Assembly: GCA_934101275.1 (NCBI GenBank)
Contig: CAKOQM010000001.1
Coordinates: 5,371-69,370, forward strand
From: an uncultured Bacilli bacterium
GTDB lineage: Bacteria; Bacillota_I; Bacilli_A; RF39; UBA660
Direction of reading: 5' to 3'
Length of the DNA stretch: 64,000 nt
Part shown: in pieces, positions 1 to 64,000 of the stretch
How the letters are laid out: each line of letters begins with the position of its first letter
Numbering within the stretch: position 1 is the stretch's first letter
Program-made: the position numbers and the translations under genes
The notes under the pieces: model-generated
The model's input: the letters and a program-made list of their open reading frames with translations, nothing else
The model's database searches: none
Told to the model about the DNA's origin: nothing

Positions 1-57
1 AATAATTATTTTGGATGTTACAGTAAAAATGATAAATTATATTTAGAAAATGTTTTA

Positions 58-2052
58 ATGAAAATGCAACTTGAAGGGCTCATTTATAATGATGATGGCG
101 TTTATAAATTGTTTCCTAAACATTATAAAGTTGTCTCATTAGAACAAATGATGTATAAGAAAATAGAAAAAAAGGCTTGTTTTAAAAATGATAAGAATGT
201 ACTGATTCCTATTGAATCTAAAAATTTAAATGGCGCTATGGTGGGAGATATTGTTGTTTTAGATGAAAAAAGACGACAGGTAAAAAAGATATTAAAACGT
301 AAGATTTCGAACATTCATTGTGAGGTTATCTTAGAAGACGGTTTAAAAAAACTTAAACCTCTACGTATTTTAGGAGATGATCATCTTCAAGTAAGGATAT
401 CTTATAAAGATATGAAACATCTTGTTGTTGGAGATATTGTACTCGTTTCTTTAACGAATGAAAAATATGATTCTTTTTATGAAGCTAATATGATCGAAAA
501 AATAGGCCATAAAGATGATCCTGATCTTGCATTAAATATTATTGCCTCTAATCATGGGTTTAAGCTTTCACATTCAAAAGAAGCTCTTACAGAGGCCAAA
601 GAGCTACCAACCAAAGTAACTCCAAGCGATCTTGTCGGTCGTGTTGATTTAAGGAAAGAAGAAATTTTCACCATTGACGGCATTTACACAAAAGATATGG
701 ATGACGCGGTAGGCCTAAAAAAACTTTCGAATGGTGATTATGAACTGACAGTTTCTATTGCAGATGTTAGTCATTATATAAAACCAGGAAGTGCTCTTTG
801 GAGGGAAGCTGCGGCAAGAAGTACCTCTTTATATATGGTAAATTCTGTTATTCCTATGTTTCCACATATTCTTTCAAATGGTATTTGTTCTTTAAATGAA
901 AAGGAAGATCGTTTGGCACTCACTTGTTTTATCAAACTAAATTCTAAAGGAAAGATTTTAAACTATCATGTTCTTCCAACTGTTATTAATTCAAAGAAAA
1001 AAATGAATTATACCGATGTGGAGAAGGTTTTAAATGGCGAAAAAGTAACAGGCTATGAGGACTATGAAAATACATTAAAAACGATGTATGAACTTTCTAA
1101 AATATTAAAAGAAAAACGAGATGCTTTACCATTTTTATCAGGGGATATTTCCTATACTTTTGATGAAAATAAAAAAATAATTGATTTTAACCGTCAAAAA
1201 AATAATGAAGCAATGGGCATCATCGAGGAATTTATGATTTTAGCTAATGTATGTATGGCTAAATATTCTACTTTTCTTGGCATGCCAACACCTTATCGTA
1301 TTCATGAAAAACCTGATGAGTATAAAATCGATGAACTTTTTGAGACTTTAGCTAAAAGTGGATATCCTATTTCAGATTGTAAAAGTCAAAGTCTTTATTT
1401 AACACTTCATATGATTTTAGATAAATATAAAGATAGTTTAGATTATAATTATATATCAAGTTTAATCTTAAAAAGCATGAAAAGAGCCAAATATAGTTCT
1501 TATAATGAAGGACACTACGCCTTAAAAGAACCTTATTATGCCCATTTTACGAGCCCGATCAGAAGATTTCCAGATTTACTCCTCCATTATCAAATTCATA
1601 CGGTTTTAGAAAATCAATATCCTGTAAAATGTATAAAAGAAGGTCAAATGGAAGAATTATGCGTGCATGCTAGTTTTATGGAACAATCCGCGGATGCTGC
1701 CGAAAAAGAAGCTGATGAATATACTCTTTTAAAATACATGCAACGACATCCCGAAAGACTTTATCAAGGCTATATTAAAGAACTTGGGGATAATTACATA
1801 CATGTTTTAACCAACGAGGGTATTAAAGGTCGGATTCCTTATCATTGTTTACCAGATAACCTTATTATTTCACAGGAAAAGGGGGTCATATATTTCCACA
1901 AAGAGCCTTATTTAAAAGTAGGACACGTTTGTTTATTTAAACTGCTTAATGTTGATTGGTCTTCTAATGAAGTTACCTTTGATATTGAAAAAAATTTATC
2001 GATACGTACGTTTAATAAAGATTACAGCCGCGTTTTAAAAAGAATCCCTTAA
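58..2052 (+). CDS. rnr: Ribonuclease R / RNase II family (RNB domain) 3'-5' exoribonuclease
   Basis: 664 aa; RNB catalytic motif 'HYALKEPYYAHFTSPIRRFPDLLLH'; C-terminal S1-like region. Confidence 0.85.
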   Translation: MKMQLEGLIYNDDGVYKLFPKHYKVVSLEQMMYKKIEKKACFKNDKNVLIPIESKNLNGAMVGDIVVLDEKRRQVKKILKRKISNIHCEVILEDGLKKLKPLRILGDDHLQVRISYKDMKHLVVGDIVLVSLTNEKYDSFYEANMIEKIGHKDDPDLALNIIASNHGFKLSHSKEALTEAKELPTKVTPSDLVGRVDLRKEEIFTIDGIYTKDMDDAVGLKKLSNGDYELTVSIADVSHYIKPGSALWREAAARSTSLYMVNSVIPMFPHILSNGICSLNEKEDRLALTCFIKLNSKGKILNYHVLPTVINSKKKMNYTDVEKVLNGEKVTGYEDYENTLKTMYELSKILKEKRDALPFLSGDISYTFDENKKIIDFNRQKNNEAMGIIEEFMILANVCMAKYSTFLGMPTPYRIHEKPDEYKIDELFETLAKSGYPISDCKSQSLYLTLHMILDKYKDSLDYNYISSLILKSMKRAKYSSYNEGHYALKEPYYAHFTSPIRRFPDLLLHYQIHTVLENQYPVKCIKEGQMEELCVHASFMEQSADAAEKEADEYTLLKYMQRHPERLYQGYIKELGDNYIHVLTNEGIKGRIPYHCLPDNLIISQEKGVIYFHKEPYLKVGHVCLFKLLNVDWSSNEVTFDIEKNLSIRTFNKDYSRVLKRIP

Positions 2053-2080
2053 AAAAGCTTTTAGGCTTTTTTCTTTATGA
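2053..2080 (+). terminator. Small hairpin plus T-run downstream of rnr
   Basis: aaaagc-ttttag-gctttttt immediately after the rnr stop. Confidence 0.4.
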
Positions 2081-2108
2081 AATCTTGATGAAAATAATTG
2101 TAAGGGTG

Positions 2109-2137
2109 TTGACAAATATGCTAAATGAGCATAAACT
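2109..2137 (+). promoter_or_regulatory. Sigma-A-like promoter for the marR-ABC operon with an overlapping palindromic operator
   Basis: TTGACA at 2109-2114, 17 nt spacer, TAAACT at 2132-2137; perfect palindrome tatgct-aaatg-agcata at 2117-2133 overlaps the spacer and -10. Confidence 0.5.
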
Positions 2138-2174
2138 GTTTTGGTAAGGCAACTTACAAAGTAGGTGAATTGTT

Positions 2175-2630
2175 GTGAAAAATAAAAGTATATTACATGA
2201 AATGAAAGTGTTAGATCATTTAATAATCCGAAATTTATTTTTAGAAAAACCTGAATATTTAAAAGAAGCTCCGACACTTACTCAAGTGCAAATTCTGGGA
2301 CATTTAATGAAAAATGAAAATAAAGAAGTTTATCAAAATGATTTAGAAAGCGTTTTGAATTTAAGAAGAGCCACTGTTTCTGGGGTTTTAAAGACAATGG
2401 AAAAAAAAGGTTTAATTAAAAGAGAAACGGCTTTAAAAGATGCAAGAACCAAAAGGATTATTTTAAATGAAGATGTTAAGAAAAAATGTGATAGACAAAA
2501 AAATCGTTTTCATGATTTTGAAGAAATATTAAAAAAAGATATTTCGGAAAATGATTTAGAAACTTTTTTTAATGTTTTAAATCAAATGCAACAAAATATA
2601 AAAATTTTAGATTCATCAAAATGTAAATAG
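2175..2630 (+). CDS. MarR-family transcriptional regulator
   Basis: 151 aa; winged-helix region 'LNLRRATVSGVLKTMEKKGLIKRE'; GTG start at 2175 (alternative ATG at 2199); directly upstream of two ABC exporter genes. Confidence 0.8.
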   Translation: MKNKSILHEMKVLDHLIIRNLFLEKPEYLKEAPTLTQVQILGHLMKNENKEVYQNDLESVLNLRRATVSGVLKTMEKKGLIKRETALKDARTKRIILNEDVKKKCDRQKNRFHDFEEILKKDISENDLETFFNVLNQMQQNIKILDSSKCK

Positions 2631-2656
2631 GACCTTAAAAAGGAAAGGAAAGAAAA

Positions 2657-4420
2657 ATGTTAAAATTATTAAAGAATTTTGGTAAAAAAGAATGGTTTTT
2701 AATTTTTGCCTCATTTATTTTAATTTTAGGACAAGTATGGTTAGATTTAAAAAGCCCTGATTATATGTCACAAATAACGATTCTTGTTCAAACCGAAGGT
2801 AGCCAAATGAAAGATATTCTTTTAAATGGTGGGTATATGTTACTCTGTACGTTTGGTAGTCTTATTTTATCCATTATTGTTGGTTATTTTGCTTCTTATT
2901 TAGCAGCTACTTTTTCTAAGAAAACAAGAAGTTTACTTTTTAGAAAAATAGAAGACATGGGAATGCATGAAGTTAAACAATTTAAAACAAGTAGTTTAAT
3001 TACAAGAACAACAAATGATATTACGCAAATAGAAATGTTAATTGCGATGGGCTTGCAACTTTTAATTAAAGCACCTGTGACAGCTATCTGGGCAATTTCA
3101 AAAATTGTCAATAAATCTTTAGAATGGAGTGTTATTACTGCTGTTGCTGTTTTAGTACTACTTTTAACGATTGGTTTACTTGTTTTACTTGTTATGCCTA
3201 AATTCAAAGTGGTTCAAAAATTAACGGACCGTGTAAATAATTCTATTCGAGAAAATTTAACAGGTATTCGTGTCGTTAGAGCTTTTAATGCAGAAAAATA
3301 TCAAGAAGACAAATTTAATGATATTAACTCTGAATTAACAAAAACACAGTTATTCAATCAACGTACCATGTCTATTTTATCTCCTATGATGTATTTAGTT
3401 ATGTATATGTTAACTCTTTCTATTTATTTTGTGGGAGCAAGTCTTATTAAAAATGCGATGCTCGCAGATAAATTAACTTTATTTGGTGATATGGTTGTTT
3501 TCTCATCTTATGCTATGCAAATTATAATGGCCTTTCTAATGCTTGCTATGATCTTTATGATGTTACCTCGAGCTCAAGTTTCTGCGAAACGTATTAATGA
3601 GGTATTAGATACACCTTTATCAATTAATGATGGAAAGATCTTAACAAATAATCAAAAAGAAAAAGGTACTGTTGAATTTAAAAATGTATCCTTTAAATAC
3701 CCTGATGCGGAAGAGTATTTATTAAAAAATATTTCTTTTACAGCAAAACAAGGTGAAACCGTTGCTTTTATCGGTTCTACCGGTTCGGGTAAAAGTTCTC
3801 TTATTAATTTAGTTCCGCGTTTTTATGATGCGACAGACGGTGAAGTTTTAGTAGATGGTGTAAACGTAAAAGACTATAAACAAGAAACACTTCGTAACAA
3901 GATTGGTTATGTTCCTCAAAAAGCAGTTATTTTTAACGGTACAATAAATGAAAATGTTTCTTATGGTGAAAATGGTCAAGAAAAGATTACCGAAGAAAAA
4001 ATAAAAGAGGCTATCAAAGTTGCTCAAGCAGAAGAATTTGTTTCAAAAATGGATAATACTTATGAAACACATATTGCTCAAGGTGGAACCAATGTTTCCG
4101 GAGGTCAAAAACAAAGACTTTCTATAGCAAGAGCTATTGCAAGAGATCCTGAAATTTATATTTTTGATGATTCTTTTTCTGCACTCGATTATAAAACAGA
4201 CGCGATTTTAAGAAAAGAATTAAAAAATTATACGAAAGATGCGACGAGCTTAATTGTGGCTCAAAGAATTGGTACCATTATGAATGCAGATAAAATTCTT
4301 GTTTTAGAAAACGGTGAATGTGTTGGTATGGGTACTCATGAAGAATTATTAAAAACTTGCGAAGTCTATAAAGAAATCGCTTTATCACAATTGTCAAAGG
4401 AGGAGTTAGAAAATGCATAG
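2657..4420 (+). CDS. ABC transporter permease/ATP-binding protein (exporter half-transporter)
   Basis: 587 aa; N-terminal TM domain; Walker A 'GSTGSGKSS', ABC signature 'LSGGQKQRLSIARAI', Walker B 'IYIFDDSFSALD'. Confidence 0.9.
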   Translation: MLKLLKNFGKKEWFLIFASFILILGQVWLDLKSPDYMSQITILVQTEGSQMKDILLNGGYMLLCTFGSLILSIIVGYFASYLAATFSKKTRSLLFRKIEDMGMHEVKQFKTSSLITRTTNDITQIEMLIAMGLQLLIKAPVTAIWAISKIVNKSLEWSVITAVAVLVLLLTIGLLVLLVMPKFKVVQKLTDRVNNSIRENLTGIRVVRAFNAEKYQEDKFNDINSELTKTQLFNQRTMSILSPMMYLVMYMLTLSIYFVGASLIKNAMLADKLTLFGDMVVFSSYAMQIIMAFLMLAMIFMMLPRAQVSAKRINEVLDTPLSINDGKILTNNQKEKGTVEFKNVSFKYPDAEEYLLKNISFTAKQGETVAFIGSTGSGKSSLINLVPRFYDATDGEVLVDGVNVKDYKQETLRNKIGYVPQKAVIFNGTINENVSYGENGQEKITEEKIKEAIKVAQAEEFVSKMDNTYETHIAQGGTNVSGGQKQRLSIARAIARDPEIYIFDDSFSALDYKTDAILRKELKNYTKDATSLIVAQRIGTIMNADKILVLENGECVGMGTHEELLKTCEVYKEIALSQLSKEELENA

Positions 4421-6692
4421 AGGTCCTCAAAATGAAACAGCCAAAGACTTTGGCGGTTCTATGAAAAGATTATTTAAAGAATTAAAGACTTATCAAAAAG
4501 CTATTTTTCTTGCTTTGATTTTAGCAGCTCTTGGTTCTATTTTGTCTTTATTTGCTCCAAATAAATTATCTAATTTGACAGATGAAATTCAAAAGGGCTT
4601 AATTATTAATCAGAATAACATGACAGAGATCGCTACAGATATTCAAAATAATTTAATGACATCTTTACCAGAATATTTAAGTTTTAATTTAGATAATAAT
4701 ACTTTAATGAAAATTATGATTTCTTCTTCTATTAGTACAGAAGAAAAAGAAAATTTTCAAACTTATTTAAGTGATTTAAAAGATGGTAAAAAAGATTTTA
4801 CATATCTAGCTACTTTTTCTGATGATTTATTAAATTTATTGTTTGAAGATTCAAATTTTAAAGGAATAACAGTAACTAAAGAAGATAAAATTTCTTTTCT
4901 AAAGGGAATGAATAATAAAGAGTTTATTTTAAAAGATGATGTTAAAAACGTCTTATTATCTGATATCACAATCGATAATATTACAATTTCTTCAAAAGAC
5001 CAACTAAACTTTTTAAATATTTTATCTACCTTAAATGAATCAAATAGTTCCGAAATATATCAAAAATTAGAGGGAGCTCCTGAAAGTGTTCGCTTACTTA
5101 TTGAACCATATATGGATATGGATGTCATTAAAAAAATAGCCTTATTTTTATTAACGCTTTATTTAATAAGTGCCTTATTTAATTACATTGAATCTATTTT
5201 AATGACCAATGTTTCTAATGGTTTTGCTAAAGAATTAAGAGGTAAAATTTCTCATAAAATTAATTTATTACCTTTAAAATATTTTGACGCTCATCAATCA
5301 GGAGATATCTTATCTCGTGTGACAAACGATGTTGATAGTATTGCTCAATCATTAAATATGAGTTTGTCACCTTTAGTAAGTGCTTTAACTTTATTTATTG
5401 GTACCATTATCATGATGTTCGTAACAAATTGGATCCTTGCTCTTACAGCTATTTTATCGAGTTTACTAGGTTTTGTCTTTATGTTTGGGGTTTTAAGTAA
5501 ATCACAAAAATACTTTGTCGCACGTCAAGAAGAGTTAGGAGCTTTAAACGGACATATTGAAGAAGTTTATGGTGGCTTAAATGTTGTCAAGGCTTACAAT
5601 GCTCAAAAGATTTCTAATGAAAAATTCGATTCTTTAAATGAAAACGTTTATAATGCTAACCGTAAAAGTCAATTTTTATCAGGTCTTATGATGCCTATGA
5701 TGAACTTTATTGGTAACTTTGGCTATGTTGCTGTTTGTATTGTCGGAGCTTTACTTACTATCAATGGTAAAATTAGTTTTGGCGTTATTATTGCTTTCAT
5801 TACTTATGTTAGAATGTTTACCTCACCATTATCTCAAATTGCTCAAGCCATGACTTCATTACAATCAACTGCCGCAGCGAGTGAAAGAGTATTTGAATTT
5901 TTAGACGAAGAAGAAATGAAAGATGAATCTTCTTTAAAAGAACATTTAGCTCTAGAAGATGCCAAAGGAAATATTGAATTTAAAAATGTTGTCTTTAAAT
6001 ATGACGGCAATGAAAAACCAACCATTCATAACTTTAGTGCTAAAGTAAAAAGCGGTCAAAAAGTAGCAATTGTTGGTCCAACGGGTGCTGGTAAAACTAC
6101 AATGGTAAACTTATTAATGAAGTTTTATGACATCAGTGGAGGAGATATCATTATTGATGGTAAAAGTATTAAAGATTTAACCAGAGAAAATGTTCATGAT
6201 TTATTTACAATGGTTCTTCAAGATACTTGGTTATTTAATGGTACCATCAAAGAAAATATTATTTACAGTCGTGATAATATTAGCGATGACGATGTCAAAC
6301 GAGTTTGTAAAGTTGTTGGGCTAGATCATTTTATTAAAACTTTATCGGATGGTTATGATACCGAGTTAGGTGATAATGATAGTGTTTCGTCTGGTCAAAG
6401 ACAACTTTTAACGATTGCTAGAGCTATGCTTTCTTCATCTCCATTCTTAATTTTGGATGAAGCGACAAGTAATGTTGACACAAGAACAGAAGAATTAGTC
6501 CAAAAAGCTATGGATAAACTTTGTGAAGGAAAAACATCATTTATTATTGCTCACCGTTTATCAACCATTAAAAATGCTGATTTGATTTTAGTTATGAAAG
6601 ACGGTAATATTATTGAAACTGGTAATCATGATGAACTTATCAAAAAGAACGGTTTTTATGCCGATTTGTATAATTCACAGTTTGAAAAATAA
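4413..6692 (+). CDS. ABC transporter permease/ATP-binding protein (partner half-transporter) with a long extracytoplasmic insert
   Basis: 759 aa; 8-nt overlap with the upstream gene; RBS AAGGAGGAG; Walker A 'GPTGAGKTT', signature 'SGQRQLLTIARAM'; ~200 aa hydrophilic segment between TM1 and TM2. Confidence 0.9.
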   Translation: MHRGPQNETAKDFGGSMKRLFKELKTYQKAIFLALILAALGSILSLFAPNKLSNLTDEIQKGLIINQNNMTEIATDIQNNLMTSLPEYLSFNLDNNTLMKIMISSSISTEEKENFQTYLSDLKDGKKDFTYLATFSDDLLNLLFEDSNFKGITVTKEDKISFLKGMNNKEFILKDDVKNVLLSDITIDNITISSKDQLNFLNILSTLNESNSSEIYQKLEGAPESVRLLIEPYMDMDVIKKIALFLLTLYLISALFNYIESILMTNVSNGFAKELRGKISHKINLLPLKYFDAHQSGDILSRVTNDVDSIAQSLNMSLSPLVSALTLFIGTIIMMFVTNWILALTAILSSLLGFVFMFGVLSKSQKYFVARQEELGALNGHIEEVYGGLNVVKAYNAQKISNEKFDSLNENVYNANRKSQFLSGLMMPMMNFIGNFGYVAVCIVGALLTINGKISFGVIIAFITYVRMFTSPLSQIAQAMTSLQSTAAASERVFEFLDEEEMKDESSLKEHLALEDAKGNIEFKNVVFKYDGNEKPTIHNFSAKVKSGQKVAIVGPTGAGKTTMVNLLMKFYDISGGDIIIDGKSIKDLTRENVHDLFTMVLQDTWLFNGTIKENIIYSRDNISDDDVKRVCKVVGLDHFIKTLSDGYDTELGDNDSVSSGQRQLLTIARAMLSSSPFLILDEATSNVDTRTEELVQKAMDKLCEGKTSFIIAHRLSTIKNADLILVMKDGNIIETGNHDELIKKNGFYADLYNSQFEK

Positions 6693-6702
6693 GATTAAAA
6701 AA

Positions 6703-6730
6703 GTCTCAAATAATTGCTTTGAGGCTTTTT
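6703..6730 (+). terminator. Rho-independent terminator after the ABC operon
   Basis: hairpin ctcaaa/tttgag followed by GCTTTTTGTG. Confidence 0.55.
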
Positions 6731-6820
6731 GTGTGTCAAGAAATGTCAACTTTATTACTTTTTTTTGAGAATGAACAAAATATCTCCTATAATATAATTT
6801 TATAAAGGAGAGAAATTGCA

Positions 6821-7360
6821 ATGAAAGAAAATAAATATATGATCCAGCTATGTGAGGTAAACAAAGAAGTGCTTGCTATGGATAAAGAAAGAAAGGATAA
6901 TTTTTTAACGACTCAACTTGGTGTGTTTCAAGAAGATAATGTTTTTTTAAATCATGAAGCTATTATTGTTGTGCCATCTAAACATCCTGGCATGGTAAAA
7001 GAATATTTTACAGGTAGAGAAATTCCTCTAGTTTCTTTAGAAATCTATCGAAATTTAGATAAAAAAATAGCTCCAACGGATAAGCCTTACGCCTACTATG
7101 TAAATAGTAATTTAAAAAGTACACTTTTTGGCTTTCAAATTGTTTATCATGATATGAATTTTAAAGTAGAAAATGAACCTTTTAATCGCAAAAAAGTGAC
7201 GGATGAAGATCTTAAAAGCTTTATGAGTCAAAAAGGAATGTCTTTAGATGAATATAAGACTTATCTTTTAGATCGTTTTCGTATTTTGGAAGTCGAGCAT
7301 AAAAATAATTTAAATACGGCTTTAAAAAGAGTCAAAACTTTGTGGCAAACAAAAAAATGA
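6821..7360 (+). CDS. Hypothetical protein
   Basis: 179 aa ORF with RBS AAAGGAGAG upstream; no recognisable motif. Confidence 0.5.
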   Translation: MKENKYMIQLCEVNKEVLAMDKERKDNFLTTQLGVFQEDNVFLNHEAIIVVPSKHPGMVKEYFTGREIPLVSLEIYRNLDKKIAPTDKPYAYYVNSNLKSTLFGFQIVYHDMNFKVENEPFNRKKVTDEDLKSFMSQKGMSLDEYKTYLLDRFRILEVEHKNNLNTALKRVKTLWQTKK

Positions 7361-7389
7361 AGCAACAACTTCATTTTTTTAATACCAAA

Positions 7390-7548
7390 TTAAGCCATTT
7401 TTTTAGCTTCTCTTGCACTAATAACTACTTTTTCTCCATTGATAGTCTTCTTTTGAAAATTTGGCTTTTGAACTCTTTTTGTTGCGTTTAGCGCTTTACT
7501 TCTTGAATTAACTGTTAAAGGTTTTTTGGTTGATACTTTCTTTGCCAT
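7390..7548 (-). CDS. rpmB: 50S ribosomal protein L28
   Basis: 52 aa ORF absent from the ORF track (<60 aa): MAKKVSTKKPLTVNSRSKALNATKRVQKPNFQKKTINGEKVVISAREAKKMA. Matches the L28 pattern (NxTKR...NxQK...INGE...V.ISAR.LK) recalled from the B. subtilis protein; RBS AGGTGA. Confidence 0.75.
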   Translation of the reverse strand: MAKKVSTKKPLTVNSRSKALNATKRVQKPNFQKKTINGEKVVISAREAKKMA

Positions 7549-7686
7549 TATCTTTCACCTCGCTTTTTCTCTTTAAAATCTTATCAAAAAGAAGGGGCAA
7601 AGTCAAATGAAATCGCCTGTTTTTCGTCGAGGTTTACTTTTTTTTCTCTGAAAACTATGATAAAATGAAAAAGCAGGTGATGTTTC

Positions 7687-8178
7687 ATGAAAAAAATAGT
7701 AAAAGAAAGCCTACCGTATCTCTTGATTTTACTTGCTGTCATTTTTATTCGTTTTTATCTTGTGACACCGATAAAAGTAAATGGTATGAGCATGTATGAT
7801 ACGTTAAGTGGAAATGAAATTATGCTTTTGTGGCGTAGAAAAAAAATCGAACGTTATGATATTATTGTGGCTGATTTAATTGAAAATGATAAAAAAGTCG
7901 ATACGATTATAAAAAGAGTTTATGGTCTTCCTGGAGAAACCATTAAATGTGAAAATGGCGTTCTTTATATTAATGATCATAAGATAGAAGACTCTTACGC
8001 TTATGGTAAAACAGATGATTTTGAAGCAATCACTTTAAAGGAAGATGAGTACTTTATTTTAGGAGATAATCGTGAAATCTCTTTAGATAGTCATATTTTT
8101 GGACCTGAAAAGAAAGAAAATATAAAAGGTGTTGCGGATTTTATTATTTTTCCTTTTAGTAAATTTGGGAAAATATAA
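7687..8178 (+). CDS. lepB: Signal peptidase I (P-type, Ser-Lys dyad)
   Basis: 163 aa; N-terminal TM; box B 'GMSMYDTL', box D 'KRVYGLPGE', box E 'GDNREISLDS'. Confidence 0.85.
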   Translation: MKKIVKESLPYLLILLAVIFIRFYLVTPIKVNGMSMYDTLSGNEIMLLWRRKKIERYDIIVADLIENDKKVDTIIKRVYGLPGETIKCENGVLYINDHKIEDSYAYGKTDDFEAITLKEDEYFILGDNREISLDSHIFGPEKKENIKGVADFIIFPFSKFGKI

Positions 8179-8216
8179 GAAGTAGTTTGCCAGTAAAAAT
8201 GAAGGAGCTGATAAAG

Positions 8217-9077
8217 ATGAACCAAGAAAGTCGTACAAATATAAATTTTTATCCCGGCCATATGGCCAAAACGAGAAGGTTGATTGCAGAAAAATATCCA
8301 CTCATAGATATTGTTTATGAAGTTGTGGATGCTAGAATTCCTTTTTCTTCAAAGATTAAAGATATCTATAATATTATAGGTAATAAGCCTAAAATTTTAA
8401 TTATGACCAAAAAAGATTTGTGTGATGAGAAAATAACACAAAGCTGGGTAAATTATTATGAAAATTTAGGCACTCCGGTTGTTCTTGTAGATTTAAATAA
8501 TTCTAATGATTATGAAAAAATAATAACCCTAACGCACCAAATCATGGCTAAAACACAAGAAAAAAGATTAGATAAGGGCTTAAAAGAAAAAGAAATTAGA
8601 GCCTTAGTTGTTGGTATTCCAAACGTTGGTAAAAGTACTCTTATTAATCGTTTATGTAAAAGAAAGGTGGCCAATGTTGGAAATAAACCAGGTGTGACCC
8701 AAAATATTAGCTGGTTACGCACTCATAGTGATATTTTGCTTTTAGATACGCCAGGAATTTTATGGCCTAAATTAGATCAAAATGAGATAGCTTTTAATTT
8801 AGCGTCTTTCACAGCGATAAAAGAAGAAGTTTTACCTTTAGATGATATTGCTGTTTATATTTTAAAAAAATTATCGATGTATTATCCTACTAAGTTAAAA
8901 GAAAATTATGATATTGACTCTGTAACAGATGAGAATATCATGGAAGCTTATGAGACAATTGGTAAGAAAATTGGAGCTTTAAAAAATGGTGAAGTAGATT
9001 ATGAAAGAGTTTCTACGAAGATAATTAATGATATAAAATTAGAAAAAATAAAAGGAATCACTTTTGATAGGAAGTAG
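8217..9077 (+). CDS. rbgA: Ribosome biogenesis GTPase A (YlqF/RbgA)
   Basis: Circularly permuted GTPase; 'INFYPGHMAKTRR', G1 'GIPNVGKSTLINRL', 'DTPGILWP'; start moved to the ATG at 8217 behind RBS AAGGAG (ORF-track start 8187). Confidence 0.85.
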   Translation: MNQESRTNINFYPGHMAKTRRLIAEKYPLIDIVYEVVDARIPFSSKIKDIYNIIGNKPKILIMTKKDLCDEKITQSWVNYYENLGTPVVLVDLNNSNDYEKIITLTHQIMAKTQEKRLDKGLKEKEIRALVVGIPNVGKSTLINRLCKRKVANVGNKPGVTQNISWLRTHSDILLLDTPGILWPKLDQNEIAFNLASFTAIKEEVLPLDDIAVYILKKLSMYYPTKLKENYDIDSVTDENIMEAYETIGKKIGALKNGEVDYERVSTKIINDIKLEKIKGITFDRK

Positions 9078-9082
9078 TAAAA

Positions 9083-9718
9083 ATGAATGATTTATTAGCG
9101 TTTGAAAAAGAACTATACAAAGAAGGCTATACCTTAATATGCGGGACAGATGAAGCTGGTCGCGGTCCTCTTGTTGGTCCTGTTGTTGCTGGGGCTGTTA
9201 TTTTGCCTTTAAATTACCATTTAGATGGTCTTACGGATTCTAAAAAATTAAGTGAAAAAAAACGAGAAAAATTTTTTGAAATCATTAAACAAGACGCTAT
9301 AGCTTATGGTATTGGCATAGTTGATGCTAAAACAATTGACGAAATTAATATATATGAAGCCAGTCGCTTGGCTATGAAAAAGGCTATTGCTGATTTAAAG
9401 GTAAAACCAGATTATATTTTAACAGATGCAATGCCTATATTAGATATGGATGTTCCAGTAAAACCAATTATCCATGGTGATGGCCTTTCTATTACTATTG
9501 CGGCAGCCTCTGTACTGGCTAAAGTAACACGAGACCATTATATGTATGAATTGGATAAAAAGTATCCTGAATATGAATTTAAGAAGCATAAGGGTTATCC
9601 AACAAAAAGACATCTGGAACTTATAAAAAAGTATGGGGTAACACCAGATTATCGTTTTTCCTATAAACCCGTTAAAAATATAGTAGAAAGTGGGAAAATG
9701 GATGAAGAGGCAAAATAA
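9083..9718 (+). CDS. rnhB: Ribonuclease HII
   Basis: 211 aa; active-site 'GTDEAGRGPLVGPVV'. Confidence 0.9.
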   Translation: MNDLLAFEKELYKEGYTLICGTDEAGRGPLVGPVVAGAVILPLNYHLDGLTDSKKLSEKKREKFFEIIKQDAIAYGIGIVDAKTIDEINIYEASRLAMKKAIADLKVKPDYILTDAMPILDMDVPVKPIIHGDGLSITIAAASVLAKVTRDHYMYELDKKYPEYEFKKHKGYPTKRHLELIKKYGVTPDYRFSYKPVKNIVESGKMDEEAK

Positions 9719-11690
9719 ATTAAGAAGTATTATTTTTTCTTTACTTCCTATTTTCTTTTTCTTTGCTATAGAGCTTTTATTAAGAATAATGCTTCATTTT
9801 CCTTTATGGGATTACGCTACCTTACGGATTTTAATGGCATCGTTTATCTATGGCTCTTTCGTAGTGCTTTTTTCTTTGTTATTTAAATCGGAGAAGAAAC
9901 GTTTTTTTGTGATAGCAATATGCCTATTTTTAGCTAGTCTTTATGATTGGTTACAATTAGGATTTTATAATTATCTTGGCATGTTTATTTCTTTAAATAC
10001 CGCATCTCAAGCTGGCGCGGTTACCGACTATATTGCCAGCTTTTTACAAAGCTTTTCGGTAGAAAGTTATGCTCTTTTTGCTCCATTTATTATATATTTT
10101 CTTACCTTTTTAAAAAAATCTTATTCTCTTTTTGAGCAAAAGAAAAATAAAATTATTTATTATATCGCTTTAATGATAGTAAATATTCCTTTTTGGGTGG
10201 GAAGTATTAATCTTTCATTTATGCAAAATCCTTTGCAGTTAATTTCTAATAAAGAACTTATTTTTAATCCTTCAAATTCCTCTATTGCTATAAATCAATT
10301 TGGTGGCCAAACTTATTTGTTTTTGGATATTAAGGAACTTATTTTTCCTCATAAAGTAGGGGAAGAAAATAATGAAATTACCGAAACAGTGGATGATAGT
10401 CTTTGGCTCCAAGTCATCAAAGACGAACAAGATTCAACGTATAAAAAATTAAATTCCTATTTTATTCAAAATTCTTTAACTGAAAAAAATGATTATACAG
10501 GCTATTTTAAAGGTAAAAATGTTATTGTTATTATGATGGAATCGGTTAATTATGCCATTTCTCAAGCAGAATACTATCCTAATTTTGCTCGGCTTTTAAA
10601 AAATAGTTGGTATTGGCAAAATAATTATAGCCCTAGAGGAGCATGCTCCACCGCAGATAATGAATTTTCTGGCATTACCAGTCTTTATGCAATTCCAACG
10701 ACTTGTACAGCTAATACTTATCTTAATAATACGTATTTTACTTCTTTATTTAATCGTTTCAAAGACAGTGGTTATAAAGTAACCAGTTTCCATGATTTTG
10801 ATGACACGTATTATAAAAGAAGTATTTATCATCCTAATCTTGGTAGTGAACATTTTTATAATGTCAATGATCTTAACATTTCCTATATTAACGATGGAGT
10901 TCACTGGCCTAATGATGGTTTAATGATGGGCCAAATTTTATCTTATGCTCAAGACGAATCCAAACCTTTTATGAGTTTTGTCACCACAGTAAGTGCCCAT
11001 ATGGCGTATGCATACGACAGTGGTGAAGGGGATAAATACATGAGTTTGTTTGAAAAACTTGGTTACGATGAAGAATTAACACGTTATTTGTCAAAACTTA
11101 AAATTACCGATGATGCCTTAGGTGTTTTACTAGATTCATTACAAGATAAAGGTATATTAGATGATACTGTACTTGTTTTATATGGAGATCATTATCCTTA
11201 TGGACTTTCAAAAGAAAATGTTGCTAAAATTGTTGATTATGATGTCGATTATTACAATGATATTGAAAAGACTCCTTTTGTTATATATAATAGTAAATTA
11301 GAAGCCAAAGTTTTTGATCAAAAGACATCTTATATTAATATTTTACCGACATTGGCTAATTTATTTGATTTAGATTATGATTCTAGATTTTATATGGGAA
11401 CTGATTTGTTTTCACCATCTTATGAAAATAGAGTTGTTTTCACAGATTCTTCTTGGATGGATGACAAAGCATTTTATAATGCTTTAAATGGAACGATTAC
11501 GTATTTAAAAGAGGACACTTATACAACAGAAGAAATTCAAAAAATTAATCAATCCATTTACAATAAAAAAGAAATGAGTAGGCTTGCTATTACAAGTAAT
11601 TATTTTGATTATTTAGAAAAAGCTTTGCAAGAAAGGAAAGATAAGCAAAATGAAGAAACTAATGATCGTGGAGTCACCACACAAGAGTAA
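9690..11690 (+). CDS. LTA synthase family protein (polytopic membrane N-terminus plus extracellular sulfatase-like domain)
   Basis: 666 aa; about 5 N-terminal TM helices; 'VIVIMMESVNYA' matches the LtaS/sulfatase metal-site motif; overlaps the rnhB 3' end. Confidence 0.75.
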   Translation: MGKWMKRQNKLRSIIFSLLPIFFFFAIELLLRIMLHFPLWDYATLRILMASFIYGSFVVLFSLLFKSEKKRFFVIAICLFLASLYDWLQLGFYNYLGMFISLNTASQAGAVTDYIASFLQSFSVESYALFAPFIIYFLTFLKKSYSLFEQKKNKIIYYIALMIVNIPFWVGSINLSFMQNPLQLISNKELIFNPSNSSIAINQFGGQTYLFLDIKELIFPHKVGEENNEITETVDDSLWLQVIKDEQDSTYKKLNSYFIQNSLTEKNDYTGYFKGKNVIVIMMESVNYAISQAEYYPNFARLLKNSWYWQNNYSPRGACSTADNEFSGITSLYAIPTTCTANTYLNNTYFTSLFNRFKDSGYKVTSFHDFDDTYYKRSIYHPNLGSEHFYNVNDLNISYINDGVHWPNDGLMMGQILSYAQDESKPFMSFVTTVSAHMAYAYDSGEGDKYMSLFEKLGYDEELTRYLSKLKITDDALGVLLDSLQDKGILDDTVLVLYGDHYPYGLSKENVAKIVDYDVDYYNDIEKTPFVIYNSKLEAKVFDQKTSYINILPTLANLFDLDYDSRFYMGTDLFSPSYENRVVFTDSSWMDDKAFYNALNGTITYLKEDTYTTEEIQKINQSIYNKKEMSRLAITSNYFDYLEKALQERKDKQNEETNDRGVTTQE

Positions 11691-13689
11691 AACTATTACA
11701 GGTTTTTTAGGAAGTGACTATAAAGTTGTTTCAAGTAAAGGCCACATCATGGATTTAGCCACATCTGGTAAGTTCGGATTAGGGGTTGATGTTGACAATG
11801 ATTTTAAAGCGAGTTATGTGCCTATAAAAGGAAAAAGTAGTCTCATCAAAGAATTAAAAAAAGACGTTAAAGAAGCCGATGAAATTATATTATCTACCGA
11901 CCCTGACCGCGAAGGTGAAGCTATTTCTTGGCATTTAAAAGAAACTTTAAAAATTGATGAAGATAAATATGTTCGTGTTACTTTTAATGAGATCACAAAA
12001 GATGTTGTTTTAAATGCTTTAAAAAATCCTCGTAAAATTGATGACAATCTTGTAAAAAGTCAAGAAACAAGACGTATTTTAGACCGAATTATTGGGTTTC
12101 GTTTGAGTAAACTTATGCAGAGTAAGACGGGTGGTAAAAGTGCTGGCCGTGTTCAAAGTGTTGCTTTAAAATTGATTGTTGATAGAGAAAGAGAAATTCA
12201 AGCTTTTGTTCCAGAAGAATACTGGACAATTGAAGCAATATTTAAAGATTTCACCGCGACTTTAGAAAAATATAAAAATAAAAAAATTACCATTAAAAAT
12301 GAAGAAGAAGCAACAAATATTGTTGAAAGCTTAGAAGATTATTTTAAAATAGCAGATAAAACAACCAAAGAAGCCTCACGAAATAGCAAACCGGTTTTTA
12401 AAACAACAACTTTACAAACTATGGCCTCAAATAAGCTTGGTTTTTCTTCATCAAGAACCATGCGAATTGCCCAAAAATTATATGAAGGGGTTGAAGTAGA
12501 GGGGAAAAGTATTGGTTTAATTACTTATATGAGAACGGATTCAGAACGTGTTTCCCCATCATTTGTTACTGAGACCAAAGATTATATAAAAACCACTTAC
12601 GGAGCAAATTATGTAGGTCAAGTAAAAGTTCCTAAGAAAAAGGAAAATATTCAAGATGCCCACGAAGGTATCCGACCAACAAGTATTTTAAATACACCTG
12701 AAAAATTAAAGAAATCTTTATCACCAGAAGAATACAAACTTTATGAAATGATTTATACGCGGGCTTTAGCTTCTATTATGGCGCCAGCGAAACTGCTTAA
12801 TACATCCGTCTCTCTTTTAAATAACGATTATTTATTTAAAACGACAGGAAGTGTTTTACTTTTTGATGGATATTTAAAAGTGTATAGTAAATATGAAGAT
12901 CAGAAAGATACGATTTTACCTGATTTTGACGCTTATGAAGAAGGTAAAATAAAGAAAGAAGAAATAAAAAAAGAACAACATTTTACCAAACCAGAATCAC
13001 GATATACCGAAGGTTCTTTAATAAAAACGATGGAAAGTTTAGGAATTGGACGACCAAGTACCTATGCTCCTACCATTCAGACATTAAAAGACCGGGAATA
13101 TGTTACTTTAGAAGAAAAGAAATTTGTCCCAACTAAAGTAGGGTTTGAAATTACAGATAAACTTCAAGAATTTTTTAGTAACATTATAAATGTAGAATAC
13201 ACGGCTAATATGGAAACAGAATTAGATGAAATTGCTGAAGATAAAATTAATAATGTCGATGTGTTAAAAACTTTTTATAATGAATTTGAACCAATGGTCG
13301 AAGATGCTTTTGGCAAAATGGAAAAAGCACAACCTCAAGAAACTGGTGAAATGTGTCCTTTATGTGGTTCTTCTTTAGTCATACGCCATGGTAGATATGG
13401 AGAATTCGTTGCTTGTTCCAATTATCCAAATTGTAAATATATTAAAAAAGAAGAGAAAAAAGTAGTAGAAGTTATGCCTTGCCCAAAATGCGACGGTAAA
13501 ATTATTGAGCGCAAAACAAAACGTGGCAAAATATTTTATGGTTGCAGCAACTATCCAAAATGTGACTTTGCTTCTTGGGATAAACCAATACTTCAAAAAT
13601 GCCCAAATTGTCAAGGTGTTTTAGTTGAAAAAAAAGATGGTATTCATTGTTTAAACTGTGATTATCATAAGGATTTAGAAGAAAAATAA
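11650..13689 (+). CDS. topA: DNA topoisomerase I
   Basis: 679 aa; TOPRIM N-terminus 'LMIVESPHKSKTI'; three C-terminal Cys4 zinc ribbons (CPLCGS...CSNYPNC etc.). Confidence 0.9.
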   Translation: MKKLMIVESPHKSKTITGFLGSDYKVVSSKGHIMDLATSGKFGLGVDVDNDFKASYVPIKGKSSLIKELKKDVKEADEIILSTDPDREGEAISWHLKETLKIDEDKYVRVTFNEITKDVVLNALKNPRKIDDNLVKSQETRRILDRIIGFRLSKLMQSKTGGKSAGRVQSVALKLIVDREREIQAFVPEEYWTIEAIFKDFTATLEKYKNKKITIKNEEEATNIVESLEDYFKIADKTTKEASRNSKPVFKTTTLQTMASNKLGFSSSRTMRIAQKLYEGVEVEGKSIGLITYMRTDSERVSPSFVTETKDYIKTTYGANYVGQVKVPKKKENIQDAHEGIRPTSILNTPEKLKKSLSPEEYKLYEMIYTRALASIMAPAKLLNTSVSLLNNDYLFKTTGSVLLFDGYLKVYSKYEDQKDTILPDFDAYEEGKIKKEEIKKEQHFTKPESRYTEGSLIKTMESLGIGRPSTYAPTIQTLKDREYVTLEEKKFVPTKVGFEITDKLQEFFSNIINVEYTANMETELDEIAEDKINNVDVLKTFYNEFEPMVEDAFGKMEKAQPQETGEMCPLCGSSLVIRHGRYGEFVACSNYPNCKYIKKEEKKVVEVMPCPKCDGKIIERKTKRGKIFYGCSNYPKCDFASWDKPILQKCPNCQGVLVEKKDGIHCLNCDYHKDLEEK

Positions 13690-13697
13690 AATTGCCT

Positions 13698-13760
13698 CTT
13701 GACGTTCGGGGGGGGGGTATCTGTTATAATCATCATAGGAAGACTATGGTGATTTTTTCT
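13698..13760 (+). promoter_or_regulatory. Promoter cassette with a G10 homopolymer in the -35/-10 spacer, followed by an inverted repeat and a T-run (copy A)
   Basis: TTGACG at 13698-13703; G10 at 13707-13716; extended -10 TGtTATAAT at 13721-13729 (20 nt spacer); inverted repeat atcatcatag/ctatggtgat at 13728-13752 then TTTTTT; a near-identical cassette lies at 51725-51795 on the minus strand. Confidence 0.6.
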
Positions 13761-13897
13761 TGCAAAAAATCACTATTACCCTTCACATTTATAACTAAAT
13801 GGTATTGAAATGTTATAATGTTTTATGTACTAAGTAAAAAGCGTTTAAAACGCACCATACTGTTACATACTAAAAAGAAAAAGGAGTTGTTCCATTT

Positions 13898-15505
13898 ATG
13901 GAAAAAAAGAGAAGAAATATTTTAATTACAATTGTTTTATTAATAGGTATCATCGCTGTTATAGGCGTCTCTTATGCTTTATGGGTATTGAACTTAACTC
14001 AAACTGGTCAAAATGATATTGTTTCATCATGTTTTAATATCACTTATGAAGATAAAGACAATATTAGTTTACAAAAGGCCTACCCAATCTTAGATGAAGA
14101 AGGAAAGAAATTAGTACCATATGAATTCACGATTACCAATTCTTGTGATTCCTATGCTTCTTTTAATGTTAATCTAGAAGTCTTAAATACCACGACTTTA
14201 ACAAACAACGATGCCGTTAAAGCTATGATATCATCAAAAACAAATGATACCGAGACAGAGATAACAACGAGTTTATTATCAAGTTATCAAACAACCACGA
14301 AAACCTTAGATAATGCTAAAATAGCATTTAATTTAACAACAGGCTATTTAAATGTAAAAGAATCTAAAACTTATACCTTAAGATTATGGTTAGACGAAAA
14401 TGTGGATATGAATACCGAAGGTGTTCAAAATGCTAAATTTAGTTCAAAAGTAGTTGTCACAACAAGCTATGCAGAAGAAATACCGAAATCTGCGGTAGAG
14501 ACAATAGTATCATTAGTAAGTGGAGCAGATATTAGTTCAACAGATGTTTATACAGTGCCAGATAAAGAAGGAGATAATTGTACATATACCTTCGTATATG
14601 ATGGAACGAGTGATAACAATTTAAGATATGTCGGATCAAATCCATGTAATTATATAAAAATAGATGATGAGTTATGGCGAATCGTTGGTGTGATGAATAG
14701 CATAGATGATGGCACAGGCAAGAAAGAAAGCCGTATAAAATTAATCCGGTCAGAGTCAATAGGAGGATATTCTTGGGATACATCCGATTCTAGCATAAAT
14801 GGAGGCTATGGTATAAATGAGTGGAGTCAAGCCGATTTAATGAAACTTTTAAATCCAGGGTATGAAAGTGAAAGCGTTGGAGGTTCTTTGTACTACAATG
14901 GTGGTTCAGGCACATGTTATAGTGGTCAAAGTAATACAACATCTTCTTGTGATTTTGCAAGTAGTGGCTTAAAAGAAAATTTAAAAGCATTAATAGGGGA
15001 TGCTATCTGGAATACCGGAAGTAACGATGGTGTCATATATGGGTATGATACAATAACTAGTAAATTCTATGAATTAGAAAGAAGTAATAATACAGGGAAG
15101 ATATGTTCATCAGGAAACTATTGTAATGATACCGTAGAAAGAACGACAACGTGGACAGGAAAAGTAGGATTAATATATCCTTCTGATTATGGATATGCGA
15201 CTAGTGGAAGAAGAGCTGCAAGTCAAAGCAGTTGCTCAAATGAAAAAATGTCTAATTGGATTGCTAGTTCTTATAGTGATTGCAGATCTAATGATTGGAT
15301 ATATAATTCATCTACTCAGTGGACTATTTTTCATTATGCGTTCTCTTCATCTGCTAGTGATGCGATGTATATTAGAGATACTGGAGACGTCAATACCAAC
15401 TATGTGGGTGTTAATAATGGTGTCCGTCCTTCTATTTATTTAAAACCTAATGTTTCTATTTTGTCTGGTGAAGGTACTTTGGAAGATCCCTATGTATTAG
15501 GATAA
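13898..15505 (+). CDS. Secreted/surface protein, paralogous family member A (N-terminal signal-anchor, Ser/Thr-rich, conserved C-terminal module)
   Basis: 535 aa; 'KKRRN' then TM then 'GVSYALW'; 'YTLRLWLDENV' block shared with the 51404 ORF; C-terminal 'GVRPSIYLKPNVSILSGEGTLEDPYVLG'; RBS AAAGGAG. Confidence 0.8.
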   Translation: MEKKRRNILITIVLLIGIIAVIGVSYALWVLNLTQTGQNDIVSSCFNITYEDKDNISLQKAYPILDEEGKKLVPYEFTITNSCDSYASFNVNLEVLNTTTLTNNDAVKAMISSKTNDTETEITTSLLSSYQTTTKTLDNAKIAFNLTTGYLNVKESKTYTLRLWLDENVDMNTEGVQNAKFSSKVVVTTSYAEEIPKSAVETIVSLVSGADISSTDVYTVPDKEGDNCTYTFVYDGTSDNNLRYVGSNPCNYIKIDDELWRIVGVMNSIDDGTGKKESRIKLIRSESIGGYSWDTSDSSINGGYGINEWSQADLMKLLNPGYESESVGGSLYYNGGSGTCYSGQSNTTSSCDFASSGLKENLKALIGDAIWNTGSNDGVIYGYDTITSKFYELERSNNTGKICSSGNYCNDTVERTTTWTGKVGLIYPSDYGYATSGRRAASQSSCSNEKMSNWIASSYSDCRSNDWIYNSSTQWTIFHYAFSSSASDAMYIRDTGDVNTNYVGVNNGVRPSIYLKPNVSILSGEGTLEDPYVLG

Positions 15506-15633
15506 GTATTTATTATAATTAAGACGTGTCTGTTTTATATAAATAGCACATCTTTTTTTGTCAAAGAACAGTTATTTTGCTTTAAAATTAGAAGTTATCT
15601 TGATATACTTAAGAGGTGAAAGGTAGGAAATAA

Positions 15634-17862
15634 ATGAAACAAGAATGGAATGGTTTTAAAAGTGGAGTCTGGATGGATGAAATAAATGTATCTGACTTTA
15701 TTTTAAAAAACTATAAAGAATATGATGGAGATGGATCTTTTTTAAAAGACTCAACTTCTAAAACAAAAAAGGTGTGGCAAACATGCGAAGATTTATTGAA
15801 AGAAGAATTAGAAAAACATGTTTTAGATATTGATACAACACATATGTCCGGTATTAATTCTTTTGCGCCTGGATATATATGTGATGAAGATAATGTTATT
15901 GTTGGTCTTCAAACAGATAAGCCGTTAAAACGGATAGTTAATCCTTATGGTGGCATTCGTATGGTTTATCAGGAATTAGAAGCTTATGGCTATAAATTAG
16001 ATGATACGGTAGCTAAATATTTTAAAGAATTTCGTAAAACGCATAACGATGGCGTTTTTGATGCTTATCCGGAAAGCGTTAGAAAAGCCCGCCATGTAGG
16101 CCTTTTAACAGGATTACCAGATGCTTATGGCCGTGGTCGAATTATTGGTGACTATAGAAGAGTGGCTCTTTACGGTATTGATTATTTAATGAGTGAAAAG
16201 AAAAAAGATTGGGATAATTTAACTGGTCCTATGACAGATGATTTAATTCGTTTACGTGAAGAAGTTTCTATGCAATATAAGGCTTTAGATGAAATTAAAA
16301 AAATGGCGGCGTCTTATGGTTTTGATATTTCTAAACCAGCTTCTAATGCAAAAGAAGCTGTTCAGTGGACTTATTTTGCTTATTTAGCAGCCGTTAAAGA
16401 AAACAACGGTGCCGCAATGAGTCTTGGTAGAGTAGATGCCTTTTTTGATATTTATTTTGAAAGAGATGTAGAAAAAGGATTATTAACAGAAGAAAATGTT
16501 CAAGAAATTATTGATCAATTTGTTATTAAACTTCGTTTAGTAAGACATTTAAGAACGCCTGAATATGACGAGTTATTTTCTGGCGACCCAACTTGGGTGA
16601 CATGTTCTATTGGTGGATTAAATGATAAGGGAGAATCCTTAGTTACCAAAACCTCTTTAAGACTTTTACATACGCTTGTCAATTTAGATACGGCTCCAGA
16701 ACCTAATATGACTGTTTTATGGAGTGAAAAATTACCAGAAAATTTTAAAACTTACTGTGCCGAGATGTCTATTACAACGGATGCTATTCAATATGAAAAT
16801 GATGACGTTATGAGACCTTTATATGGTCCTGATTACGCTATTGCTTGTTGTGTATCGGCTATGCGTGAAGGAAAAGATATGCAATTTTTTGGAGCTCGTT
16901 GTAACCTTGCTAAAGCTCTACTTTATTCATTAAATGGTGGAATCGATGAAATAAAAAAGGAAAAAGTTATTGATGGTTTTGCTAAAAATACGGATGAAAT
17001 TTTAGATTTTGAAACGGTTAAAGAAAACTATTTTAGAATGCTTAAGGAAATTGCTTCTATTTATAGTGACGCGATGAATGTTATTCATTATATGCATGAT
17101 AAATATGCTTACGAAGCTGGCCAAATGGCTTTACATGATACACATGTTAGAAGACTAATGGCTTATGGTGTTGCGGGGCTTTCTGTTGTTGCAGACTCTT
17201 TATCTGCTATTAAATATGCTAAAGTAAGACCAATAAAAGACGAAGATGGAATCATGGTGGATTTTGAAATAACCGGCGATTTTCCTAAATATGGAAATGA
17301 TGATGATCGTGTCGATGATTTAGCTAAAGAAGTCTTAGAAAAATTTTACGAAGAATTATCAAGTCATCCTTGCTATAGAAATGCTCATCCAACACTTTCT
17401 GTCTTAACAATTACATCAAATGTGGTATATGGATCTAAAACAGGGGCCACTCCAGATGGAAGAAAAAAAGGCGTTGCTTTTGCTCCTGGAGCGAATCCAA
17501 TGCATCAAAGAGATGAAAATGGGGCGATTGCAAGCTTAAATTCAGTAGCCAAACTTCATTATCAAGGATGCTGTGAAGATGGGATTTCCAATACCTTTAG
17601 TATTGTTCCAACAAGTCTTGGTCATAGCAAAGAAGAACAAATAACCAATCTTGTTTCTTTATTAGAAGGATATTTTAGTCAAGGAGCACATCATTTAAAT
17701 GTAAATGTACTAAATAGAGAAACCCTTATAGATGCAATGAATCATCCTTTAAAATATCCACTTTTAACGATTCGTGTTTCAGGGTATGCTGTACGTTTTA
17801 ATAGATTAACAAGGAAGCAACAAGAGGAAGTTATCGCAAGAACTTTCCATGAAAAATTATAA
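15634..17862 (+). CDS. pflB: Formate C-acetyltransferase (pyruvate formate-lyase)
   Basis: 742 aa; glycyl-radical motif 'RVSGYAVRF' near the C-terminus. Confidence 0.9.
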
Positions 17863-18575
17863 TGACGGGTTATATTAATTCTATTGAATCTTTTGGACTC
17901 GTGGATGGACCTGGTATTCGTACCGTTATTTTCCTAAGTGGATGTCGTTTAAGATGTTTATATTGTCATAATCCAGAAATGTGGCAAATGGCTGGCAACC
18001 AAATGACCGCAGAAGAACTTGTTTCAAAAATAAAACGAAATAAACCTTATTTTAAGAGAAATAATGGTGGAGTTACTTTCTCAGGAGGAGAACCAACTTT
18101 ACAAAAAGATTTTCTTATAGAAGTGATGAAAAAATTAAAAAAAGAAGATATTTCAATTGCTTTAGATACGTGTGGCGTTGGTCTTGATGATTATGATGAG
18201 ATTTTATCTTTAACGGACATTGTTTTATTTGATGTTAAATTTACAAATGAAGAAGGCTATAAAAAGCTAACAGGCCAAAGTATGGCCTCTTCTTTAAAAT
18301 TCATCGAGGCTTTAAACAAAAGTGGAAAACCAGTTTGGATACGACAAGTTATTGTTCCTGGAATGATGGATAATGAAAATTATTTAAAAGAACTGGCATC
18401 TTATCTAAAAAAAATCAATAATATTGAAAAGATTGAATTTTTACCGTTTCATCATTTAGGTTTTTCTAAATATGAAAAATTACACTTAGAAAATCCTTTG
18501 AAAGACGTTAAGGAAATGGACATTCAAAAGTGTCAGGAACTTTATGAGTATTTCATGAAAATTTATAAAGAATAA
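17862..18575 (+). CDS. pflA: Pyruvate formate-lyase activating enzyme (radical SAM)
   Basis: 237 aa; 'CRLRCLYCHNPE' CxxxCxxC cluster; directly follows pflB. Confidence 0.9.
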   Translation: MTGYINSIESFGLVDGPGIRTVIFLSGCRLRCLYCHNPEMWQMAGNQMTAEELVSKIKRNKPYFKRNNGGVTFSGGEPTLQKDFLIEVMKKLKKEDISIALDTCGVGLDDYDEILSLTDIVLFDVKFTNEEGYKKLTGQSMASSLKFIEALNKSGKPVWIRQVIVPGMMDNENYLKELASYLKKINNIEKIEFLPFHHLGFSKYEKLHLENPLKDVKEMDIQKCQELYEYFMKIYKE

Positions 18576-18699
18576 GCCAGTTAAGGCTTATTTTTGCCGT
18601 AAGTGGTGTCTTTAAGAAAAGGTTCTATAAAACGTTTGTATTCCCTATAGATTTATGCTAGAATAAAACATACTTATTTTAAAGGGGGGGAAAATAAGT

Positions 18700-19143
18700 A
18701 TGTTGGACGAAGATATAAAATTAAAAATAATACCTTGTAATTATGAAATAGTTAGGAACTTAGAAAAAGTTAGATTGGACGCTTTTGATAAGCCTAATGA
18801 AAATGTCGAAACGTTAACAAAAGAATTTTTTGCTGAAAATACATCTGGAATCATGGCACTTTACAAAGATAAGATTGTCGCAGGGTGTTATGTTTCTTCA
18901 CATGCTCCAGTACTTTATATCTCTTATTTATTTGTTCATCCAGATTATCAAAAGAAACATTATTACATTGGTAAGAAAATACTTTTAGAAACTTTAAAAA
19001 GAAAGATAGATTTTGAAAATTATTATTGTGAAAAATTTTCTTTCGCTCATATGATAGCTGAAAATAAAAAATTAAAAGAGCTTTACCTTTCTTGGGGATT
19101 TGAAGCTCCTTATCAAACATTACTTGTACGAAAAAATATATAA
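18700..19143 (+). CDS. GNAT-family N-acetyltransferase (putative)
   Basis: 147 aa; 'YISYLFVHPDYQKKHYYIGKKILLETL' resembles GNAT motif A; a G7 run sits in the RBS region (18684-18690). Confidence 0.5.
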   Translation: MLDEDIKLKIIPCNYEIVRNLEKVRLDAFDKPNENVETLTKEFFAENTSGIMALYKDKIVAGCYVSSHAPVLYISYLFVHPDYQKKHYYIGKKILLETLKRKIDFENYYCEKFSFAHMIAENKKLKELYLSWGFEAPYQTLLVRKNI

Positions 19144-19158
19144 GTTAGGAGGTTTATT

Positions 19159-20433
19159 ATGTTTGTTGATGTTGTAAAAATGAAATTAATGGCAGGAAAA
19201 GGTGGTGACGGTTGTACTTCTTTTCGGAGGGAAAAATATATTCCAATGGGAGGCCCTGATGGTGGCTCTGGTGGCAAAGGTGGTGACATTGTCTTTGTTT
19301 GTGATGAAAGTTTAAAAACACTCGTTGATTTAAAATATCACAAGATTGTTAAAGCAACAAAAGGAGAAAATGGTAAAGGCAAAAATAGACGTGGCAGTAA
19401 TGCTGATGACGTTATTATAAAGGTACCGGTTGGCACAACAATTTTTGATGAAGATACTGGTCTTGTTCTTGCTGATTTACTAGAAGATAAAGAAGAAGTT
19501 GTTGTGGCTCATGGTGGAAGAGGTGGAAGAGGAAATACAGCTTTTGCAACTCATGAAAAACCAGCTCCAGAATTTTCTGAATTAGGAGAACCAGGTGAAA
19601 TAAGATATATAAAATGTGAATTAAAACTTCTTGCTGATGTTGGGTTGGTAGGTATGCCAAGCGTTGGTAAAAGTACTATTTTAAATGCAGTTACCAGTGC
19701 TAATCCTAAAATAGCAAGTTATCATTTTACAACGTTAAGTCCTAATTTAGGCGTTGTCACTTTAAAAGATAAAAGTTCTTTTATTTTAGCGGATTTGCCC
19801 GGAATGATTGAAGGAGCAAGTAAAGGCGTCGGCCTTGGCCTTGACTTTTTAAGACATGCTTCTCGTTGTCGTATTTTGGCTCATGTCATTGATATGGGAA
19901 GTGAAGAAGGAAGAGATCCTATTCAAGATTATGAAATTATTCGAAATGAAATTATAAACTATAGTGATGCTCTTGCTCAAAAGAAAGAAATTATTTTAGC
20001 AAATAAAAAAGATTTACCTTCCTATGAAGAAAATCTTAAAAAATTTAAAGAAAAATATCCAGATAAAGAAATTTATGAAATAAGTGGTCTTACAAAAGAA
20101 GGCTTAGATGATTTAATGCTTCATTTAAAAATAATGATTGATACGCTTCCGAAAACAAGAGTTTATCAAAATGATGAATATGAATCAACCGTTGTTTATC
20201 GTTTTAAAAACGAAAAACCTTATACGATTACTAAAGAAGATGGTATATGGATTATAAAGGGTGAGGAAATCAATAAACTTTTTGCTATGACACGTTTCGA
20301 AGAAAAAGAAGCTGTTCTTCGTTTTGGAAGAAAACTTAAAGGAATGGGTATTGATAACGAGCTCGAACGTCTTGGTGCAAAACGTGGAGATGAAGTTCAA
20401 ATAATGGATTATTTATTTGAATTTAAGGAATAA
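19159..20433 (+). CDS. obg: GTPase Obg
   Basis: 424 aa; Gly-rich Obg fold 'GGDGCTSFRREKYIPMGGPDGGSGGKGGDI'; G1 'GMPSVGKST'; C-terminal OCT/TGS-like domain; RBS AGGAGG. Confidence 0.9.
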   Translation: MFVDVVKMKLMAGKGGDGCTSFRREKYIPMGGPDGGSGGKGGDIVFVCDESLKTLVDLKYHKIVKATKGENGKGKNRRGSNADDVIIKVPVGTTIFDEDTGLVLADLLEDKEEVVVAHGGRGGRGNTAFATHEKPAPEFSELGEPGEIRYIKCELKLLADVGLVGMPSVGKSTILNAVTSANPKIASYHFTTLSPNLGVVTLKDKSSFILADLPGMIEGASKGVGLGLDFLRHASRCRILAHVIDMGSEEGRDPIQDYEIIRNEIINYSDALAQKKEIILANKKDLPSYEENLKKFKEKYPDKEIYEISGLTKEGLDDLMLHLKIMIDTLPKTRVYQNDEYESTVVYRFKNEKPYTITKEDGIWIIKGEEINKLFAMTRFEEKEAVLRFGRKLKGMGIDNELERLGAKRGDEVQIMDYLFEFKE

Positions 20434-20758
20434 ATTTTAATACAGAACCAATATAAAATTTTAAACTCGTATTTTTAGGTAATTCTAAAATATGAGTTTT
20501 TTTAGGTTCATCACTTACTTTAACCACTTTGTTAGGAGGAACATCTCGGTAAATGTAAATGACTTGATTCGAATCATTTAAGCCAATAACATCAATGTTT
20601 TCTTTCATAAAAAAGGTATGAATCGCGTTACATTTAGGAAAAAGAATACCATAATTAATATTTGTCTTTCCCATAAGGCCTAAAAGCCGATCTTTAAATT
20701 TCACAGCTTTTTTGATTTCAATTTCTTTATTATTTAATTTAAGTTTCATGTTTATCAC
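20423..20758 (-). CDS. DUF192-family protein
   Basis: 111 aa; 'RLLGLMGKTNINYGILFPKCNAIHTFFMKENIDVIGLND' fits the DUF192 (COG1430) pattern. Confidence 0.6.
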   Translation of the reverse strand: MINMKLKLNNKEIEIKKAVKFKDRLLGLMGKTNINYGILFPKCNAIHTFFMKENIDVIGLNDSNQVIYIYRDVPPNKVVKVSDEPKKTHILELPKNTSLKFYIGSVLKFIP

Positions 20759-20859
20759 CTAATTTACTTTATGAGACATTTCTTTAAATATTCAAACTTG
20801 TTATCTCTTTTAAAATATTATATAATTTTTTTAGATAGAAAGTATACGGTGAATTTAAA

Positions 20860-21225
20860 ATGCAATTAAAAAAATATAAAGAAAAAAGATCTTCAAATAA
20901 AATCATTGGCTTATTTCTTATTTTGACAACTTTATTATTAGCAGGAATTTATTTATATACGTCCTTTGCTTATTATAGCGAAGAAAAAAAATTTGATGTT
21001 ATTAATGGTTCTGTTTCAGATCCAGGAGACATTTACTTTGCTTTTTATGTGGATGATAAAATAAGTAAGTCTATGCCAAAAGAAGAAGAAGGGTATCTTC
21101 TAGATTCTGGAAAATCAACCTGTACAAACGGTGCTACTCCTGAACTTAATTTAGAAACTTGGTCTATCTTGGTAAAGAATATGACTGTTTCTAAGACAAA
21201 ATGTACGCTTTATTTTAAAAAATAA
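20860..21225 (+). CDS. Small membrane-anchored protein, possible short member of the 13898/51679 family
   Basis: 121 aa; Lys-rich N-terminus, TM, 'TSFAYY' after the TM (compare GVSYALW, GISYAYL); promoter TTGTTA-17-TATAAT upstream. Confidence 0.5.
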   Translation: MQLKKYKEKRSSNKIIGLFLILTTLLLAGIYLYTSFAYYSEEKKFDVINGSVSDPGDIYFAFYVDDKISKSMPKEEEGYLLDSGKSTCTNGATPELNLETWSILVKNMTVSKTKCTLYFKK

Positions 21226-21396
21226 GTGACGAAAAGAGACTATAAAAGCAAAATAGGCTCTTTTTTTTGTGTAAATTTTTAATCTATAGAACTTGCCTTG
21301 TCTTATTGTTATTATACTTACACTTAATTATTGGCACTCATATATTGACAGTGCTAAATAAATGTGTTATAACTTTAAGTGTTGAAAGAAGGAATG

Positions 21397-23280
21397 GATA
21401 TGGCTAAAAAACAATTTAAAGCAGAATCAAAAAAATTAATGGATTTAATGATAAATTCAATTTATACAAATAAAGAAATTTTCTTAAGAGAAATCATTTC
21501 TAATGCCAGTGATGCGATTGATAAGCTTCATTATGAATCTCTTACTAATAAAGATATTAAGGTAGATACGAAAGGGTTTGAAATCTTTTTAAAAACGGAT
21601 AAAGAAAATCGCACATTAACTATTAGTGATAATGGGTGTGGTATGACCAAAGAAGAGTTAGAAACAAACTTAGGTACCATTGCTAAGAGTGGTTCTCTTG
21701 CTTTTAAAGAAGAAAAAGAACCTCAAAAAGATATTGATATTATTGGTCAATTTGGTGTTGGCTTTTACAGTGCTTTTATGGTTTCTTCTAAAATCGAAGT
21801 GATATCAAAAGCTTATGGTAGGGATGAAGCCTATAAATGGACAAGTGAAGGCATTGATGGGTATACCATCGAAAGTACTTCTAAAGAAACTTATGGTACC
21901 GATATTATTTTAACCTTAAAAGAGGATACGGAAGATGAAAAATATTCAGAATACTTAGAAGATTACCGTTTAAGAGGACTTATTAAAAAATATTCTGATT
22001 ATATTACTTACCCAATTAAGATGGAAATTACACACAGTCATTTAAAAGAAGGCACCGAAAATGAATATGAAACTCATACGGAAATAGAAACTTTAAATGA
22101 TCAAATTCCTTTATGGAAAAGGGATAAGAAAAAGATTAAAGAGGAAGATTATAATACCTTCTACAGTGATAAATTCATGGACTATGAAAAGCCTTTAAAA
22201 GTCATTCATACCAGTGCTGAAGGATTAGTAAGTTTTAACAGTTTACTTTTTATCCCAAGTCATGCACCTTATGATTTTTATACAAAAACATATGAAAAAG
22301 GATTACAACTTTATTCTAATGGGGTTTTAATCATGGAAAACTGTGCTGATTTACTTCCTGATTACTTTAGTTTTGTGAAAGGTGTCGTAGATTCTCCGGA
22401 TTTATCTTTGAATATTTCAAGAGAAATGCTTCAACAAGATAAAAATTTAAAACTTATTGCAAAGAATATTGAAACAAAAATTATTAAAGAATTAAGTACC
22501 ATGATGAAAGAGGATAAAGAAAATTATGAGAAATTCTTTAAAGCTTTCGGAGCTACGGTAAAATACGGCATTTATGCGGACTTTGGTATGCATAAAGACA
22601 AACTTCAAGATTTAATTATCTTTGCTTCTTCTTATGAAAATAAAATGACCTCTTTAAAAGATTATGTCTCAAGAATGAAAGACGGCCAAGAAGCTATTTA
22701 TTACGCTTGTGGGGAAACAACGGATAAGATCAAACTTATGCCTCAAGTAGAGCAAGTCAATGATAAAGGTTATGAGATCTTATATTGTACCGAATACGTT
22801 GATGAATTTACTTTCCAAAGCCTAAGAGAATATGAAGGTAAAAAGTTTGTCAATATTTGTAAAGAAGACTTAAATCTAGATACGGAAGAAGAAAAAGAAG
22901 AAATCAAAAAGATTAACGAAGAATGCAAAGATTTACTTGGCCTTATGAAAGGTGCTTTAACAGATATTTCGGATGTTAAATTTACGAATCGTTTGAAAAA
23001 TCATCCTGTTTGTTTAGTAAGTGAAGGTGATATTTCTATTGAAATGGAAAAAGTCATTAATGCTATGCCAACCGATGAAAAAATCAAAGCCAATAAAGTT
23101 TTAGAGATTAATGCAAATCATAAGATTGCCGATAAATTAAAACACTTATATGAAATTGATAAAGACGCTTTAAAAGATTATACAAAGATTTTATATGCCG
23201 AGGCTTGTCTTATTGAAGGACTTCCAGTAGAAAATCCAACAGAGCTTGCTAATCTTATTTGTGATAAATTGGCAAATTAA
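21397..23280 (+). CDS. htpG: Molecular chaperone HtpG (Hsp90)
   Basis: 'FLRELISNASDAIDKL' ATPase motif; start set at the ATG at 21397 behind RBS AAGAAGGA (ORF-track TTG at 21379). Confidence 0.9.
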   Translation, partial: DMAKKQFKAESKKLMDLMINSIYTNKEIFLREIISNASDAIDKLHYESLTNKDIKVDTKGFEIFLKTDKENRTLTISDNGCGMTKEELETNLGTIAKSGSLAFKEEKEPQKDIDIIGQFGVGFYSAFMVSSKIEVISKAYGRDEAYKWTSEGIDGYTIESTSKETYGTDIILTLKEDTEDEKYSEYLEDYRLRGLIKKYSDYITYPIKMEITHSHLKEGTENEYETHTEIETLNDQIPLWKRDKKKIKEEDYNTFYSDKFMDYEKPLKVIHTSAEGLVSFNSLLFIPSHAPYDFYTKTYEKGLQLYSNGVLIMENCADLLPDYFSFVKGVVDSPDLSLNISREMLQQDKNLKLIAKNIETKIIKELSTMMKEDKENYEKFFKAFGATVKYGIYADFGMHKDKLQDLIIFASSYENKMTSLKDYVSRMKDGQEAIYYACGETTDKIKLMPQVEQVNDKGYEILYCTEYVDEFTFQSLREYEGKKFVNICKEDLNLDTEEEKEEIKKINEECKDLLGLMKGALTDISDVKFTNRLKNHPVCLVSEGDISIEMEKVINAMPTDEKIKANKVLEINANHKIADKLKHLYEIDKDALKDYTKILYAEACLIEGLPVENPTELANLICDKLAN

Positions 23281-23282
23281 GG

Positions 23283-23312
23283 AAAATCAAGGGAAAACCT
23301 TGATTTTTCTTT
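23283..23312 (+). terminator. Rho-independent terminator after htpG
   Basis: aaaatcaagg-gaaaa-ccttgatttt followed by TC. Confidence 0.6.
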
Positions 23313-23359
23313 AACAAAATAGGTATTCCTATGTTATAATCTTTAGTACGGGTGGTAAG

Positions 23360-25900
23360 ATGAAACGTAGTGAAGTAAATTATGAAGAATTAAGTCCCAT
23401 GATGAAACAATATATGGACACAAAAAAGGAGTATGAAGAAGAACTTCTTTTCTATCGTATTGGTGATTTTTATGAACTTTTCTTTGAAGATGGTTTAACA
23501 GCCTCAAGAGAATTGGAACTTACATTAACTGGAAAAAATGCGGGTCTTAAAGAAAGAGTACCCATGTGCGGTGTTCCTTTTCATTCTGTTAAGCCTTATA
23601 TTGAGAAGTTGGTTAATAAGGGTTATAAGGTAGCCATTTGTGAGCAATTAGAAGATCCTAAAGACGCTAAAGGGATGGTAAAAAGGGGTGTTACCCAAGT
23701 TATTAGTAAAGGTACAGTTGTCGATTTAGAACTTTTAAATGAACATAATAACCATTATATCGCAAGTATTCTTGATTTTTCTTATATTTATACCCTTTGT
23801 TATGCCGATATATCAACAGGTAGTATATACGTTTCTATCTTGCCACATCAAAAAGACAAACTTTTAAGCACCATTTTAAATCTTGATATTTTAGAAGTCG
23901 TTGTAAAAAAAGATTTAGATTATGAACTTCAATCTACTTTAAAAGGAAACTATGGTATTGAACTTTCTTATGATGATGAACTTTTAAATAACGAATACGA
24001 AAGCGTATATGACTCTCTTGAAGAACCTCATTACATCGAAGCAATTAAGCATTTAATGCATTATTTAGTCGTTAAAGAATTAAAAGACCTTTCACATTTT
24101 AAACCTGCAGAGATTGTGATTCCTGATGATTATTTAATGATGGATGTTCATACGGTTCGTAATTTGGAGCTTGTTGAAACGCTCCGGCTAAAAGAAAGAA
24201 CGTATTCGCTTATTTGGCTTTTAGATAAAACTAAAACAAGTATGGGTTCGCGGAAATTAAAATTTTGGCTTATGAATCCTTTAAAAAAGAAAGATTTGAT
24301 TGAAGAACGTTATGATAAGATTGAAATTTTAAATCAAGAATTTATTTTAAAAGATGAGTTAAGAAGTGCCTTATATAATATTTATGATATCGAAAGACTT
24401 TGTGGTAAAGTTTCATGTGGTTCTTTAAATGCTCGGGACTTATTACAATTAAAACAAAGTTTAAAAGAACTTCCTAAAATAAAAGAAATTGTTCATAATC
24501 TTCATTTTGATATTAATATAGATACCCATGAAGATCTTTATAAGCTTTTAGAAGAAGCTATTTATGAAGATCCTCCGGTAACGGTTAAAGAAGGTTATTT
24601 AATCAAAGAAGGATATAATAAAGAGTTAGATGAATTAAAGCAAATTCGTAGTGGTGGTAAAGAATTTATCGCCAGTATTGAGAATAATTTAAAAGAAGAA
24701 ACGGGCATTAAAAATTTAAAAGTAGGTTTCAATAAAGTATTTGGATACTACATTGAAATTACCAAAGGTCAAATAAATAATGTCCCAGAAAGCCTTCATT
24801 GGGAAAGAAGACAAACCCTTACGGGCTGTGAACGTTATATTAGTCCTGAATTAAAAGAAAAAGAAGCTTTGATTTTAAATGCGGAAGAAAAAATCATTGA
24901 TTTGGAATATTGCCTATTTTGTGATATTAAAGAAACGATTAAAAAGCAAATCTTAAGTCTTACCGATACAGCTAATTTAATTGCTGAATTAGACGCGATT
25001 ACAGCCTTATCCGTGGATGCCGAAGAATTACATTTGGTAAGACCTACATTGAATGAAAATCATAAAATTGAAATTAAAAATGGTCGTCACCCTGTGATTG
25101 AAAAAGTAAGTAATAAAGAGTATGTCGCTAACGACTGTGTAATGGATGAATCCATAAACACCCTTTTAATTACCGGACCAAACATGAGTGGTAAATCCAC
25201 TTATATGCGACAATTAGCCATTATTTTAATCATGGCGCAGATGGGGTCTTTTGTCCCAGCCGCATCGGCTAACTTACCCATTGTTGATAAAATATTTACC
25301 CGAATTGGGGCCAGTGATGATTTAGTAAGTGGCGAATCTACCTTTATGGTGGAAATGAAAGAAGCTAAAAATGCGATTTGTAACGCGACCGAGGATAGTC
25401 TTATTTTGTTTGACGAATTAGGAAGAGGCACCGCGACTTATGATGGTATGAGTTTAGCTGAAAGCATTTTGTCTTATGTAGCTACTCATATTCGTTGTAA
25501 AACTCTTTTTTCAACCCATTATCATGAATTAACAGCCCTAGAAAGTAAAATCCCTTCTATTAAAAATGTTCATGTTAGTGCTGTGGAAGAAAACGGGAAT
25601 CTTATCTTCTTACATAAAATTAAAAATGGCGCGGTAGATAAAAGTTATGGTATTCACGTAGCTAAATTAGCGGGACTCCCTGAACAAATTATCAATGACG
25701 CCAATGAAATTTTGATTCAACACGAAAAGCAAACAAAAAAGAAAAAAAATGAAGAACAAATTCAATTTGTTATGGAGTTTCCGGAAGAAAAAGAAGATCC
25801 TGTTAAAGAAAAATTAAAAAATGTTGATATTTTACATATGACCCCTTTAGAAGCAATCAATTTTATTTATGAATTAAAAGAAGAATTAAATGACAAGTAG
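23360..25900 (+). CDS. mutS: DNA mismatch repair protein MutS
   Basis: 846 aa; Walker A 'GPNMSGKSTYMRQ', 'STHYHEL'; no mutL follows. Confidence 0.9.
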   Translation: MKRSEVNYEELSPMMKQYMDTKKEYEEELLFYRIGDFYELFFEDGLTASRELELTLTGKNAGLKERVPMCGVPFHSVKPYIEKLVNKGYKVAICEQLEDPKDAKGMVKRGVTQVISKGTVVDLELLNEHNNHYIASILDFSYIYTLCYADISTGSIYVSILPHQKDKLLSTILNLDILEVVVKKDLDYELQSTLKGNYGIELSYDDELLNNEYESVYDSLEEPHYIEAIKHLMHYLVVKELKDLSHFKPAEIVIPDDYLMMDVHTVRNLELVETLRLKERTYSLIWLLDKTKTSMGSRKLKFWLMNPLKKKDLIEERYDKIEILNQEFILKDELRSALYNIYDIERLCGKVSCGSLNARDLLQLKQSLKELPKIKEIVHNLHFDINIDTHEDLYKLLEEAIYEDPPVTVKEGYLIKEGYNKELDELKQIRSGGKEFIASIENNLKEETGIKNLKVGFNKVFGYYIEITKGQINNVPESLHWERRQTLTGCERYISPELKEKEALILNAEEKIIDLEYCLFCDIKETIKKQILSLTDTANLIAELDAITALSVDAEELHLVRPTLNENHKIEIKNGRHPVIEKVSNKEYVANDCVMDESINTLLITGPNMSGKSTYMRQLAIILIMAQMGSFVPAASANLPIVDKIFTRIGASDDLVSGESTFMVEMKEAKNAICNATEDSLILFDELGRGTATYDGMSLAESILSYVATHIRCKTLFSTHYHELTALESKIPSIKNVHVSAVEENGNLIFLHKIKNGAVDKSYGIHVAKLAGLPEQIINDANEILIQHEKQTKKKKNEEQIQFVMEFPEEKEDPVKEKLKNVDILHMTPLEAINFIYELKEELNDK

Positions 25901-25929
25901 TAAAATAGAATGTAGAAAGGTGATTATTA

Positions 25930-26526
25930 ATGAAAGACATTAAAATTTATCCTCCTAAATTTCTGGAAAATGAGGATAAAAAGAAACAAAATATTTTAGT
26001 AGCACGAGAAATACTTAATAAGATTATGCATGCTGGTGATTATGAGTCTGCCATGAATTCTTATATTGAATTATTCTATATCTGTGGAAAAAATAAAAAA
26101 AAATTAGAAGCTTTCTTAAATTTACCAATAAACACTTTCTTTTATATGCCTACACAAGATTATTTGATTAAAGATATGCCTATTATACAAGAGATAAGTA
26201 AAAACTTTAATCCCAAAAATATTTTACAGGTAGATGCTATCGTTGGCTTAGATGAAATAGGCAGAAACCCTAGAGAGCAAGCTATATATGAGCCTCAAGT
26301 TTTTTATCTTCCTTGTGAAGGTATGAAAGATGAAGAAATTCTTTATACCTATAAAGAAAAAAGAGATCTTTATAATCAGATTAATCATGCAATTATGATA
26401 AAAGATACTGACTTTTTAACAGAAAATATAGAATTCATTGAATCTATGCCTTGTTATCATTGGTGTCTTTCACATTTTAATTTAAAAAACAAACATTTTG
26501 TCTTGCAAAAAGAAAGAAAAGAATAA
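25930..26526 (+). CDS. Hypothetical protein
   Basis: 198 aa; no recognisable motif; terminator hairpin at 26530-26572. Confidence 0.45.
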   Translation: MKDIKIYPPKFLENEDKKKQNILVAREILNKIMHAGDYESAMNSYIELFYICGKNKKKLEAFLNLPINTFFYMPTQDYLIKDMPIIQEISKNFNPKNILQVDAIVGLDEIGRNPREQAIYEPQVFYLPCEGMKDEEILYTYKEKRDLYNQINHAIMIKDTDFLTENIEFIESMPCYHWCLSHFNLKNKHFVLQKERKE

Positions 26527-26750
26527 GAAAAAGCTGAATAGAAAGAAGTAAATTTCTTAACAGCTTTTTTATTTTAAATATTTTTCCATCCGTGATAAAG
26601 TAAGATTATCTTTCAATAAATCATCAATCATCTGTTCTAAAATTTTTTTTACAAACATAAGGCGAACTTTATATTGAGAAAACATACCAATATCAAAAAT
26701 GCTTGTCGCTGTTTGTTAAATAAACTTTTTTTGCAAATCATTTATGCGTT

Positions 26751-26940
26751 TTATCGCATCTTCATTAGATAAAAATTCATTTTTTTGATTCTAGAATTGT
26801 AAAATAGGATGAGAGTGATCGAAAAAAGGATAAATCTTTAATAACTTTTTTGCTGTATTTATAAATAATGCCATCTTTTCCTGAACCAATTATTTTTAAT
26901 TTGGCCAGTTCTTGTTTGGTAATTTCTAATTGAGGTTTCA
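26751..26940 (-). pseudogene. Truncated N-terminal remnant of the kinase-like gene next to it
   Basis: Minus-strand translation '...LEITKQELAKLKIIGSGKDGIIYKYSKKVIKDL...' then an early stop; 32-bp exact repeat (26885-26916 = 27727-27758) with the intact paralog; no start codon. Confidence 0.55.
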
Positions 26941-26958
26941 AAAACAACAATTCCTTTC

Positions 26959-27780
26959 TTAATATAAATGTTTTTTCATTCTTTCTAAAGTGAGTTCATT
27001 ATTCAAAAAATCGGTAATTAAAGGTTCTGGCAACCGATCAGCTAAAGTATAGCAAAGACGCTCATCTTCGGGATTAGCAATATATTCAGTGATATATTCT
27101 TGGGAAAGTAATTCAATAACCAAAACACCTAGTGAAAACTCTGTTATTTTTTGATATTTTTTATTTTTTATAGCGGAATAAATCGCTGAATGACCATCAA
27201 TATCAATAATTTGAGGATCTAAAAAAGATGTTAATAACACATTGGTGTTACGACTTTCACTTGTTGGATGTTGACATAAATCAATGTGATAAATATTATG
27301 ATCTAAAAGTTCTTGAACTTCCTCAAGAATTTTTTTAACAATTTTAAGACGTGCCCGATATACAGGGATATACATTGCATTATAAATATTGGAAGATGGG
27401 TGGTGATAATATAAAGAACAGCCTTTTAAATGACCATCCACATAAACTAACTTTTCTGGCAGTTTCGTTAAATGAATATCTTTTTGCTTTTCAATAGCTT
27501 TTAAAATAGACTCTTTACGATAAAGTTTAACACCTTCTTCGTCTATAAATTGAATCGTATTTTGTTGTCTTCTTTTCTTTTGATAATCTTTAATTGGTGT
27601 AATGTTGACACCATCTTTGTCAAAAAGCGTATTTTTAATAGATAATTGCATGCAATCGGAATAGGAATGATATATTTTTAAAAGTTCCTTATTATTATAC
27701 TTATAAATTGTTCCTTCAGAGCCCTGACCAATTATTTTTAATTTGGCCAGTTCTTGTTGACTTATTTCAATTTTATTCAT
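26959..27780 (-). CDS. Protein-kinase-like fold protein (putative small-molecule or protein kinase)
   Basis: 274 aa from the ATG at 27780 behind RBS AAGGAGTG; Gly-loop 'IGQGSEGTIYKY', Lys in 'LLKIY', catalytic-loop-like 'YHIDLCQH...NVLL', 'IIDIDGHS'. Confidence 0.55.
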   Translation of the reverse strand: MNKIEISQQELAKLKIIGQGSEGTIYKYNNKELLKIYHSYSDCMQLSIKNTLFDKDGVNITPIKDYQKKRRQQNTIQFIDEEGVKLYRKESILKAIEKQKDIHLTKLPEKLVYVDGHLKGCSLYYHHPSSNIYNAMYIPVYRARLKIVKKILEEVQELLDHNIYHIDLCQHPTSESRNTNVLLTSFLDPQIIDIDGHSAIYSAIKNKKYQKITEFSLGVLVIELLSQEYITEYIANPEDERLCYTLADRLPEPLITDFLNNELTLERMKKHLY

Positions 27781-27951
27781 TTTTTTCTCACTCCTTAGAT
27801 AGATATTATAAAAAAATAAAGCCAAAATCTCAAAAAATATAGATATCTATTTACATTTTGTTTACATATTTAAAATGTACAAGAAAGGACGGTTTTAACT
27901 AGTATCTTTCTTCTTTTTTTGGTAAAATAGTTAGGAATGAAGGTGATTTAG

Positions 27952-28347
27952 ATGCTTAATAGAAGTGAAGCACGTAAAATTTGTATGATTTGTTTATATC
28001 AGATTGATATTTTAAGACAAAACAAACTTCCTATTGATATAAAGGAAATTATAAAAGAAAATTTAGAAGTAGAGAATAATTTTGTAGAAAATGTTGTCAC
28101 AGGTGTCACGGATCATTTAGAAGAATTAGATGATTTATGTAACACTTATTTAACCAATTGGAAAATTAATCGTTTAGATAAAACTGGAGCAAATATTTTG
28201 AGAATGGCTTTTTATGAATTAAAATATATGGATACACCTTCTATCGTTGTGATAAATGAAGCGGTAGAACTTGCTAAAACCTATACGGATAAAGAACTTG
28301 CCAACATGATAAATGCATCCTTAGACAAGTACATAAAGGAATTATAA
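27952..28347 (+). CDS. nusB: Transcription antitermination factor NusB
   Basis: 131 aa; 'RSEARKICMICLYQIDI' NusB N-terminal signature. Confidence 0.85.
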   Translation: MLNRSEARKICMICLYQIDILRQNKLPIDIKEIIKENLEVENNFVENVVTGVTDHLEELDDLCNTYLTNWKINRLDKTGANILRMAFYELKYMDTPSIVVINEAVELAKTYTDKELANMINASLDKYIKEL

Positions 28348-29357
28348 TGAAAGTCCAAAATGGTATTGTCACACTAAAAAGTATTGTTCCAGATTGGCGT
28401 AAAGCTATAAAAAATAATACCGTTATTCCTAACGATTTATGCGGCGGGTTTTATGATGGGTATTGGTTAAATGATATTGAGGGTGAAAATTATTTTTTCA
28501 AAATATCTAAAAAAAAAGGTTTTTCCAAAGAACTTTTTAATCAAATTTTAGGTGAAGAACTTGCCAGAATGGTTGGTATTGAAACCGTTCATTCTAAAGT
28601 AGTTGATGTTGGTAATCATTTTTATGGTTTATTATCTTTTAATTATATAAAATACAATGATGAAGTTTTCTCTGGTAAAAGCATAGTTTTACAATATTTA
28701 CATCATCTTTATAAGGATAATCTTTTAGAACTTTGGTTAGATAGTCGTTTAACAAAGGAAGAAAAAGCTGCTTTTGAAAACGAAAATTTAGATGAAATGA
28801 TGCAGGTATTAAATTCTCATAATCTTAATTGCAATTCTTTAAATTTTATTTGGGATGCCCTTTATTATCATTTTAAAGATTTTTCTCAAGGAAATTTAAT
28901 TACAGAAAAAATCATTAAGAATTTGACTCAACGTTACATTTTTTCCTTTTTTATCATGAACAAAGATTTTCATTTAAAAAATTGGGAAGTACTCGATATC
29001 CATCAAAATTACCGTTTATCTCCTTTATATGACATTGATCTTAGTTTTGATAAATCTTTTTCTGATTTAAACAAAAATAATTCTTTGCAATCTTATGAAA
29101 CGGATATTGCAAGTATTTATGAAGATTTCGAAAGATATTTTTATTCTTCAGCTGAAAGTTTTAGAGTAGAAGTCTATCATCAAAAAGAAGTGCTAAAACC
29201 TGAAAATGTCCAAGCTGCTTTAGATAACATTTTAAGTATTTATCAAGATCCTAAATTAAATTCATATGCCGATGCAATTATGACAAATTATGTTTCACAT
29301 TACGAGCAAATAAACGCTATAACAAAGGAACGTACATTATGGCAGACAAATACTTAA
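28347..29357 (+). CDS. HipA-like Ser/Thr kinase domain protein
   Basis: 336 aa; 'NKDFHLKNWEVL' (HipA D-x-H-x-KN catalytic motif) and 'LSPLYDIDLS' (HipA L-x-P-x-YD motif); start overlaps the nusB stop (ATAATGA) and its end overlaps the xseA start. Confidence 0.6.
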   Translation: MKVQNGIVTLKSIVPDWRKAIKNNTVIPNDLCGGFYDGYWLNDIEGENYFFKISKKKGFSKELFNQILGEELARMVGIETVHSKVVDVGNHFYGLLSFNYIKYNDEVFSGKSIVLQYLHHLYKDNLLELWLDSRLTKEEKAAFENENLDEMMQVLNSHNLNCNSLNFIWDALYYHFKDFSQGNLITEKIIKNLTQRYIFSFFIMNKDFHLKNWEVLDIHQNYRLSPLYDIDLSFDKSFSDLNKNNSLQSYETDIASIYEDFERYFYSSAESFRVEVYHQKEVLKPENVQAALDNILSIYQDPKLNSYADAIMTNYVSHYEQINAITKERTLWQTNT

Positions 29358-30685
29358 CTATCGCGGCTATCAATAGCTATATAAAAAATTTGTTTGATTC
29401 CAATACTTTTTTAAACAAAGTATATTTAAAAGGTGAAATTAGTAATTTTAAAAATCATTCTTCAGGACATCTTTATTTAACCTTAAAAGATGAAAATTCG
29501 AGAATAAGTGCTATTATGTTTAAAAGTGCCGCGAGTCATTTAACGTTTAAACCGGAAGATGGGATGAATGTTTTAGTTGAAGGAAGAATTGCTGTATATC
29601 CTGCGGGGGGTAATTATCAAATTTATATTGAAAAAATGCAACCTGATGGCCTTGGCAATTTATATGTCGAATTTGAAAGACTAAAAAAGAAGTTAGCTAG
29701 CGAAGGCCTTTTTGATCCAAAATATAAAAAAGAAATTCCTAAGTTTCCAACTAGAATTGGTATTATCACAGCCCCAACAGGAGCAGCGATTAAAGATATA
29801 TTAAGTACTTTAAAACGAAGATTTCCTTATGCGAAAACGCTTCTTTTTCCGTCTTTAGTACAAGGGACTTCTGCAGCTAATGATATTGCTCAAAATATTT
29901 TTAAAGCCAACCATTATCGTTTAGATGTTTTAATCGTTGGCCGTGGTGGCGGTTCCATTGAAGACTTATGGGCTTTTAATGAAGAAGTTGTAGCAAGAGC
30001 GATTTTTGCCTCTTCTATACCTATTATTAGTGCTGTGGGTCACGAGGTTGACTTTACTATTTCGGATTACGTCGCGGATAGACGTGCTCCCACACCAACA
30101 GGTGCCGCCGAGATGGCTGTGCCAACAAAAGAAGAAGTTAAAACAATTTTTTGTCAAAAAGAAGAACAAATAAAGCGCTTATTTTCTTCACGCCTAGAAC
30201 AAGCAAGCCATCGTTTAAATATTTTAAAAAATCATTATGTATTAAAGAATCCAAAAGTTTTATATGAAATGAAAATGCAACATTTAGATAACTTAACGGA
30301 TACTTTGCAAAAAAATTATATATATTATTTAAGTCTCAAACAAGCCTCACTTAATAAATATAAAACTCATTATATTTTAAATAATCCAACTATTTTATAT
30401 CAGGCTTCAAAAGAAAAATATATAGCTTTAAATGAAAAATTGCAAAAAGAAATAAAAAGTTATTTACAAGATAAAAAACAAAAACTTTATTATACAATAC
30501 AAAATTTAAAACTGTTAAATCCGTTAAATATTTTAGAACAAGGTTATGCGATTGTCAAAAAAGAAGACAAAATAATTACCGATATCAAAAATATTAACAA
30601 AGAAGATACATTGAGTGTTACCTTAAATAAAGGAACGTTAAAAGTAAAAGTAAAGGAGATTAATTATGAAAGAAATGACATTTGA
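29339..30685 (+). CDS. xseA: Exodeoxyribonuclease VII large subunit
   Basis: 448 aa; N-terminal OB-fold, 'RGGGSIEDLWAFNEE' core, coiled-coil C-terminus. Confidence 0.9.
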   Translation: MADKYLTIAAINSYIKNLFDSNTFLNKVYLKGEISNFKNHSSGHLYLTLKDENSRISAIMFKSAASHLTFKPEDGMNVLVEGRIAVYPAGGNYQIYIEKMQPDGLGNLYVEFERLKKKLASEGLFDPKYKKEIPKFPTRIGIITAPTGAAIKDILSTLKRRFPYAKTLLFPSLVQGTSAANDIAQNIFKANHYRLDVLIVGRGGGSIEDLWAFNEEVVARAIFASSIPIISAVGHEVDFTISDYVADRRAPTPTGAAEMAVPTKEEVKTIFCQKEEQIKRLFSSRLEQASHRLNILKNHYVLKNPKVLYEMKMQHLDNLTDTLQKNYIYYLSLKQASLNKYKTHYILNNPTILYQASKEKYIALNEKLQKEIKSYLQDKKQKLYYTIQNLKLLNPLNILEQGYAIVKKEDKIITDIKNINKEDTLSVTLNKGTLKVKVKEINYERNDI

Positions 30686-30920
30686 AAACGCTTTAAATAA
30701 TCTAGAAACGATTATTAAAGATCTAGAAAATGGTAATATACCATTAGAAGATGCTATCAGTAAATATACCGACGCGATGAATTTAGTTAAAGTGTGTCAA
30801 GAAAAATTAGATAATGCTACAGAACAAGTGAATAAAATTATTGGCGAAAATGGGGAAGTACAAGACTTTTTAATGAAAGAAGAGGATGCAAATGACAAAA
30901 CTAGTAACGAAGATAACTGA
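30666..30920 (+). CDS. xseB: Exodeoxyribonuclease VII small subunit
   Basis: 84 aa; 'FENALNNLETIIKDLENGNIPLEDAI'; overlaps xseA. Confidence 0.85.
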   Translation: MKEMTFENALNNLETIIKDLENGNIPLEDAISKYTDAMNLVKVCQEKLDNATEQVNKIIGENGEVQDFLMKEEDANDKTSNEDN

Positions 30921-32310
30921 TCGGGATACTGATTTTGCAACTTGGTATAACGATGTTTTAAGAGAAGCCGATTTGGTAAATTATTCAAGTGTTAAAGGAA
31001 GTATGATTATTAGACCTTATGGTTATGCCATTTGGGAAAATATGCAAAGTATACTAGATAAAGAATTCAAAAAACTAGGCCATCAAAACGTTCAAATGCC
31101 CATGTTTATTCCTGAATCTTTATTAAATGTAGAAAAAGAACATGTTGAAGGGTTTGCCCCAGAAGTAGCGTGGGTTACCTATGGAGGAGAAAATAAGTTA
31201 GAAGAAAGAATGTGTGTGAGACCAACAAGTGAAGTTTTATTTTGTGATCATTTTAAAAACATTGTCAAATCTTATCGTGACTTACCCCTTTTATATAATC
31301 AGTGGTGCACTATTGTTCGTTGGGAGAAGACAACACGACCTTTCCTAAGAAGCCGAGAAATCCTTTGGCAAGAGGGACATACTCTTCATAGAACAAAAGA
31401 AGAAGCCCATGAAGAAACACTTAGAATGTTTAAAGTTTATGAAGATTTTCAAAGAAATGTTTTAGCCCTTCCTGTTATCACGGGACGAAAAACAGAAAAA
31501 GAAAAATTTGCTGGTGCTGAAGAAACCTATACTATCGAAGCCATGATGTATGATGGAGTAGCTCTTCAAAATGGTACAAGTCATTATTTTGGTCAACATT
31601 TTGCTAAAGCTTTTGGTATTCAATTTTTAGATACGGATAATACATTAAAAACCCCCTATCAAACAAGCTGGGGTGTTACAACACGTATGATTGGAGCTTT
31701 AATTATGACTCATGGGGATAATCATGGTTTGGTGCTTCCACCTAATATTGCTCCTACTAAAGTTGTCTTTATTCCTATTGGTAAAGAAAAAGACGTTTTG
31801 GATACTGTTCACTCATTAAAAGAGGCATTAGATCCTATGATTACCTCGTCTATAGATACTTCTGAAAAATCACCTGGTTTTAAATTTGCAGATGCCGAGG
31901 TAAAAGGTATCCCTATAAGAGTAGAAGTAGGAAAAAGAGACTTAGAAAAAAATGAAGTTACTTTAGTAAGACGAGATACGTTGAAAAAAGAAAGTGTACC
32001 TCTTACAGAAGTTCCTCAGCGTATTGAAAGTCTTTTAAAAGAGATTCAAAAAGATATGTATGATCGGGCTTTAAAAAGACGTGATAGCATGATTTATGAA
32101 GTCAAAACAAAAGAAGAATTCCAAGACATTGCTAAAAACAAACCGGGCTTTATTTTAATGCTATGGTGTGGTAAAACAGCTTGCGAAGATACTATTAAAG
32201 AAGAAACAGGACTTAAAAGCCGGTGCATCAAAGAAGAAATAAATGACGGTGTCTGTGCTTATTGCGGCAGTCCTGCTAAATATAAAATTTACTTTGGTAA
32301 ACAATATTAA
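30886..32310 (+). CDS. proS: Proline--tRNA ligase, archaeal/eukaryotic-like (no editing insertion; C-terminal Zn-binding domain ending in Tyr)
   Basis: 474 aa; class II aaRS motifs; C-terminal 'CAYCGSPAKYKIYFGKQY'. Confidence 0.85.
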   Translation: MQMTKLVTKITDRDTDFATWYNDVLREADLVNYSSVKGSMIIRPYGYAIWENMQSILDKEFKKLGHQNVQMPMFIPESLLNVEKEHVEGFAPEVAWVTYGGENKLEERMCVRPTSEVLFCDHFKNIVKSYRDLPLLYNQWCTIVRWEKTTRPFLRSREILWQEGHTLHRTKEEAHEETLRMFKVYEDFQRNVLALPVITGRKTEKEKFAGAEETYTIEAMMYDGVALQNGTSHYFGQHFAKAFGIQFLDTDNTLKTPYQTSWGVTTRMIGALIMTHGDNHGLVLPPNIAPTKVVFIPIGKEKDVLDTVHSLKEALDPMITSSIDTSEKSPGFKFADAEVKGIPIRVEVGKRDLEKNEVTLVRRDTLKKESVPLTEVPQRIESLLKEIQKDMYDRALKRRDSMIYEVKTKEEFQDIAKNKPGFILMLWCGKTACEDTIKEETGLKSRCIKEEINDGVCAYCGSPAKYKIYFGKQY

Positions 32311-32314
32311 AAAA

Positions 32315-32350
32315 AAGAATAAGACGATAGAAAAAATCTTATTCTTTTTT
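32315..32350. terminator. Bidirectional rho-independent terminator between proS and the spoIVB-like gene
   Basis: aagaataag-N14-cttattctt followed by TTTT; A-run on the other side. Confidence 0.65.
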
Positions 32351-33347
32351 AGTTATTTTTTAAAAGGGCATCTCCTGTTTCTAACATTGTCGTAATAAAA
32401 ATAGCATAACCAGTTGCGGGATTATCCGTAATAACATGGGTGACAGCCCCGATTATTTTACCATTTTGAACAATTGGAGATCCACTCATTCCTTGAACGA
32501 TACCACCAGCTTCATCTAAAAGATCTTTATCGGTGACAATAAAAGATATGTTTTTGACATCATTGTATTCTTGAATTGATGTAATATCGATTTGATACTT
32601 TCTTTTATCCTTACCACTTAAAACTGTATAAATTTCAGCCGTTCCTATTTTAATTTCTTCTTTTTTAGCAACAGGAATGGTTTGTGATATTAAATTATCT
32701 TTATAAATTCCATATATACCATGACGTGTATTGTTATTTAAGGATCCATAAATTTTATTAAAGTGAAATTCACCATTTTTTTCACCTGCATTCCCCCTTG
32801 TACTTTTACGGATACTTGTGACAGGACTTTCAAAAATAAGTCCGGTTTTAACTTCCACTAATTTTAGACTATTACTTTCTAAAATTTCATGTCCTAAAGC
32901 CCCATAAATTTTTGTTTCAGGATCAATATAGGTAAGGGTGCCAAGACCCGTAATACTATCTTTAACATAAAGTCCTGTTTTATAAACGCCATCGACTTCT
33001 TTTAAGTTCAAAGAAAGCGTTAAAATTTGTTCTTCACGCTTCACTGTAACGTTTATTTTATTATCTTGAACATTTTTTAAAATCGCATTACTTAAAGAAT
33101 CTACAGAATCAACCGGTGTTTCTCCAACTTTTAAAATATAATCCCCAATTTTTATTTCTGGGGAGCCTTTTAAATACGTACCATCAACTTTATAAAAGCC
33201 AACGACTAAAATACCAGGTGTTTTAATTTGAATACCTATATTTTCTCCGCCTAAAATAACTTCATTAGAATAAGCGAGAACAAGAGTAGGGCACAAAAAG
33301 AATAGAAATAGGAGGATATTAAAACAAAATTTTTTCATACTTACCAC
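32349..33347 (-). CDS. spoIVB: SpoIVB-like S55 peptidase (PDZ plus serine peptidase)
   Basis: 332 aa; signal/TM N-terminus; 'GTLTYIDPETKIYGALGH', catalytic 'GMSGSPI'. Confidence 0.75.
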   Translation of the reverse strand: MVSMKKFCFNILLFLFFLCPTLVLAYSNEVILGGENIGIQIKTPGILVVGFYKVDGTYLKGSPEIKIGDYILKVGETPVDSVDSLSNAILKNVQDNKINVTVKREEQILTLSLNLKEVDGVYKTGLYVKDSITGLGTLTYIDPETKIYGALGHEILESNSLKLVEVKTGLIFESPVTSIRKSTRGNAGEKNGEFHFNKIYGSLNNNTRHGIYGIYKDNLISQTIPVAKKEEIKIGTAEIYTVLSGKDKRKYQIDITSIQEYNDVKNISFIVTDKDLLDEAGGIVQGMSGSPIVQNGKIIGAVTHVITDNPATGYAIFITTMLETGDALLKNN

Positions 33348-33405
33348 CTCACTTTTATTATGCTTTAATAAACCATAAAAAAAATGGTAATAACTGGGTT
33401 ACCAT

Positions 33406-33501
33406 TTATGAAATTGCATAAGCAATAATGCTGCCAGCAATACCTAAAACCATAATAATTAATGTAATCCATGTTACAATTTTTCTTGTTTTTTTACTCA
33501 T
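33406..33501 (-). CDS. Small membrane peptide (31 aa), putative
   Basis: MSKKTRKIVTWITLIIMVLGIAGSIIAYAIS; RBS GAAGGTGA; not in the ORF track. Confidence 0.3.
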   Translation of the reverse strand: MSKKTRKIVTWITLIIMVLGIAGSIIAYAIS

Positions 33502-33603
33502 TTCGTTCACCTTCTAACTTAAAAGTTCATTATAACTTTAACATAATCCTTATAAAAAGTACATAAAAAGTTACTTTTGGCATAGGATTTAACAGGTGAA
33601 AAT

Positions 33604-34185
33604 ATGACACTTTTAAAAAAGTTTTTTAATCAAAAAAAATATCTTTTTTTGTTTATGAGCACACTTCTTTTCATTGGTTTTACTATTGGTCTTTATTTAA
33701 GCATTATGCATATCTCCTCTTTAAAAGACAGTCTTTATTATTTTATAAGTAATAAAAATAATTTGCATTTAAACTATCTTTATATTCATTTTTTCTTTCT
33801 TGTTATTAGCTTTCTATCTTCATTTTTTGTGGTCGGTTTAGCCATACTTTGCACTCTTATTTTTTACGAAGGTATGACTTTAGGTTTTTTACTCGGATTA
33901 TTTAGCCTAACGTTGTCTTTTAAAGGTGGCCTTTATGCTCTTATTTTTTTTATTTTTACCCAGTTGTTTTATCTTATTATTCTTTTTCTTTTTTTTATTA
34001 AATGCTTTAATATAGCCCGTAAAATGATTGGCAAAGTCCTATATAAAACCGATCCCACCAATTATCTTGTTTTAATGACGAAAAGTTGTGGTCTTTTAAT
34101 TTTAGCTGTGGTTCTTTATGACTTTTTACTTCTTCTTTTCAGTAAACCTTTATTAAACGTTTTTGCTTTTCTCTTAGAAGTATGA
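33604..34185 (+). CDS. SpoIIM-like polytopic membrane protein (putative)
   Basis: 193 aa, about 5 TM; 'FYEGMTLGFLLGLFSLTLSFKGGLYALIFFI' resembles the SpoIIM/DUF95 core. Confidence 0.45.
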   Translation: MTLLKKFFNQKKYLFLFMSTLLFIGFTIGLYLSIMHISSLKDSLYYFISNKNNLHLNYLYIHFFFLVISFLSSFFVVGLAILCTLIFYEGMTLGFLLGLFSLTLSFKGGLYALIFFIFTQLFYLIILFLFFIKCFNIARKMIGKVLYKTDPTNYLVLMTKSCGLLILAVVLYDFLLLLFSKPLLNVFAFLLEV

Positions 34186-34218
34186 TAAAATAGGCCTTAG
34201 AAAAAGAGGTCGAATACT

Positions 34219-35334
34219 ATGGCAAAAAAAGTAATTGTTGGAATGAGTGGGGGAGTTGACTCTGCCGTTAGTGCTTATTTATTAAAAAAACAAGGCTATG
34301 AAGTAGAAGGCCTTTTTATGCGTAATTGGGATGCAGGGCTTAATAACGATATTTTAGGCAATCCTACTTTAAATAATAATATTTGTCCTCAAGAACAAGA
34401 TTATAATGATGCCTTGAAAACTTGTGAAATTCTAGGTATTCCTCTTCATCGTGTAGACTTTATCAAAGAATATTGGGACAACGTTTTTACTTATTTTTTA
34501 AATGAATTAAAAAAGGGAAGAACTCCCAATCCAGATTTGCTTTGCAATAAATATATTAAATTCGATGTCTTTAAAAAAGAAGCTAAAAAACTAGGTGGTG
34601 ACTTTATGGCTACAGGTCATTATGCTAGATTAAAAGATGGACTTCTTTTAAAAGGTGTCGATGAAAATAAAGATCAAACATATTTTCTTGCTCAGTTAAG
34701 TAAAGAACAATTAGAAGATGTTTTATTCCCTGTTGGAGATCTCCATAAAGATGAGGTAAGAAAAATAGCAAGTGAATGTGGTTTAAATGTTGCCTCAAAA
34801 AAAGACTCCACGGGAATTTGTTTTATTGGCGAAAGAAATTATCAAGAATTTATCCGCAATTATTTAAAACCTAATCCTGGGAATATTGTGAATGTCGAAA
34901 CAAAACAAGTGATAGGTAGACACACTGGACTTATGAACTATACCATTGGTCAAAGAAGAAATGTCGGCCTTTCCGGATTTCAAGAACGTCATTATGTCTG
35001 TGGTAAAAATGTTTTTAAAAATGAACTCTATGTAGCTTTTGGCGATGACTCTAGTTATTTAATCAGTGATAGCTGTCTTTTAGAAGATGTCAATTTAACT
35101 ATCAATAATCCGCCAAAGAAGTGTCAAGCTAAATTTCGCTACCGTGGAGAAGATTATCCTATTGAACTTGAAATTTTGCCTAATAAAATGTCCAAAGTTA
35201 CTTATAAAGAAGGCGTTAAAGCCGTAACTCCTGGACAATTTTGTGTTTTCTATGATGGGGATATTTGTTTTGGCAGTGGCATTATTAAAGAAATTTACAA
35301 AAATGATGAAAGAATTTGGTATTTAAATAATTAA
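34219..35334 (+). CDS. mnmA: tRNA-specific 2-thiouridylase MnmA
   Basis: 371 aa; PP-loop 'VIVGMSGGVDSAV'; 'CNKYIKFDVF'. Confidence 0.9.
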   Translation: MAKKVIVGMSGGVDSAVSAYLLKKQGYEVEGLFMRNWDAGLNNDILGNPTLNNNICPQEQDYNDALKTCEILGIPLHRVDFIKEYWDNVFTYFLNELKKGRTPNPDLLCNKYIKFDVFKKEAKKLGGDFMATGHYARLKDGLLLKGVDENKDQTYFLAQLSKEQLEDVLFPVGDLHKDEVRKIASECGLNVASKKDSTGICFIGERNYQEFIRNYLKPNPGNIVNVETKQVIGRHTGLMNYTIGQRRNVGLSGFQERHYVCGKNVFKNELYVAFGDDSSYLISDSCLLEDVNLTINNPPKKCQAKFRYRGEDYPIELEILPNKMSKVTYKEGVKAVTPGQFCVFYDGDICFGSGIIKEIYKNDERIWYLNN

Positions 35335-35379
35335 GTATGTTACCAAGATAAATCTTTCAGCTTCTTTATTTACTTTTAC

Positions 35380-35409
35380 TTGACACAAAAGTGTCTAGTG
35401 CCTTATAAT
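35380..35409 (+). promoter_or_regulatory. Sigma-A-like promoter for the 35449 gene
   Basis: TTGACA at 35380-35385, 18 nt spacer, TATAAT at 35404-35409. Confidence 0.5.
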
Positions 35410-35448
35410 TAAAATGTAAATTATAAATAAAGAGAGTAGGCAAAGATA

Positions 35449-36243
35449 ATGAACAGATTAAACGAATTATTACAAGAATTAGGAATTTCAAAAGTGCGTT
35501 TAGCAAAATATTTAGGTGTTTCTAGACAAATGGTATATAATTACCTTGAACTTGACGATATTAATAAGTGGCCTAAAGAAAAGAAAATTTTGCTTTATCG
35601 TTTATTAGATATTAATGATGATAAAAATCAGTCTATTGATTCTATAAAAGTAACAACAGATTATCTTATGAGTGTAGAAAATAGATTAAATACAGGTGTT
35701 AAAGGCACTAACAATATTTCTAACTATTTTGACTTAAAGAATTTAAATAAGGAATCTCAAATTCTTATTACCAATATTTTAAATCTATTAAGAGAAAGGT
35801 TAGGGGATGATAAGAAAAAGCAAGAAAATTATTACGCTTTTTTATACCTTTATCATATGCTTCAATCTATGGACAATGTACCTGAAATAAAATATATATT
35901 TGGTTATATGTCTAAAGCAACAGGATTTACAAATCCTGAGGAATTCAAATTTAATGAAGATAGACAATTTATCTTTGAAGGAATATTGTACTCTGCCCTA
36001 ACGCTTTATAACAATGGGGGAGCCTCACGTAGTAAACTTGCCCTATCACATAAACGTTTTGTTCAAGAGATAGAAAAACAAAATGAAGAAAAATTAAGTC
36101 GTACGCAACAATTATTTACTTTAAGAACGCAAGCTTTAAAAGAACTTGGTTATAGTGAAATGAACGGTTCGAATGCTTCTGAAATTATTGAAAAAATTGC
36201 TGAAATTGAATCACGTGGTTCAATTATGAATGCTGATGAATAA
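35449..36243 (+). CDS. HTH-domain protein (N-terminal XRE-like HTH, uncharacterised C-terminus)
   Basis: 264 aa; 'LGISKVRLAKYLGVSRQMVYNYLE'. Confidence 0.6.
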   Translation: MNRLNELLQELGISKVRLAKYLGVSRQMVYNYLELDDINKWPKEKKILLYRLLDINDDKNQSIDSIKVTTDYLMSVENRLNTGVKGTNNISNYFDLKNLNKESQILITNILNLLRERLGDDKKKQENYYAFLYLYHMLQSMDNVPEIKYIFGYMSKATGFTNPEEFKFNEDRQFIFEGILYSALTLYNNGGASRSKLALSHKRFVQEIEKQNEEKLSRTQQLFTLRTQALKELGYSEMNGSNASEIIEKIAEIESRGSIMNADE

Positions 36244-36501
36244 TATCTATATTTTTATAGATATTTTTTTATCTTAAAACTTGCAACGAGATGATGGATT
36301 ATTCATCTTTTAAAATTTCGATGCAAATTAGAAGATATACAAATTTATAAATATTTAAATAAATATTAAAAATTATTATTAGAAAATCAAATATTTTGAC
36401 AAAGACTAGAATGCTAAAACCAAACAAATGAAATGATATATTATAGTAATATTTAAGGTAAAATAATTTTAATTTAAATATAAATTTGCGATAAAATTAA
36501 T

Positions 36502-36529
36502 GTATTTTTAAAAGTTGCATAATATATAT
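36502..36529 (+). repeat. dif-like XerCD-type site (attL of the prophage)
   Basis: AAGTTGCATAA-TATATA-TTATGTTAACC; spacer and right arm match the Firmicute dif consensus recalled from B. subtilis (ACTTCCTAGAA-TATATA-TTATGTAAACT) at 6/6 and 9/11. Confidence 0.55.
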
Positions 36530-36547
36530 TATGTTAACCGTGATATT

Positions 36548-36832
36548 TTAAATTAAATGCAGTTCGCTATACTGCTCTTGTTCTCTTTTTTTATAGATTT
36601 CTAAAAGTTCGATACGTTGTTTTATTAATTCTTTATAAAACATAAGTTCTTTCATAGAATAACACGACAACATTGCATAGCGTTTGTAATATTCATGATG
36701 ACCATAAACCTTACAAAAATTATAAGCACATACTAACAAATCATATCGATTTTTTAAATAAGTTAAGTTATTACAAGAACTAACTTCTTTTACAAACTTC
36801 TTTTCATTTTCAGATAAACCTTTATAAATCAT
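36548..36832 (-). CDS. Phage hypothetical protein (possibly the C-terminal part of a frameshifted rep)
   Basis: 94 aa; overlaps the rep 3' end by 11 nt in another frame. Confidence 0.4.
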   Translation of the reverse strand: MIYKGLSENEKKFVKEVSSCNNLTYLKNRYDLLVCAYNFCKVYGHHEYYKRYAMLSCYSMKELMFYKELIKQRIELLEIYKKREQEQYSELHLI

Positions 36833-37451
36833 AGTAAGACATTACCCTTTCATACGGCTCATTATGTTTTTGCAAAGCCCTTATAAATGTCACAGTCGAA
36901 CGTCTATAAATATCATACAAACCATTTAAAGCCACATACCTAACAAAATCTTGTTCATCTAAGTAACCAACAAAACTATCAATGTAATCCAACAATTCTA
37001 AAACCTTTTCACTCTCATCTTTACCGGAATTTTTAATATAATTTTTTAACTTTTGTTTGAGACTACCCTGTACATTTCTAACGTCATATTGATACTTATC
37101 AGGTTCATTATAATGAATCAAATAAAGTAAACTACGTTCTAAACTTCGACATTTTTGTATATAATTAATTTCAATACCTAAATCTTTAGCTAAAGCCGAA
37201 TTCCATACTGGATTATTAAAACGGATAACAACATGTGTATGAACTTTTTTTAGATTTCCATCTTCATCTAAATCACTATCATGATTAATCGAAGCATAAT
37301 CGTATGAACGTTTTACAATCTCAATTGCTTCTTTATGGCTTTCGTCCTCATTTGGATAAAGTAACAAGCAAAACTTTCTATCTCTAAACTTTTCAATAGC
37401 CAAACTATCACCCTCCCCTATTTTGACACAAATTTTTTTAAATTGACACAA
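36822..37451 (-). CDS. Rolling-circle replication initiator (HUH endonuclease)
   Basis: 209 aa; HUH-like 'KKVHTHVVIRFNNP'; Tyr-rich 'YLIHYNEPDKYQYDV'; sits next to the hairpin-rich IG region. Confidence 0.55.
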   Translation of the reverse strand: MCQFKKICVKIGEGDSLAIEKFRDRKFCLLLYPNEDESHKEAIEIVKRSYDYASINHDSDLDEDGNLKKVHTHVVIRFNNPVWNSALAKDLGIEINYIQKCRSLERSLLYLIHYNEPDKYQYDVRNVQGSLKQKLKNYIKNSGKDESEKVLELLDYIDSFVGYLDEQDFVRYVALNGLYDIYRRSTVTFIRALQKHNEPYERVMSYYDL

Positions 37452-37922
37452 TGGTATGTGTCAGAAAAAAGCCTTTATTTATCGTACTTAATAGACCTTT
37501 GACACATGACACACAGATTGCTATTAGTCGTAGTATAGCAATCTATAATTTATAATCTTTTATATTATAGTATTTATATTATTAAATTACTTATATATTA
37601 AATAATTTAATTTTTTAGCTGGTTAGGTGCGAAAGCACGATTATAACATCAAAAAGAGATAATTATAAAAACAGTTCATTAAAATTTTTTTGATATCGCT
37701 TTTTATAACAAGATAGATACTCTTTTTAATGTTAAAAAATTATACTTGCTTCCACTTCGTCAAGGCTATTGCAGTTATCAAGCAGAATATCAACGAAGCA
37801 GCAAAACCTTGACAAAGATACGAATTTCTTTCAAATAAGTTTTTATAAAATGGATTAAGTTCTATTAAATTAATAACCAGCTAAAAAAATCATAAAGATT
37901 GCTATTTTATTGTATATAAAAA
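37452..37922. repeat. Phage intergenic region with nested inverted repeats (candidate ssDNA origins or packaging signal)
   Basis: 14-bp inverted repeat ttttttagctggtt (37610-37624) and aaccagctaaaaaa (37873-37887); internal palindromes cttcgtcaagg...ccttgacaaag, ttgcag...ctgcaa-like; no coding potential. Confidence 0.5.
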
Positions 37923-38204
37923 CTAGCTTGCATTAATTGGCAATTTTCGAATAATCCACATTGAAAAATGATAAATATGATCAAAATTCGCGGCTAAAAT
38001 TACTAAAGGAACTAGCGTTTTAATCGTCGAAATACGAACAAAAAAACCTAATAAATCCAAATGATCAAAAATAAGATTAACAAAACCGTTAAGACTTGTT
38101 AAAATTGATACGTCTAATTGAGGCAAACTTGGCAACACGGCAAAAATCAAATCAACTAATAATTTAGCTAAATCTAATATAAAAGTTGTAACCATCACTA
38201 TCAA
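37923..38204 (-). CDS. Phage small hydrophobic protein (minor coat or pVI-like candidate)
   Basis: 93 aa, largely hydrophobic; overlaps the upstream gene (ATGA). Confidence 0.45.
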   Translation of the reverse strand: MIVMVTTFILDLAKLLVDLIFAVLPSLPQLDVSILTSLNGFVNLIFDHLDLLGFFVRISTIKTLVPLVILAANFDHIYHFSMWIIRKLPINAS

Positions 38205-39985
38205 ACCTTCTTTCGAATCCTGTATTCACGATGAGTTTTATGAGCCGTAACGGATTGATGAACTTGATTATTATCATCAATTGTATAATTTTGGCTAGCT
38301 GATAAAATATCCGTTTCGTACGTATCATTATTACCAAAAACACGATTATAAATATTAGAACAATAATTAAAAAAACTTAACATCAGCAAAGCATCTACAC
38401 ACATCAAATAAATATCATGCATATTTTTAATATTACTATCATTTAACAAACTAGCTAAATCAAAAGAGCCGGCTGAAATGATTGTTCCGTCAAAATTAGC
38501 AACTTTAAAATTAGGCCACGAAATCACATAAGAACCAGTATCCGTTAACTCGGTAAATCTTTCTAAAAATGTAATTATCCAAGTAAACGGATAACTTAAA
38601 AAGCCAAATTGATTAGTTAAACTCTCATTCACGCCTTTAAACCAGTACGAAAGGTCCTCTTTTGAAGGAACAAACAAAGACCTCAACATATTGCGAAAAT
38701 TAGACCAAAAATCCTCTGTACTTTTTTTAAAAGAATCAAAAAAGTTAGAAATTGTATCTGCAACAACCTCATTCGAAGACTTTGAAGTAAAATTATAAGT
38801 TGCCTTAGCAACATTACCATTTGAATCAACAATTCTAAAATATAAAGTATGTTTACCAAAATTAACATTACTAAACGTATAATGATTCGTTGGAATATCA
38901 ATCCAAGAACCATCGTCAAGTTTCAAATAGTATTTTTCAATTTTACCAGACATGGCATAACTATCACGTAAATCGACATAAATATTACTATCATTATAAG
39001 AAACAATATAACGTAAAACCGGTAACAAAGATGTTTTAACATCAACATTAAAAGTTGAAAGAGGTGTATTTGAACCGTCTTTATAAACGGCTTTTGCTGT
39101 ACCAGAATAAGAACCATTACTAAAACCGGTTAGCGTTACAGATTTCTCAGTCGTATAAACATAATCATAGCTACCCAATGTATAATAATATCCAACAACG
39201 TTATCCTCATCTGTAGCATTAAAATTTAATGTGATATCCGAACCACTAACCGAACTTGTTACATTTAAAAGACCTAAGTTATCACTTTCATAATTAATAT
39301 CTGATGAAAGATATAAATAATATATATTTTCAATATAATCCGTTGCAGAATCCGTTTGAGCATATGCTTTATTATCTAAATCAACAAACAAACTAAAGAA
39401 TTCAATATATTTTTTAGGAACACGACAACTAATCACAGCACTCGGAAAATCAGAATTGGAGCTTGTTGTTAAACAATCATATGGCTTATATGTTTCGTTA
39501 TTTGCATCACCAAACCTCGATTGCACACTAAAATGTAATCTATTAAAAATTTGATAGCTTTCAAAAATACCAGCTTGTATTTCATTATTTTTTGCTGAAG
39601 CATACATTCTAAAATATAAAGTATAAAAATTATTATCATTTGAAAGTATTCCTTGATTAAAAAAATTTTCATAAGAAAAACGATAAGAATTTGTTGTTAA
39701 ATAATAATCTGTTAACTCATTTGCTTTTACATAAACAGGAATACGATAACCTGTAAAATTTGGATACAAATTACTTATTTTTTTATCATTTAAATAATCA
39801 AGTTTCAAATAATCAAGGTTAGAATAATTAAAGTTTTGATAAGTATCAGAATTATTAAACCTATAATAAAGATATTTAGGTCTTATCTGAACAGGAGTTA
39901 AAGCATTAACATGAGTAATATCAAAAAATAAAGTTACGAAACTCAATGTTGCAAATATAAAAATCGTTTCTAATATTCTTTTCAT
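38201..39985 (-). CDS. Phage large secreted protein (candidate adsorption/pIII-like protein)
   Basis: 594 aa; N-terminal signal peptide 'IFIFATLSFVTLFFDITHVNA'; Asn/Ser/Tyr-rich; hydrophobic C-terminal region. Confidence 0.5.
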   Translation of the reverse strand: MKRILETIFIFATLSFVTLFFDITHVNALTPVQIRPKYLYYRFNNSDTYQNFNYSNLDYLKLDYLNDKKISNLYPNFTGYRIPVYVKANELTDYYLTTNSYRFSYENFFNQGILSNDNNFYTLYFRMYASAKNNEIQAGIFESYQIFNRLHFSVQSRFGDANNETYKPYDCLTTSSNSDFPSAVISCRVPKKYIEFFSLFVDLDNKAYAQTDSATDYIENIYYLYLSSDINYESDNLGLLNVTSSVSGSDITLNFNATDEDNVVGYYYTLGSYDYVYTTEKSVTLTGFSNGSYSGTAKAVYKDGSNTPLSTFNVDVKTSLLPVLRYIVSYNDSNIYVDLRDSYAMSGKIEKYYLKLDDGSWIDIPTNHYTFSNVNFGKHTLYFRIVDSNGNVAKATYNFTSKSSNEVVADTISNFFDSFKKSTEDFWSNFRNMLRSLFVPSKEDLSYWFKGVNESLTNQFGFLSYPFTWIITFLERFTELTDTGSYVISWPNFKVANFDGTIISAGSFDLASLLNDSNIKNMHDIYLMCVDALLMLSFFNYCSNIYNRVFGNNDTYETDILSASQNYTIDDNNQVHQSVTAHKTHREYRIRKKV

Positions 39986-39988
39986 ACT

Positions 39989-40555
39989 CTACCTCCTTCT
40001 TTTAAACTCAATAGCTAAAAATATTAATAAAATAGCTATAGTAATCATTAAAAAATATGGTTTTAATTCATCTAATGTTAAACCATTTGTTGAAGCGTTT
40101 GTATCGTTTGATGAATTATCATTAACTTTTTTATCGTGATAATTTGTTACGTATGAACCATTAAAACTCAAATTAGACCAACCAGACGTGCTTTTATAAG
40201 TAGAATAAATACCTAATGAATCTTGCTCAAAAATATAACACTGCGCGGTCAAATGACCGTTAAATGAAGAACGATTAACACTAAAAGAAGAACCAGAACC
40301 AGTTTTATGATTGGTAGATGTAATAGCATCATCATTTAAAAAACATAAACGTAATTGTTTATCAGATTCAAAAACAGTACGACCTATAACATAATAATCT
40401 AAAAATGAAGAATACGAAAACCAAAGTTCCCTTTTAGCAAACGTCTCAACATAATCGGGTACATCGTAAAACTTAAAAGTAGATGCACTAACAGAAATTG
40501 TTTGAAGTGATAAAGATATAATCATAATGGATAAAAAATAAATAATCTTACGCAT
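39989..40555 (-). CDS. Phage secreted protein with C-terminal membrane anchor
   Basis: Signal peptide 'MRKIIYFLSIMIISLSLQTISVSA'; C-terminal TM plus 'KRRR'; start set at the ATG at 40555 (ORF-track TTG 40597). Confidence 0.45.
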   Translation of the reverse strand: MRKIIYFLSIMIISLSLQTISVSASTFKFYDVPDYVETFAKRELWFSYSSFLDYYVIGRTVFESDKQLRLCFLNDDAITSTNHKTGSGSSFSVNRSSFNGHLTAQCYIFEQDSLGIYSTYKSTSGWSNLSFNGSYVTNYHDKKVNDNSSNDTNASTNGLTLDELKPYFLMITIAILLIFLAIEFKRRR

Positions 40556-40695
40556 ATTATCACAATACTTTCTTTTTATTACCACCGATAAAGTCAAGCA
40601 TTAAATTAATTAATCTGTTAGCAATTTCAAAAACTAAATAAATTGGAAAAGCTACAACAAGTAAAGAAGCAATGCAATTAACAATAACTTGGTAA

Positions 40696-41421
40696 TCAAC
40701 GTTTACTATCATAAATATCAACACCTTTACTTTCAATTTTTAAATTTTTGTTTTCAATAACTTTATAAGTATCATACCTTTTAAACGACAAAGGATTTTT
40801 AAAGTATCTAAATACCCTTTTGACGGTACCTTTTAAATTCGTTCCAGTACTCTCTTCACCGTCAATACTATTTCGGTCGATAAGACTATTTTTTTGTAAA
40901 AAACCAAATAGCTTTTTTTCACAATAAATTACAACATCAAATTGCTCACGTAACTGTTTGGCCATCCGGCCAAACACTTGACTCGTAGCAACAATATGAA
41001 TACGTTGTTTACGTTGTTGAGCTATTTGAGTCATAACATCCATATCAATATTTTTGCTACCTAATGAATTAAAATAAAGTTGAATCTCATCGATTAAAAA
41101 GATAACTCCTTGTTTACCATTTTTATACTTTGTTAAATCCTTTGCTTCTTGAAATAAAAATACTCGTTCATTATCAAAAGGATAATCTGTTAGTTCTAAA
41201 TTCGTAACAATTTTACAATTAGGATACAACTTTAACAATTTATATACATAATTTACAGCTGATAAAGTTTTACCAGAACCTTGAGGCCCACAAAAAATAC
41301 AAAGGCCATCAGGTCGAAAGTAATCAGGATTTTCTCTATAAAAATCACGTTGATACTTAAGTTGTTTAAAAATATTTAAAGGCCCTAGCTTTTCTTTTAA
41401 AGCATAAGCACTAACCGCCAT
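40696..41421 (-). CDS. Zot-like (pI-type) filamentous-phage assembly ATPase
   Basis: 241 aa; Walker A 'GPQGSGKTLSAV', Walker B 'IFLIDEIQLYF'; RBS AGGTGA. Confidence 0.7.
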   Translation of the reverse strand: MAVSAYALKEKLGPLNIFKQLKYQRDFYRENPDYFRPDGLCIFCGPQGSGKTLSAVNYVYKLLKLYPNCKIVTNLELTDYPFDNERVFLFQEAKDLTKYKNGKQGVIFLIDEIQLYFNSLGSKNIDMDVMTQIAQQRKQRIHIVATSQVFGRMAKQLREQFDVVIYCEKKLFGFLQKNSLIDRNSIDGEESTGTNLKGTVKRVFRYFKNPLSFKRYDTYKVIENKNLKIESKGVDIYDSKR

Positions 41422-41429
41422 AAAATCAC

Positions 41430-41531
41430 CTACTTATTTTTATGAAAAATTTTATTCCAAGCCCAATTAAAAAACTTGTATATTAAAAATACTAAAAAGA
41501 AACTTAACAGGCTACTCATAACATCATTCAT
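41430..41531 (-). CDS. Phage small membrane protein (33 aa; pVII/pIX-like minor coat candidate)
   Basis: MNDVMSSLLSFFLVFLIYKFFNWAWNKIFHKNK; ATGAATGA overlap with the upstream ORF; not in the ORF track. Confidence 0.35.
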   Translation of the reverse strand: MNDVMSSLLSFFLVFLIYKFFNWAWNKIFHKNK

Positions 41532-41727
41532 CTTTTTGCTCCTCTCTTTTCTCATCAATTTTTTTACTTAAATTTTTAAGCAATGCTTTTCTTTCTGGTT
41601 TACTTAATTTATTAAATTTATGTAGCAAAACATATAAATACTCTAATTGGTCTAAAGTTAAATTATCTAAATTATTCATAATCACTAAATTTTTAGAAAA
41701 AAAGGAATGATAAAACACGCATATCAC
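41524..41727 (-). CDS. Phage hypothetical protein
   Basis: 67 aa; charged C-terminus. Confidence 0.35.
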   Translation of the reverse strand: MICVFYHSFFSKNLVIMNNLDNLTLDQLEYLYVLLHKFNKLSKPERKALLKNLSKKIDEKREEQKDE

Positions 41728-41745
41728 TCCTAATTTTCCAACGTA

Positions 41746-41961
41746 TTATAAACGAATACGTCCAGCCGCAACAGCGCTTGTGAAAGCATTAACAGCTTTA
41801 CGAACTCCTAACCAAAGTAAGAAGAAGCCCATACCTACACCAACAACAGAAGCTAAAACATTTAAAACTTGAGCTGTAGTAATAGAACTTGTTAGCGCTG
41901 TAATGAAAGCAGTAAAATCAATCGTTGTAGGTTGAGTTTCTTGAGATGCTTCCATAGACAA
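41746..41961 (-). CDS. Major coat protein candidate (pVIII-like)
   Basis: 71 aa; acidic N-terminus, single TM 'VVGVGMGFFLLWLGV', basic C-terminus 'RKAVNAF...GRIRL'; RBS GGAGG. Confidence 0.55.
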   Translation of the reverse strand: MSMEASQETQPTTIDFTAFITALTSSITTAQVLNVLASVVGVGMGFFLLWLGVRKAVNAFTSAVAAGRIRL

Positions 41962-42138
41962 ACCTCCTTTTCATTCTTTTTGTCCTTTTTTATAAAAAAG
42001 GAGCGTCTTACTAAAAGCGGTCAAACAGTAAGACAACAGTTTATAAGCTGCTGGTTTTTAATTTTAAGTATATTAGAATAAAGAGTTTATAAGATAAAAA
42101 TATATATAAATTTTTACTTAAAATCACCGCAAATTTTT

Positions 42139-42408
42139 TTAATATCGTTTATTTTTATTTTTTTCAACATAAATATAAACAACTTTACGACCAAAATGTT
42201 TTTTGAACCACAAACGAATACTTCGAAAAAAATATTTAATCTTAGTTTTTAAATTTCTAGAGGGTTTAAGATTGTAATAGCCTATATATTCTTCACCAAA
42301 ACCATTATAGCTACCAATTTTCAAAGGTATTGAATCTTTATAAGGTTCATAACCAAATCTACATCTATAACAATCATGATTGTAACTATAATAAATTAAT
42401 AATCGCAT
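42139..42408 (-). CDS. Phage hypothetical protein
   Basis: 89 aa, basic, Tyr-rich. Confidence 0.35.
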   Translation of the reverse strand: MRLLIYYSYNHDCYRCRFGYEPYKDSIPLKIGSYNGFGEEYIGYYNLKPSRNLKTKIKYFFRSIRLWFKKHFGRKVVYIYVEKNKNKRY

Positions 42409-42682
42409 TGTTATACTTAATACCAGTAATTTTAGTCTTTGGCTTCATTGGATTCATAGGATTTTCAACGGTTTCAACCATTAAAGTACATTCCTTGTTT
42501 ACCATTTTTTCATCAAGCTTATCAAAAGCAGTAATCGGCAAAAATGCATAAAGTACAATGTATCCTTTTACCTTTTCAGATTTACAAGGCTTATCGGTTG
42601 CAATATAATCGATTCTTGTATAAGGTTCTTTACCTTTCGGACAACATTTTGTTATCGTTGTCAAATTAACTTTTAATTCCAT
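42386..42682 (-). CDS. Phage hypothetical protein (ssDNA-binding gV-like candidate by position and size)
   Basis: 98 aa; assignment is by context only. Confidence 0.3.
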   Translation of the reverse strand: MELKVNLTTITKCCPKGKEPYTRIDYIATDKPCKSEKVKGYIVLYAFLPITAFDKLDEKMVNKECTLMVETVENPMNPMKPKTKITGIKYNNAIINLL

Positions 42683-42738
42683 TTTTTACGCTCCTTTTCT
42701 ATCTTTTGTTTTATGGCACAAAAGCTAAAGCCAAGAAA

Positions 42739-42954
42739 TTACCAGAAACCTCTATTAGGCGAATAAACAACATTATTTACATAAACATTCTCTAAATGAA
42801 GTTGATTCAAAAGAATATTGAAAAATTTTAAAGCTTGTTCTTTTGTTTTAAAATGAAAAGTTGCGAATGATAAATTACCGTCTAAAAAATGAATTTTAAT
42901 AAACCTATCATCTAGCTCCAAAATGTGTAAATAATTATCATTTATAAAATACAT
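42739..42954 (-). CDS. Phage hypothetical protein
   Basis: 71 aa. Confidence 0.35.
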   Translation of the reverse strand: MYFINDNYLHILELDDRFIKIHFLDGNLSFATFHFKTKEQALKFFNILLNQLHLENVYVNNVVYSPNRGFW

Positions 42955-43442
42955 ACGTCTTTTTTTACAAGATTAATTGACTTATTTAAAACATCACGAC
43001 ACAGGTTTACAGCTTCGGTTTTATCACAAAAAGAAAATTCAATTTCATCTAAACCAGAAGAATCATTAAAGCCTAATTTGATAATATACAAGCCTAAAGC
43101 GTCTTTATAAGCTTTAATAAATTTCACTTTTAAATAATCAATAGTAAATTCCATATCCTCAACTACTTCCTCAACTTCCTCATCAGTCATACATAAAAAC
43201 TTTTTAATAATATATCTTACATCCGAATATGATTTACAAGTACCGTCATATAAATAAATGTAGCCCTCTTCACCAGTTAAAATATCAAAAGCTTTTGCCA
43301 TTTCGGAATCGGAATCACAAAAGTAAACACAATAAGCATTTATAAAGTTTTCATATGTTAAGTCAATGTCGTTTTCTTTCATATAATCGTTAACTTTTCT
43401 CATATTCATCATTTCATAAACAATATTAATCATCTTTATCAC
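42942..43442 (-). CDS. Phage hypothetical protein (acidic)
   Basis: 166 aa; first gene of the minus-strand module, divergent from the XRE repressor. Confidence 0.45.
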   Translation of the reverse strand: MIKMINIVYEMMNMRKVNDYMKENDIDLTYENFINAYCVYFCDSDSEMAKAFDILTGEEGYIYLYDGTCKSYSDVRYIIKKFLCMTDEEVEEVVEDMEFTIDYLKVKFIKAYKDALGLYIIKLGFNDSSGLDEIEFSFCDKTEAVNLCRDVLNKSINLVKKDVCIL

Positions 43443-43547
43443 TCCTTTTATATACGTTTAACGCATTTATATATCAATTATATACGTGTGACGTTTACTT
43501 GTCAATACGCAATAAGTATATTTTGTAAAATAACTTTGGTGAGGAAA

Positions 43548-43781
43548 ATGAATATAAATAGATTGAAAGAAATAAGAGAAGATAAAGATTATAAACAAAG
43601 TGAGGTTGCAAAAATTCTAAATGTAACACAAGCACAATATAGCAGATATGAAACAGGTGAAAACACAATTCCACTTGACAAAATATATAAACTAGCAGAA
43701 TTTTACAAAACATCAATAGATTATCTAGTTTATAGAACAGATGAAAGAAATCCTTATCCAAAAAGTATAATGAAAAATTGA
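43548..43781 (+). CDS. XRE-family HTH repressor (phage cI/Cro-like)
   Basis: 'MNINRLKEIREDKDYKQSEVAKILNVTQAQYSRYETGENTIPLDKIYKLAEFYKTSIDYLV'; ATG at 43548 behind RBS GGTGAGGAAA. Confidence 0.75.
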   Translation: MNINRLKEIREDKDYKQSEVAKILNVTQAQYSRYETGENTIPLDKIYKLAEFYKTSIDYLVYRTDERNPYPKSIMKN

Positions 43782-43792
43782 AAGAGGAAAAA

Positions 43793-43945
43793 ATGAACAA
43801 TCAAAGTTTAGAAGAAATTAATCAAAGTTTAAAAACAATAAAAGATATTATTGTTGAAGAATATAAAAGAAAAAAAAGTATCGAAATGTTAAAAATTGCT
43901 ATAGCCCTTCTTATATTTGCTATTATCTACATTAGATACTCATAA
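43793..43945 (+). CDS. Small membrane protein (50 aa)
   Basis: MNNQSLEEINQSLKTIKDIIVEEYKRKKSIEMLKIAIALLIFAIIYIRYS; RBS AAGAGGAAAA; hairpin aagattgc/gcaatctt just downstream (43949-43977). Confidence 0.45.
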   Translation: MNNQSLEEINQSLKTIKDIIVEEYKRKKSIEMLKIAIALLIFAIIYIRYS

Positions 43946-44022
43946 AAAAAGATTGCCTAAAACCAATTTGCAATCTTAAAATAAAGGACTTATTTTTCAA
44001 GCATCAATAGGAGGTGACAACA

Positions 44023-44115
44023 TTGAAAAATACAATTAATTCAAAAAAACACAAAATTTTAACAATATGTATAATTCTATTCTTTGTTTTATTAGCAATT
44101 TCAACATTAAAATAA
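44023..44115 (+). CDS. Small hydrophobic peptide (30 aa), putative
   Basis: TTG start behind a strong RBS AGGAGGTGA; MKNTINSKKHKILTICIILFFVLLAISTLK. Confidence 0.3.
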   Translation: MKNTINSKKHKILTICIILFFVLLAISTLK

Positions 44116-44189
44116 AACATCGATAATTAATTAAGCCCTTTACGATACCTAAATTACATTTTTATAATAAATTAAGTATCGCAAAAGGT

Positions 44190-44366
44190 TTATTTTTTTA
44201 ACCTTTTGTACAACTTACAACCCATATTACTAATCATTCTTAATAAAATCAATATTGCAACAAGAAGAATAAATCCAATTATATATTCAAAATCATTAGT
44301 AATAAAATAAAAAATAAATGAATCAATAAAAATAATTAAGCATAACAGAATTTCATAATTATTCAT
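44190..44366 (-). CDS. Small membrane protein (58 aa), putative
   Basis: MNNYEILLCLIIFIDSFIFYFITNDFEYIIGFILLVAILILLRMISNMGCKLYKRLKK; RBS AAGGGG; hairpin aaaaggtt/aaccttttt at 44183-44207 overlaps the stop. Confidence 0.35.
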   Translation of the reverse strand: MNNYEILLCLIIFIDSFIFYFITNDFEYIIGFILLVAILILLRMISNMGCKLYKRLKK

Positions 44367-44393
44367 AAAGTAACCCCTTTACACATTTTGATA

Positions 44394-44421
44394 TTTTCAT
44401 AACGTAAATATTATGTTAACC
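44394..44421 (+). repeat. dif-like site, second copy (attR of the prophage)
   Basis: TTTTCATAACG-TAAATA-TTATGTTAACC; shares the 17-mer a[t/a]atattatgttaaccg with 36514-36530. Confidence 0.55.
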
Positions 44422-44459
44422 GCAATAGTTTAAATTATTATTTATAAGATACTCTTTGT

Positions 44460-45209
44460 TTATAATAAACGATTTAAAAATAAAATTAGAATTCCGACAA
44501 AACTACCTAATAATAAAAACGTCTCTTGATGATACGATAAAGCTTTGGGAAGTAATTCTTCAATAGCTAACGTTATCATAATACCACCAACAAAAAGCAA
44601 AATTATACCAATTAATTCTGGTGAAAGAAATGGTTTTAAAAACAAGCAGGCAATAATCGCTCCAACTGGTTCGGCTATACCAGATAAAAAAGTCATTCCT
44701 ATAGCTTTTCTTTTGTTTTGTGTGGCATAATAAATAGGAACCGCTATACTAATTCCTTCGGGAATATTATGAAGCATAATAGCTATACTGATATGTAATC
44801 CGAGAGAAAAATTTTGATAACTGCTCAAAAAGGTTAAGATGCCTTCTGGCAAGTTATGGAGCATAAGAGTGAGCATACTTAAAATACCTAATCGATATAA
44901 AGAACTATCCCCTCTTCCCTTCTCTATTTTTTGGTTTATAAAACGAATCGTAAAGATAGAAAAAAGAAAAATAAATAAAGACAACAAGATACCTTTAACT
45001 AATTTAAATTTTGTTAGAATAATATAACTAGCTTCAGGTATCAATTCTAAAATCGAAATACCAATCATTATCGTTAAAGAAAGGCTTAAACAGAAAGTAA
45101 TAAATTTATTAATACTTTTATGTGACCATTTCAAAAAAATAACGAAAGATCCCAAAACAGTTGATAGACCAGCCATGGTAGATAAAATAAAAGGAATAAA
45201 AAAAGACAT
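44460..45209 (-). CDS. zupT: ZIP-family divalent metal transporter (ZupT-like)
   Basis: 249 aa, 8 TM; 'HNLPEGI' and 'HNIPEGISIAVPI' signatures. Confidence 0.8.
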   Translation of the reverse strand: MSFFIPFILSTMAGLSTVLGSFVIFLKWSHKSINKFITFCLSLSLTIMIGISILELIPEASYIILTKFKLVKGILLSLFIFLFSIFTIRFINQKIEKGRGDSSLYRLGILSMLTLMLHNLPEGILTFLSSYQNFSLGLHISIAIMLHNIPEGISIAVPIYYATQNKRKAIGMTFLSGIAEPVGAIIACLFLKPFLSPELIGIILLFVGGIMITLAIEELLPKALSYHQETFLLLGSFVGILILFLNRLL

Positions 45210-45233
45210 AGTATCACCTATTTCATACTATGC

Positions 45234-46259
45234 TTAAAATTTCTTTTTAGAAAGACTATTTTTTCTTTTTAAATACTCATCAAAATTTAAAATTCCTAAC
45301 CGTAAGAGATCTTCTAAAGACGAATTATAAATATCATTGGTATCCATTTCTTTCATGACTGCCTCTACTCCACCGCGATCAAAAATTTCTTCCATTAAAG
45401 AATTGTCGAAGCTTTGCATTTTTATCTTTTGCTCTAGATAGTAATCTTCCATACTCATATGTGTTTTAAATTCGTCTTGTGACATAAGATTAGGCGCAGC
45501 TGGTATGCGAGCTAATCTTCTTTTGGCTTCTAAAATAGAAATCGTTCCTGGTGTATTTTCAAGTCCAAATAAAAACTTAGGATAATAGTATTCCATTCTA
45601 CTTTGAATTTGATTTATATTTAAAGGATTTTTATGTAAGTAGTTTAAATACTCTACAACAAGGCCTCTTAATTTTTTATAGGATAATAGATCTTCTAAAA
45701 TAAGATTATTTTTAAAAGGCTTATAGTCAATAAGACGTCCTAAAATTCTTTTATCTAAAACGGCACAATTTTCATAATTAAAGTAGTTAAAGGAAGCGTT
45801 ATTACTCACAATGTTGTTAATAATGCGAAAGACATATTCTCTAAAGAAAGGCGTATCTTCTAGATTTAATTTTCTTGTTTTTATATGGACGACGTTGTTA
45901 TATCTTTCTTGAGCCAATTTAGCAAGACCACTATAAATTTTAGCTTTCAAATCGGTTAAATTATCAGGAAGAGAATAATTATATATTAACTCATAAGTAT
46001 GAAAATTGAAAAAATCCTTTTTACTATTGGTAACTCTTAAAATATAAAAATCTGTTTTTTCATCAATCACATATAACGAGTTGGCGTGTTTAATAAGTTT
46101 CAAGAATTCTTCCTTAGAATAATGCATGGTAAATAAATCAATTAGAGAAATATCTTTAAATTGTTCTTGTAACATTAGACTTTGTGAAAAATCAGGCATT
46201 TTAAGAACACACGCTCTTCCGTGATTGGCACCTATTAAATAATAATAGCTTCTTTTCAT
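45234..46259 (-). CDS. Hypothetical protein
   Basis: 341 aa; no recognisable motif. Confidence 0.5.
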   Translation of the reverse strand: MKRSYYYLIGANHGRACVLKMPDFSQSLMLQEQFKDISLIDLFTMHYSKEEFLKLIKHANSLYVIDEKTDFYILRVTNSKKDFFNFHTYELIYNYSLPDNLTDLKAKIYSGLAKLAQERYNNVVHIKTRKLNLEDTPFFREYVFRIINNIVSNNASFNYFNYENCAVLDKRILGRLIDYKPFKNNLILEDLLSYKKLRGLVVEYLNYLHKNPLNINQIQSRMEYYYPKFLFGLENTPGTISILEAKRRLARIPAAPNLMSQDEFKTHMSMEDYYLEQKIKMQSFDNSLMEEIFDRGGVEAVMKEMDTNDIYNSSLEDLLRLGILNFDEYLKRKNSLSKKKF

Positions 46260-46391
46260 AGACTTACCCTCATTTCTATAAATATTTTAACGAAAAACAC
46301 TTATTTTCACAAGATTATTTTGCCAATATTTGTTATTTAATTCATGTATCTTTTTTTCTGTTTGGTTCATAATACTAGTGGGAGGTAAAAA

Positions 46392-46487
46392 ATGAAAAAA
46401 AATCAAAAAAATAATTCTAGAAAACAAGAACGTAAAAATCAAAATCAAAAACGTGAATCTAGAAATCAAGAAAAATCTTGTGATTAA
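46392..46487 (+). CDS. Small highly basic protein (31 aa), putative
   Basis: MKKNQKNNSRKQERKNQNQKRESRNQEKSCD; strong RBS GGGAGGT 7 nt upstream; followed by a perfect hairpin terminator; not in the ORF track. Confidence 0.4.
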   Translation: MKKNQKNNSRKQERKNQNQKRESRNQEKSCD

Positions 46488-46493
46488 TACAAT

Positions 46494-46527
46494 AAGGAAG
46501 AATGATGTCGTTTCTTCCTTATTTTTT
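46494..46527. terminator. Bidirectional rho-independent terminator (small basic ORF / xerD)
   Basis: aaggaagaa-N9-ttcttcctt then ATTTTTT. Confidence 0.65.
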
Positions 46528-47394
46528 GGCATGAGGATGAAATTCGTTATATTCATCCTTGTTTTTTTGATTTGTCACATGTGTATAAATTTCTGTTGTT
46601 GAGATATTGCTATGGCCAAGAAATGTTTGAATCGTTCGTAGGCTTGCGCCATTTAAAAGTAAATGTGTTGCAAAAGAATGACGAAGCATATGAGGATTTA
46701 CCTTTCTATCAATTGTTTGTAAGGATATTTCATTTAAAATTTTATTCATTCCTTGTCTTGTTATTGGTGTTCCTCGATTGTTTAAAAAAAGTTCATCATA
46801 TACTTTACCTTTTTTGACAAGTTGACTTCGATATACATTTAAATACAATTTTAAATACTTTAGGGAAGTTTCATTTAGATAAACCACTCTTTCTTTAGAA
46901 CCCTTTCCTTCTACGACTACCCATTCCTGTTCAAAATCAATATTTTTAAGTTTCAGTGAAACTAATTCACTAATTCTTAAACCTGTTGCATAAAGGATTT
47001 CTAACATTGCCTTAGTACGATAATCAAAAATCGTTTTTAAAGGAAAAGAAAGTAATTTATCAACTTCTTCATAGGAAAGATAATTAGGTAAATGCTCCCC
47101 TATTTTAGGAAAGAAAATGGTAGAACAAGGGTTAATTGCCTCTTCTTTTCCTTCGTTTAAAAAATCATAAAACCCATTTAATGTAGATAGATAATGAGAT
47201 CGTGTTCTTTCGTTTTGTCCACGGCTTTGTAAAAAGGAAAGAAGATCGTCTTTTGTTAAATCTAAAGCGGACTTTCTATCTTTAAAAAAAATTTTTAATT
47301 GATTTAAATCATTTTCATAAGAAAGTAATGTATTTTCACTTAACTTTTTTTCAAATTTTATATATTCTTTATATCTTGTTATTTCTTGTTTCAT
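46519..47394 (-). CDS. xerD: Tyrosine recombinase, XerD/XerC-like
   Basis: 291 aa; C-terminal catalytic 'LRHSFATHLLLNGASLRTIQTFLGHSNISTTEIYTHV'; about 2.1 kb from the dif-like site at 44394. Confidence 0.75.
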   Translation of the reverse strand: MKQEITRYKEYIKFEKKLSENTLLSYENDLNQLKIFFKDRKSALDLTKDDLLSFLQSRGQNERTRSHYLSTLNGFYDFLNEGKEEAINPCSTIFFPKIGEHLPNYLSYEEVDKLLSFPLKTIFDYRTKAMLEILYATGLRISELVSLKLKNIDFEQEWVVVEGKGSKERVVYLNETSLKYLKLYLNVYRSQLVKKGKVYDELFLNNRGTPITRQGMNKILNEISLQTIDRKVNPHMLRHSFATHLLLNGASLRTIQTFLGHSNISTTEIYTHVTNQKNKDEYNEFHPHAKK

Positions 47395-47464
47395 ATTATC
47401 ACAAGATAAGTATAAAGGCTTTTCAAAATCTTGTCAAACTGATATACTAAGTACAGGTGATAAC

Positions 47465-48661
47465 ATGCAAATATTAGCAAATGAAATGCGTCCAAACACG
47501 TTAAGTGAAGTTATTGGTCAAACGCATCTTATTGGTAAAAATAAAATTATAACAAACCTAGTTGAACAAAAGCATTTGTGCTCTATGATCTTATATGGTC
47601 GTCCAGGAACAGGTAAAACATCTATTGCTAACGCGATTGTTCATGATTTAAAAAAGCCTTATAAATTTTTGAATGCAACCATGAATAATAAAAGTGATTT
47701 TGACATTGCCATTGAGGAAGCAAAAATGTATGGGGATTTCATCCTTATTGTTGATGAAATTCATCGTATGAATAAAGATAAACAAGATATCTTACTTCCT
47801 CATATTGAATCAGGTTTAATCACTTTAATTGGCCTTACGACATCGAATCCTTATCATAAAATAAATCCAGCGATACGAAGCCGTGTTCAAATTTTTGAAC
47901 TTCATGACTTATCGATAGAGGATATTATGGTTGGTCTTAAAAGAGCAGTTCAAAAGTTAGACGGTTGTGTTATTTTAGATGACGCGATTAATTATGTTGC
48001 TACTTATTCAAGTGGAGATGTAAGAAGTGCTTTAAATCTATTAGAAACAGCCTATTATGCTTCAAAAAATCATGAAATCACTTTAGAACTTTTAAAAAAT
48101 ATTCAAAGTAAACCTGTTTTTTTTCATGATAAAAATGAAGATGGACATTACGATGTTTTATCGGCCTTTCAAAAATCTATTCGCGGGAGTGATGTCGATG
48201 CGGCTCTGCATTATTTAGCTCGTTTGATAGAAGCAGGAGATCTCGATAGCATTTATAGAAGAATGAGCGTGATTGCCTATGAAGATATTGGTCTTGCCAA
48301 TCCTTCTATAGGTCCAAAAGTAATGGCTGCGATAAGTGCTGCAGAGCTTGTGGGATTACCTGAAGCACGTATTCCTCTTGGTACGATCGTTACAGAAATG
48401 GCTTTATCACCTAAATCAAATTCAGCACATGTAGCTTTAGATGAAGCCTTAAATGACATTAGAAGAGGTTCTACAGGTAATGTTCCAGACAATATAAAAA
48501 CGTCTAGTCAAACTTATTTATATCCTCATAACTATAAAAATGCTTACGTAAAACAAAATTATATGCCTGAGAATTTAAAAGGTAAAAAATATTATCATCC
48601 ACGTGATAATAAATATGAAAATAATCTTAATAAACTATGGCATGAGATGAGGGGTGAATAA
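47465..48661 (+). CDS. rarA: Recombination factor RarA (MgsA) AAA+ ATPase
   Basis: 398 aa; Walker A 'YGRPGTGKTS', Walker B 'ILIVDEIHR'. Confidence 0.85.
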   Translation: MQILANEMRPNTLSEVIGQTHLIGKNKIITNLVEQKHLCSMILYGRPGTGKTSIANAIVHDLKKPYKFLNATMNNKSDFDIAIEEAKMYGDFILIVDEIHRMNKDKQDILLPHIESGLITLIGLTTSNPYHKINPAIRSRVQIFELHDLSIEDIMVGLKRAVQKLDGCVILDDAINYVATYSSGDVRSALNLLETAYYASKNHEITLELLKNIQSKPVFFHDKNEDGHYDVLSAFQKSIRGSDVDAALHYLARLIEAGDLDSIYRRMSVIAYEDIGLANPSIGPKVMAAISAAELVGLPEARIPLGTIVTEMALSPKSNSAHVALDEALNDIRRGSTGNVPDNIKTSSQTYLYPHNYKNAYVKQNYMPENLKGKKYYHPRDNKYENNLNKLWHEMRGE

Positions 48662-48662
48662 T

Positions 48663-49550
48663 ATGAATAAAATTGCTCTTTTAGGAAGTGGAGCGTTTGC
48701 CCTTTCTTTTTTAGAAGTATTAGATAAAAAAGATAATGCTTTGACTTTATGGAGTCCCGATAAAAATTTCAAAAAGAAGTTAAAAAATGCCACTTTGACA
48801 TACGATTTATTAGAATCTGTAAAAGATAAGGACTATATTTTTATTTTAGTAAGTTCAAAATATCTAGGTTCTTTATTAAACACTCTTTTAAAATTAGATC
48901 TTACAGAAAAAGTCCTATTTATCGGTACAAAAGGACTCCTACAAGAAGACCCTTATTATTTAAGTGACTTTTTAGAAAAACATTCTTTAATCTATACTAT
49001 TTTTGGTGGACCCAATTTAGCTAGTGAGCTATTAAAAAAATCGCCAACAACAATAAGTTTTTCTTCTAATTATATGGAAAGTCAAAAAATAGTTAAAAAT
49101 ATTTTTCCTAACTGGATCCAACCTTTATATGTCAAAAATCCACATCATCTTGAACTGTGTAATGTTCTTAAAAATATATATGCTATTGGTTCTGGCATGC
49201 TTTATTCTTACTATCCCTTTTTAAACACCCATTTTTCATATATAAACAAAGTGATTTTAGAGCTTCAAAATCTTTTAAAAGAAGATATCTACCCTTTTTT
49301 AGGGGATGTTTTACTTACCTCTTCTATGAAAGATTCTAGAAATTATACATATGGTCTTTTATTTTCAAACAAGAAAAAGAAAGATAAATTTTTAAAAAAC
49401 AACACGGTGGAAGGTTTAGAAAACTTAGAATATGTTAAAAAGATTTTAGAAAAAGAAGGTCTTTGTGCTCCAATATTTTTAAGTATCTACGAAAGTATTA
49501 AAGAAGATAATATTTCTCCTAAATTAAAAGAAGTTATTTTTGGGTCATAA
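48663..49550 (+). CDS. NAD(P)-dependent glycerol-3-phosphate dehydrogenase (GpsA)-like protein, divergent
   Basis: Rossmann N-terminus 'KIALLGSGAFALSF'; 'VLKNIYAIGSGM' resembles the GpsA 'ALKNVIAIGAG' motif; ATG at 48663 behind RBS AGGGGTGA. Confidence 0.5.
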   Translation: MNKIALLGSGAFALSFLEVLDKKDNALTLWSPDKNFKKKLKNATLTYDLLESVKDKDYIFILVSSKYLGSLLNTLLKLDLTEKVLFIGTKGLLQEDPYYLSDFLEKHSLIYTIFGGPNLASELLKKSPTTISFSSNYMESQKIVKNIFPNWIQPLYVKNPHHLELCNVLKNIYAIGSGMLYSYYPFLNTHFSYINKVILELQNLLKEDIYPFLGDVLLTSSMKDSRNYTYGLLFSNKKKKDKFLKNNTVEGLENLEYVKKILEKEGLCAPIFLSIYESIKEDNISPKLKEVIFGS

Positions 49551-50220
49551 CTTCTTTTTTGATATCATTAATAACATAACTTGACATTAAAGCTCCAGCT
49601 GCCATAGGGACGGCACAAATGGTCCCTAAAAGAGCAGCATGTTTAGGAACTTCTAAGCTACATACACACATAGATTTTAAAGCTTTCTCATTTTTATTTA
49701 ATTGACTTCTAATTTTCTTTGCAAGGGGATCACTTTTCGTGTTTTTAAGAGGAATTATTTCTAACAACTCAGGATGAGTTTTATTAGCCGTTCCCATGCA
49801 TGTTATAAGCTTCACTTTAGCTTTTGTACAAACTTCTATCAATTTAACTTTAATAGAAACTGTGTCACAAGCGTCTAAAACATAGTCAAATGGCTTTACA
49901 AAGTCACTTGTGATATCTTCTGCAGCAAGGCTTTTTTTCAAGGCTTTAACATATGTTTTTGAAGGTATTTGTTCTGATCTTTTTTGGGCAGCTAAAACCT
50001 TATCCATACCAATGGTTTCGGTTGTCGAAAGAATCTGTCTATTTAGGTTTGTTATATCAAAAACATCTTTATCAACAACGGTTATTTCCTTAATACCGGT
50101 GCGTATTAAAGATTCAAAAACATATCCTCCAACACCGCCTAAACCAATCAAAAGAACTTTCGTATTTTTAATACGGTTTATAACATCTTCATCAAGTAAT
50201 CTTTCAATTCTTTCAAACAT
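49534..50220 (-). CDS. ThiF/MoeB/HesA-family E1-like protein (TcdA/CsdL-like)
   Basis: 228 aa; 'VLLIGLGGVGGYVFESLIRTGIKEITVVDKDVFDITNLNRQ' dinucleotide-binding motif. Confidence 0.75.
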   Translation of the reverse strand: MFERIERLLDEDVINRIKNTKVLLIGLGGVGGYVFESLIRTGIKEITVVDKDVFDITNLNRQILSTTETIGMDKVLAAQKRSEQIPSKTYVKALKKSLAAEDITSDFVKPFDYVLDACDTVSIKVKLIEVCTKAKVKLITCMGTANKTHPELLEIIPLKNTKSDPLAKKIRSQLNKNEKALKSMCVCSLEVPKHAALLGTICAVPMAAGALMSSYVINDIKKEVMTQK

Positions 50221-50484
50221 ATATATTCACTATCCTTTAAACAACAAAAAAACCAAATGTAAGTCAGTGTGATAAAATCCCCGCTTTCTCGCAGGTGGGC
50301 ATCTCTCTTATATTTCAGGATCCTAATTCACTTAACGGATTAGTTTTCTACACCATATAAGGTTCTGATTCCCGTATATCACCATAGTCGGTTTTATGTA
50401 ACTATCTTACACTTGGTAACTAAATTATACAATAAATTAATGAGAGGCGCAACTATATTTACACAAGTTTACACTTGCAAAATC

Positions 50485-51679
50485 TTAAGGCGTTTGAATG
50501 ATATAAGGACTACTTGAAGTACCAATTCCGCCACTTATTTTGGCATCCTCTTTTATATTTATAATAGCTGTGATAAGTCCAATAGAATATTTTAGAGCTT
50601 TATTTCCTTTTTTACTTGTCGTCACAGTAAAACGATCATTTTCATTAGGACATGTTAATATAGGCGATATCTTCCATTTGATATAAGCCTTTATCAGATT
50701 TATCACTTTCTTCTTCTGTTTGATTAGCACATAGCCACTTAAAGTGTATTTTCTCGTTTTTATAGATGTGCCACCAAATCTGGTTGCAGTACATCTGTAA
50801 AACTTGCTTTTGAAAGCTCATATACAGATACACAATTTGAAGTTGCTTTCCAAATGGTGACAATGTCTTGACAACTTGTTGCATAACCTGCATTACAAAA
50901 ATAATACTTGGCATTTGTATAATCTAATGTTGTCAGATCTAATTGTTCTACATTCGTTAAGACATATTTACCTGTCTCACTATTATTAAAGGTATAGCCG
51001 GTTCCAATAGGAAGTAAGACATAAGAAGAACTTAAATTTTTAAATCTCTCATCATTATCTTTTAAGGCTACTAAGTCAGGATGAGGCATCGTAATAGATA
51101 CATTAGATGTTGTACTCGATTTACTTTCATTCCATATTAAGATACTGATGGTTACTTTGGATAAAAACATTGTGTTCATAGCATCTGTGTCTTCTGCTGT
51201 TACATTTTCATCCATCCATAATCTTAAAGTGTAATCGGAACTGTCTTCCGTTCCTAAAGTACCTTTTAATAAAATTTTAGAGGTGGTTACATTATCTAAA
51301 ATTACTTCTGTACTTTCTAAATCCTTTAAATTTGTCATAGCTTCATTATTTACCATAGCTTTTATGTATTTATAAGGCATAGTTATCTCTTTTAATATTT
51401 CCAAGTTAATAGTGTAACTTAAAAATAAATCACAGGTATTTGTTATAGTAAAGCTATAAGGAGTTAGCTTTTTTCCTTCTTCATCACTTATTGGATAAGC
51501 TTTTTCTAAATTAATATCATTTTTTCATTTGTTAAAGACAAACTTAGACAGCTCGTTACTAACTTATTTGGATTATTCTGCGAAAATGTTAAAAACAAAT
51601 AGGCATAAGAGATGCCTATGACACAAACTATTAATAATCCTATTCCGAGTAACAATACTATTTTTTCCTTTTTATTCAT
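50485..51679 (-). pseudogene. Decayed paralog of the 13898 surface-protein gene: frameshift at an A6 tract plus downstream stop and frame break
   Basis: N-terminal ORF (ATG 51679) 'MNKKEKIVLLLGIGLLIVCVIGISYAYLFLTFSQNNPNKLVTSCLSLSLTNEK' stops just after the run gaaaaaatgat; one extra A would fuse it to 'NDINLEKAYPISDEEGKKLTPYSFTITNTCD...YTLRLWMDENV...' (ORF 50760-51404); the 50485-50730 ORF ends 'ISGGIGTSSSPYIIQTP', like the 13898 C-terminus 'LSGEGTLEDPYVLG'. Confidence 0.65.
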
Positions 51680-51724
51680 TTGAAACAGACTTCTTTATTT
51701 CTAGTAAAAGTAAAGCCAAGTAAT

Positions 51725-51795
51725 TTTTACGCACAAAAAATCACCATAGACTTCCTATGATGATTATAAAAGAACCCCCCCTCCCCGAACGCCAA
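51725..51795 (-). promoter_or_regulatory. Promoter cassette, copy B: G4-A-G7 tract in a 21-nt -35/-10 spacer, then an inverted repeat and a T-run
   Basis: Minus strand: TTGGCG (51795-51790), ggggaggggggg (51786-51775), TATAAT (51768-51763), inverted repeat atcatcatag/ctatggtgat, then tttttt; about 85% identical to 13698-13770. Confidence 0.6.
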
Positions 51796-52089
51796 GGGGA
51801 TTTTGGAAAAAGTTGCTATTAGTAACTTTCTGTATGATTTTATGTTGTATAAAAATAACGGGTATTTTAATATATTTTTCTTTGTAACAATTTCATAACC
51901 GTTTTCTGATCCGAGGTCCATTTATTGCATGTACTAGCCTGTTCATCACATAAACCTCCACAGCAAAAACTATTACAATTTGAACAAGTATGTTTAATAC
52001 TATTAGCAAGTTTATTAGCCATAAGTGTACAAAGGCATAAGTAAATTAAATCCTCATCATATGTCTTTTTAGAACCCAATTTTTTTTAA

Positions 52090-52278
52090 TTATTTTTCAT
52101 TTTCTTCATTTTTAATAATTATCCCATTTTTAATGGTAAAGTATTTTTTGAAAGACGCCCTTTTAATTTCAACTTTAAAGCTTTTTTCACTAAGTTTTTT
52201 AACAATAACTTTGATAACGAAATCTAGTTTTTCTTTTGTAACAAAATTTTCTTGAAATCTTTTTTTCTTTGCTTCCAT
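52090..52278 (-). CDS. Hypothetical small protein
   Basis: 62 aa, Lys-rich, upstream of and co-directional with holA. Confidence 0.3.
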   Translation of the reverse strand: MEAKKKRFQENFVTKEKLDFVIKVIVKKLSEKSFKVEIKRASFKKYFTIKNGIIIKNEENEK

Positions 52279-52332
52279 AATAGCATCGAAAATATCGTAA
52301 TATTGTAATTCAAAATTTCTTCATTCTATTTT

Positions 52333-53271
52333 TTAACTATCAAAAACTTCTGTTAAGAAAGCATACATAGCTACTACTTTATCTTCACGACCGCTTTTGA
52401 TACCTAAATCTAGTTTGGATAAGTCTACCAAAATGGTTTTTAAATCGTCCTTATGATAAAGGCTTGCTTCTTTACGAAGCTTTGTAGCCTGCCAATCTTG
52501 AATACTCAAATGAGAAGCTATGTCTTTTGCTATATAATTTTTTTCTTCTAATAATTTATAACAATAAACAAGACGATATTCACGAGCTAAAAGATTTAAC
52601 AATTGTAAAGGATCTGTTTTTAAAGTTAAAAAATTTTCATAAAGATTTATAGAAGTAAAACTATCTTTCAAGACAACGGCATCCACAAATTTAAAGACAT
52701 TGTCCGTTACATTTACAGGAATCATTTCTTTTAGTTCTTCTAAGGTAATACGGTCATTTTTTTGATAATATAATTCAAGTTTAGCGATTTCATTTAAAAT
52801 GATATCATAATTACTCAAACAAGCATCTATAAGATATTTTATGGCCTCATCTTTAATTTGATAAGCTTTCATCTTATTTTTTATAATATTTTGAAGTTCA
52901 TAATTTTTAGGTACCTTTAACTCAAGATAACCATTTTGCTGAATTATACTTTTACTTAAAGTTTTTCTCGTATCGACATCTTCATAAGTAGTAAAAATTA
53001 AAGTCGTAAGACTATTGGGATTACTTAAATATTTTGTTAATTTTGTTGTATCTTTTTCGTTTAATTTCGTAGCACCAAAAAAAGAGGCATTTTTCACAAT
53101 AACAGCTTTTTCTTCAGCAAACATAGATACAAAAGAAGCTTCTTCTAAAATAGCATCCACTGAGCTTTCTGGATAAGATAATGTTGTTTTTTCTAAAATA
53201 TTTTGTGTAAGTTCTTGAATTTTTTCATCCATTAAAACTTTAGATTCACTTTTTATTAAAAAAACTTGCAT
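52333..53271 (-). CDS. holA: DNA polymerase III delta subunit
   Basis: 312 aa; overall HolA-like layout ('DPLQLLNLLAREYRLVYCYK', C-terminal 'DLGIKSG'). Confidence 0.7.
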   Translation of the reverse strand: MQVFLIKSESKVLMDEKIQELTQNILEKTTLSYPESSVDAILEEASFVSMFAEEKAVIVKNASFFGATKLNEKDTTKLTKYLSNPNSLTTLIFTTYEDVDTRKTLSKSIIQQNGYLELKVPKNYELQNIIKNKMKAYQIKDEAIKYLIDACLSNYDIILNEIAKLELYYQKNDRITLEELKEMIPVNVTDNVFKFVDAVVLKDSFTSINLYENFLTLKTDPLQLLNLLAREYRLVYCYKLLEEKNYIAKDIASHLSIQDWQATKLRKEASLYHKDDLKTILVDLSKLDLGIKSGREDKVVAMYAFLTEVFDS

Positions 53272-53363
53272 AGGATCACCTGTACCTGGGTCAATTATAT
53301 CATGGATACTTTAAGATGTAAATTAAGGTGACTTCCTTATTCTAAATAAGAAAATAATCTAAA

Positions 53364-53714
53364 CTAATTTTTAGGTTTAAAAATAAAAGATAAGACAAAA
53401 GCAAAAATAACAGCACTCGTTATTGCCGCGGAACTTTTGACAAGTAAACCACTAAAGAGACCTAAAATTCCCATTTCATGGTAACCTTCTATAACACTTT
53501 GATAAAGCATATTACCAAAGTTAGAAATCAAAATCGTCGCGCCTGCTCCTCCAAAAGATATAAGTTTTGGATAAAGGCCAAAGAAAGCTAAAATAGCCCC
53601 TAAAACAGTAAACATAGAAGTGATATGGCCAGGTGTTAATTTTGTATTATCTAAGATAAGTTGGGCGACAAGACAAAAAAGACCTGTGACCAAAAAAGCA
53701 TTTATATAAATCAT
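53364..53714 (-). CDS. spoVAEB: Stage V sporulation protein AE (SpoVAEb-type)
   Basis: 116 aa membrane protein; 'FGGAGATILISNFGNMLYQSVIEG' SpoVAC/SpoVAEb family core. Confidence 0.7.
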   Translation of the reverse strand: MIYINAFLVTGLFCLVAQLILDNTKLTPGHITSMFTVLGAILAFFGLYPKLISFGGAGATILISNFGNMLYQSVIEGYHEMGILGLFSGLLVKSSAAITSAVIFAFVLSFIFKPKN

Positions 53715-54691
53715 TTTGTGACCTCCAAACTAACAGCATGAGCAATGGCTGGAATTGTTATTTTTTGATTAACAAGAAAAGGATTATGTAAGGAACCCGT
53801 TCCTATAATCAAAATACGATGATACTTATTAGATTTTAAGATTTTTCCAAATAAATAAAGTGGTAAAGCAACAGGGCCGCTGGCACCTGCATTTGTTTCT
53901 TCCTGATTTTTTAAATATAATTCGCAGCCAGCATCTAAATGTTTTGTAAGTTTTATGTGATAGGCTTGTTTTAAATATTCTTTTAATATTTTTGATCCAA
54001 TACAACCTAAGTCTCCTGTTAAAATAAGATCATAATAATCTATAGAACGTTTCATTTCCTTTAAATGTTCATTTAAAACATCCGCGGCAGCAGGGGCCAT
54101 GATCGCTCCCATATGGCTTGTATCGTTTTGTCCCATATCAATAACTTTACCAATCGTATAACTTTCTATTTTTATAGAAGAAGGCTCCTTTGTAAGTAAA
54201 ACACTAACACTACCCGTGGCCGTAAACGTCGCAGTTAAGGGTCTTGGCGCGCCGTATTCAATAGGATAACGAAATTGCTTTTCAGCCGATAAATTATGTG
54301 ATGATGTCACACAGATTCCTAAAGCTTTTGTTTTATTTTCGAGAAATTCCGCGGCTAGAAATAGACTTTCCACAAAAGATGCGCAGGCGGAATAAACACC
54401 TAAATAAGGTATATTATAATAACGAGCCGCATAACTAGATGTTCCAATTTGATTCGATAAGTCCCCTGAAACAAGTAAAGAAATCTGACTTGGTAACAGG
54501 TGATTTTTTTCTAGTAAATTATCTACAGCAACTTTTTGCATTTTAATTTCTGCTTGTTCAAATGTACTTGCTTTAAAATAAAAATCATCTAAAGTCATAT
54601 CATAATCTTTTACACTCCCCTCTTTTTCGAAAGGTCCCGCAATTGTAAAAGTATCTTTGATATAGACATTATTTATTTTTTTACTAGCCAT
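53711..54691 (-). CDS. spoVAD: Stage V sporulation protein AD
   Basis: 326 aa; thiolase/ketoacyl-synthase-like fold, 'MASKKINNVYIKDTFTIAGPFEKEG'; overlapping starts and stops with its neighbours. Confidence 0.8.
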   Translation of the reverse strand: MASKKINNVYIKDTFTIAGPFEKEGSVKDYDMTLDDFYFKASTFEQAEIKMQKVAVDNLLEKNHLLPSQISLLVSGDLSNQIGTSSYAARYYNIPYLGVYSACASFVESLFLAAEFLENKTKALGICVTSSHNLSAEKQFRYPIEYGAPRPLTATFTATGSVSVLLTKEPSSIKIESYTIGKVIDMGQNDTSHMGAIMAPAAADVLNEHLKEMKRSIDYYDLILTGDLGCIGSKILKEYLKQAYHIKLTKHLDAGCELYLKNQEETNAGASGPVALPLYLFGKILKSNKYHRILIIGTGSLHNPFLVNQKITIPAIAHAVSLEVTK

Positions 54692-55121
54692 AAATGATCA
54701 CCCCTAAAATTCCTAAGAAAAAGGCACTTACCATACCGTATAATAATACACTTCCTGCCAAGCGAAAAAAATTAGAACCAAGACCTGTAATAAGGCCATC
54801 ACGTCTATAATCTAAGGCGGCTGAAGTAACCGAATGGGCAAATCCTGTTGTTGGTAAAAAAAGACCGGCCTGACACTTACTTACCCATGTATCAAAAAAG
54901 CCTAACGAGGTCAAAAAACTAGAAGCAAATATCATTGTAATGCAAAGCCATACAAAAGCTTCTTTTTGGGGAATACCAAAACAATTTTCTAACACCGTCA
55001 CAAAAATTTGACCCATTAATCCTATTAATCCTCCCACGAAAAAAGAAATAAAAGCACGTTTCATTTTAGGCTCTTTTGGTTTTAACTCATCCACTAATTT
55101 TTGATATTCATCTTTATTCAT
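54684..55121 (-). CDS. spoVAC: Stage V sporulation protein AC
   Basis: ATG at 55121 behind RBS AGGAGGA; membrane protein 'FISFFVGGLIGLMGQ...LFLPTTGFAHSVTSAALDYRRDG'. Confidence 0.75.
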   Translation of the reverse strand: MNKDEYQKLVDELKPKEPKMKRAFISFFVGGLIGLMGQIFVTVLENCFGIPQKEAFVWLCITMIFASSFLTSLGFFDTWVSKCQAGLFLPTTGFAHSVTSAALDYRRDGLITGLGSNFFRLAGSVLLYGMVSAFFLGILGVIIYG

Positions 55122-55217
55122 ATCTGTCCTCCTAGCCCTAGTATGGAATGTTTTTTTAAAATTATACCCATAGACAGGCAATCAAATGTATGGTAGGATT
55201 ATAGACGAGGTGTAGAA

Positions 55218-55844
55218 ATGGAAGAAAGTGTAAAATTAACAGCCAAACAGGAAAAAGTTTTGGATTGCATAAAAAAGTATCAAGCAGAGCATGGTTTTCC
55301 CCCAGCCGTCAGAGAAATTTGTGAAATCCTAGGCTTATCAAGTCCTGCCACCGTACAATCCCATATTAATAATTTAAAAAAAGCCGGTGTGATTCGTAAT
55401 TCAAGCAACAAATTTAGAACACTTGAATTACTTGTTGACAATGAATATTTAAAAGAAGAAGATGGTATTATAAAGGTACCTTTACTTGGTAAAGTAACTG
55501 CAGGAAATCCTATCGAAGCTATTGAAAAGCCAAATGAATTTTTTGAACTTCCTGCTTGTTTAGTTCCTTTAAATAAAACAGTTTTCACTTTAAAAGTAAG
55601 TGGAGATTCTATGATTAATAAAGGTATCCAAGATGGGGATATTGTAATATTAGAAAAACAAAATGTTGCAAATAATGGGGATATTGTGGTAGCCATGACA
55701 GAAGATAATGAAGTGACTTTAAAAACTTTTTATAAGGAAGAGGATCATATCCGTTTACAACCTGAAAATGATACGATGAAGCCTTTTATTTTCCATAATG
55801 TGACCATTTTAGGAAAAGCTATTGGCCTTTTTCATCAATTTTAA
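55218..55844 (+). CDS. lexA: LexA repressor
   Basis: 208 aa; N-terminal wHTH; C-terminal S24 peptidase 'VSGDSMINKGIQDGDIVIL', Ala-Gly cleavage site 'VTAGNP'. Confidence 0.9.
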   Translation: MEESVKLTAKQEKVLDCIKKYQAEHGFPPAVREICEILGLSSPATVQSHINNLKKAGVIRNSSNKFRTLELLVDNEYLKEEDGIIKVPLLGKVTAGNPIEAIEKPNEFFELPACLVPLNKTVFTLKVSGDSMINKGIQDGDIVILEKQNVANNGDIVVAMTEDNEVTLKTFYKEEDHIRLQPENDTMKPFIFHNVTILGKAIGLFHQF

Positions 55845-55897
55845 ATAACCTAAAAAGGGTTATTTTTTTTCATGAAAAAACTCGTTTTTTAACGAGT

Positions 55898-58246
55898 TTA
55901 GAGATCCCAATGCCAGTTTGTAACTTCGTCTAAGTCTTTACCATATTCACGAATATAAACAGCATGTTTTTTTAATTGTTCTTCACAATATGTTTTTAAA
56001 GCAAGCGTATCAAATTCAGAAAGATATTTTAACGCTAGCAAGATTAAATGATAACGATCAAGTTTATTTTGAACACGCATATCAAAAGGTGTGGTAATAG
56101 TTCCTTCTTCTATATAACCACGAACATGGATGTTTTGATTCGTTCTTTTGTAAGTCAATTCATGAATCACATTAGGATACCCATGAAAGGCCAAAACAAC
56201 CGGTTTATTTTTAGTAAAAATAGCGTCAAACTCTTTATCGGTTAGACCATGTGGGTGATCCTCGTGACTTTCTAGTTTCATTAAATCAACCACATTAACA
56301 ACTCTTACCTTTAAATTAGGTAACCAATGTCTTAATATGCTTGTCGCCGCCATGACTTCAAGTGTTGGGGTGTCTCCTGCACAGGCCAAAACAATATCTG
56401 GATTATTATCTAAATCGTTACTGGCAAAGCCAAAGATACCAAGCCCTTTTTCACAATGGCGAATCGCTTCTTTCATTCCTAACCACTCTGGACGAGGATG
56501 TTTACTAGCAATAATTAAGTTAATATAATTTTCACTTTGTAAGCAGTGATCCATCACAGAAATCAAGGTATTGGCATCGCATGGTAAATAAATACGTGCG
56601 ATCGATGATTTTTTGGTTAAAATATGATTAATCATACCCGGATCTTGATGCGTATAACCATTATGATCTTGTTGCCAGCAATGACTTGTAACAAGTAAAT
56701 TTAGACTCGCGATAGGTTTTCGCCAAGCAAGCTCACTAGAAACTTTAAGCCACTTAGCATGTTGACTAATCATAGAATCAACAATACGCATAAAAGATTC
56801 ATAACTATGGAAAATACCATGTCTTCCCGTCAAAAGATAACCTTCTAATAAGCCTTCGCAGACATGTTCCGAAAGCATAGAATCAATCACACGGCCTTCC
56901 GTACTTAAAAGCTCATCATCGTCTAAAATTTTACCCTCAAATTGTCTTTTGGTAACTTCAAACACCGAATAAAGACGATTGGATAAAGCTTCATCTGGGC
57001 CAAAAAGACGGAAATTGGTCGGATTTAATGCAATCACATCTTTTAAGTAACGTCCAAGGACTTTCATATCTTCTTTTTCATCATTGCCAGGATACGGAAT
57101 ACGAATGCCATATTTTAAGATATTAGGAAGTTTTAACGGCTCTTTTACAAGACCGCCATTCGCATTTTTATTTGCACTCATTCTTCTTTCTTTTATAGGC
57201 ATCACACGGCAGGTGTCTTTTAATCTTCCTTTTTCGTCAAATAATTCTTCTGGATGATAACTTTTAAGCCATCTTTCTAAAACTTCTAAGCTTTCGGGAT
57301 GATTTTCATTTACCTCGACAGGAACTTGATGAGACCGAAAGGAGTCTTCAATCTTTTTGCCATCGATTTCTTTTGGACCCGTAAATCCTTTTGGCGTTTT
57401 TAAAATAATCATGGGCCAAATAGGTCTTTTAGTAACCCCTTTTTCTCTTGCTTCTTCTTGGATTAATTTAATTCTTATGATGACTTCATCCATCACTCTG
57501 GCCATTTGTTCATGGATATTTTCTTCTTTTCCAGAATCAACAATATAAGGCTCCCAACCACAACCTTTAAAGAAAGATAAAAGCTCTTCTTCACTAATAC
57601 GAGCAAAAATTGTTGGATTCGCAATTTTATAACCATTAAGATGTAAAATTGGTAAAACAACACCATCTTTTTGAGCATTTAAAAGTTTGTTACAATGCCA
57701 ACTCGTAGCAAGAGGTCCCGTTTCGGCTTCTCCATCGCCAACAATCACGGTGGCAATTAAAGATGGATTATCTAAAACGGCTCCGAAAGCATGAACGAGA
57801 CTATATCCAAGTTCACCACCCTCATTAATACTTCCGGGAACTTCTGGAGCCACATGACTTGATGTACCCCCTGGAAAACTAAAGTGTTTTAAAAATTTAC
57901 GCAAACCCTCTTCATCTTCGGTAAATTCCTTATAACACTCCGTATACGTTCCTTCAAAATAAGATTGTACCATCGCGGATTGGCCCGCATGACCAGGACC
58001 TACCACCCACATCATATTTAAATTATATTTATCAATGACGCGGTTACAATGAACATAGCAAAGATTTTGGCCAGGGGCACTCCCCCAGTGACCCACTAAT
58101 TTTGTTTTTATATCTGAAAAAGAAAGAGGTCTTCTTAAAAGAGGATTATCTTTTAAATATAAAGCCGCGGCGGATAAATAATTGGAGGCTCTAAAATAAC
58201 CATCTATTCTTTTTAATTCTTCTTCATTAAGTGTCATTTTCTGCAT
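55898..58246 (-). CDS. xfp: Phosphoketolase (xylulose-5-phosphate/fructose-6-phosphate)
   Basis: 782 aa; N-terminal 'HWGSAPGQN', TPP-binding 'GDGEAETGPLA'. Confidence 0.9.
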   Translation of the reverse strand: MQKMTLNEEELKRIDGYFRASNYLSAAALYLKDNPLLRRPLSFSDIKTKLVGHWGSAPGQNLCYVHCNRVIDKYNLNMMWVVGPGHAGQSAMVQSYFEGTYTECYKEFTEDEEGLRKFLKHFSFPGGTSSHVAPEVPGSINEGGELGYSLVHAFGAVLDNPSLIATVIVGDGEAETGPLATSWHCNKLLNAQKDGVVLPILHLNGYKIANPTIFARISEEELLSFFKGCGWEPYIVDSGKEENIHEQMARVMDEVIIRIKLIQEEAREKGVTKRPIWPMIILKTPKGFTGPKEIDGKKIEDSFRSHQVPVEVNENHPESLEVLERWLKSYHPEELFDEKGRLKDTCRVMPIKERRMSANKNANGGLVKEPLKLPNILKYGIRIPYPGNDEKEDMKVLGRYLKDVIALNPTNFRLFGPDEALSNRLYSVFEVTKRQFEGKILDDDELLSTEGRVIDSMLSEHVCEGLLEGYLLTGRHGIFHSYESFMRIVDSMISQHAKWLKVSSELAWRKPIASLNLLVTSHCWQQDHNGYTHQDPGMINHILTKKSSIARIYLPCDANTLISVMDHCLQSENYINLIIASKHPRPEWLGMKEAIRHCEKGLGIFGFASNDLDNNPDIVLACAGDTPTLEVMAATSILRHWLPNLKVRVVNVVDLMKLESHEDHPHGLTDKEFDAIFTKNKPVVLAFHGYPNVIHELTYKRTNQNIHVRGYIEEGTITTPFDMRVQNKLDRYHLILLALKYLSEFDTLALKTYCEEQLKKHAVYIREYGKDLDEVTNWHWDL

Positions 58247-58298
58247 ACTATTTCCCTCTCTATCCTATAAACAGTATACAATAATTAAGAAAAAAACA

Positions 58299-58718
58299 CT
58301 AGTCATTTTTTGACTTCGTGCTTTTCTTTTTCTTAGGTTCTTCTTTCTCTAATAAATCTCTTATCTCTTCTAAAAGTCTTACTTCATCACTTTTTTTAGG
58401 CGTTTCTTTTTTAGGCTCTTCTTTCTTTTCTAAATGTGTAATTTTATTAATAAATTTAACAAGTAAGAAAATACAGAAAGAAACAATTAAAAAATCAATA
58501 ACACTTTGAATAAACATACCATATTGAATATTGGCATCTTTAATAGTAAGTGATAAACCAGAAAAATCAATACCACCTAAAACAATCCCTAAAAGAGGGG
58601 TTAAAATATTATTAACAAGAGAGGAGACAATACTTGAAAAAGCCCCTCCAACAATAACGCCGACGGCAAGATCTAAGACATTGCCTCTTTTAATAAACTC
58701 TTTAAATTCTTTAATCAT
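58299..58718 (-). CDS. mscL: Large-conductance mechanosensitive channel
   Basis: ATG at 58718 behind RBS AAAGGAAGT; 'GNVLDLAVGVIVGGAF' TM1; Lys/Glu-rich C-terminal tail. Confidence 0.9.
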   Translation of the reverse strand: MIKEFKEFIKRGNVLDLAVGVIVGGAFSSIVSSLVNNILTPLLGIVLGGIDFSGLSLTIKDANIQYGMFIQSVIDFLIVSFCIFLLVKFINKITHLEKKEEPKKETPKKSDEVRLLEEIRDLLEKEEPKKKKSTKSKND

Positions 58719-59095
58719 ATAATGACTTCCTTTCACATAAAAGAATAGCACAGAAATATTAAAAGAAAAAGATATTATTTCTTTGCCATTTTCATCAATG
58801 TTTAAAATGAATAATTTCTAATACCCGTTTTGGTACTTTCTCTTAAAAATTTCCTAATATCTTTAATAATTATTTTTATCATAACTTCTAAAAAATAGTA
58901 TAAAAAAACTTAGCCAATACTATCAGCTAAGATTATATCACGATGGTCGAGAAGACAGGATTATTAAGTATTAGACGATACAAGTCGTAATCTTCGGATT
59001 TACGGCTTTTTTTGATGCATTATTATCCCTTAAAAATGATTTATATCCTTTAAACTCCAAAAAAATTAAGTGAAATTTAAAGGAGTGTGATATAT

Positions 59096-59848
59096 ATGTC
59101 AGTATTTCGAGTAGAAAAAAACAAAAATTATACTGTAATGAGTAATTATCATTTACAAGATAGAGATTTATCCTTAAAAGCAAAAGGTTTGCTCTCATTT
59201 ATGTTAAGCTTACCAGATGATTGGGATTACTCTTTAAATGGACTAGTATCCATATGTAAAGAAAAACACTCATCAATCAGAACCACATTACAAGAACTAG
59301 AAACAAAAAAATATTTAGAAAGAATACAAAATCGGAACGAAAAAGGTTTATTTGAATATGATTACATAATTTATGAAAAGCCTTATCAAAATGAACCGTA
59401 TATAGATTTTCCACATACGGATGAACCGCATACGGAAAATTACACACAAATAAATACTAATAGAAAAAATATTAATAAAAAAGATAAATTAGATATAAGT
59501 ACCGAAGGAATAATGAATTACCTAATCCAAACTAAATTTTTAGATATCACTGATATTGAAATATATCGCTATAAAGAACTTATTAAAGAATTATTATCAA
59601 AATACACAAAAAATTCACTCTATAAATCACTATGCTATGTTATAAGCAAAATGAAAGATAACAAAAACATTTCAAATAAATTTGCTTACTTTCAAAAAGC
59701 ATTAATTAATGGTTTAGCATTATCAGAAAAAAGTAATGTTCCAGATTGGTTAAATAAGAAAATTGAAAAAGAAAAATTATCCAAGTCTGAAGAATTAGAA
59801 ATGCTTGATTTATTAAGTAAATATAAAGAAACCGAGGTGGCGAAATGA
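59096..59848 (+). CDS. Replication initiator / DnaD-like protein (plasmid or phage RepA N-terminal-like)
   Basis: ATG at 59096 behind RBS AAAGGAG; winged-helix-like 'LSLKAKGLLSFMLSLPDDWDYSLNGL'. Confidence 0.5.
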   Translation: MSVFRVEKNKNYTVMSNYHLQDRDLSLKAKGLLSFMLSLPDDWDYSLNGLVSICKEKHSSIRTTLQELETKKYLERIQNRNEKGLFEYDYIIYEKPYQNEPYIDFPHTDEPHTENYTQINTNRKNINKKDKLDISTEGIMNYLIQTKFLDITDIEIYRYKELIKELLSKYTKNSLYKSLCYVISKMKDNKNISNKFAYFQKALINGLALSEKSNVPDWLNKKIEKEKLSKSEELEMLDLLSKYKETEVAK

Positions 59849-60087
59849 GAGTGTTAACGAAGGAAGGCATTATGTTAAATGATGTGGATACTATTGAACA
59901 ATTTAAAGTAATAACTTATTTAAAAAAATATCCCTTTACAAATAGTTCAAGACTATTTCTATATGATCGATATACAATAAAAGTTATAGACAGTAATAAT
60001 GACGTTGGTTATTTTAAATACGAGAAAGATGGGCAAATACGTTTATTAGAAGAAGAAAATAAAGAAATGGATTCTTTTTCATTATGA
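59845..60087 (+). CDS. Hypothetical protein
   Basis: 80 aa; overlapping stop/start with its neighbours. Confidence 0.4.
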   Translation: MRVLTKEGIMLNDVDTIEQFKVITYLKKYPFTNSSRLFLYDRYTIKVIDSNNDVGYFKYEKDGQIRLLEEENKEMDSFSL

Positions 60088-61346
60088 GTTATGCCATTTT
60101 TAGAACAGAACCTATTTATACTTTAAAAGACTTAGCTCAAATAGGTTCTCATAATAGACGTGAAAAAAAAGCCTATCAATCAAATCCAGACATTGATATA
60201 TCAAAAACTCAAAATAACATAGAAATTATTCCTTGCCTTTCAAAATATACCAAAAAGTTTTATCAAATGACAAGTGACTACAAAAAAGAACACGAAGAAA
60301 AAATGTTGACTATGAGAGAAGACCGTAAAAAGTCTTTCTCTCAAATGTTAAATAGTTCTAAAAGTGTTGTGGCTGATGAAATGATTTTTACAAGTGATAA
60401 TATCTTCTTTGAACAAATGGATGAAAATGACATAAAAAAATGGGCAAACACTTGCATGGAATTTATTTATAATGACATTGGCTATTCAAAAGAACAAATT
60501 CTTCACGCAACAGTTCATATGGATGAAAAAACACCTCATTTACATTGTGTTGTCGTTCCTCTTGTACGAAAATATGACAATAGAACAAAAACAATGAGAT
60601 ACGCAATTAGCAAGAAACAGTATATTAAAGACAAGTATCATTTAAGTGAACTTCAAGACAAATACCATAAACGTATGATTGAAAACGGTTTTGATTTACG
60701 TCGAGGTATAAAACACAGTGATAATGAACACTTAACGGTAAAAGAATTCAAAAAAATAACAAGGAAACTAGATAATAATATAACCGCTCAAAATAAAAAA
60801 TTAAAAGCCGAATATGATAAATTACAAGATAGTTTAAACTCTAGTAAAGAAACATTTAACAAAAAAGAAATTAAAATATCAAAAGAAAGTTATCAGCAAA
60901 TTAAAAATTTGGCAGAAACTACAAAACAAGTATTAGAAGAAACACCAAGAAACTTAGCTCTTTCAAATAGTATTAACGGTTATATAAATTCTTATCACCA
61001 ATTAGCAATGGAAAAAGCTGAAATTCAATACGAGGTGGATAATTTAAAAAAGAAAAATAAGGATTTAAGGCTTAAAAATAAAATTTTAACCGATTTATTA
61101 TTCAACGTTTTCCAAACTTTAAAAAAATGGTTTCATAAAATATTATGCCTAGGTAATGAACAGGATAAAAAGGAAATTGGTAAAGAAATAACTGATTATC
61201 AAACCAAAGGCTATTATAATTATAACGATATTAAAGATATTGTAAAAAATACCTCTTTAGAAAATCAATTTATAAAAGAGGAAAATTATTATGAACTCGA
61301 AAGTACATATTCAAATAAAGATAAAGATGATAGTTTTTCATTATAA
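60084..61346 (+). CDS. MobV-family (Mob_Pre) mobilization relaxase
   Basis: 420 aa; relaxase motif III 'HATVHMDEKTPHLHCVVVPL'; N-terminal 'MSYAIFRTEPI'; coiled-coil C-terminus. Confidence 0.8.
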   Translation: MSYAIFRTEPIYTLKDLAQIGSHNRREKKAYQSNPDIDISKTQNNIEIIPCLSKYTKKFYQMTSDYKKEHEEKMLTMREDRKKSFSQMLNSSKSVVADEMIFTSDNIFFEQMDENDIKKWANTCMEFIYNDIGYSKEQILHATVHMDEKTPHLHCVVVPLVRKYDNRTKTMRYAISKKQYIKDKYHLSELQDKYHKRMIENGFDLRRGIKHSDNEHLTVKEFKKITRKLDNNITAQNKKLKAEYDKLQDSLNSSKETFNKKEIKISKESYQQIKNLAETTKQVLEETPRNLALSNSINGYINSYHQLAMEKAEIQYEVDNLKKKNKDLRLKNKILTDLLFNVFQTLKKWFHKILCLGNEQDKKEIGKEITDYQTKGYYNYNDIKDIVKNTSLENQFIKEENYYELESTYSNKDKDDSFSL

Positions 61347-61370
61347 AAAGGTAAAGTTAACTCACTAACT

Positions 61371-61613
61371 TTACCTTTTATCTTTTTCAATTGTAACTTT
61401 ATAGCCATATTTCTTGGCAACTTTCATAAATGTTTTGAATGAATAATTTCTAACACCACGTTCATAGCCTTGTATTGTCATACCACTAAGACCTATGCTC
61501 TTTCCAAACTCATCTTGTTTCAAATTAGTCCACTCTCTTAAAATTTTCATGATGTCTTTTTCACTATAGTCATTGGCAATAAGTTTCATACAAATTAGTC
61601 CTTTCGTTGACAA
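61371..61613 (-). CDS. XRE-family HTH protein
   Basis: 80 aa; 'REWTNLKQDEFGKSIGLSGMTIQGYERG'. Confidence 0.55.
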   Translation of the reverse strand: MSTKGLICMKLIANDYSEKDIMKILREWTNLKQDEFGKSIGLSGMTIQGYERGVRNYSFKTFMKVAKKYGYKVTIEKDKR

Positions 61614-61681
61614 GCATACAGTATGACGGTATAATTTTATCGTATTCCATACGAGTAGTATGGATAAGAAAGGGATAAAAT

Positions 61682-62032
61682 ATGTACAAAAATGACATTA
61701 GTGAACTATACATGGAAGATATACAAGGTGTCAGAGAAAAAGCTTGGGAAATGTACATATCGGAAGAGAAAAAATACTTGTTAAACGTTCGCCCGCAAGA
61801 AACAGCTTATCGGCTCATGTTATGGTTAAAGTATTATCGTGCAGAAAAGATTGATTTTAACATTATGATATCTAGTTTAATGGAAGACTTTCCTTACGAA
61901 TTATCTAAACTTGAATTAACTAGTTATATTAAGCAAGTTGTGCTTTATTTAGAAAAAAATCATAAGATTAAAGTTATCAGTCAAAAGCCTATGATACTAG
62001 AAACTGATATTCCTTTTACTCAGTTGGTATGA
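61682..62032 (+). CDS. Hypothetical protein
   Basis: 116 aa; overlaps the next gene (ATGA). Confidence 0.4.
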   Translation: MYKNDISELYMEDIQGVREKAWEMYISEEKKYLLNVRPQETAYRLMLWLKYYRAEKIDFNIMISSLMEDFPYELSKLELTSYIKQVVLYLEKNHKIKVISQKPMILETDIPFTQLV

Positions 62033-62286
62033 CTAAAGATGAATGTATTACAAATGCAATCGCAACAAGAATTCTAAAGCTCTGTGAAGAAAAACAAGTT
62101 TCTATCAATCAATTGGCTCAAAAAAGCATTTTAACACAAAGTACGATTCAAAACATTGTAACCAGAAAATCAAAAAATCCCAAATTAAGAACCATTATTT
62201 TAATTTGCTATGGTTTTAATATTTCCTTATATGATTTTTTTGATGACGATATCTTCCATGATTTAGACAAGAGAATTATTGTCTAA
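62029..62286 (+). CDS. XRE-family HTH protein
   Basis: 85 aa; 'VSINQLAQKSILTQSTIQNIVTRKSKNPKLRTI'. Confidence 0.55.
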   Translation: MTKDECITNAIATRILKLCEEKQVSINQLAQKSILTQSTIQNIVTRKSKNPKLRTIILICYGFNISLYDFFDDDIFHDLDKRIIV

Positions 62287-62504
62287 ATTCACTAAAATGA
62301 CATTTTAGTAACACACTACGATATCGGCAGAGCCAATATCGGTGTGCCAAAGGATATTCCTTTGGATACCTAATTGTTTTCCTTTAAAAATTTAAAGAAA
62401 AACAAATACCCCGTCACATAAATGTAACGGGGATTATATTACACTAAATTTACTATCGCTACTTTCATTTGCTAACGCAAACAAAACGTGCCACGTAAAT
62501 TTTT

Positions 62505-63077
62505 TTAAAGGTATTTTCTTTTATCTTGAGGAATAAACACAAGCCCATCAATTTTAGGGTATATTGATTTATCTAATTTTTCTAAATTAGGTTTACTCAA
62601 TCTAGATACCTCTTTTAATTTAGTAGCAATTTCTTGCATAGTAATAGGTTCTTTGTAGCATTCGGGATGTTCTATTCTATCAATTATATCAGTATAAATA
62701 CTCTTACATTCTAAAGTATTATTACGACGCATACTTATATTATCTAACACGTCAAAATAAAAGCGATTATACTCATCTAAAGCATTTTGATAGTCTTTAA
62801 CAGAACGTCTATCGCCAGTATTAATGCCCCAATTGATTGCAGTATCGTCATATCCAGCACGTTTCATTAGACCAGCCAAACTTAAATTTAAAGCTTCAGC
62901 AATTGCTTTTAAAATTAATACATTTGGTTTTTGACGTTTTCCAGCTTCTAATCTTGATATTTCAGCATTATTTATATTAGCAAGTTTTGCCAATTCTCGT
63001 TGAGACAATCCTAAATTCTCACGAGTTTTTTTTATATATTCGCCTAAATCATTAGTATTTTTCATAGTAATAATCAC
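62505..63077 (-). CDS. XRE-family repressor with C-terminal domain
   Basis: 190 aa; 'LGLSQRELAKLANINNAEISRLEAGKRQKP'. Confidence 0.65.
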   Translation of the reverse strand: MIITMKNTNDLGEYIKKTRENLGLSQRELAKLANINNAEISRLEAGKRQKPNVLILKAIAEALNLSLAGLMKRAGYDDTAINWGINTGDRRSVKDYQNALDEYNRFYFDVLDNISMRRNNTLECKSIYTDIIDRIEHPECYKEPITMQEIATKLKEVSRLSKPNLEKLDKSIYPKIDGLVFIPQDKRKYL

Positions 63078-63374
63078 ATCCTTTTCGGCTTAGATATCCC
63101 AAGTGTAACACATTATGTTACAAAAAGCAACAAAAATGTATATTACTATGTTGACAGTTGTAACATATAGTGATATATTATTATCGACAATTTAATTATT
63201 GTCATTGTTCTTTGAAAATTTATTCGAGTTGGAAATCGCCGATATCTGCCAGCTCGTAAAAAAGTACAAGGCACAAAGGCTAACCCTATTGGTACGGGAG
63301 TTGTAGGTAAACTAAAACCTACCTTGCGATAAACGTTAACAAAATTAGAAAACAGCCAGAAAGGAGATGAAAGA

Positions 63375-63641
63375 TTGTCCTATTACGAAACATATAACAT
63401 TTTAAACAAAGTGTGGCTTACCTCTAAAGATATTCAAAAGCTTGTAAACTGCGGTAAAGATACTGCTAGAAAAATACGTGATAAAGTTGCCGAAAAAACA
63501 TTGGCAAAAGGTTACGCATTACCACTATGTAAAAATAAAGTGGTAAGCACTAAAGAAGTGATTGAATATCTTGGCTTAGATATTAAATACATAATTGAAA
63601 TGGCCACTTTAGAGCAAAATAATAAAATAGGATTAAAATAA
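63375..63641 (+). CDS. Excisionase-like small DNA-binding protein (putative)
   Basis: 88 aa immediately upstream of the integrase; TTG start behind RBS AGGAG. Confidence 0.4.
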   Translation: MSYYETYNILNKVWLTSKDIQKLVNCGKDTARKIRDKVAEKTLAKGYALPLCKNKVVSTKEVIEYLGLDIKYIIEMATLEQNNKIGLK

Positions 63642-63642
63642 T

Positions 63643-64000
63643 ATGGCAATTTATAAAAATAGCAAAAATAATACCTTTTATTTCCGTGTTTATCTAACGC
63701 AATCAGATGGAACAAAAGTACAGAAGCAGAAAAACGGTTTTAAAACCAAGCGTGAAGCAAGTAATGCAGAGGTACAGATGATTTTAGAAAACGAAAGATA
63801 TTTACAGAATAAAAAGGAACAAGAAGAACACACAATGATAATTTCTTTTACCGAATTGGTAGAAAATTATAAAAAGTACATGAAAGTAAAGCAAAAACGT
63901 AACTCATATCGCTGTATAACAAATAGAATTGAAACACATTTATTACCTTATTTCAAATCATTTAATGATATTTCTAAAATATCAGCTCAAGATTATATTG
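63643..64000 (+). CDS. int: Tyrosine integrase, N-terminal part (truncated by the window edge)
   Basis: 'MAIYKNSKNNTFYFRVYLTQSDGTKVQKQKNGFKTKREA' arm-binding N-terminus, then SAM-like core-binding 'FTELVENYKKYMKVKQKRNSYRCITNRIETHLLPYF'. Confidence 0.7.
   Translation, partial: MAIYKNSKNNTFYFRVYLTQSDGTKVQKQKNGFKTKREASNAEVQMILENERYLQNKKEQEEHTMIISFTELVENYKKYMKVKQKRNSYRCITNRIETHLLPYFKSFNDISKISAQDYI

Follow-up and report, generated by a model that had tools for sequence, protein, structure and literature searches.

An A-tract frameshift in an uncultured gut Bacilli genome is very probably one fixed lesion of a decaying gene from a putative membrane-anchored protein family

The window analysed here, a 64-kb stretch (29.7% G+C) from an uncultured gut Bacilli genome, carries on its minus strand, downstream of holA, the remnant of a gene spread over three reading frames. 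The sporulation genes SpoVAC, SpoVAD, and SpoVAEB adjoin holA, and two small ORFs (51867-52079 and 52090-52278, both on the minus strand) lie between holA and the remnant. One of these encodes a Cys-rich product of 70 aa (..HTCSNCNSFCCGGLCDEQASTCNKW..) and has a called 70-aa counterpart in the same place on a syntenic contig, L004; the other, of 62 aa and Lys-rich, is called in contigs identical to the window; neither matches a family in Pfam or NCBIfam. The layout of the remnant is based on tblastn and on alignment to the intact protein of contig L011 and to the protein P0004, and the calls of the four window-specific lesions past the A tract rest on a base-level alignment of the window copy to its syntenic orthologue L004, a Logan assembly of SRR31305015 that encodes P0004. 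The remnant, its upstream element, and the intact paralogue used as a reference within the window comprise the following features.

50485..51679, minus strand: whole pseudogene remnant, about 399 codons in three reading frames with four frame changes
51506..51679, minus strand: fragment 1, the N-terminal membrane anchor (MNKKEKIVLLLGIGLLIVCVIGISYAYLF...), a 57-aa ORF
51520..51525, minus strand: A6 run (T6 on the plus strand), one base short of the A7 (GAA AAA AAT) that intact homologues carry, through a 1-bp deletion
50760..51519, minus strand: fragment 2, the N-terminal beta-sandwich domain and linker, in the frame entered past the A tract
51143..51144, minus strand: junction of an in-frame 49-aa deletion (VTIS joined to ILIWNE), also in L004
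50791..50793, minus strand: 1-bp deletion of one G at 50792 (GAT GGT to GATGT) relative to L004, the second frame change
50723..50724, minus strand: 1-bp deletion of one C (CTA ACT CAA to CTAATCAA) relative to L004, the third frame change
50668..50669, minus strand: junction of a 155-nt frame-shifting deletion relative to L004
50569..50570, minus strand: junction at which 192 nt (64 codons, in frame) have been deleted relative to L004
50485..50730, minus strand: fragment 3, C-terminal remnants with the original stop codon, an 81-aa ORF
51719..51785, minus strand: conserved 67-nt 5' element of the pseudogene, 84% identical to 13708-13774
13708..13774, plus strand: 5' element of the intact paralogue, with an uninterrupted G10 (13708-13717) and a 20-nt spacer
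13898..15505, plus strand: intact paralogue of 535 aa, the reference within the window

Fragment 1 runs on the minus strand from the ATG at 51679 to the TAG at 51506-51508 and encodes 57 aa (MNKKEK...SLTNEKMILI; in full MNKKEKIVLLLGIGLLIVCVIGISYAYLFLTFSQNNPNKLVTSCLSLSLTNEKMILI, then stop), its final codons overlapping the A6 run, and it is called as a separate gene in the public assembly. The frame past the A tract reads NDINLEKAYPISDEEGKKLTPYSFTITNTCD... and terminates at the TAA at 50760-50762; fragment 2, which occupies it, reads NDINLEKAYPISDEEGKK...SFTD and then continues into an out-of-frame tail, VLQPDLVAHL, before the stop. Addition of one A to the A6 run gives ...TNEKNDINLEKAYPISDEEGKKLTPYSFTITNTCD..., joined to the frame that terminates at this TAA, and the repaired product (A7) has 306 aa. 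In BLASTP, this product aligns with the paralogue encoded at 13898-15505 across the junction (41% identity, 193 columns, E 3e-38). When an intact 662-aa homologue is used as the tblastn query, the frame changes exactly at the tract, with residues 1-53 matching before the change and residues 53-345 after it; over the whole remnant, segments of the window match L011 residues 1-53, 53-345, 347-374, 357-387, 513-570, and 634-661, in alternating frames. The tract site reads A7 in L005, L006, L011, and L013 (AATGAAAAAAATGA, in the context AAT GAA AAA AAT GAC) and GAG AAA AAT in L012, and since intact homologues carry A7, the A6 of the window is a 1-bp deletion. The tract is not distinctive as such, as the window contains 338 A or T runs of at least 6 bases. 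The original prediction was thus accurate on the ORF that starts at 51679 and stops just past the A6, in coordinates as in frames, on the A7 that would open the frame into the downstream ORF, and on collinearity straight across the junction with the protein encoded from 13898. It had also placed one further break downstream of the tract; such a break is real, but the count was too low, as the frame changes three times past the tract and not once.

Five disabling lesions are found in the window copy, namely three 1-bp deletions, the 155-nt deletion, and the 192-nt deletion, and a sixth lesion, the 49-aa deletion, is common to the window copy and L004. The four frame changes occur at the A tract, at the two further 1-bp deletions, and at the 155-nt deletion. 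The 49 residues missing at 51144/51143 are present in P0002, P0003, P0005, and L011, and compared with L004 the window copy has also gained 3 nt near 50986-50988. The 155-nt deletion takes out DDGMSYYYRGSV..WRIIRINGDG..YQTK and the 192-nt deletion takes out VDELMLYG...YDVRA of the C-terminal domain, of which only KGLYQMED, KYSIGLIT, and AIINIK..GGIGTSSSPYII survive; the content of fragment 3 is SPILTCPNENDRF...KYSIGLIT/AIINIK...GGIGTSSSPYIIQTP.

The orthologue in L004, which is syntenic with the window (holA and the same small ORF upstream) and 96% identical at the nucleotide level, is free of the four lesions that the window copy carries at 50792, at 50724/50723, and in the 155-nt and 192-nt deletions. 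It has disabling lesions of its own, which are absent from the window copy at those sites: a 96-nt deletion (window 51504/51505-51600) that takes out the A-tract site and is followed by an immediate TAA, the N-terminus being out of frame, and the loss of one T from a T5 run (T5 to T4). L004 is also without about 95 aa, in frame, after WRIIRINGDG, a deletion that the window copy likewise does not have at that site. Within the signal-anchor coding region of the window copy (51599-51619, minus strand) lies a hairpin resembling a terminator (ATAGGCATCTCTTATGCCTAT, then a T-rich run), and the 96-nt deletion of L004 begins exactly at the 3' arm of this hairpin. Different lesions in two sister lineages on top of shared deletions are the signature of a constraint lost before the lineages diverged. 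Over 237 in-frame codons, dN/dS between the window copy and L004 is 0.69 (16 nonsynonymous and 6 synonymous changes; Nei-Gojobori) compared with 0.16 (8 nonsynonymous, 12 synonymous) for the adjacent holA of the same genome pair, a contrast that has the expected direction at small counts (Fisher p = 0.06). The surviving N-terminal domain appears to evolve nearly neutrally, and at these counts the two ratios do not indicate purifying selection on the rest of the gene.

In the metagenome scan, an intact homologue was found in L011 (3983-5971), where one uninterrupted ORF encodes 662 aa counted from the ATG, from which the intact gene would be expected to encode about 660 aa; the intact gene of some 400 aa anticipated by the original prediction is an underestimate. 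A search of 5.8 billion protein clusters returned 106 homologues with E <= 1e-3, almost all of them unnamed and with no Pfam assignments that explain them. The nearest, P0001, is a 206-aa fragment called from this same locus; P0004 (413 aa) is 91% identical, and P0002, P0003, and P0005 (about 410-420 aa) match 92-97% of the length of the repaired 306-aa product at 60%, 60%, and 51% identity, respectively. The fragments of the window copy are collinear with the intact homologues, which are single ORFs. Neither Pfam nor NCBIfam gave a significant match for the paralogue, the fragments, P0003, P0004, or the two small upstream ORFs, Rfam gave none for the whole window, and a sequence search of the PDB with the family profile gave none either.

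The N-terminal half of the family is present in the remnant, with the hydrophobic anchor, G-x-S-Y-A-x-W, and the beta-sandwich (FTITN.CD ... YxLRLWxDEN), S25, Y26, C45, Y62, P63, and W164 being invariant in family alignment A2; the complete C-terminal domain, GLYxMEDDDGxSYYYRG...YWRIIRINGDG...IGLITVDE...YWTLSP...VRAVINL...GGIGTxxSPY, is not. An AlphaFold2 model of the paralogue at 13898-15505 (mean pLDDT 84) comprises an N-terminal helix, which is predicted to act as a membrane anchor, a beta-sandwich at about residues 45-192, and a larger mixed domain. Its best Foldseek match in the PDB is the IgA peptidase of Thomasclavelia ramosa (9qa6, E 4e-8) with 331 aligned columns at a TM of 0.27, the aligned residues not being reported by Foldseek, and weak matches to beta-sandwich proteins include the bundling pilin of Pyrobaculum calidifontis (7ueg). 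At its N-terminus, this peptidase has a non-catalytic domain that is written 'CLTD' (PMC12237041), read here as C-type-lectin-like. On this basis, we infer that the C-terminal domain of the family may be lectin-like. The anchor of the family ends in a strongly conserved G-(V/I)-S-Y-A-x-W motif (window 13898-13990, alignment A2; S25 and Y26 invariant), which we take to resemble the SipW-type (TasA/camelysin-like) signal peptide motif, and the 7ueg bundling pilin is described as TasA-like. Judged by sequence, the family probably consists of unannotated membrane-anchored extracellular proteins of 535-662 aa from uncultured gut Bacilli, the related genomes being Hadza and other gut MAGs.

The 662-aa and 535-aa types stand in tandem in L011 (3944-5971 and 6040-7647), downstream of rpoC and a 177-aa gene, unlike in the window, where the two types are 36 kb apart on opposite strands. 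A 60%-identical homologue of another species, in L005 and, as the same allele, in L006, is split into 410 and 203 aa by a TGA (L005 4678-4686), which replaces the Trp (TGG) of the conserved YWRIIRINGDG. Translation of this TGA as Trp (code 4) was considered for L005 and ruled out: under table 11 the co-resident rpoC stays open over 882 codons and uses TGG for its Trp residues, and because rpoC on the L005 contig is normal under this table, the TGA of L005/L006 is a nonsense mutation. It appears to mark another, independently inactivated member of the family.

The A6 allele is present in all three contigs that carry the locus (70,334 and 77,912 nt; NCBI and ENA), which possibly share reads and are then not independent, and the 57-, 206-, and 81-aa fragments are each present on the same three contigs. 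The A6 and the other lesions thus recur from one deposited assembly to another, with the same proviso of shared reads. No A7 allele of the locus was found in the three contigs or in the protein-cluster search, the 5.8 billion clusters containing no near-identical protein that spans the junction. Contigs L002 and L003, from two other samples, are 100% identical to the window through holA and end at window positions 51837 and 51701, before the tract. None of the three related species found by querying genome contigs with holA has an intact orthologue in syntenic position: holA is followed by unrelated genes in two of them (L009, L010) and by IS remnants in the third. The latter, in L008 (7150-8150), are IS3-family-like transposase remnants in fragmented ORFs between holA and a poly-G element. 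A rearrangement hotspot appears to lie downstream of holA. The proposed comparison with related strains gave no intact gene in syntenic position; the intact homologue of 662 aa is that of L011, another gut MAG.

The poly-G element just mentioned belongs to a 5' element that also precedes the pseudogene, where it consists, in order, of TTGGCG, ttc, an interrupted G tract, ttcttt, TATAAT, a terminator-like hairpin (51739-51765), and T6. The hexamer TTGGCG is -35-like and the G tract, GGGGAGGGGGGG (51775-51786), is G4AG7, with the interruption by A also found in L004. In the intact paralogue, the element reads TTGACG-ttc-G10-tatctgt-TATAAT, followed by a terminator-like hairpin (AATCATCATAGG/CTATGGTGATT) and a T run, and another extended -10-like site lies downstream. 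The copy in L008 (8225-8290), from a species with 74% holA identity to the window, reads TTGACA-gtc-G10-tatctgt-TATAAT and is located about 30 nt before the ATG of a different membrane-protein ORF. G10 is the sole G run longer than 7 in the window, and its length is identical in samples L018 and L019 and in the L008 species. The portable element, TTGAC(G/A)-N3-G10-N7-TATAAT plus a hairpin, heads putative surface-protein genes (window 13690-13760, plus strand, and 51735-51800, minus strand, besides the copy in L008) and may be either a promoter switch based on poly-G or a structured element akin to a terminator. The repeat upstream of the pseudogene has degenerated as well. The short-read contigs L002 (at window position 51837), L003 (51701), and L020 (which starts at 13827), all from other samples, break within about 100 nt of both copies of the poly-G/hairpin. 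At k=141, an assembly should run through a 67-nt repeat of 84% identity, and the breaks may instead reflect loss of coverage or heterogeneity in G-tract length. It is conceivable, though unlikely, that the remnant is the relic of a larger, undescribed contingency system of uncultured gut Bacilli made up of the membrane-anchored family, a poly-G promoter-spacer cassette, an A7 translational switch, and a G-to-A lock of the OFF state; the copy would then have been caught OFF and subsequently eroded, its G tract 'locked' by the G-to-A change. The poly-G 5' element of the family is the only nearby feature that merits further attention, and it constitutes a separate finding.

The segment 50485-51679 on the minus strand very probably represents a dead gene for an extracellular, membrane-anchored protein that continues to erode, the A6 being a fixed lesion and not a switch. 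With five lesions and the 49-aa deletion in place, the protein of about 660 aa cannot be recovered by any alteration of the A run, and the frameshift is therefore a fixed pseudogene lesion rather than a reversible switch. A change of the tract by one unit, to A7, opens 306 codons that end at 50760 and gives no full-length ORF. The disabling lesions are multiple and independent, and the orthologue of the sister lineage carries different ones. Pseudogenisation, with the locus OFF and decaying, had been one of two outcomes proposed for the frameshift and is borne out by the multiple lesions, the decay in the sister lineage, and the A6 in 3 of 3 contigs. The other, a second layer of translational phase variation, is not supported, as A7 gives a stump of at most 306 aa, four lesions lie downstream, and L004 has no tract. 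An ancestral A7 (GAA AAA AAT) lost one A, most likely by replication slippage, and the resulting A6 truncates translation after 57 codons; the copy also carries the further 1-bp, 155-nt, and 192-nt deletions and the shared 49-aa deletion, and expression of the locus would have been lost. The slip in the A tract may have come before the other lesions or only later. By analogy with known switches, it is possible that the ancestral A7 could have worked as a switch in an intact ancestor, with the slip to A6 as the first inactivating event.

Several other explanations for the A6 bear weighing against pseudogene decay. As in vaa and inlA (PMC524362, PMC2831843), the tract lies near the start of a gene for a surface protein, at its 5' end, A7 opens 306 codons that cover the whole N-terminal domain, and the AlphaFold2 model of the paralogue shows this domain as a separate beta-sandwich (residues ~45-192), all of which would suit a live slipped-strand translational switch between A6 and A7 for a shortened, functional protein of about 306 aa composed of anchor and beta-sandwich. 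Such a switch is nonetheless very improbable: the 306-aa product ends in 10 out-of-frame residues and is without the conserved C-terminal domain, L004 has lost both tract and N-terminus, the dN/dS of 0.69 applies to exactly the N-terminal domain, no A7 allele was seen in the three contigs or the 5.8 billion protein clusters, an A breaks up the upstream G tract, the ATG at 51679 is not preceded by a Shine-Dalgarno-like sequence to match the AGGAG of the paralogue, and A or T runs of at least 6 bases are ubiquitous in the window. A6/A7 cannot be called too short for a switch, as switches of similar tract length are documented (PMC524362, PMC2831843). That a true A7 was turned into A6 by an error in homopolymer sequencing or in assembly is highly unlikely, even though homopolymer miscalls occur on some platforms; the same allele stands in three contigs (70,334 and 77,912 nt; ENA and NCBI), and the gene would still be broken by four lesions, two of which are large deletions and impossible as homopolymer errors. 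A run of A6 or A7 is, moreover, short for such errors in short-read assemblies.

That the remnant serves as a silent donor cassette for expressed paralogues by recombination, an archive of the pilS/MgPa type, is extremely improbable. It does belong to a multi-copy family of putative surface proteins, and it has the 67-nt 5' element and a 33-nt stretch (85%) in common with the paralogue at 13898-15505; however, the amino acid identity to this paralogue is only 41% and does not extend past the first 190 residues, which leaves gene conversion without long stretches of identity to act on, and the lesions are random in kind, differ between the sister lineages, and go along with near-neutral evolution. 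A-rich runs can support polymerase slippage (PMC2831843), and programmed slippage at the A run, during either translation or transcription, might be invoked to restore the frame, but the homologues are single ORFs with A7 (or GAG AAA AAT) and the two-frame architecture is unconserved, which excludes programmed frameshifting and leaves this explanation a negligible probability. The downstream lesions would remain in any case. The A6 is also shorter than the long poly-A tracts known to support slippage.

With pseudogene decay as the preferred reading, the called ORFs of 57, 206, and 81 aa are to be regarded as fragments of one pseudogene, and neither as genes nor as a phase-variable locus. The protein family has been lost repeatedly, through independent lesions in two sister lineages and a TGG-to-TGA change in a third (L005/L006). 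This repeated loss fits dispensable, host-facing surface proteins.

Among known systems, the tract invites comparison with translational switches based on poly-A. The vaa adhesin gene of M. hominis is ON with A8 and OFF with A7 or A9, its tract switching at a rate of 1e-3 to 1e-4 (Zhang and Wise 1997, via PMC524362). In L. monocytogenes inlA, a 5' poly(A) tract frameshifts repeatedly by slippage, which results in reversible gene inactivation, and poly-A frame rescue in endosymbionts is mentioned in the same source (PMC2831843). With A6/A7, the tract of the window stands at the short end of the documented switches (vaa A7-A9, PMC524362; inlA 5' poly(A), PMC2831843). Like vaa, the remnant has a short poly-A near the 5' end of a surface-protein gene in a low-G+C bacterium, and a change of one base puts the gene out of frame; unlike vaa, which is otherwise intact and has a toggling tract, it carries four further lesions and shows no length polymorphism in three contigs. 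As in inlA, a frameshift in a 5' poly(A) truncates a surface protein early, whereas the frameshift in inlA is the sole lesion and reversible, and the remnant is multiply disrupted and partly deleted.

Phase variation through homopolymers in promoter spacers is represented by the poly-A of M. hyorhinis vlp and the poly-G/C of N. meningitidis porA and opc. The 5' element of the family, the first layer implied by the 'second layer' of the original prediction, resembles these switches in having G10 between TTGAC(G/A) and TATAAT. It differs from them in that all copies seen have a spacer of 20-21 nt and G10 is constant in two samples and a second species, in that its TATAAT overlaps the terminator-like hairpin, and, for the pseudogene, in the interruption of the G tract (G4AG7). 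With ordinary bacterial pseudogene decay, in which small homopolymer indels are followed by deletions, the remnant shares several independent lesions, a deletion bias, lineage-specific lesions, a dN/dS rising towards 1, and a decaying upstream regulatory repeat; no substantive difference separates the two, and it is to the class of ordinary bacterial pseudogene decay that the remnant belongs.

Follow-up and report, generated by a model that had tools for sequence, protein, structure and literature searches.

The question raised by this locus is whether a run of guanines lodged between two promoter-like hexamers, and found twice in one stretch of DNA, marks a phase-variable gene family, as a first-pass annotation had claimed, or whether it serves some other role. 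The stretch, referred to here as the window, comprises 64,000 nt of a contig from an uncultured Bacilli bacterium (CAKOQM010000001.1). Its GC content is 29.7%, at which chance would give 6e-4 runs of G10 in the window.

Two copies of one cassette

The claim that the window holds a second copy of the cassette is borne out. Copy B (51795-51735, minus strand) and copy A (13698-13758, plus strand) are 90.3% identical over 62 columns with one gap (blastn-short, E = 4e-14), slightly above the ~85% reported at first, and the 17-mer ATAATCATCATAGGAAG singled out in that annotation occurs exactly twice in the window, once in each copy; allowing for up to three mismatches it has four matches, against 0.23 expected from shuffles. 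A profile of the cassette finds copy B with E = 1e-17 (nhmmer). The resemblance is real, and chance is ruled out. It is also sharply bounded: the 60 nt that precede the -35 box have 32 of 67 columns identical, which is no meaningful similarity, the leaders 3' of the T-run are unalignable, and the two coding regions share 57% identity over their first 560 nt, so that the likeness of the cassettes far exceeds that of their flanks or coding regions. Copy B and its gene comprise the following features.

51735..51795 (-): cassette copy B, spanning the -35-like box through the last T of the T-run (blastn-short, nhmmer)
51790..51795 (-): -35-like hexamer TTGGCG; of the 10 other variants, 9 have TTGACA or TTGACG here and L019 has TCGACA
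51775..51786 (-): G block GGGGAGGGGGGG (G4-A-G7), within a 21-nt spacer
51763..51768 (-): -10 hexamer TATAAT, without the upstream TG that is present in 10 of 11 variants
51739..51765 (-): hairpin 1 (AATCATCATAG / CTATGGTGATT), its 5' arm starting within the -10 box, followed by T6 (terminator scan, folding)
51735..51745 (-): GGTGA plus T6, Shine-Dalgarno-like; in paralogs L018, L019 and L017b it serves as ribosome-binding site and spacer
51719..51745 (-): hairpin 2 (GGUGAUUUUU with AAAAAUUACU), the predicted fold of transcripts starting at ~51756, mutually exclusive with hairpin 1
50485..51679 (-): copy B family gene, disrupted, in three reading frames, with frameshifts near 51526 and near 50780

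Read on the minus strand, copy B runs TTGGCG ttc GGGGAGGGGGGG ttcttt TATAAT catcataggaagtctatGGTGA TTTTTT. The layout described earlier is thus confirmed, as is the 21-nt spacer, but the two architectures are not the same throughout, as the -35 box of copy B differs by one base from that of copy A and the TG is absent. The spacer of copy A measures 20 nt.

13699..13758 (+): cassette copy A, consisting of TTGACG, ttc, G10 (13708-13717), tatctgt, TATAAT (13725-13730) and, at its end, T6
13728-13754 (+): hairpin 1 of copy A
13746..13776 (+): hairpin 2 of copy A, in which AUGGUGAUUUUUU and AAAAAAUCACUAU form a stem of 13 bp (-14.9 kcal/mol, z = -4.3)
13811..13819 (+): P2, a proximal extended -10 promoter candidate (TGTTATAAT), kept in orthologs without the cassette
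13898..15505 (+): gene A, 535 aa, with an N-terminal membrane anchor or signal extending to GVSYALW, a beta-sandwich domain and a Cys-rich C-terminal domain

The product of gene A has no sequence match in Pfam, NCBIfam or the PDB, and more than 4000 relatives in metagenome protein sets. Its AlphaFold model (pLDDT 68, pTM 0.68) gives weak Foldseek matches to archaeal TasA-like pilins. A comparison with TasA/camelysin-like secreted fibre proteins gave no sequence match and fold matches that are overall weak to moderate; the secreted proteins of the family may have TasA-like and lectin-like folds. We found no published description of the protein family or of the cassette in the literature.

The gene behind copy B had been called paralogous to gene A, which holds for parts of its length. 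Its N-terminal domain, ~190 aa long, is 35-43% identical to that of the gene A family, and ~100 aa in its C-terminal part are 25-28% identical to family homologs, but the sharing is limited to those parts and the gene carries at least two frameshifts. The first lies at an A6 run near 51526, where one added A would restore the frame; near 50780, the site of the second, there is no obvious slippery run. Unless the assembly is wrong in two places, this gene is a pseudogene. Copy B is itself the most degraded copy among all variants, and its mutated -35 box (TTGGCG), missing TG, interrupted tract (G4-A-G7), 21-nt spacer and two gene frameshifts lead us to read it not as an active switch but as a decaying copy, most likely one stuck in a weak or off state; it appears to be dead, as does its gene.

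We note several other features of the window. Just upstream of copy B, a Cys-rich ORF of 70 aa (CSNCNSFCCGGLCDEQASTCNKW; 51867-52079, minus strand) has no family match. Gene orientation flips near 36 kb, from mostly plus to mostly minus, with the result that each cassette, together with its gene, is oriented oppositely to the one across this point. SpoVAC, SpoVAD and SpoVAEB genes are present at 53364-55181 (minus strand), and the organism is hence probably a spore-former. A third G run, G7 at 18684-18690, forms the loop of a 13-bp inverted repeat (ACATACTTATTTT / AAAATAAGTATGT; 18670-18704, plus strand), the 3' arm of which holds the ATG of a GNAT acetyltransferase ORF (18700-19143); the G7 is positioned like a ribosome-binding site, and the repeat could be a start-codon-masking hairpin.

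Distribution and variants of the cassette

A search for further copies places the cassette well beyond this window. A total of 54 loci were gathered from a genome scan, a JGI metagenome scan, which contributed one additional locus, and 12 exact-protein look-ups. The nhmmer profile of the cassette finds 26 places, which collapse to 11 distinct variants from at least five low-GC gut MAG lineages, on contigs that all have ~30% GC. Wherever downstream sequence is visible, the gene 3' of the cassette belongs to the same mosaic superfamily of secreted proteins; the contig of L016 stops 4 nt past the cassette, so its downstream gene is out of view. The cassette is hence a conserved 5' module of a gene family. 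Its consensus consists of TTGAC(A/G), a G block of 7-12 nt, a TG-extended TAnnnT, an 11-bp hairpin reaching from the -10 box to GGTGAT, and a T-run. The variants are given below with their tracts and spacers.

winA (copy A; also L001, L002): G10, 20-nt spacer
winB (copy B): G4AG7, 21-nt spacer
L017a: G10, 20-nt spacer
L017b: G10, 19-nt spacer; TATCAT -10 box, no T-run, before a paralog with a different N-domain
L020: G9, 19-nt spacer
L021-23: G10, 20-nt spacer; 3 samples, P0080 variant
L030-33: G10, 20-nt spacer; 4 samples, P0065 variant; cassette identical to L021-23, leaders slightly different
L024-28 and L034-36: GGAGGGG, 17-nt spacer; 8 samples, TATAGT -10 box
L037: GGGTGTGGG, 19-nt spacer; TATTCT -10 box
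L016: G9, 19-nt spacer
L018: G10, 20-nt spacer
L019: GGGGATGGG, 19-nt spacer; TCGACA -35 box

The cassette keeps a constant orientation relative to the gene, always 5' of it, and the genes on its own 5' side vary (topA, thiI, a divergent gene, others), similarity starting only a few bases before the -35 box. Protein look-ups also returned family loci without a cassette (P0019, P0089, P0051, P0107, P0124). The close orthologs L038/39 and L040-44 have just the proximal leader with its extended -10 box (P2), and in L040-44 an ordinary terminator occupies the position where the cassette would stand; L045-54 have a plain AT-rich promoter instead. The existence of such close orthologs identifies the cassette as an optional, exchangeable 5' module.

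An exchangeable module could also be a site of recombination or gene conversion, or a small mobile repeat, serving to shuffle 5' ends among family members or to flip the 38 kb that separate the two window copies. These copies are indeed mutually inverted, the family is a mosaic of recombined N- and C-terminal domains, three copies sit at contig ends in one MAG, and IS elements adjoin several loci. However, no recombinase gene is associated with the cassette, its orientation is uniformly 5' of the gene, and any multi-copy sequence would explain the contig breaks equally well. Viral contigs, phage records and plasmid records were scanned for the cassette and gave no matches, on which account the idea of a phage or plasmid repeat was dropped. 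We consider recombination or mobility very improbable, and the least probable of the explanations weighed here.

Several of these loci merit separate description. In L017, from a Hadza "uncultured Bacilli" MAG, a second cassette (626-690, plus strand; G10, TATCAT, no T-run) stands directly before a 475-aa paralog, which has a different N-terminal domain and the same C-terminal domain; the family is thus a mosaic, and the cassette is common to its sub-families. The cassettes of L016 (5-62), L018 (74-132) and L019 (106-164), all on the minus strand, lie at most ~170 nt from contig ends in a single MAG that bears a Muribaculaceae label despite contigs of 30% GC. These contigs break within or just after the conserved N-terminal coding region, and the breaks, together with the low GC, suggest that the genome has many copies and that the taxon label or the bin is wrong. 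In other species, family genes lie in operons beside the Tad-pilus genes TadE, a CbiA/ParA-type ATPase and T2SSE (L004, 5096-7620), and one family homolog is labelled Candidatus Ventrenecus sp. Transposases of IS elements (rve, Transposase_mut) are found 3' of the family gene at L024, L030, L034 and L035. The P0107 locus (L040-L044) has, ~1210 nt into the family gene and in five samples, an in-frame TGA in place of a Cys codon that is nearly invariant; the frame is intact beyond it, and a nonsense mutation fixed in the population and recoding are both possible.

A putative promoter overlapped by a hairpin

Hexamer matching alone was rejected as evidence for P1, the promoter suggested by the boxes of the cassette. 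Pairs of -35 and -10 boxes with at least 10 of 12 matches are found 15-28 times in the window at every spacing from 13 to 24 nt (19 and 15 times at 20 and 21 nt, respectively), and in this AT-rich sequence pairs of a quality equal to that of the cassette are hence frequent by chance at 19-21 nt. The window contains two perfect 12/12 pairs, both with a 17 nt spacing, and a simple promoter scan called neither copy of the cassette. It is instead the comparative pattern across variants that leads us to take P1 as a promoter. Positions 1, 2 and 6 of the -10 box are invariant in all 11 variants, whilst positions 3-5 vary (TATAAT, TAGAAT, TATAGT, TATCAT, TATTCT); the TG at -15/-14 is retained in 10 of 11, copy B being the sole exception, 9 of 11 have TTGACA or TTGACG as their -35 box, and this box is also about where the homology sets in. 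Compared with a sigma-A promoter, the cassette thus has TAnnnT throughout, TG in all variants save one and a conserved -35 box, but its spacing is 19-21 nt in all except the 17-nt alleles, against the 16-18 nt of such promoters. In L016, L018, L019 and L017b, moreover, the cassette abuts the start codon, leaving no space for another promoter, and GGTGAT, lying 5-8 nt before ATG or TTG, can be assigned as the ribosome-binding site from that position. From these comparisons, P1 is probably a genuine promoter module. At copy-A-type loci it lies upstream of the second candidate, P2, and as P2 is the sole promoter in cassette-less orthologs, P1 would be dispensable there.

Other candidates for this region were tried and rejected: a MerR-type operator in the spacer, which has no conserved dyad; a sigma-54 or alternative-sigma promoter, which the consensus does not match; and a leader peptide past the T-run (TTG/GTG uORFs), the frame and length of which are not conserved among copy A, L017 and L020.

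The inverted repeat and T-run had been described as parts of the promoter. They are better read as a putative terminator or element masking the ribosome-binding site. Hairpin 1 (AATCATCATAG / CTATGGTGATT), followed by T5-T8, is scored as an intrinsic terminator in both window copies by a terminator scan, and folds with -11.8 kcal/mol in copy B and -12.8 in copy A (z = -4.3). In an alignment of 10 sequences 97% of its cells are paired; two C-G pairs have become U-A pairs, both in L037, and the covariation hence depends on one divergent sequence. Four further changes give G-U pairs and one U-G pair is invariant across the 10 sequences. Such pairs work solely in the sense-strand RNA, which argues that hairpin 1 has been selected as RNA with its 5' arm included. 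This arm extends from the -10 box to the expected start of P1 (~13737 in copy A, ~51756 in copy B), and the hairpin would hence be formable solely by transcripts arriving from upstream. The window copies have the stem-loop and sense-strand U-run of an intrinsic terminator, and the T-run is absent from L017b. At the copy A and thiI loci, the interval that separates the cassette from the stop codon before it has no place for another terminator. A search of Rfam 15 gave no match in the window at the gathering threshold, and around copy A just chance-level scores at the E-value threshold.

These observations could be taken to mean that the window cassette is mainly a terminator or insulator of the upstream gene, with promoter boxes that are vestiges of an ancestral layout, gene A being transcribed from P2 and copy B being a relic. 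Hairpin 1 with its T-run is the sole terminator candidate after topA; in orthologs that lack the cassette, its place is taken by a plain terminator with P2 behind it; the compensatory changes and the G-U pairs suggest RNA-level selection, acting on a hairpin that has its 5' arm upstream of the presumed P1 start; and copy B has degraded boxes and a frameshifted gene. Such a reading nevertheless leaves unexplained the 40 conserved nt upstream of the hairpin, with their promoter-like substitutions and retained TG. In L016, L018, L019 and L017b, where the cassette is the only possible promoter, a terminator would shut the gene off, and L017b has kept its boxes and G10 without the T-run. We regard a terminator with vestigial boxes as distinctly unlikely.

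A structured leader RNA is also conceivable, in which the G run would itself be transcribed, pair with a downstream CCCUCC, enclose hairpin 1 and act as a riboregulator. RNAalifold does pair the G run with ACCCUCC in seven long-leader sequences, and the GGAGG of L024 faces CCUCC. But a single pair is changed on both sides (covariation term -0.68 kcal/mol), the C-rich partner is absent from the direct-type copies, winB and L037, the homology begins at the -35 box and hence comprises no conserved upstream promoter, and the region has no Rfam match at the gathering threshold. A riboregulator is therefore, in our estimation, highly unlikely.

What we propose instead is that the cassette serves as a portable 5' control module for a secreted or surface superfamily in uncultured low-GC gut Bacilli, built from three overlapping parts. 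The first would be P1, a sigma-A-type promoter with its -35 box TTGAC(A/G), its TG-extended -10 box TAnnnT and the G tract in the spacer. The second would be the imperfect inverted repeat, which runs from within the -10 box to GGTGAT and ends in the T-run. Read-through RNA from upstream would contain both arms, fold into the 11-bp hairpin with its U-run, terminate, and have its GGUGA ribosome-binding site hidden. RNA from P1, which we assume to start ~7 nt past the -10 box, would lack the 5' arm and escape termination, and in long-leader copies it would instead form a 5' stem-loop, hairpin 2. This second hairpin is predicted in all eight long-leader copies, as a 10-13-bp stem of (AU)GGUGAUUUUUU with a downstream AAAAAAU(C/U)AC(UAU), with z scores of -1.9 in copy B and -4.3 in copy A. 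The third part would be a slippage-prone G tract, able, like a contingency locus, to re-set the strength of P1 as time passes. Taken whole, this model of a sigma-A promoter overlapped by a terminator or RBS-masking hairpin, with spacing set by a slippage-prone tract, has in our judgement an even chance of being right.

The G tract and its known counterparts

The G tract is where the cassette changes in length. In type-A cassettes the 3 nt before and 7 nt after the G block are constant and the block itself measures 7, 9 or 10 nt, so that all length change sits in the tract. Spacers of 17, 19, 20 and 21 nt are found across paralogs and lineages, and L016 and L018, paralogs in one MAG, are a single G apart (G9 vs G10), a step which, with the confinement of change to the tract, fits slippage over evolutionary time. 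Homopolymers of about 8 nt or more can be considered capable of slipping; the G10 of copy A and the G9-G10 of other copies reach that length, and copy B keeps only G7. In sequence terms the tract also lies where its length could alter expression, between the -35 and -10 boxes, although the extended -10 box may make the spacing to the -35 box modulatory instead of a strict switch.

A comparison of tract lengths across populations, which the first-pass annotation had called for, gave no differences among 19 consensus assemblies from different samples, falling into four identical-protein groups: three have G10 (in 2, 3 and 4 samples) and one GGAGGGG (in 5+3 samples). Nor did any of the 11 variants combine a 16-18 nt spacer with a long uninterrupted tract, and an on/off cycle is hence unobserved. 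Uninterrupted tracts, G9-G10 in seven lineages, always come with spacers of 19-20 nt, and the sole 17-nt allele has the short, interrupted GGAGGGG with a perfect TTGACA box. Interrupted tracts of off-optimal spacing coincide with degraded boxes (TTGGCG and no TG in winB, TCGACA in L019, TATTCT in L037) and, in winB, with a frameshifted gene as well; in these small numbers, the interrupted 19-21 nt copies would look like locked-off ones. The notion of a phase-variable family thus retains its conserved cassette and its tract-confined length variation, but it has gained neither polymorphism within groups nor an "on" allele with a long tract. Switching by the G tract is plausible and unproven, and we lean somewhat against it.

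If the tract does not switch, it could be a fixed spacer of ~19-20 nt in a promoter that is either factor-dependent or constitutively low, its length being held by selection. Tracts are identical within each same-protein assembly group, uninterrupted ones cluster tightly at G9-G10 with 19-20 nt spacers in seven lineages, and the non-slippery, interrupted tracts of L019 and L037 likewise keep 19 nt, all as a fixed spacer would predict. On the other hand, a sister lineage has a 17-nt spacer with a 7-nt block, the spacer lacks the dyad symmetry that a MerR-type activator would call for (copy A does not keep the ACAG/CTGT pair), and boxes are degraded in the copies with interrupted tracts and 19-21 nt spacers. 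G9-G10 also matches the range typical of poly-G contingency tracts in Campylobacter, which we count against selection for a fixed length. We hold a fixed spacer to be unlikely. In a further reading, the cassette would be a self-insulated promoter for which 19-20 nt is the normal spacer, the G tract being the target of a tract-binding or DNA-twisting factor, or a structure-forming element, which licenses one member of a mosaic adhesin or fibre family at a time. This we think improbable, but if it were true, surface variation in uncultured gut Bacilli would obey a novel kind of control logic.

Should the tract switch or tune expression, uncultured low-GC gut commensals would share the spacer-slippage trick of Neisseria, Haemophilus, Bordetella and the mycoplasmas, the genes so controlled would belong to a large, unannotated secreted-protein family that has more than 4000 metagenome relatives, and TTGACR, a G run, TGnTAnnnT and then ATCATC...GGTGAT would provide a signature for finding such loci in MAGs. 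A promoter overlapping a terminator or RBS-masking hairpin would be a compact design for insulation. The practical value is modest at present. Because the population comparison came out negative, we liken the cassette to phase-variable promoters and do not call it a proven member of that class; for all its likeness to the slippage-prone promoters of pathogens, no rapid switching is seen.

The putative hairpin has its closest counterpart in the fold-back inhibition of IS10 and IS50, in which the element's transcripts start within an inverted repeat, and only those that enter from outside contain both arms and mask the ribosome-binding site. The inverted repeat of the cassette likewise spans the start site that we infer, with both arms present only in incoming transcripts. 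It is unlike IS10/IS50 in its terminator-like U-run, and in serving an ordinary gene family and not a transposase. For the tract, Campylobacter jejuni offers contingency tracts of G8-G11 in a low-GC genome, controlling surface structures; these lie mostly in coding regions, where they act by frameshift, unlike the tract of the cassette, which lies in a promoter spacer. Among gut commensals, a G-tract in Bifidobacterium breve is reported to be a replication-slippage on/off switch of pilus expression (PMC9187656).

Close in kind is the promoter of Neisseria meningitidis porA, in which a poly-G lies between the -35 and -10 boxes and for which it has been measured how tract length varies from clone to clone and how this affects transcript levels (PMC3899988). 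The cassette shares with porA a G homopolymer between the boxes of a surface-protein gene, and one-base changes in the porA tract alter the spacing; it differs in its constancy among close assemblies, its 19-21 nt spacers, its TG-extended -10 box and its host, a gut commensal of Gram-positive type. The fim promoters of Bordetella pertussis carry a poly-C tract, and hifA/hifB of Haemophilus influenzae have TA repeats that change the -35/-10 spacing (PMC3899988). In both, as in the cassette, a repeat tract lies in the promoter region, and the fim and hifA/hifB tracts control expression; the repeat type and the organism are different, and no activator site has been identified at the cassette. The vlp genes of Mycoplasma hyorhinis, finally, are a multigene family with a poly-A tract in a conserved promoter region, for which on/off switching is experimentally established (PMC10502178). 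While the vlp tract is poly-A and its products are lipoproteins, the cassette has poly-G, and no lipobox is evident in those N-terminal sequences of its family that were inspected; what the two systems have in common is a conserved 5' promoter block set before paralogous surface-protein genes, each copy with a homopolymer of its own, so that the states of different copies can differ.

Follow-up and report, generated by a model that had tools for sequence, protein, structure and literature searches.

A probable integrative mobilizable element with a MobV relaxase and a tyrosine integrase at a tRNA-Pro gene of an uncultured gut Bacilli bacterium

Integrative mobilizable elements (IMEs) that encode a tyrosine integrase along with a MobV relaxase and target tRNA 3′ ends form an established class (PMC5704250, PMC5357655). 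The tyrosine-integrase IME IMESag-rpsI of Streptococcus agalactiae (PMC5090054; also PMC5704250) is mobilised by a conjugative plasmid acting in trans (PMC5090054), and tyrosine-integrase IMEs that target tRNA genes include NBU1 (tRNA-Leu), Tn6031 (tRNA-Pro) and the streptococcal Tyr_8 IMEs (PMC5704250, PMC5357655). Of the streptococcal IMEs listed in PMC5704250 as targeting tRNA genes, those with a stated relaxase (tRNA-Lys, tRNA-Leu) have MobT, not MobV, and no MobV IME in that list targets a tRNA gene. For MobM, the relaxase of plasmid pMV158, the nick sequence 5′-TAGTGTG/TTA-3′ (TAGTGTGTTA) has been mapped experimentally (PMC5090054, PMC5863519).

Here we describe a cargo-less element of 5,896 bp, very probably an IME that inserted itself, by means of the tyrosine integrase it encodes, at the 3′ end of a tRNA-Pro(TGG) gene. 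It begins near the right edge of a 64,000-nt stretch of DNA (the window) from an uncultured gut Bacilli bacterium near 'Candidatus Ventrenecus sp.'. The element is a new example of the established class; its oriT and arm sites are new here.

Compared by description, IMESag-rpsI is likewise a small IME with a tyrosine integrase, a single MobV, a separate replication-type protein and no coupling-protein or pore genes; its insertion site is also the 3′ end of a conserved gene for the translation apparatus, and its oriT, with inverted repeats, carries nearly the same nick sequence (TAGTGCG/TTA, compared with TAGTGTG/TTA here). However, IMESag-rpsI is longer (9.5 kb, compared with 5.9 kb), targets rpsI rather than tRNA-Pro and has a rolling-circle Rep_trans protein in place of HTH_36. 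Its oriT lies upstream of mob, whereas that of the tRNA-Pro element follows the mob stop by about 1 kb and is on the other strand. Transfer of IMESag-rpsI has been demonstrated, whereas the tRNA-Pro element is known from sequence alone. pMV158 (MobM/oriT; PDB 4LVI; PMC5863519) has a relaxase of the same family (MobM domain, E 2.7e-17), with HxDE..PHxH and an HxxR motif whose histidine is in the matching position. The 10-nt nick sequence is identical, the hairpin likewise stops 7–8 nt short of the nick on its 5′ side, and the bulged outer CACAC...GTGTG pairing here resembles IR3. pMV158 differs in being a free rolling-circle plasmid without an integrase, with unrelated stem sequences and an oriT that is located upstream of mobM and overlaps its promoters. 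As in NBU1, Tn6031 and the Tyr_8 IMEs, again by description, insertion is at a tRNA 3′ end, a short direct repeat rebuilds the tRNA and the integrase adjoins the intact tRNA, although the Bacteroidota examples belong to another phylum.

Boundaries and occupancy of the tRNA-Pro site

The right end of the element was provided by a public contig (L001) that has 0 mismatches to window positions 54000–64000 and continues past the window edge with the complete 375-aa tyrosine integrase, tRNA-Pro(TGG), tRNA-Arg and rpmF. A perfect 18-bp direct repeat, ATGGTCGAGAAGACAGGA (18 of 18 positions), lies at both ends. The left copy (attL core, 58943..58960) was the 3′ end of tRNA-Pro before the insertion displaced it, and the right copy (L001 14756–14773, window-equivalent 64839–64856) overlaps the present tRNA-Pro 3′ end, placing the right attachment site 69 nt past the integrase stop, within tRNA-Pro(TGG). 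The element spans 58943 to about 64856, its final 856 bases lying beyond the window. Same-species records comprise four occupied and six empty sites. Each empty record holds one ATGGTCGAGAAGACAGGA core and lacks the entire 5.9 kb as a clean block; the flanks, measured for four of the six, are 97.2–98.6% identical to the occupied strain. Because an exact 18-bp repeat bounds the element and six same-species records cleanly lack it, the feature is beyond chance.

In the empty sites the tRNA is directly followed by the intrinsic terminator of the host tRNA-Arg/tRNA-Pro unit (58909..58931, minus strand; terminator scan), which lies outside the element and is now parted from the tRNA by it. Inside the left end, DNA folding gives a terminator-like hairpin with a T7 run, followed by GATGCA (58982..59015, plus strand), which may act as an insulator or, in the circular form, as the int terminator. 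In relatives, too, the mob operon has hairpin–T-run features in a like position at its 5′ edge; covariance model R1 did not pick up this one.

The nine open reading frames encode an HTH_36 protein, orf80, MobV, three XRE regulators, orf116, a protein in the Xis position and the integrase. Profile searches, Pfam, NCBIfam and PHROG among them, matched none of the nine to conjugation-pore, coupling-protein or type IV secretion families, so a helper would be needed, as the original prediction had proposed. That prediction had placed the start at 58950, no more than 7 bases from the actual left end, and had the integrase running past 64000 with the right attachment site outside the window; extension to the right shows both, and the direct repeat that it suggested looking for is the 18-bp repeat above. 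The genes that it named all lie where it put them, with families backed by Pfam and NCBIfam, and its view of them as one integrated element agrees with a single pair of att cores enclosing all nine. Since the insertion is a single att-bounded block that empty sites lack, an integrase from a separate element with its own att pair and a free plasmid instead of an integrated element are both excluded. Cargo past the window edge, which had been allowed for, is absent: the integrase is the final gene, and no recognisable cargo was found among the nine frames.

Mob operon and oriT

The first gene of the mob operon (59096..59848, plus strand) encodes a 250-aa winged-helix protein (Pfam HTH_36, E 1.2e-07) that matches PHROG families for replication initiation (E 2.1e-22) and DnaD-like loaders (E 1.2e-12). 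In its AlphaFold model (pLDDT 79) the winged helix comprises residues 18–92; the protein has no sequence match in the PDB and its fold matches only the generic winged helix, while 3 of 33 relatives carry a DnaB_2 domain. Its earlier description as RepA-like implied more than this winged helix supports, and the replication role is annotation-level only: the protein could be an initiator or DnaD-like protein or, equally, a relaxosome accessory protein. The next gene, orf80 (59845..60087, plus strand), matched no family in the same profile searches and overlaps each neighbour by 4 nt, which suggests translational coupling. The third encodes the 420-aa MobV relaxase (60084..61346, plus strand), which matches Mob_Pre (E 8.6e-30) and, at 119.7 bits, exceeds the NCBIfam MobV cut-off of 100; its relaxase domain covers about residues 1–225 and precedes a long helical C-terminal part. 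HNRR occupies residues 23–26 (His23), and the predicted HxDExxPHxH motif is present as HMDEKTPHLH at residues 145–154 (60516–60545). A terminator-like 14-bp hairpin (61346..61379, plus strand) separates mobV from the convergent XRE72 gene.

The predicted oriT lies at 62309..62346 on the minus strand and reads CACAC-CGATATTGGC-tct-GCCGATATCG-TA-GTGTG/TTA, that is, a hairpin and then TAGTGTG/TTA, with the nick predicted between 62312 and 62311. The 10-mer TAGTGTGTTA has a single match in the 64-kb window, against 0.14 expected, and of 80 related MobV loci, 46 have the oriT motif antisense to mob and downstream of it. Among relatives the stem is 94.3% paired, with compensatory changes in 6 of 10 pairs, and none of 500 shuffles reached the observed values. 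Together, these comparisons show that the predicted oriT is conserved. It sits within six consecutive non-coding hairpins (62287..62504, minus strand; single-stranded DNA fold and terminator scan) with a folding energy of −49.5 kcal/mol, compared with −17.4 ± 3.2 for shuffles (z = −10.1). This region may also provide a single-strand origin and a bidirectional terminator (62409–62432).

Integrase, arm-type sites and regulators

The window contains the first 119 of the 375 integrase residues (63643..64000, plus strand; gene end at window-equivalent 64770), with N-terminal Arm-DNA-bind_4 (E 1.2e-10) and Phage_int_SAM_3 domains. The full protein in L001 has a Phage_integrase domain, matches the PHROG integrase family (E 3.2e-69) and carries the catalytic motifs GMRLGE, HDFRHSH, LGHSD and IYSHM; integrases 51–65% identical to it also adjoin tRNA-Pro(TGG). 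Beside int, three TTAAGGGC repeats at 11-bp spacing lie within 30 bp and are the sole matches in 21 kb. This pattern recurs in integrase relatives, showing that these predicted arm-type sites are conserved. A single inverted copy of the repeat core, TTAAGGG (59027..59033, minus strand), is a candidate left arm-type site on the strength of its position only, because the 7-mer by itself is not significant (34 of 100 shuffles).

The 88-aa protein encoded at 63375..63641 (plus strand), ending 1 nt ahead of the int start, is a putative recombination directionality factor. It is kept together with the integrase in sister elements. The earlier label of Xis-like implied more than the position before int and a weak, sub-threshold match to Pfam HTH_17 (E 0.0027) can carry, and no PDB entry significantly matched its predicted fold.

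Of the three XRE regulators, XRE72 (61371..61589, minus strand; HTH_3, E 2e-08) is divergent from an operon of orf116 (61682..62032, plus strand), which had no family match in the profile searches, and XRE85 (62029..62286, plus strand; HTH_26, E 4e-08). Between XRE72 and orf116 lies a perfect-consensus promoter for this operon, TTGACA-17-TATAAT (61607..61635, plus strand; 12 of 12 matches). The third, XRE186 (62505..63065, minus strand; HTH_3, E 6.5e-14), has an N-terminal XRE helix-turn-helix and an untyped C-terminal domain. Divergent from xis-int, it is likely to be the excision repressor, and the module of a minus-strand XRE gene, a small frame and int also occurs in the integrase relatives L092, L095 and L100. 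A TTGACA-17-TATATT promoter with a TG extension (63151..63179, plus strand; 11 of 12 matches) precedes xis-int and is overlapped by the second of two TGTAACAcATtaTGtTA repeats (63104–63120 and 63159–63175, plus strand; repeat families D1 and I1). These are operator-like, and we infer the repressor–operator logic from the repeats alone.

Proposed life cycle and competing explanations

In the proposed cycle, XRE186 would hold the divergent xis-int promoter off through the TGTAACA repeats. On derepression, the N-terminal domain of Int would bind the three phased TTAAGGGC sites, and Int and the 88-aa protein would recombine the two 18-bp cores, releasing a circle and returning to the tRNA gene its own terminator. 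MobV, with His23 as the probable nucleophile by analogy with MobM His22, would nick the minus strand at TAGTGTG/TTA, and the relaxase–DNA complex would leave through the coupling protein and mating pore of a helper conjugative element. In the recipient the strand would close into a circle again and be copied, perhaps with priming among the hairpins next to oriT; the HTH_36 protein may keep the circle transiently, until Int puts it into tRNA-Pro, where the 3′-terminal 17 nt of the tRNA and a substitute terminator would come from the element.

Overlapping and compatible with the IME reading is the idea of an integrative plasmid: the element would be first of all a small plasmid replicon that uses the HTH_36 protein as Rep and also has an integrase, and its excised form would persist and replicate autonomously. 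The replication-initiation and DnaD-like matches, the DnaB_2 domain of some relatives, the location of the closest annotated relaxases on 4–6 kb plasmids and the 218-nt hairpin-rich region, which could hold a single-strand origin, speak for it. We nevertheless consider it unlikely: all four records that carry the element are chromosomally integrated forms, megablast found no match in 72,556 plasmids, no circular contig was found, nor an attP junction in JGI metagenomes, and the HTH_36 protein, with its generic fold match, belongs to a chain of 4-nt overlaps with orf80 and mobV that equally fits a relaxosome accessory role.

The same lack of a detected excised form in JGI metagenomes would suit an inactive, domesticated island that has lost excision and transfer, and decayed relatives do exist: L027 has a truncated integrase beside tRNA-Pro, with a homologue of XRE72 (73% identical) adjoining one of orf116. 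Here, however, all nine frames, the att cores, the integrase and relaxase motifs and oriT are intact, and strains about 98% identical differ in whether they carry the element, which points to recent mobility; we hold a remnant to be improbable. Still more remote, and already largely refuted, is a phage satellite (PICI-like) or prophage remnant spread by a hijacked helper phage. The order of int, divergent XRE, xis and rep-like genes does resemble the left part of PICIs and temperate phages, and the integrase and rep-like protein match PHROG families, but the element is just 5.9 kb, matches no PHROG packaging, capsid, terminase or primase gene and none of 50,697 phage records by megablast, and encodes a genuine MobV relaxase whose cognate oriT is conserved.

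Close to the IME described here are MobV elements at five loci in uncultured gut Bacilli MAGs (L012, L013, L019, L020 and L042), which as far as we have seen are likewise undescribed in the literature. Their MobV proteins are 53–57% identical to this one, their oriT (GCACAC-hairpin-TAGTGTG/TTAC) is also downstream of and antisense to mob, and they too are located at the ends of small RNA genes, although the adjacent genes are tmRNA, tRNA-Gly(TCC) or tRNA-Arg(CCT). Unlike the tRNA-Pro element, L013 has a large serine recombinase directly upstream of mob in place of xis-int; none of the other four has, within 7 kb, a tyrosine integrase of this element's family, and the coding sequence upstream of mob in L013 is shared by L019 and L042.

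Boundaries and target site

The element at the right edge of the window runs on past position 64000, and we followed it in L001, a 77.9-kb public metagenome contig retrieved by an exact-protein look-up of the relaxase. L001 shows no mismatches to window positions 54000–64000 (window coordinate = L001 coordinate + 50083), and positions carried over from it are given here as window-equivalent. Extension to the right, as advised in the original prediction, gave a complete integrase of 375 amino acids (aa) with a Phage_integrase domain, ending at window-equivalent 64770 and followed on the minus strand by tRNA-Pro(TGG), then tRNA-Arg(ACG), then rpmF. A direct repeat, which that prediction advised looking for with the left region, was recovered exactly at both ends: the perfect 18-bp sequence ATGGTCGAGAAGACAGGA lies at 58943–58960 and at window-equivalent 64839–64856, the right copy comprising the final 17 nucleotides (nt) of tRNA-Pro, including CCA, and one further base. 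The start-to-start distance between the two copies sets the length of the element at 5,896 bp. ARAGORN detected no tRNA genes in the 64-kb window, and the only tRNAs of the region begin 840 bases past its end.

Records of the same species were found by look-up of the neighbouring MscL protein. The element is present in four of them (L001, L002, L003 and L009), and six (L004, L005, L006, L007, L008 and L010) have an empty site in which mscL is followed by a 224-bp spacer, a single 18-mer and, directly, the tRNA. Four of the empty records (L004, L005, L007 and L008) were compared with the occupied strain, and their flanks are 97.2–98.6% identical to it. Samples or isolates with the element include ERZ27287257, ERZ28614404 and ERR7738599. 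Because the repeats are exact and empty sites exist, all nine genes, the integrase among them, make up a single clean insertion with one att pair. The predicted integrated IME at the window edge is thereby borne out, and the two readings named against it, an integrase belonging to a separate att pair and an intact plasmid, are both excluded. Megablast of the element returned no match in 72,556 plasmids or in 50,697 phage records. Excision would be expected to create the attP junction ...TTTGTAAACAAA-ATGGTCGAGAAGACAGGA-TTATTAAGTATTAG... and to restore attB as ...GATTATATCACG-core-CTCGAACC..., the core being the 18-bp repeat. The attP junction had no exact match in the JGI metagenomes, a collection in which a scan by integrase gave one relative only (28% identical), and no excised circle came to light.

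The neighbourhood of the site holds traces of other insertions. In the host spacer between mscL and attL, a fragment at 58776–58864 resembles XRE72, a small gene of the element, with 85–86% identity over 50–55 nt and then 77% over 35 nt. We considered whether it marks an older element in tandem with the present one and rejected this, because the empty sites have the fragment too; it therefore predates the insertion. At the same place, about 2.3 kb of the empty-site record L006 (1–2485) is taken up by two DCD (dCTP-deaminase-like) genes, a gene of the CTP_transf_like kind and a homologue of XRE72 that is intact and 74% identical in aa sequence; together with the spacer fragment, this suggests the remains of an older and possibly defence-related island at a hotspot. 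A second strain-variable mobile element lies close to the locus: a group II intron at 19375–21263 of L001, about 5.5–7.3 kb past the window end, contains an RVT_1 and GIIM open reading frame (ORF; 19671–21002) and an Rfam group-II-D1D4-1 match (21088–21160), and splits an EF-Tu-domain gene; in L005, an empty-site strain, this gene is unbroken and encodes 317 aa.

Genes, relaxase and integrase

All ORFs listed in the original prediction were found, with the family matches it had stated. The gene for the HTH_36 protein (59096–59848), orf80 and mobV (60084–61346; Mob_Pre, Pfam E 8.6e-30, NCBIfam MobV) overlap one another by 4 nt, and this unit closes at a 14-bp hairpin (61346–61379). XRE72 (61371–61589, minus strand) follows, and orf116 and XRE85 (62029–62286, plus strand) share a promoter of perfect consensus, TTGACA-17-TATAAT, at 61607–61635. 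XRE186 (62505–63065, minus strand) precedes an 88-aa ORF (63375–63641) that ends 1 nt before the integrase start at 63643; the promoter of this gene pair, TTGACA-17-TATATT with a TG extension, lies at 63151–63179, and one of two TGTAACA-containing repeats (63104–63120 and 63159–63175) overlaps it. Neither the 200-nt leader of the 88-aa gene folded as RNA (z = −1.6) nor the left end of the element folded as DNA (z = −0.9) gave a significant structure. None of the nine ORFs matched coupling-protein, secretion-system, resistance or defence families (Pfam, NCBIfam, PHROGs and PADLOC), nor VirB4, VirD4, TcpA or other pore families (Pfam, NCBIfam and PHROGs), and PADLOC returned generic HTH matches only. 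The element is thus cargo-less and helper-dependent, which agrees with the earlier statement that conjugation genes are missing and a helper is needed.

The relaxase scores 104.5 bits against Pfam Mob_Pre PF01076 (cut-off 25.5) and 119.7 bits against NCBIfam NF041497 (cut-off 100). Its motif I, HNRR, occupies residues 23–26 and its motif III, HMDEKTPHLH, residues 145–154. Residues 40–225, motif III included, align with the solved MobM relaxase domain of pMV158 (PDB 4LVI; E 2.7e-17). Motif I lies N-terminal to this alignment, and His23 is the probable counterpart of MobM His22, as judged by position and from the literature.

Two further protein names proposed from the sequence are weaker than the prediction implied. 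For 'RepA-like', the HTH_36 model (pLDDT 79) shows a winged helix, confidently predicted, over residues 18–92 and a helical C-terminal domain, and the N-terminal 130 aa match a PHROG 'replication initiation protein' (E 2.1e-22). The same 130 residues belong to a very large family (18,389 representative clusters) whose annotations are replication initiator, DnaD-like loader or DUF6017 protein; a DnaB_2 domain occurs in 3 of 33 relatives and is absent from the element's own protein. Foldseek scored DnaD-N (E 0.16) and RepA_N (E 0.24–0.37) below generic winged-helix regulators, and a relaxosome accessory role would suit the operon position of the gene equally well as a replication role. For 'Xis-like', the support is the position upstream of int. 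The 88-aa protein falls under the HTH_17 cut-off (18.4 bits against 27; E 0.0027) and has no PDB sequence match, and a PDB fold search with its AlphaFold model (pLDDT 74) returned nothing significant (best Foldseek E-value 1.0), so that we retain the name as putative, by position.

The integrase has the catalytic R..HxxR..H/W..Y set of lambda/Tn916-type recombinases (R209 in GMRLGE, H315 and R318 in HDFRHSH, H341 in LGHSD and Y351 in IYSHM) together with Arm-DNA-bind_4 (E 1.2e-10), Phage_int_SAM_3 and Phage_integrase domains. Three exact copies of TTAAGGGC, spaced by 11 bp at L001 14673, 14684 and 14695, overlap the int stop codon, 54–83 bp from the right core, and are the sole matches in 21 kb. 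The three-repeat pattern is kept in the same place beside integrases about 50–65% identical: the related loci L095 and L098 both read ATAAGGGC/TTAAGGGC/TTAAGGGC, L092 has two copies and L100 a diverged set. We interpret these repeats as putative arm-type sites for the Arm-DNA-bind_4 domain. After them, in the element (L001 14706–14745) and in each integrase relative examined, comes a hairpin with a T-run, read on the tRNA strand, which we interpret as a terminator that stands in for the one proper to the tRNA unit (58909–58931, minus strand), displaced by 5.9 kb on insertion. The hairpin and T-run directly follow the rebuilt tRNA 3′ end, and elements of this kind appear to bring their own replacement terminator.

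tRNA-Pro(TGG) also adjoins the integrase relatives L092, L098, L100 and L102 and the truncated integrase of L027, and the L095 integrase adjoins tRNA-Gly(TCC), not tRNA-Pro. The trio of a minus-strand XRE gene, a small ORF and int is kept in L092, L095 and L100; the remainder of those islands differs. No direct repeat marked the left ends of the sister elements L092, L098 and L027 within the available flanks.

A predicted origin of transfer

XRE85 and XRE186 are separated by a gap of 218 nt (62287–62504), which as single-stranded DNA is predicted to form six hairpins in a row, at −49.5 kcal/mol against −17.4 ± 3.2 for shuffled sequences (z = −10.1). Within it, the minus strand reads GGCACAC-CGATATTGGC-tct-GCCGATATCG-TA-GTGTG/TTAC. 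Its 10-mer TAGTGTGTTA (62318 to 62309) matches at every base the nick sequence of pMV158 MobM, 5′-TAGTGTG/TTA-3′, which has been mapped experimentally, and is one base away from that of MobSag of IMESag-rpsI (PMC5090054; PMC5863519); it occurs once in the 64-kb window, counting both strands, against 0.14 expected. As in the pMV158 oriT, the inner hairpin lies on the 5′ side of the nick, ending 7 nt from it, compared with 8 nt for IR1 of pMV158, and the nick is at the 3′ edge of a long hairpin with outer CACAC...GTGTG pairing and a 2-nt bulge, like IR3 of pMV158 (PMC5863519).

Of 80 loci whose MobV proteins are 44–61% identical, 46 have the motif past the end of mob and on the other strand; those without it mostly have short downstream flanks. 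In an alignment of 28 distinct versions, pairing of the 10-bp stem reaches 94.3% and 6 of its 10 pairs show compensatory changes, a degree of pairing or covariation that none of 500 shuffles matched; the TAGTGTGTTAC block is invariant by construction, as the 28 versions were selected by that 11-mer. From the identity of the nick, the geometry, the recurrence in relatives and the covariation of the stem, we conclude that the predicted oriT is at 62309–62346 (minus strand), with its predicted nick between 62312 and 62311. In pMV158 and IMESag-rpsI the oriT is upstream of mob, whereas in the clade of this element it is downstream and antisense. It begins about 60 nt past the mob stop in the closest relatives; here XRE72, orf116 and XRE85 intervene. 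For the closest plasmid relaxase, encoded on a C. baratii plasmid, neither a similar oriT nor any non-coding sequence in common with the element was found.

An initial oriT candidate, which distant relatives conserve some 45 nt before mob as a hairpin with a T-run (alignment A2, model R1), was ruled out: it has no counterpart in the element, and the motif in the XRE85–XRE186 gap was later found. In close relatives the A2/R1 hairpin coincides with a terminator that follows a tRNA or tmRNA gene. In L031–L089, loci with MobV proteins of 47–51% identity, it has a covarying 10-bp stem, then a T-run and GTTGTGT, and sits after the upstream gene, ahead of the mob ribosome-binding site, mostly with no tRNA nearby; attenuator, terminator and relaxase binding site are candidate roles. 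Rfam placed no family at gathering threshold in the element or the 64-kb window, and two weak matches at 62319–62503, in the hairpin-rich oriT region, were dismissed as chance.

Class assignment and relatives

The element has its own integrase, att boundaries with known empty sites, a relaxase with an oriT and no conjugation apparatus, as an IME is defined (PMC5704250). At the sequence level, family thresholds, motifs I and III and a cognate oriT with a GTGxG/T nick likewise place the relaxase in MOBV. Two other kinds of element were weighed. A phage-inducible chromosomal island or satellite is rejected, as the nine ORFs include no small terminase, capsid-size redirection or primase-helicase function by PHROG and Pfam, and an integrative and conjugative element is rejected, as the type IV secretion system, VirB4-like ATPase and coupling protein are absent from the 5.9 kb. 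Judged on its sequence, with all testable IME and MOBV features present, the element is a further member of an established IME class with a tyrosine integrase, MobV and no coupling protein, whose members insert into a tRNA or ribosomal-protein gene at its 3′ end and often encode a separate replication-type protein (PMC5704250, PMC5357655). IMESag-rpsI is its closest characterised example (PMC5090054).

The points of interest are the complete delimitation of an apparently intact element, in which positions could be given to the att core, arm sites, oriT and promoters, the unusual placement of the oriT, and its signature in many uncultured gut Bacilli elements. To our knowledge, the mobile elements of this lineage are known almost only as fragments in metagenome-assembled genomes (MAGs). 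GCACAC-hairpin-TAGTGTG/TTAC, or GCACAC-N(18-32)-TAGTGTGTTAC in pattern form, is a simple DNA signature for finding and orienting related mobilizable elements in metagenomes and for seeking their helper elements. Direct practical importance is low, because there are no recognisable resistance, virulence or defence genes.

At 90% identity, the window LexA clusters with 'Candidatus Ventrenecus sp.', an uncultured gut bacterium, and almost all related loci come from the guts of humans and animals, in MAGs assigned to uncultured Bacilli, 'Tenericutes' or 'Mollicutes'. An integrase of the element's family lies within 7 kb in only 2 of the 80 MobV-relative loci; L013 has a large serine recombinase directly upstream of mob, and the nearest relaxase relatives (L012, L013, L019, L020 and L042) adjoin tmRNA, tRNA-Gly or tRNA-Arg(CCT). 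Because integrases and neighbours differ among MobV relatives, we regard the mobilization module (mob and oriT) and the integration module as exchangeable, as reported for streptococcal IMEs (PMC5357655).

A broader reading, which we offer tentatively and think somewhat doubtful, is that the element is the tyrosine-integrase member of a large clade of MobV IMEs, as yet undescribed and confined to uncultured gut Bacilli, with three defining features. Such a clade could include MAGs labelled Tenericutes, Mollicutes or Mycoplasmatota. Its oriT could be of the GCACAC-hairpin-TAGTGTG/TTAC form, always downstream of and antisense to mob, and its integration modules could be freely exchanged, a tyrosine integrase at tRNA-Pro in some members and at least one large serine recombinase in others, which could reside next to tmRNA, tRNA-Gly or tRNA-Arg. 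The module of XRE, small ORF, Int and three phased arm sites could be the third feature, and could also drive islands with defence-like genes. No conjugative system was seen near the MobV-clade elements, so that the clade would suggest that these lineages have a helper conjugation system not yet recognised.

Two kinds of relative were observed alongside. A decayed relative in a mouse-gut Bacilli MAG (L027 5398–11069) occupies the same tRNA-Pro(TGG)/tRNA-Arg(ACG) pair; its MobV is 54%, XRE72 73% and orf116 30% identical, and of its integrase the C-terminal ~90 aa only remain, beside the tRNA. L095 (1–7147) has a 50%-identical integrase, the XRE/int module and three TTAAGGGC-type repeats beside tRNA-Gly(TCC). 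The defence-like islands with that integrase, in L095 and L096 (1–7108), are without a relaxase and carry an SLFN-g3-type helicase with a faint nSTAND3 match, a NUDIX gene and a large methyltransferase, to which the L096 island adds Abi_C.
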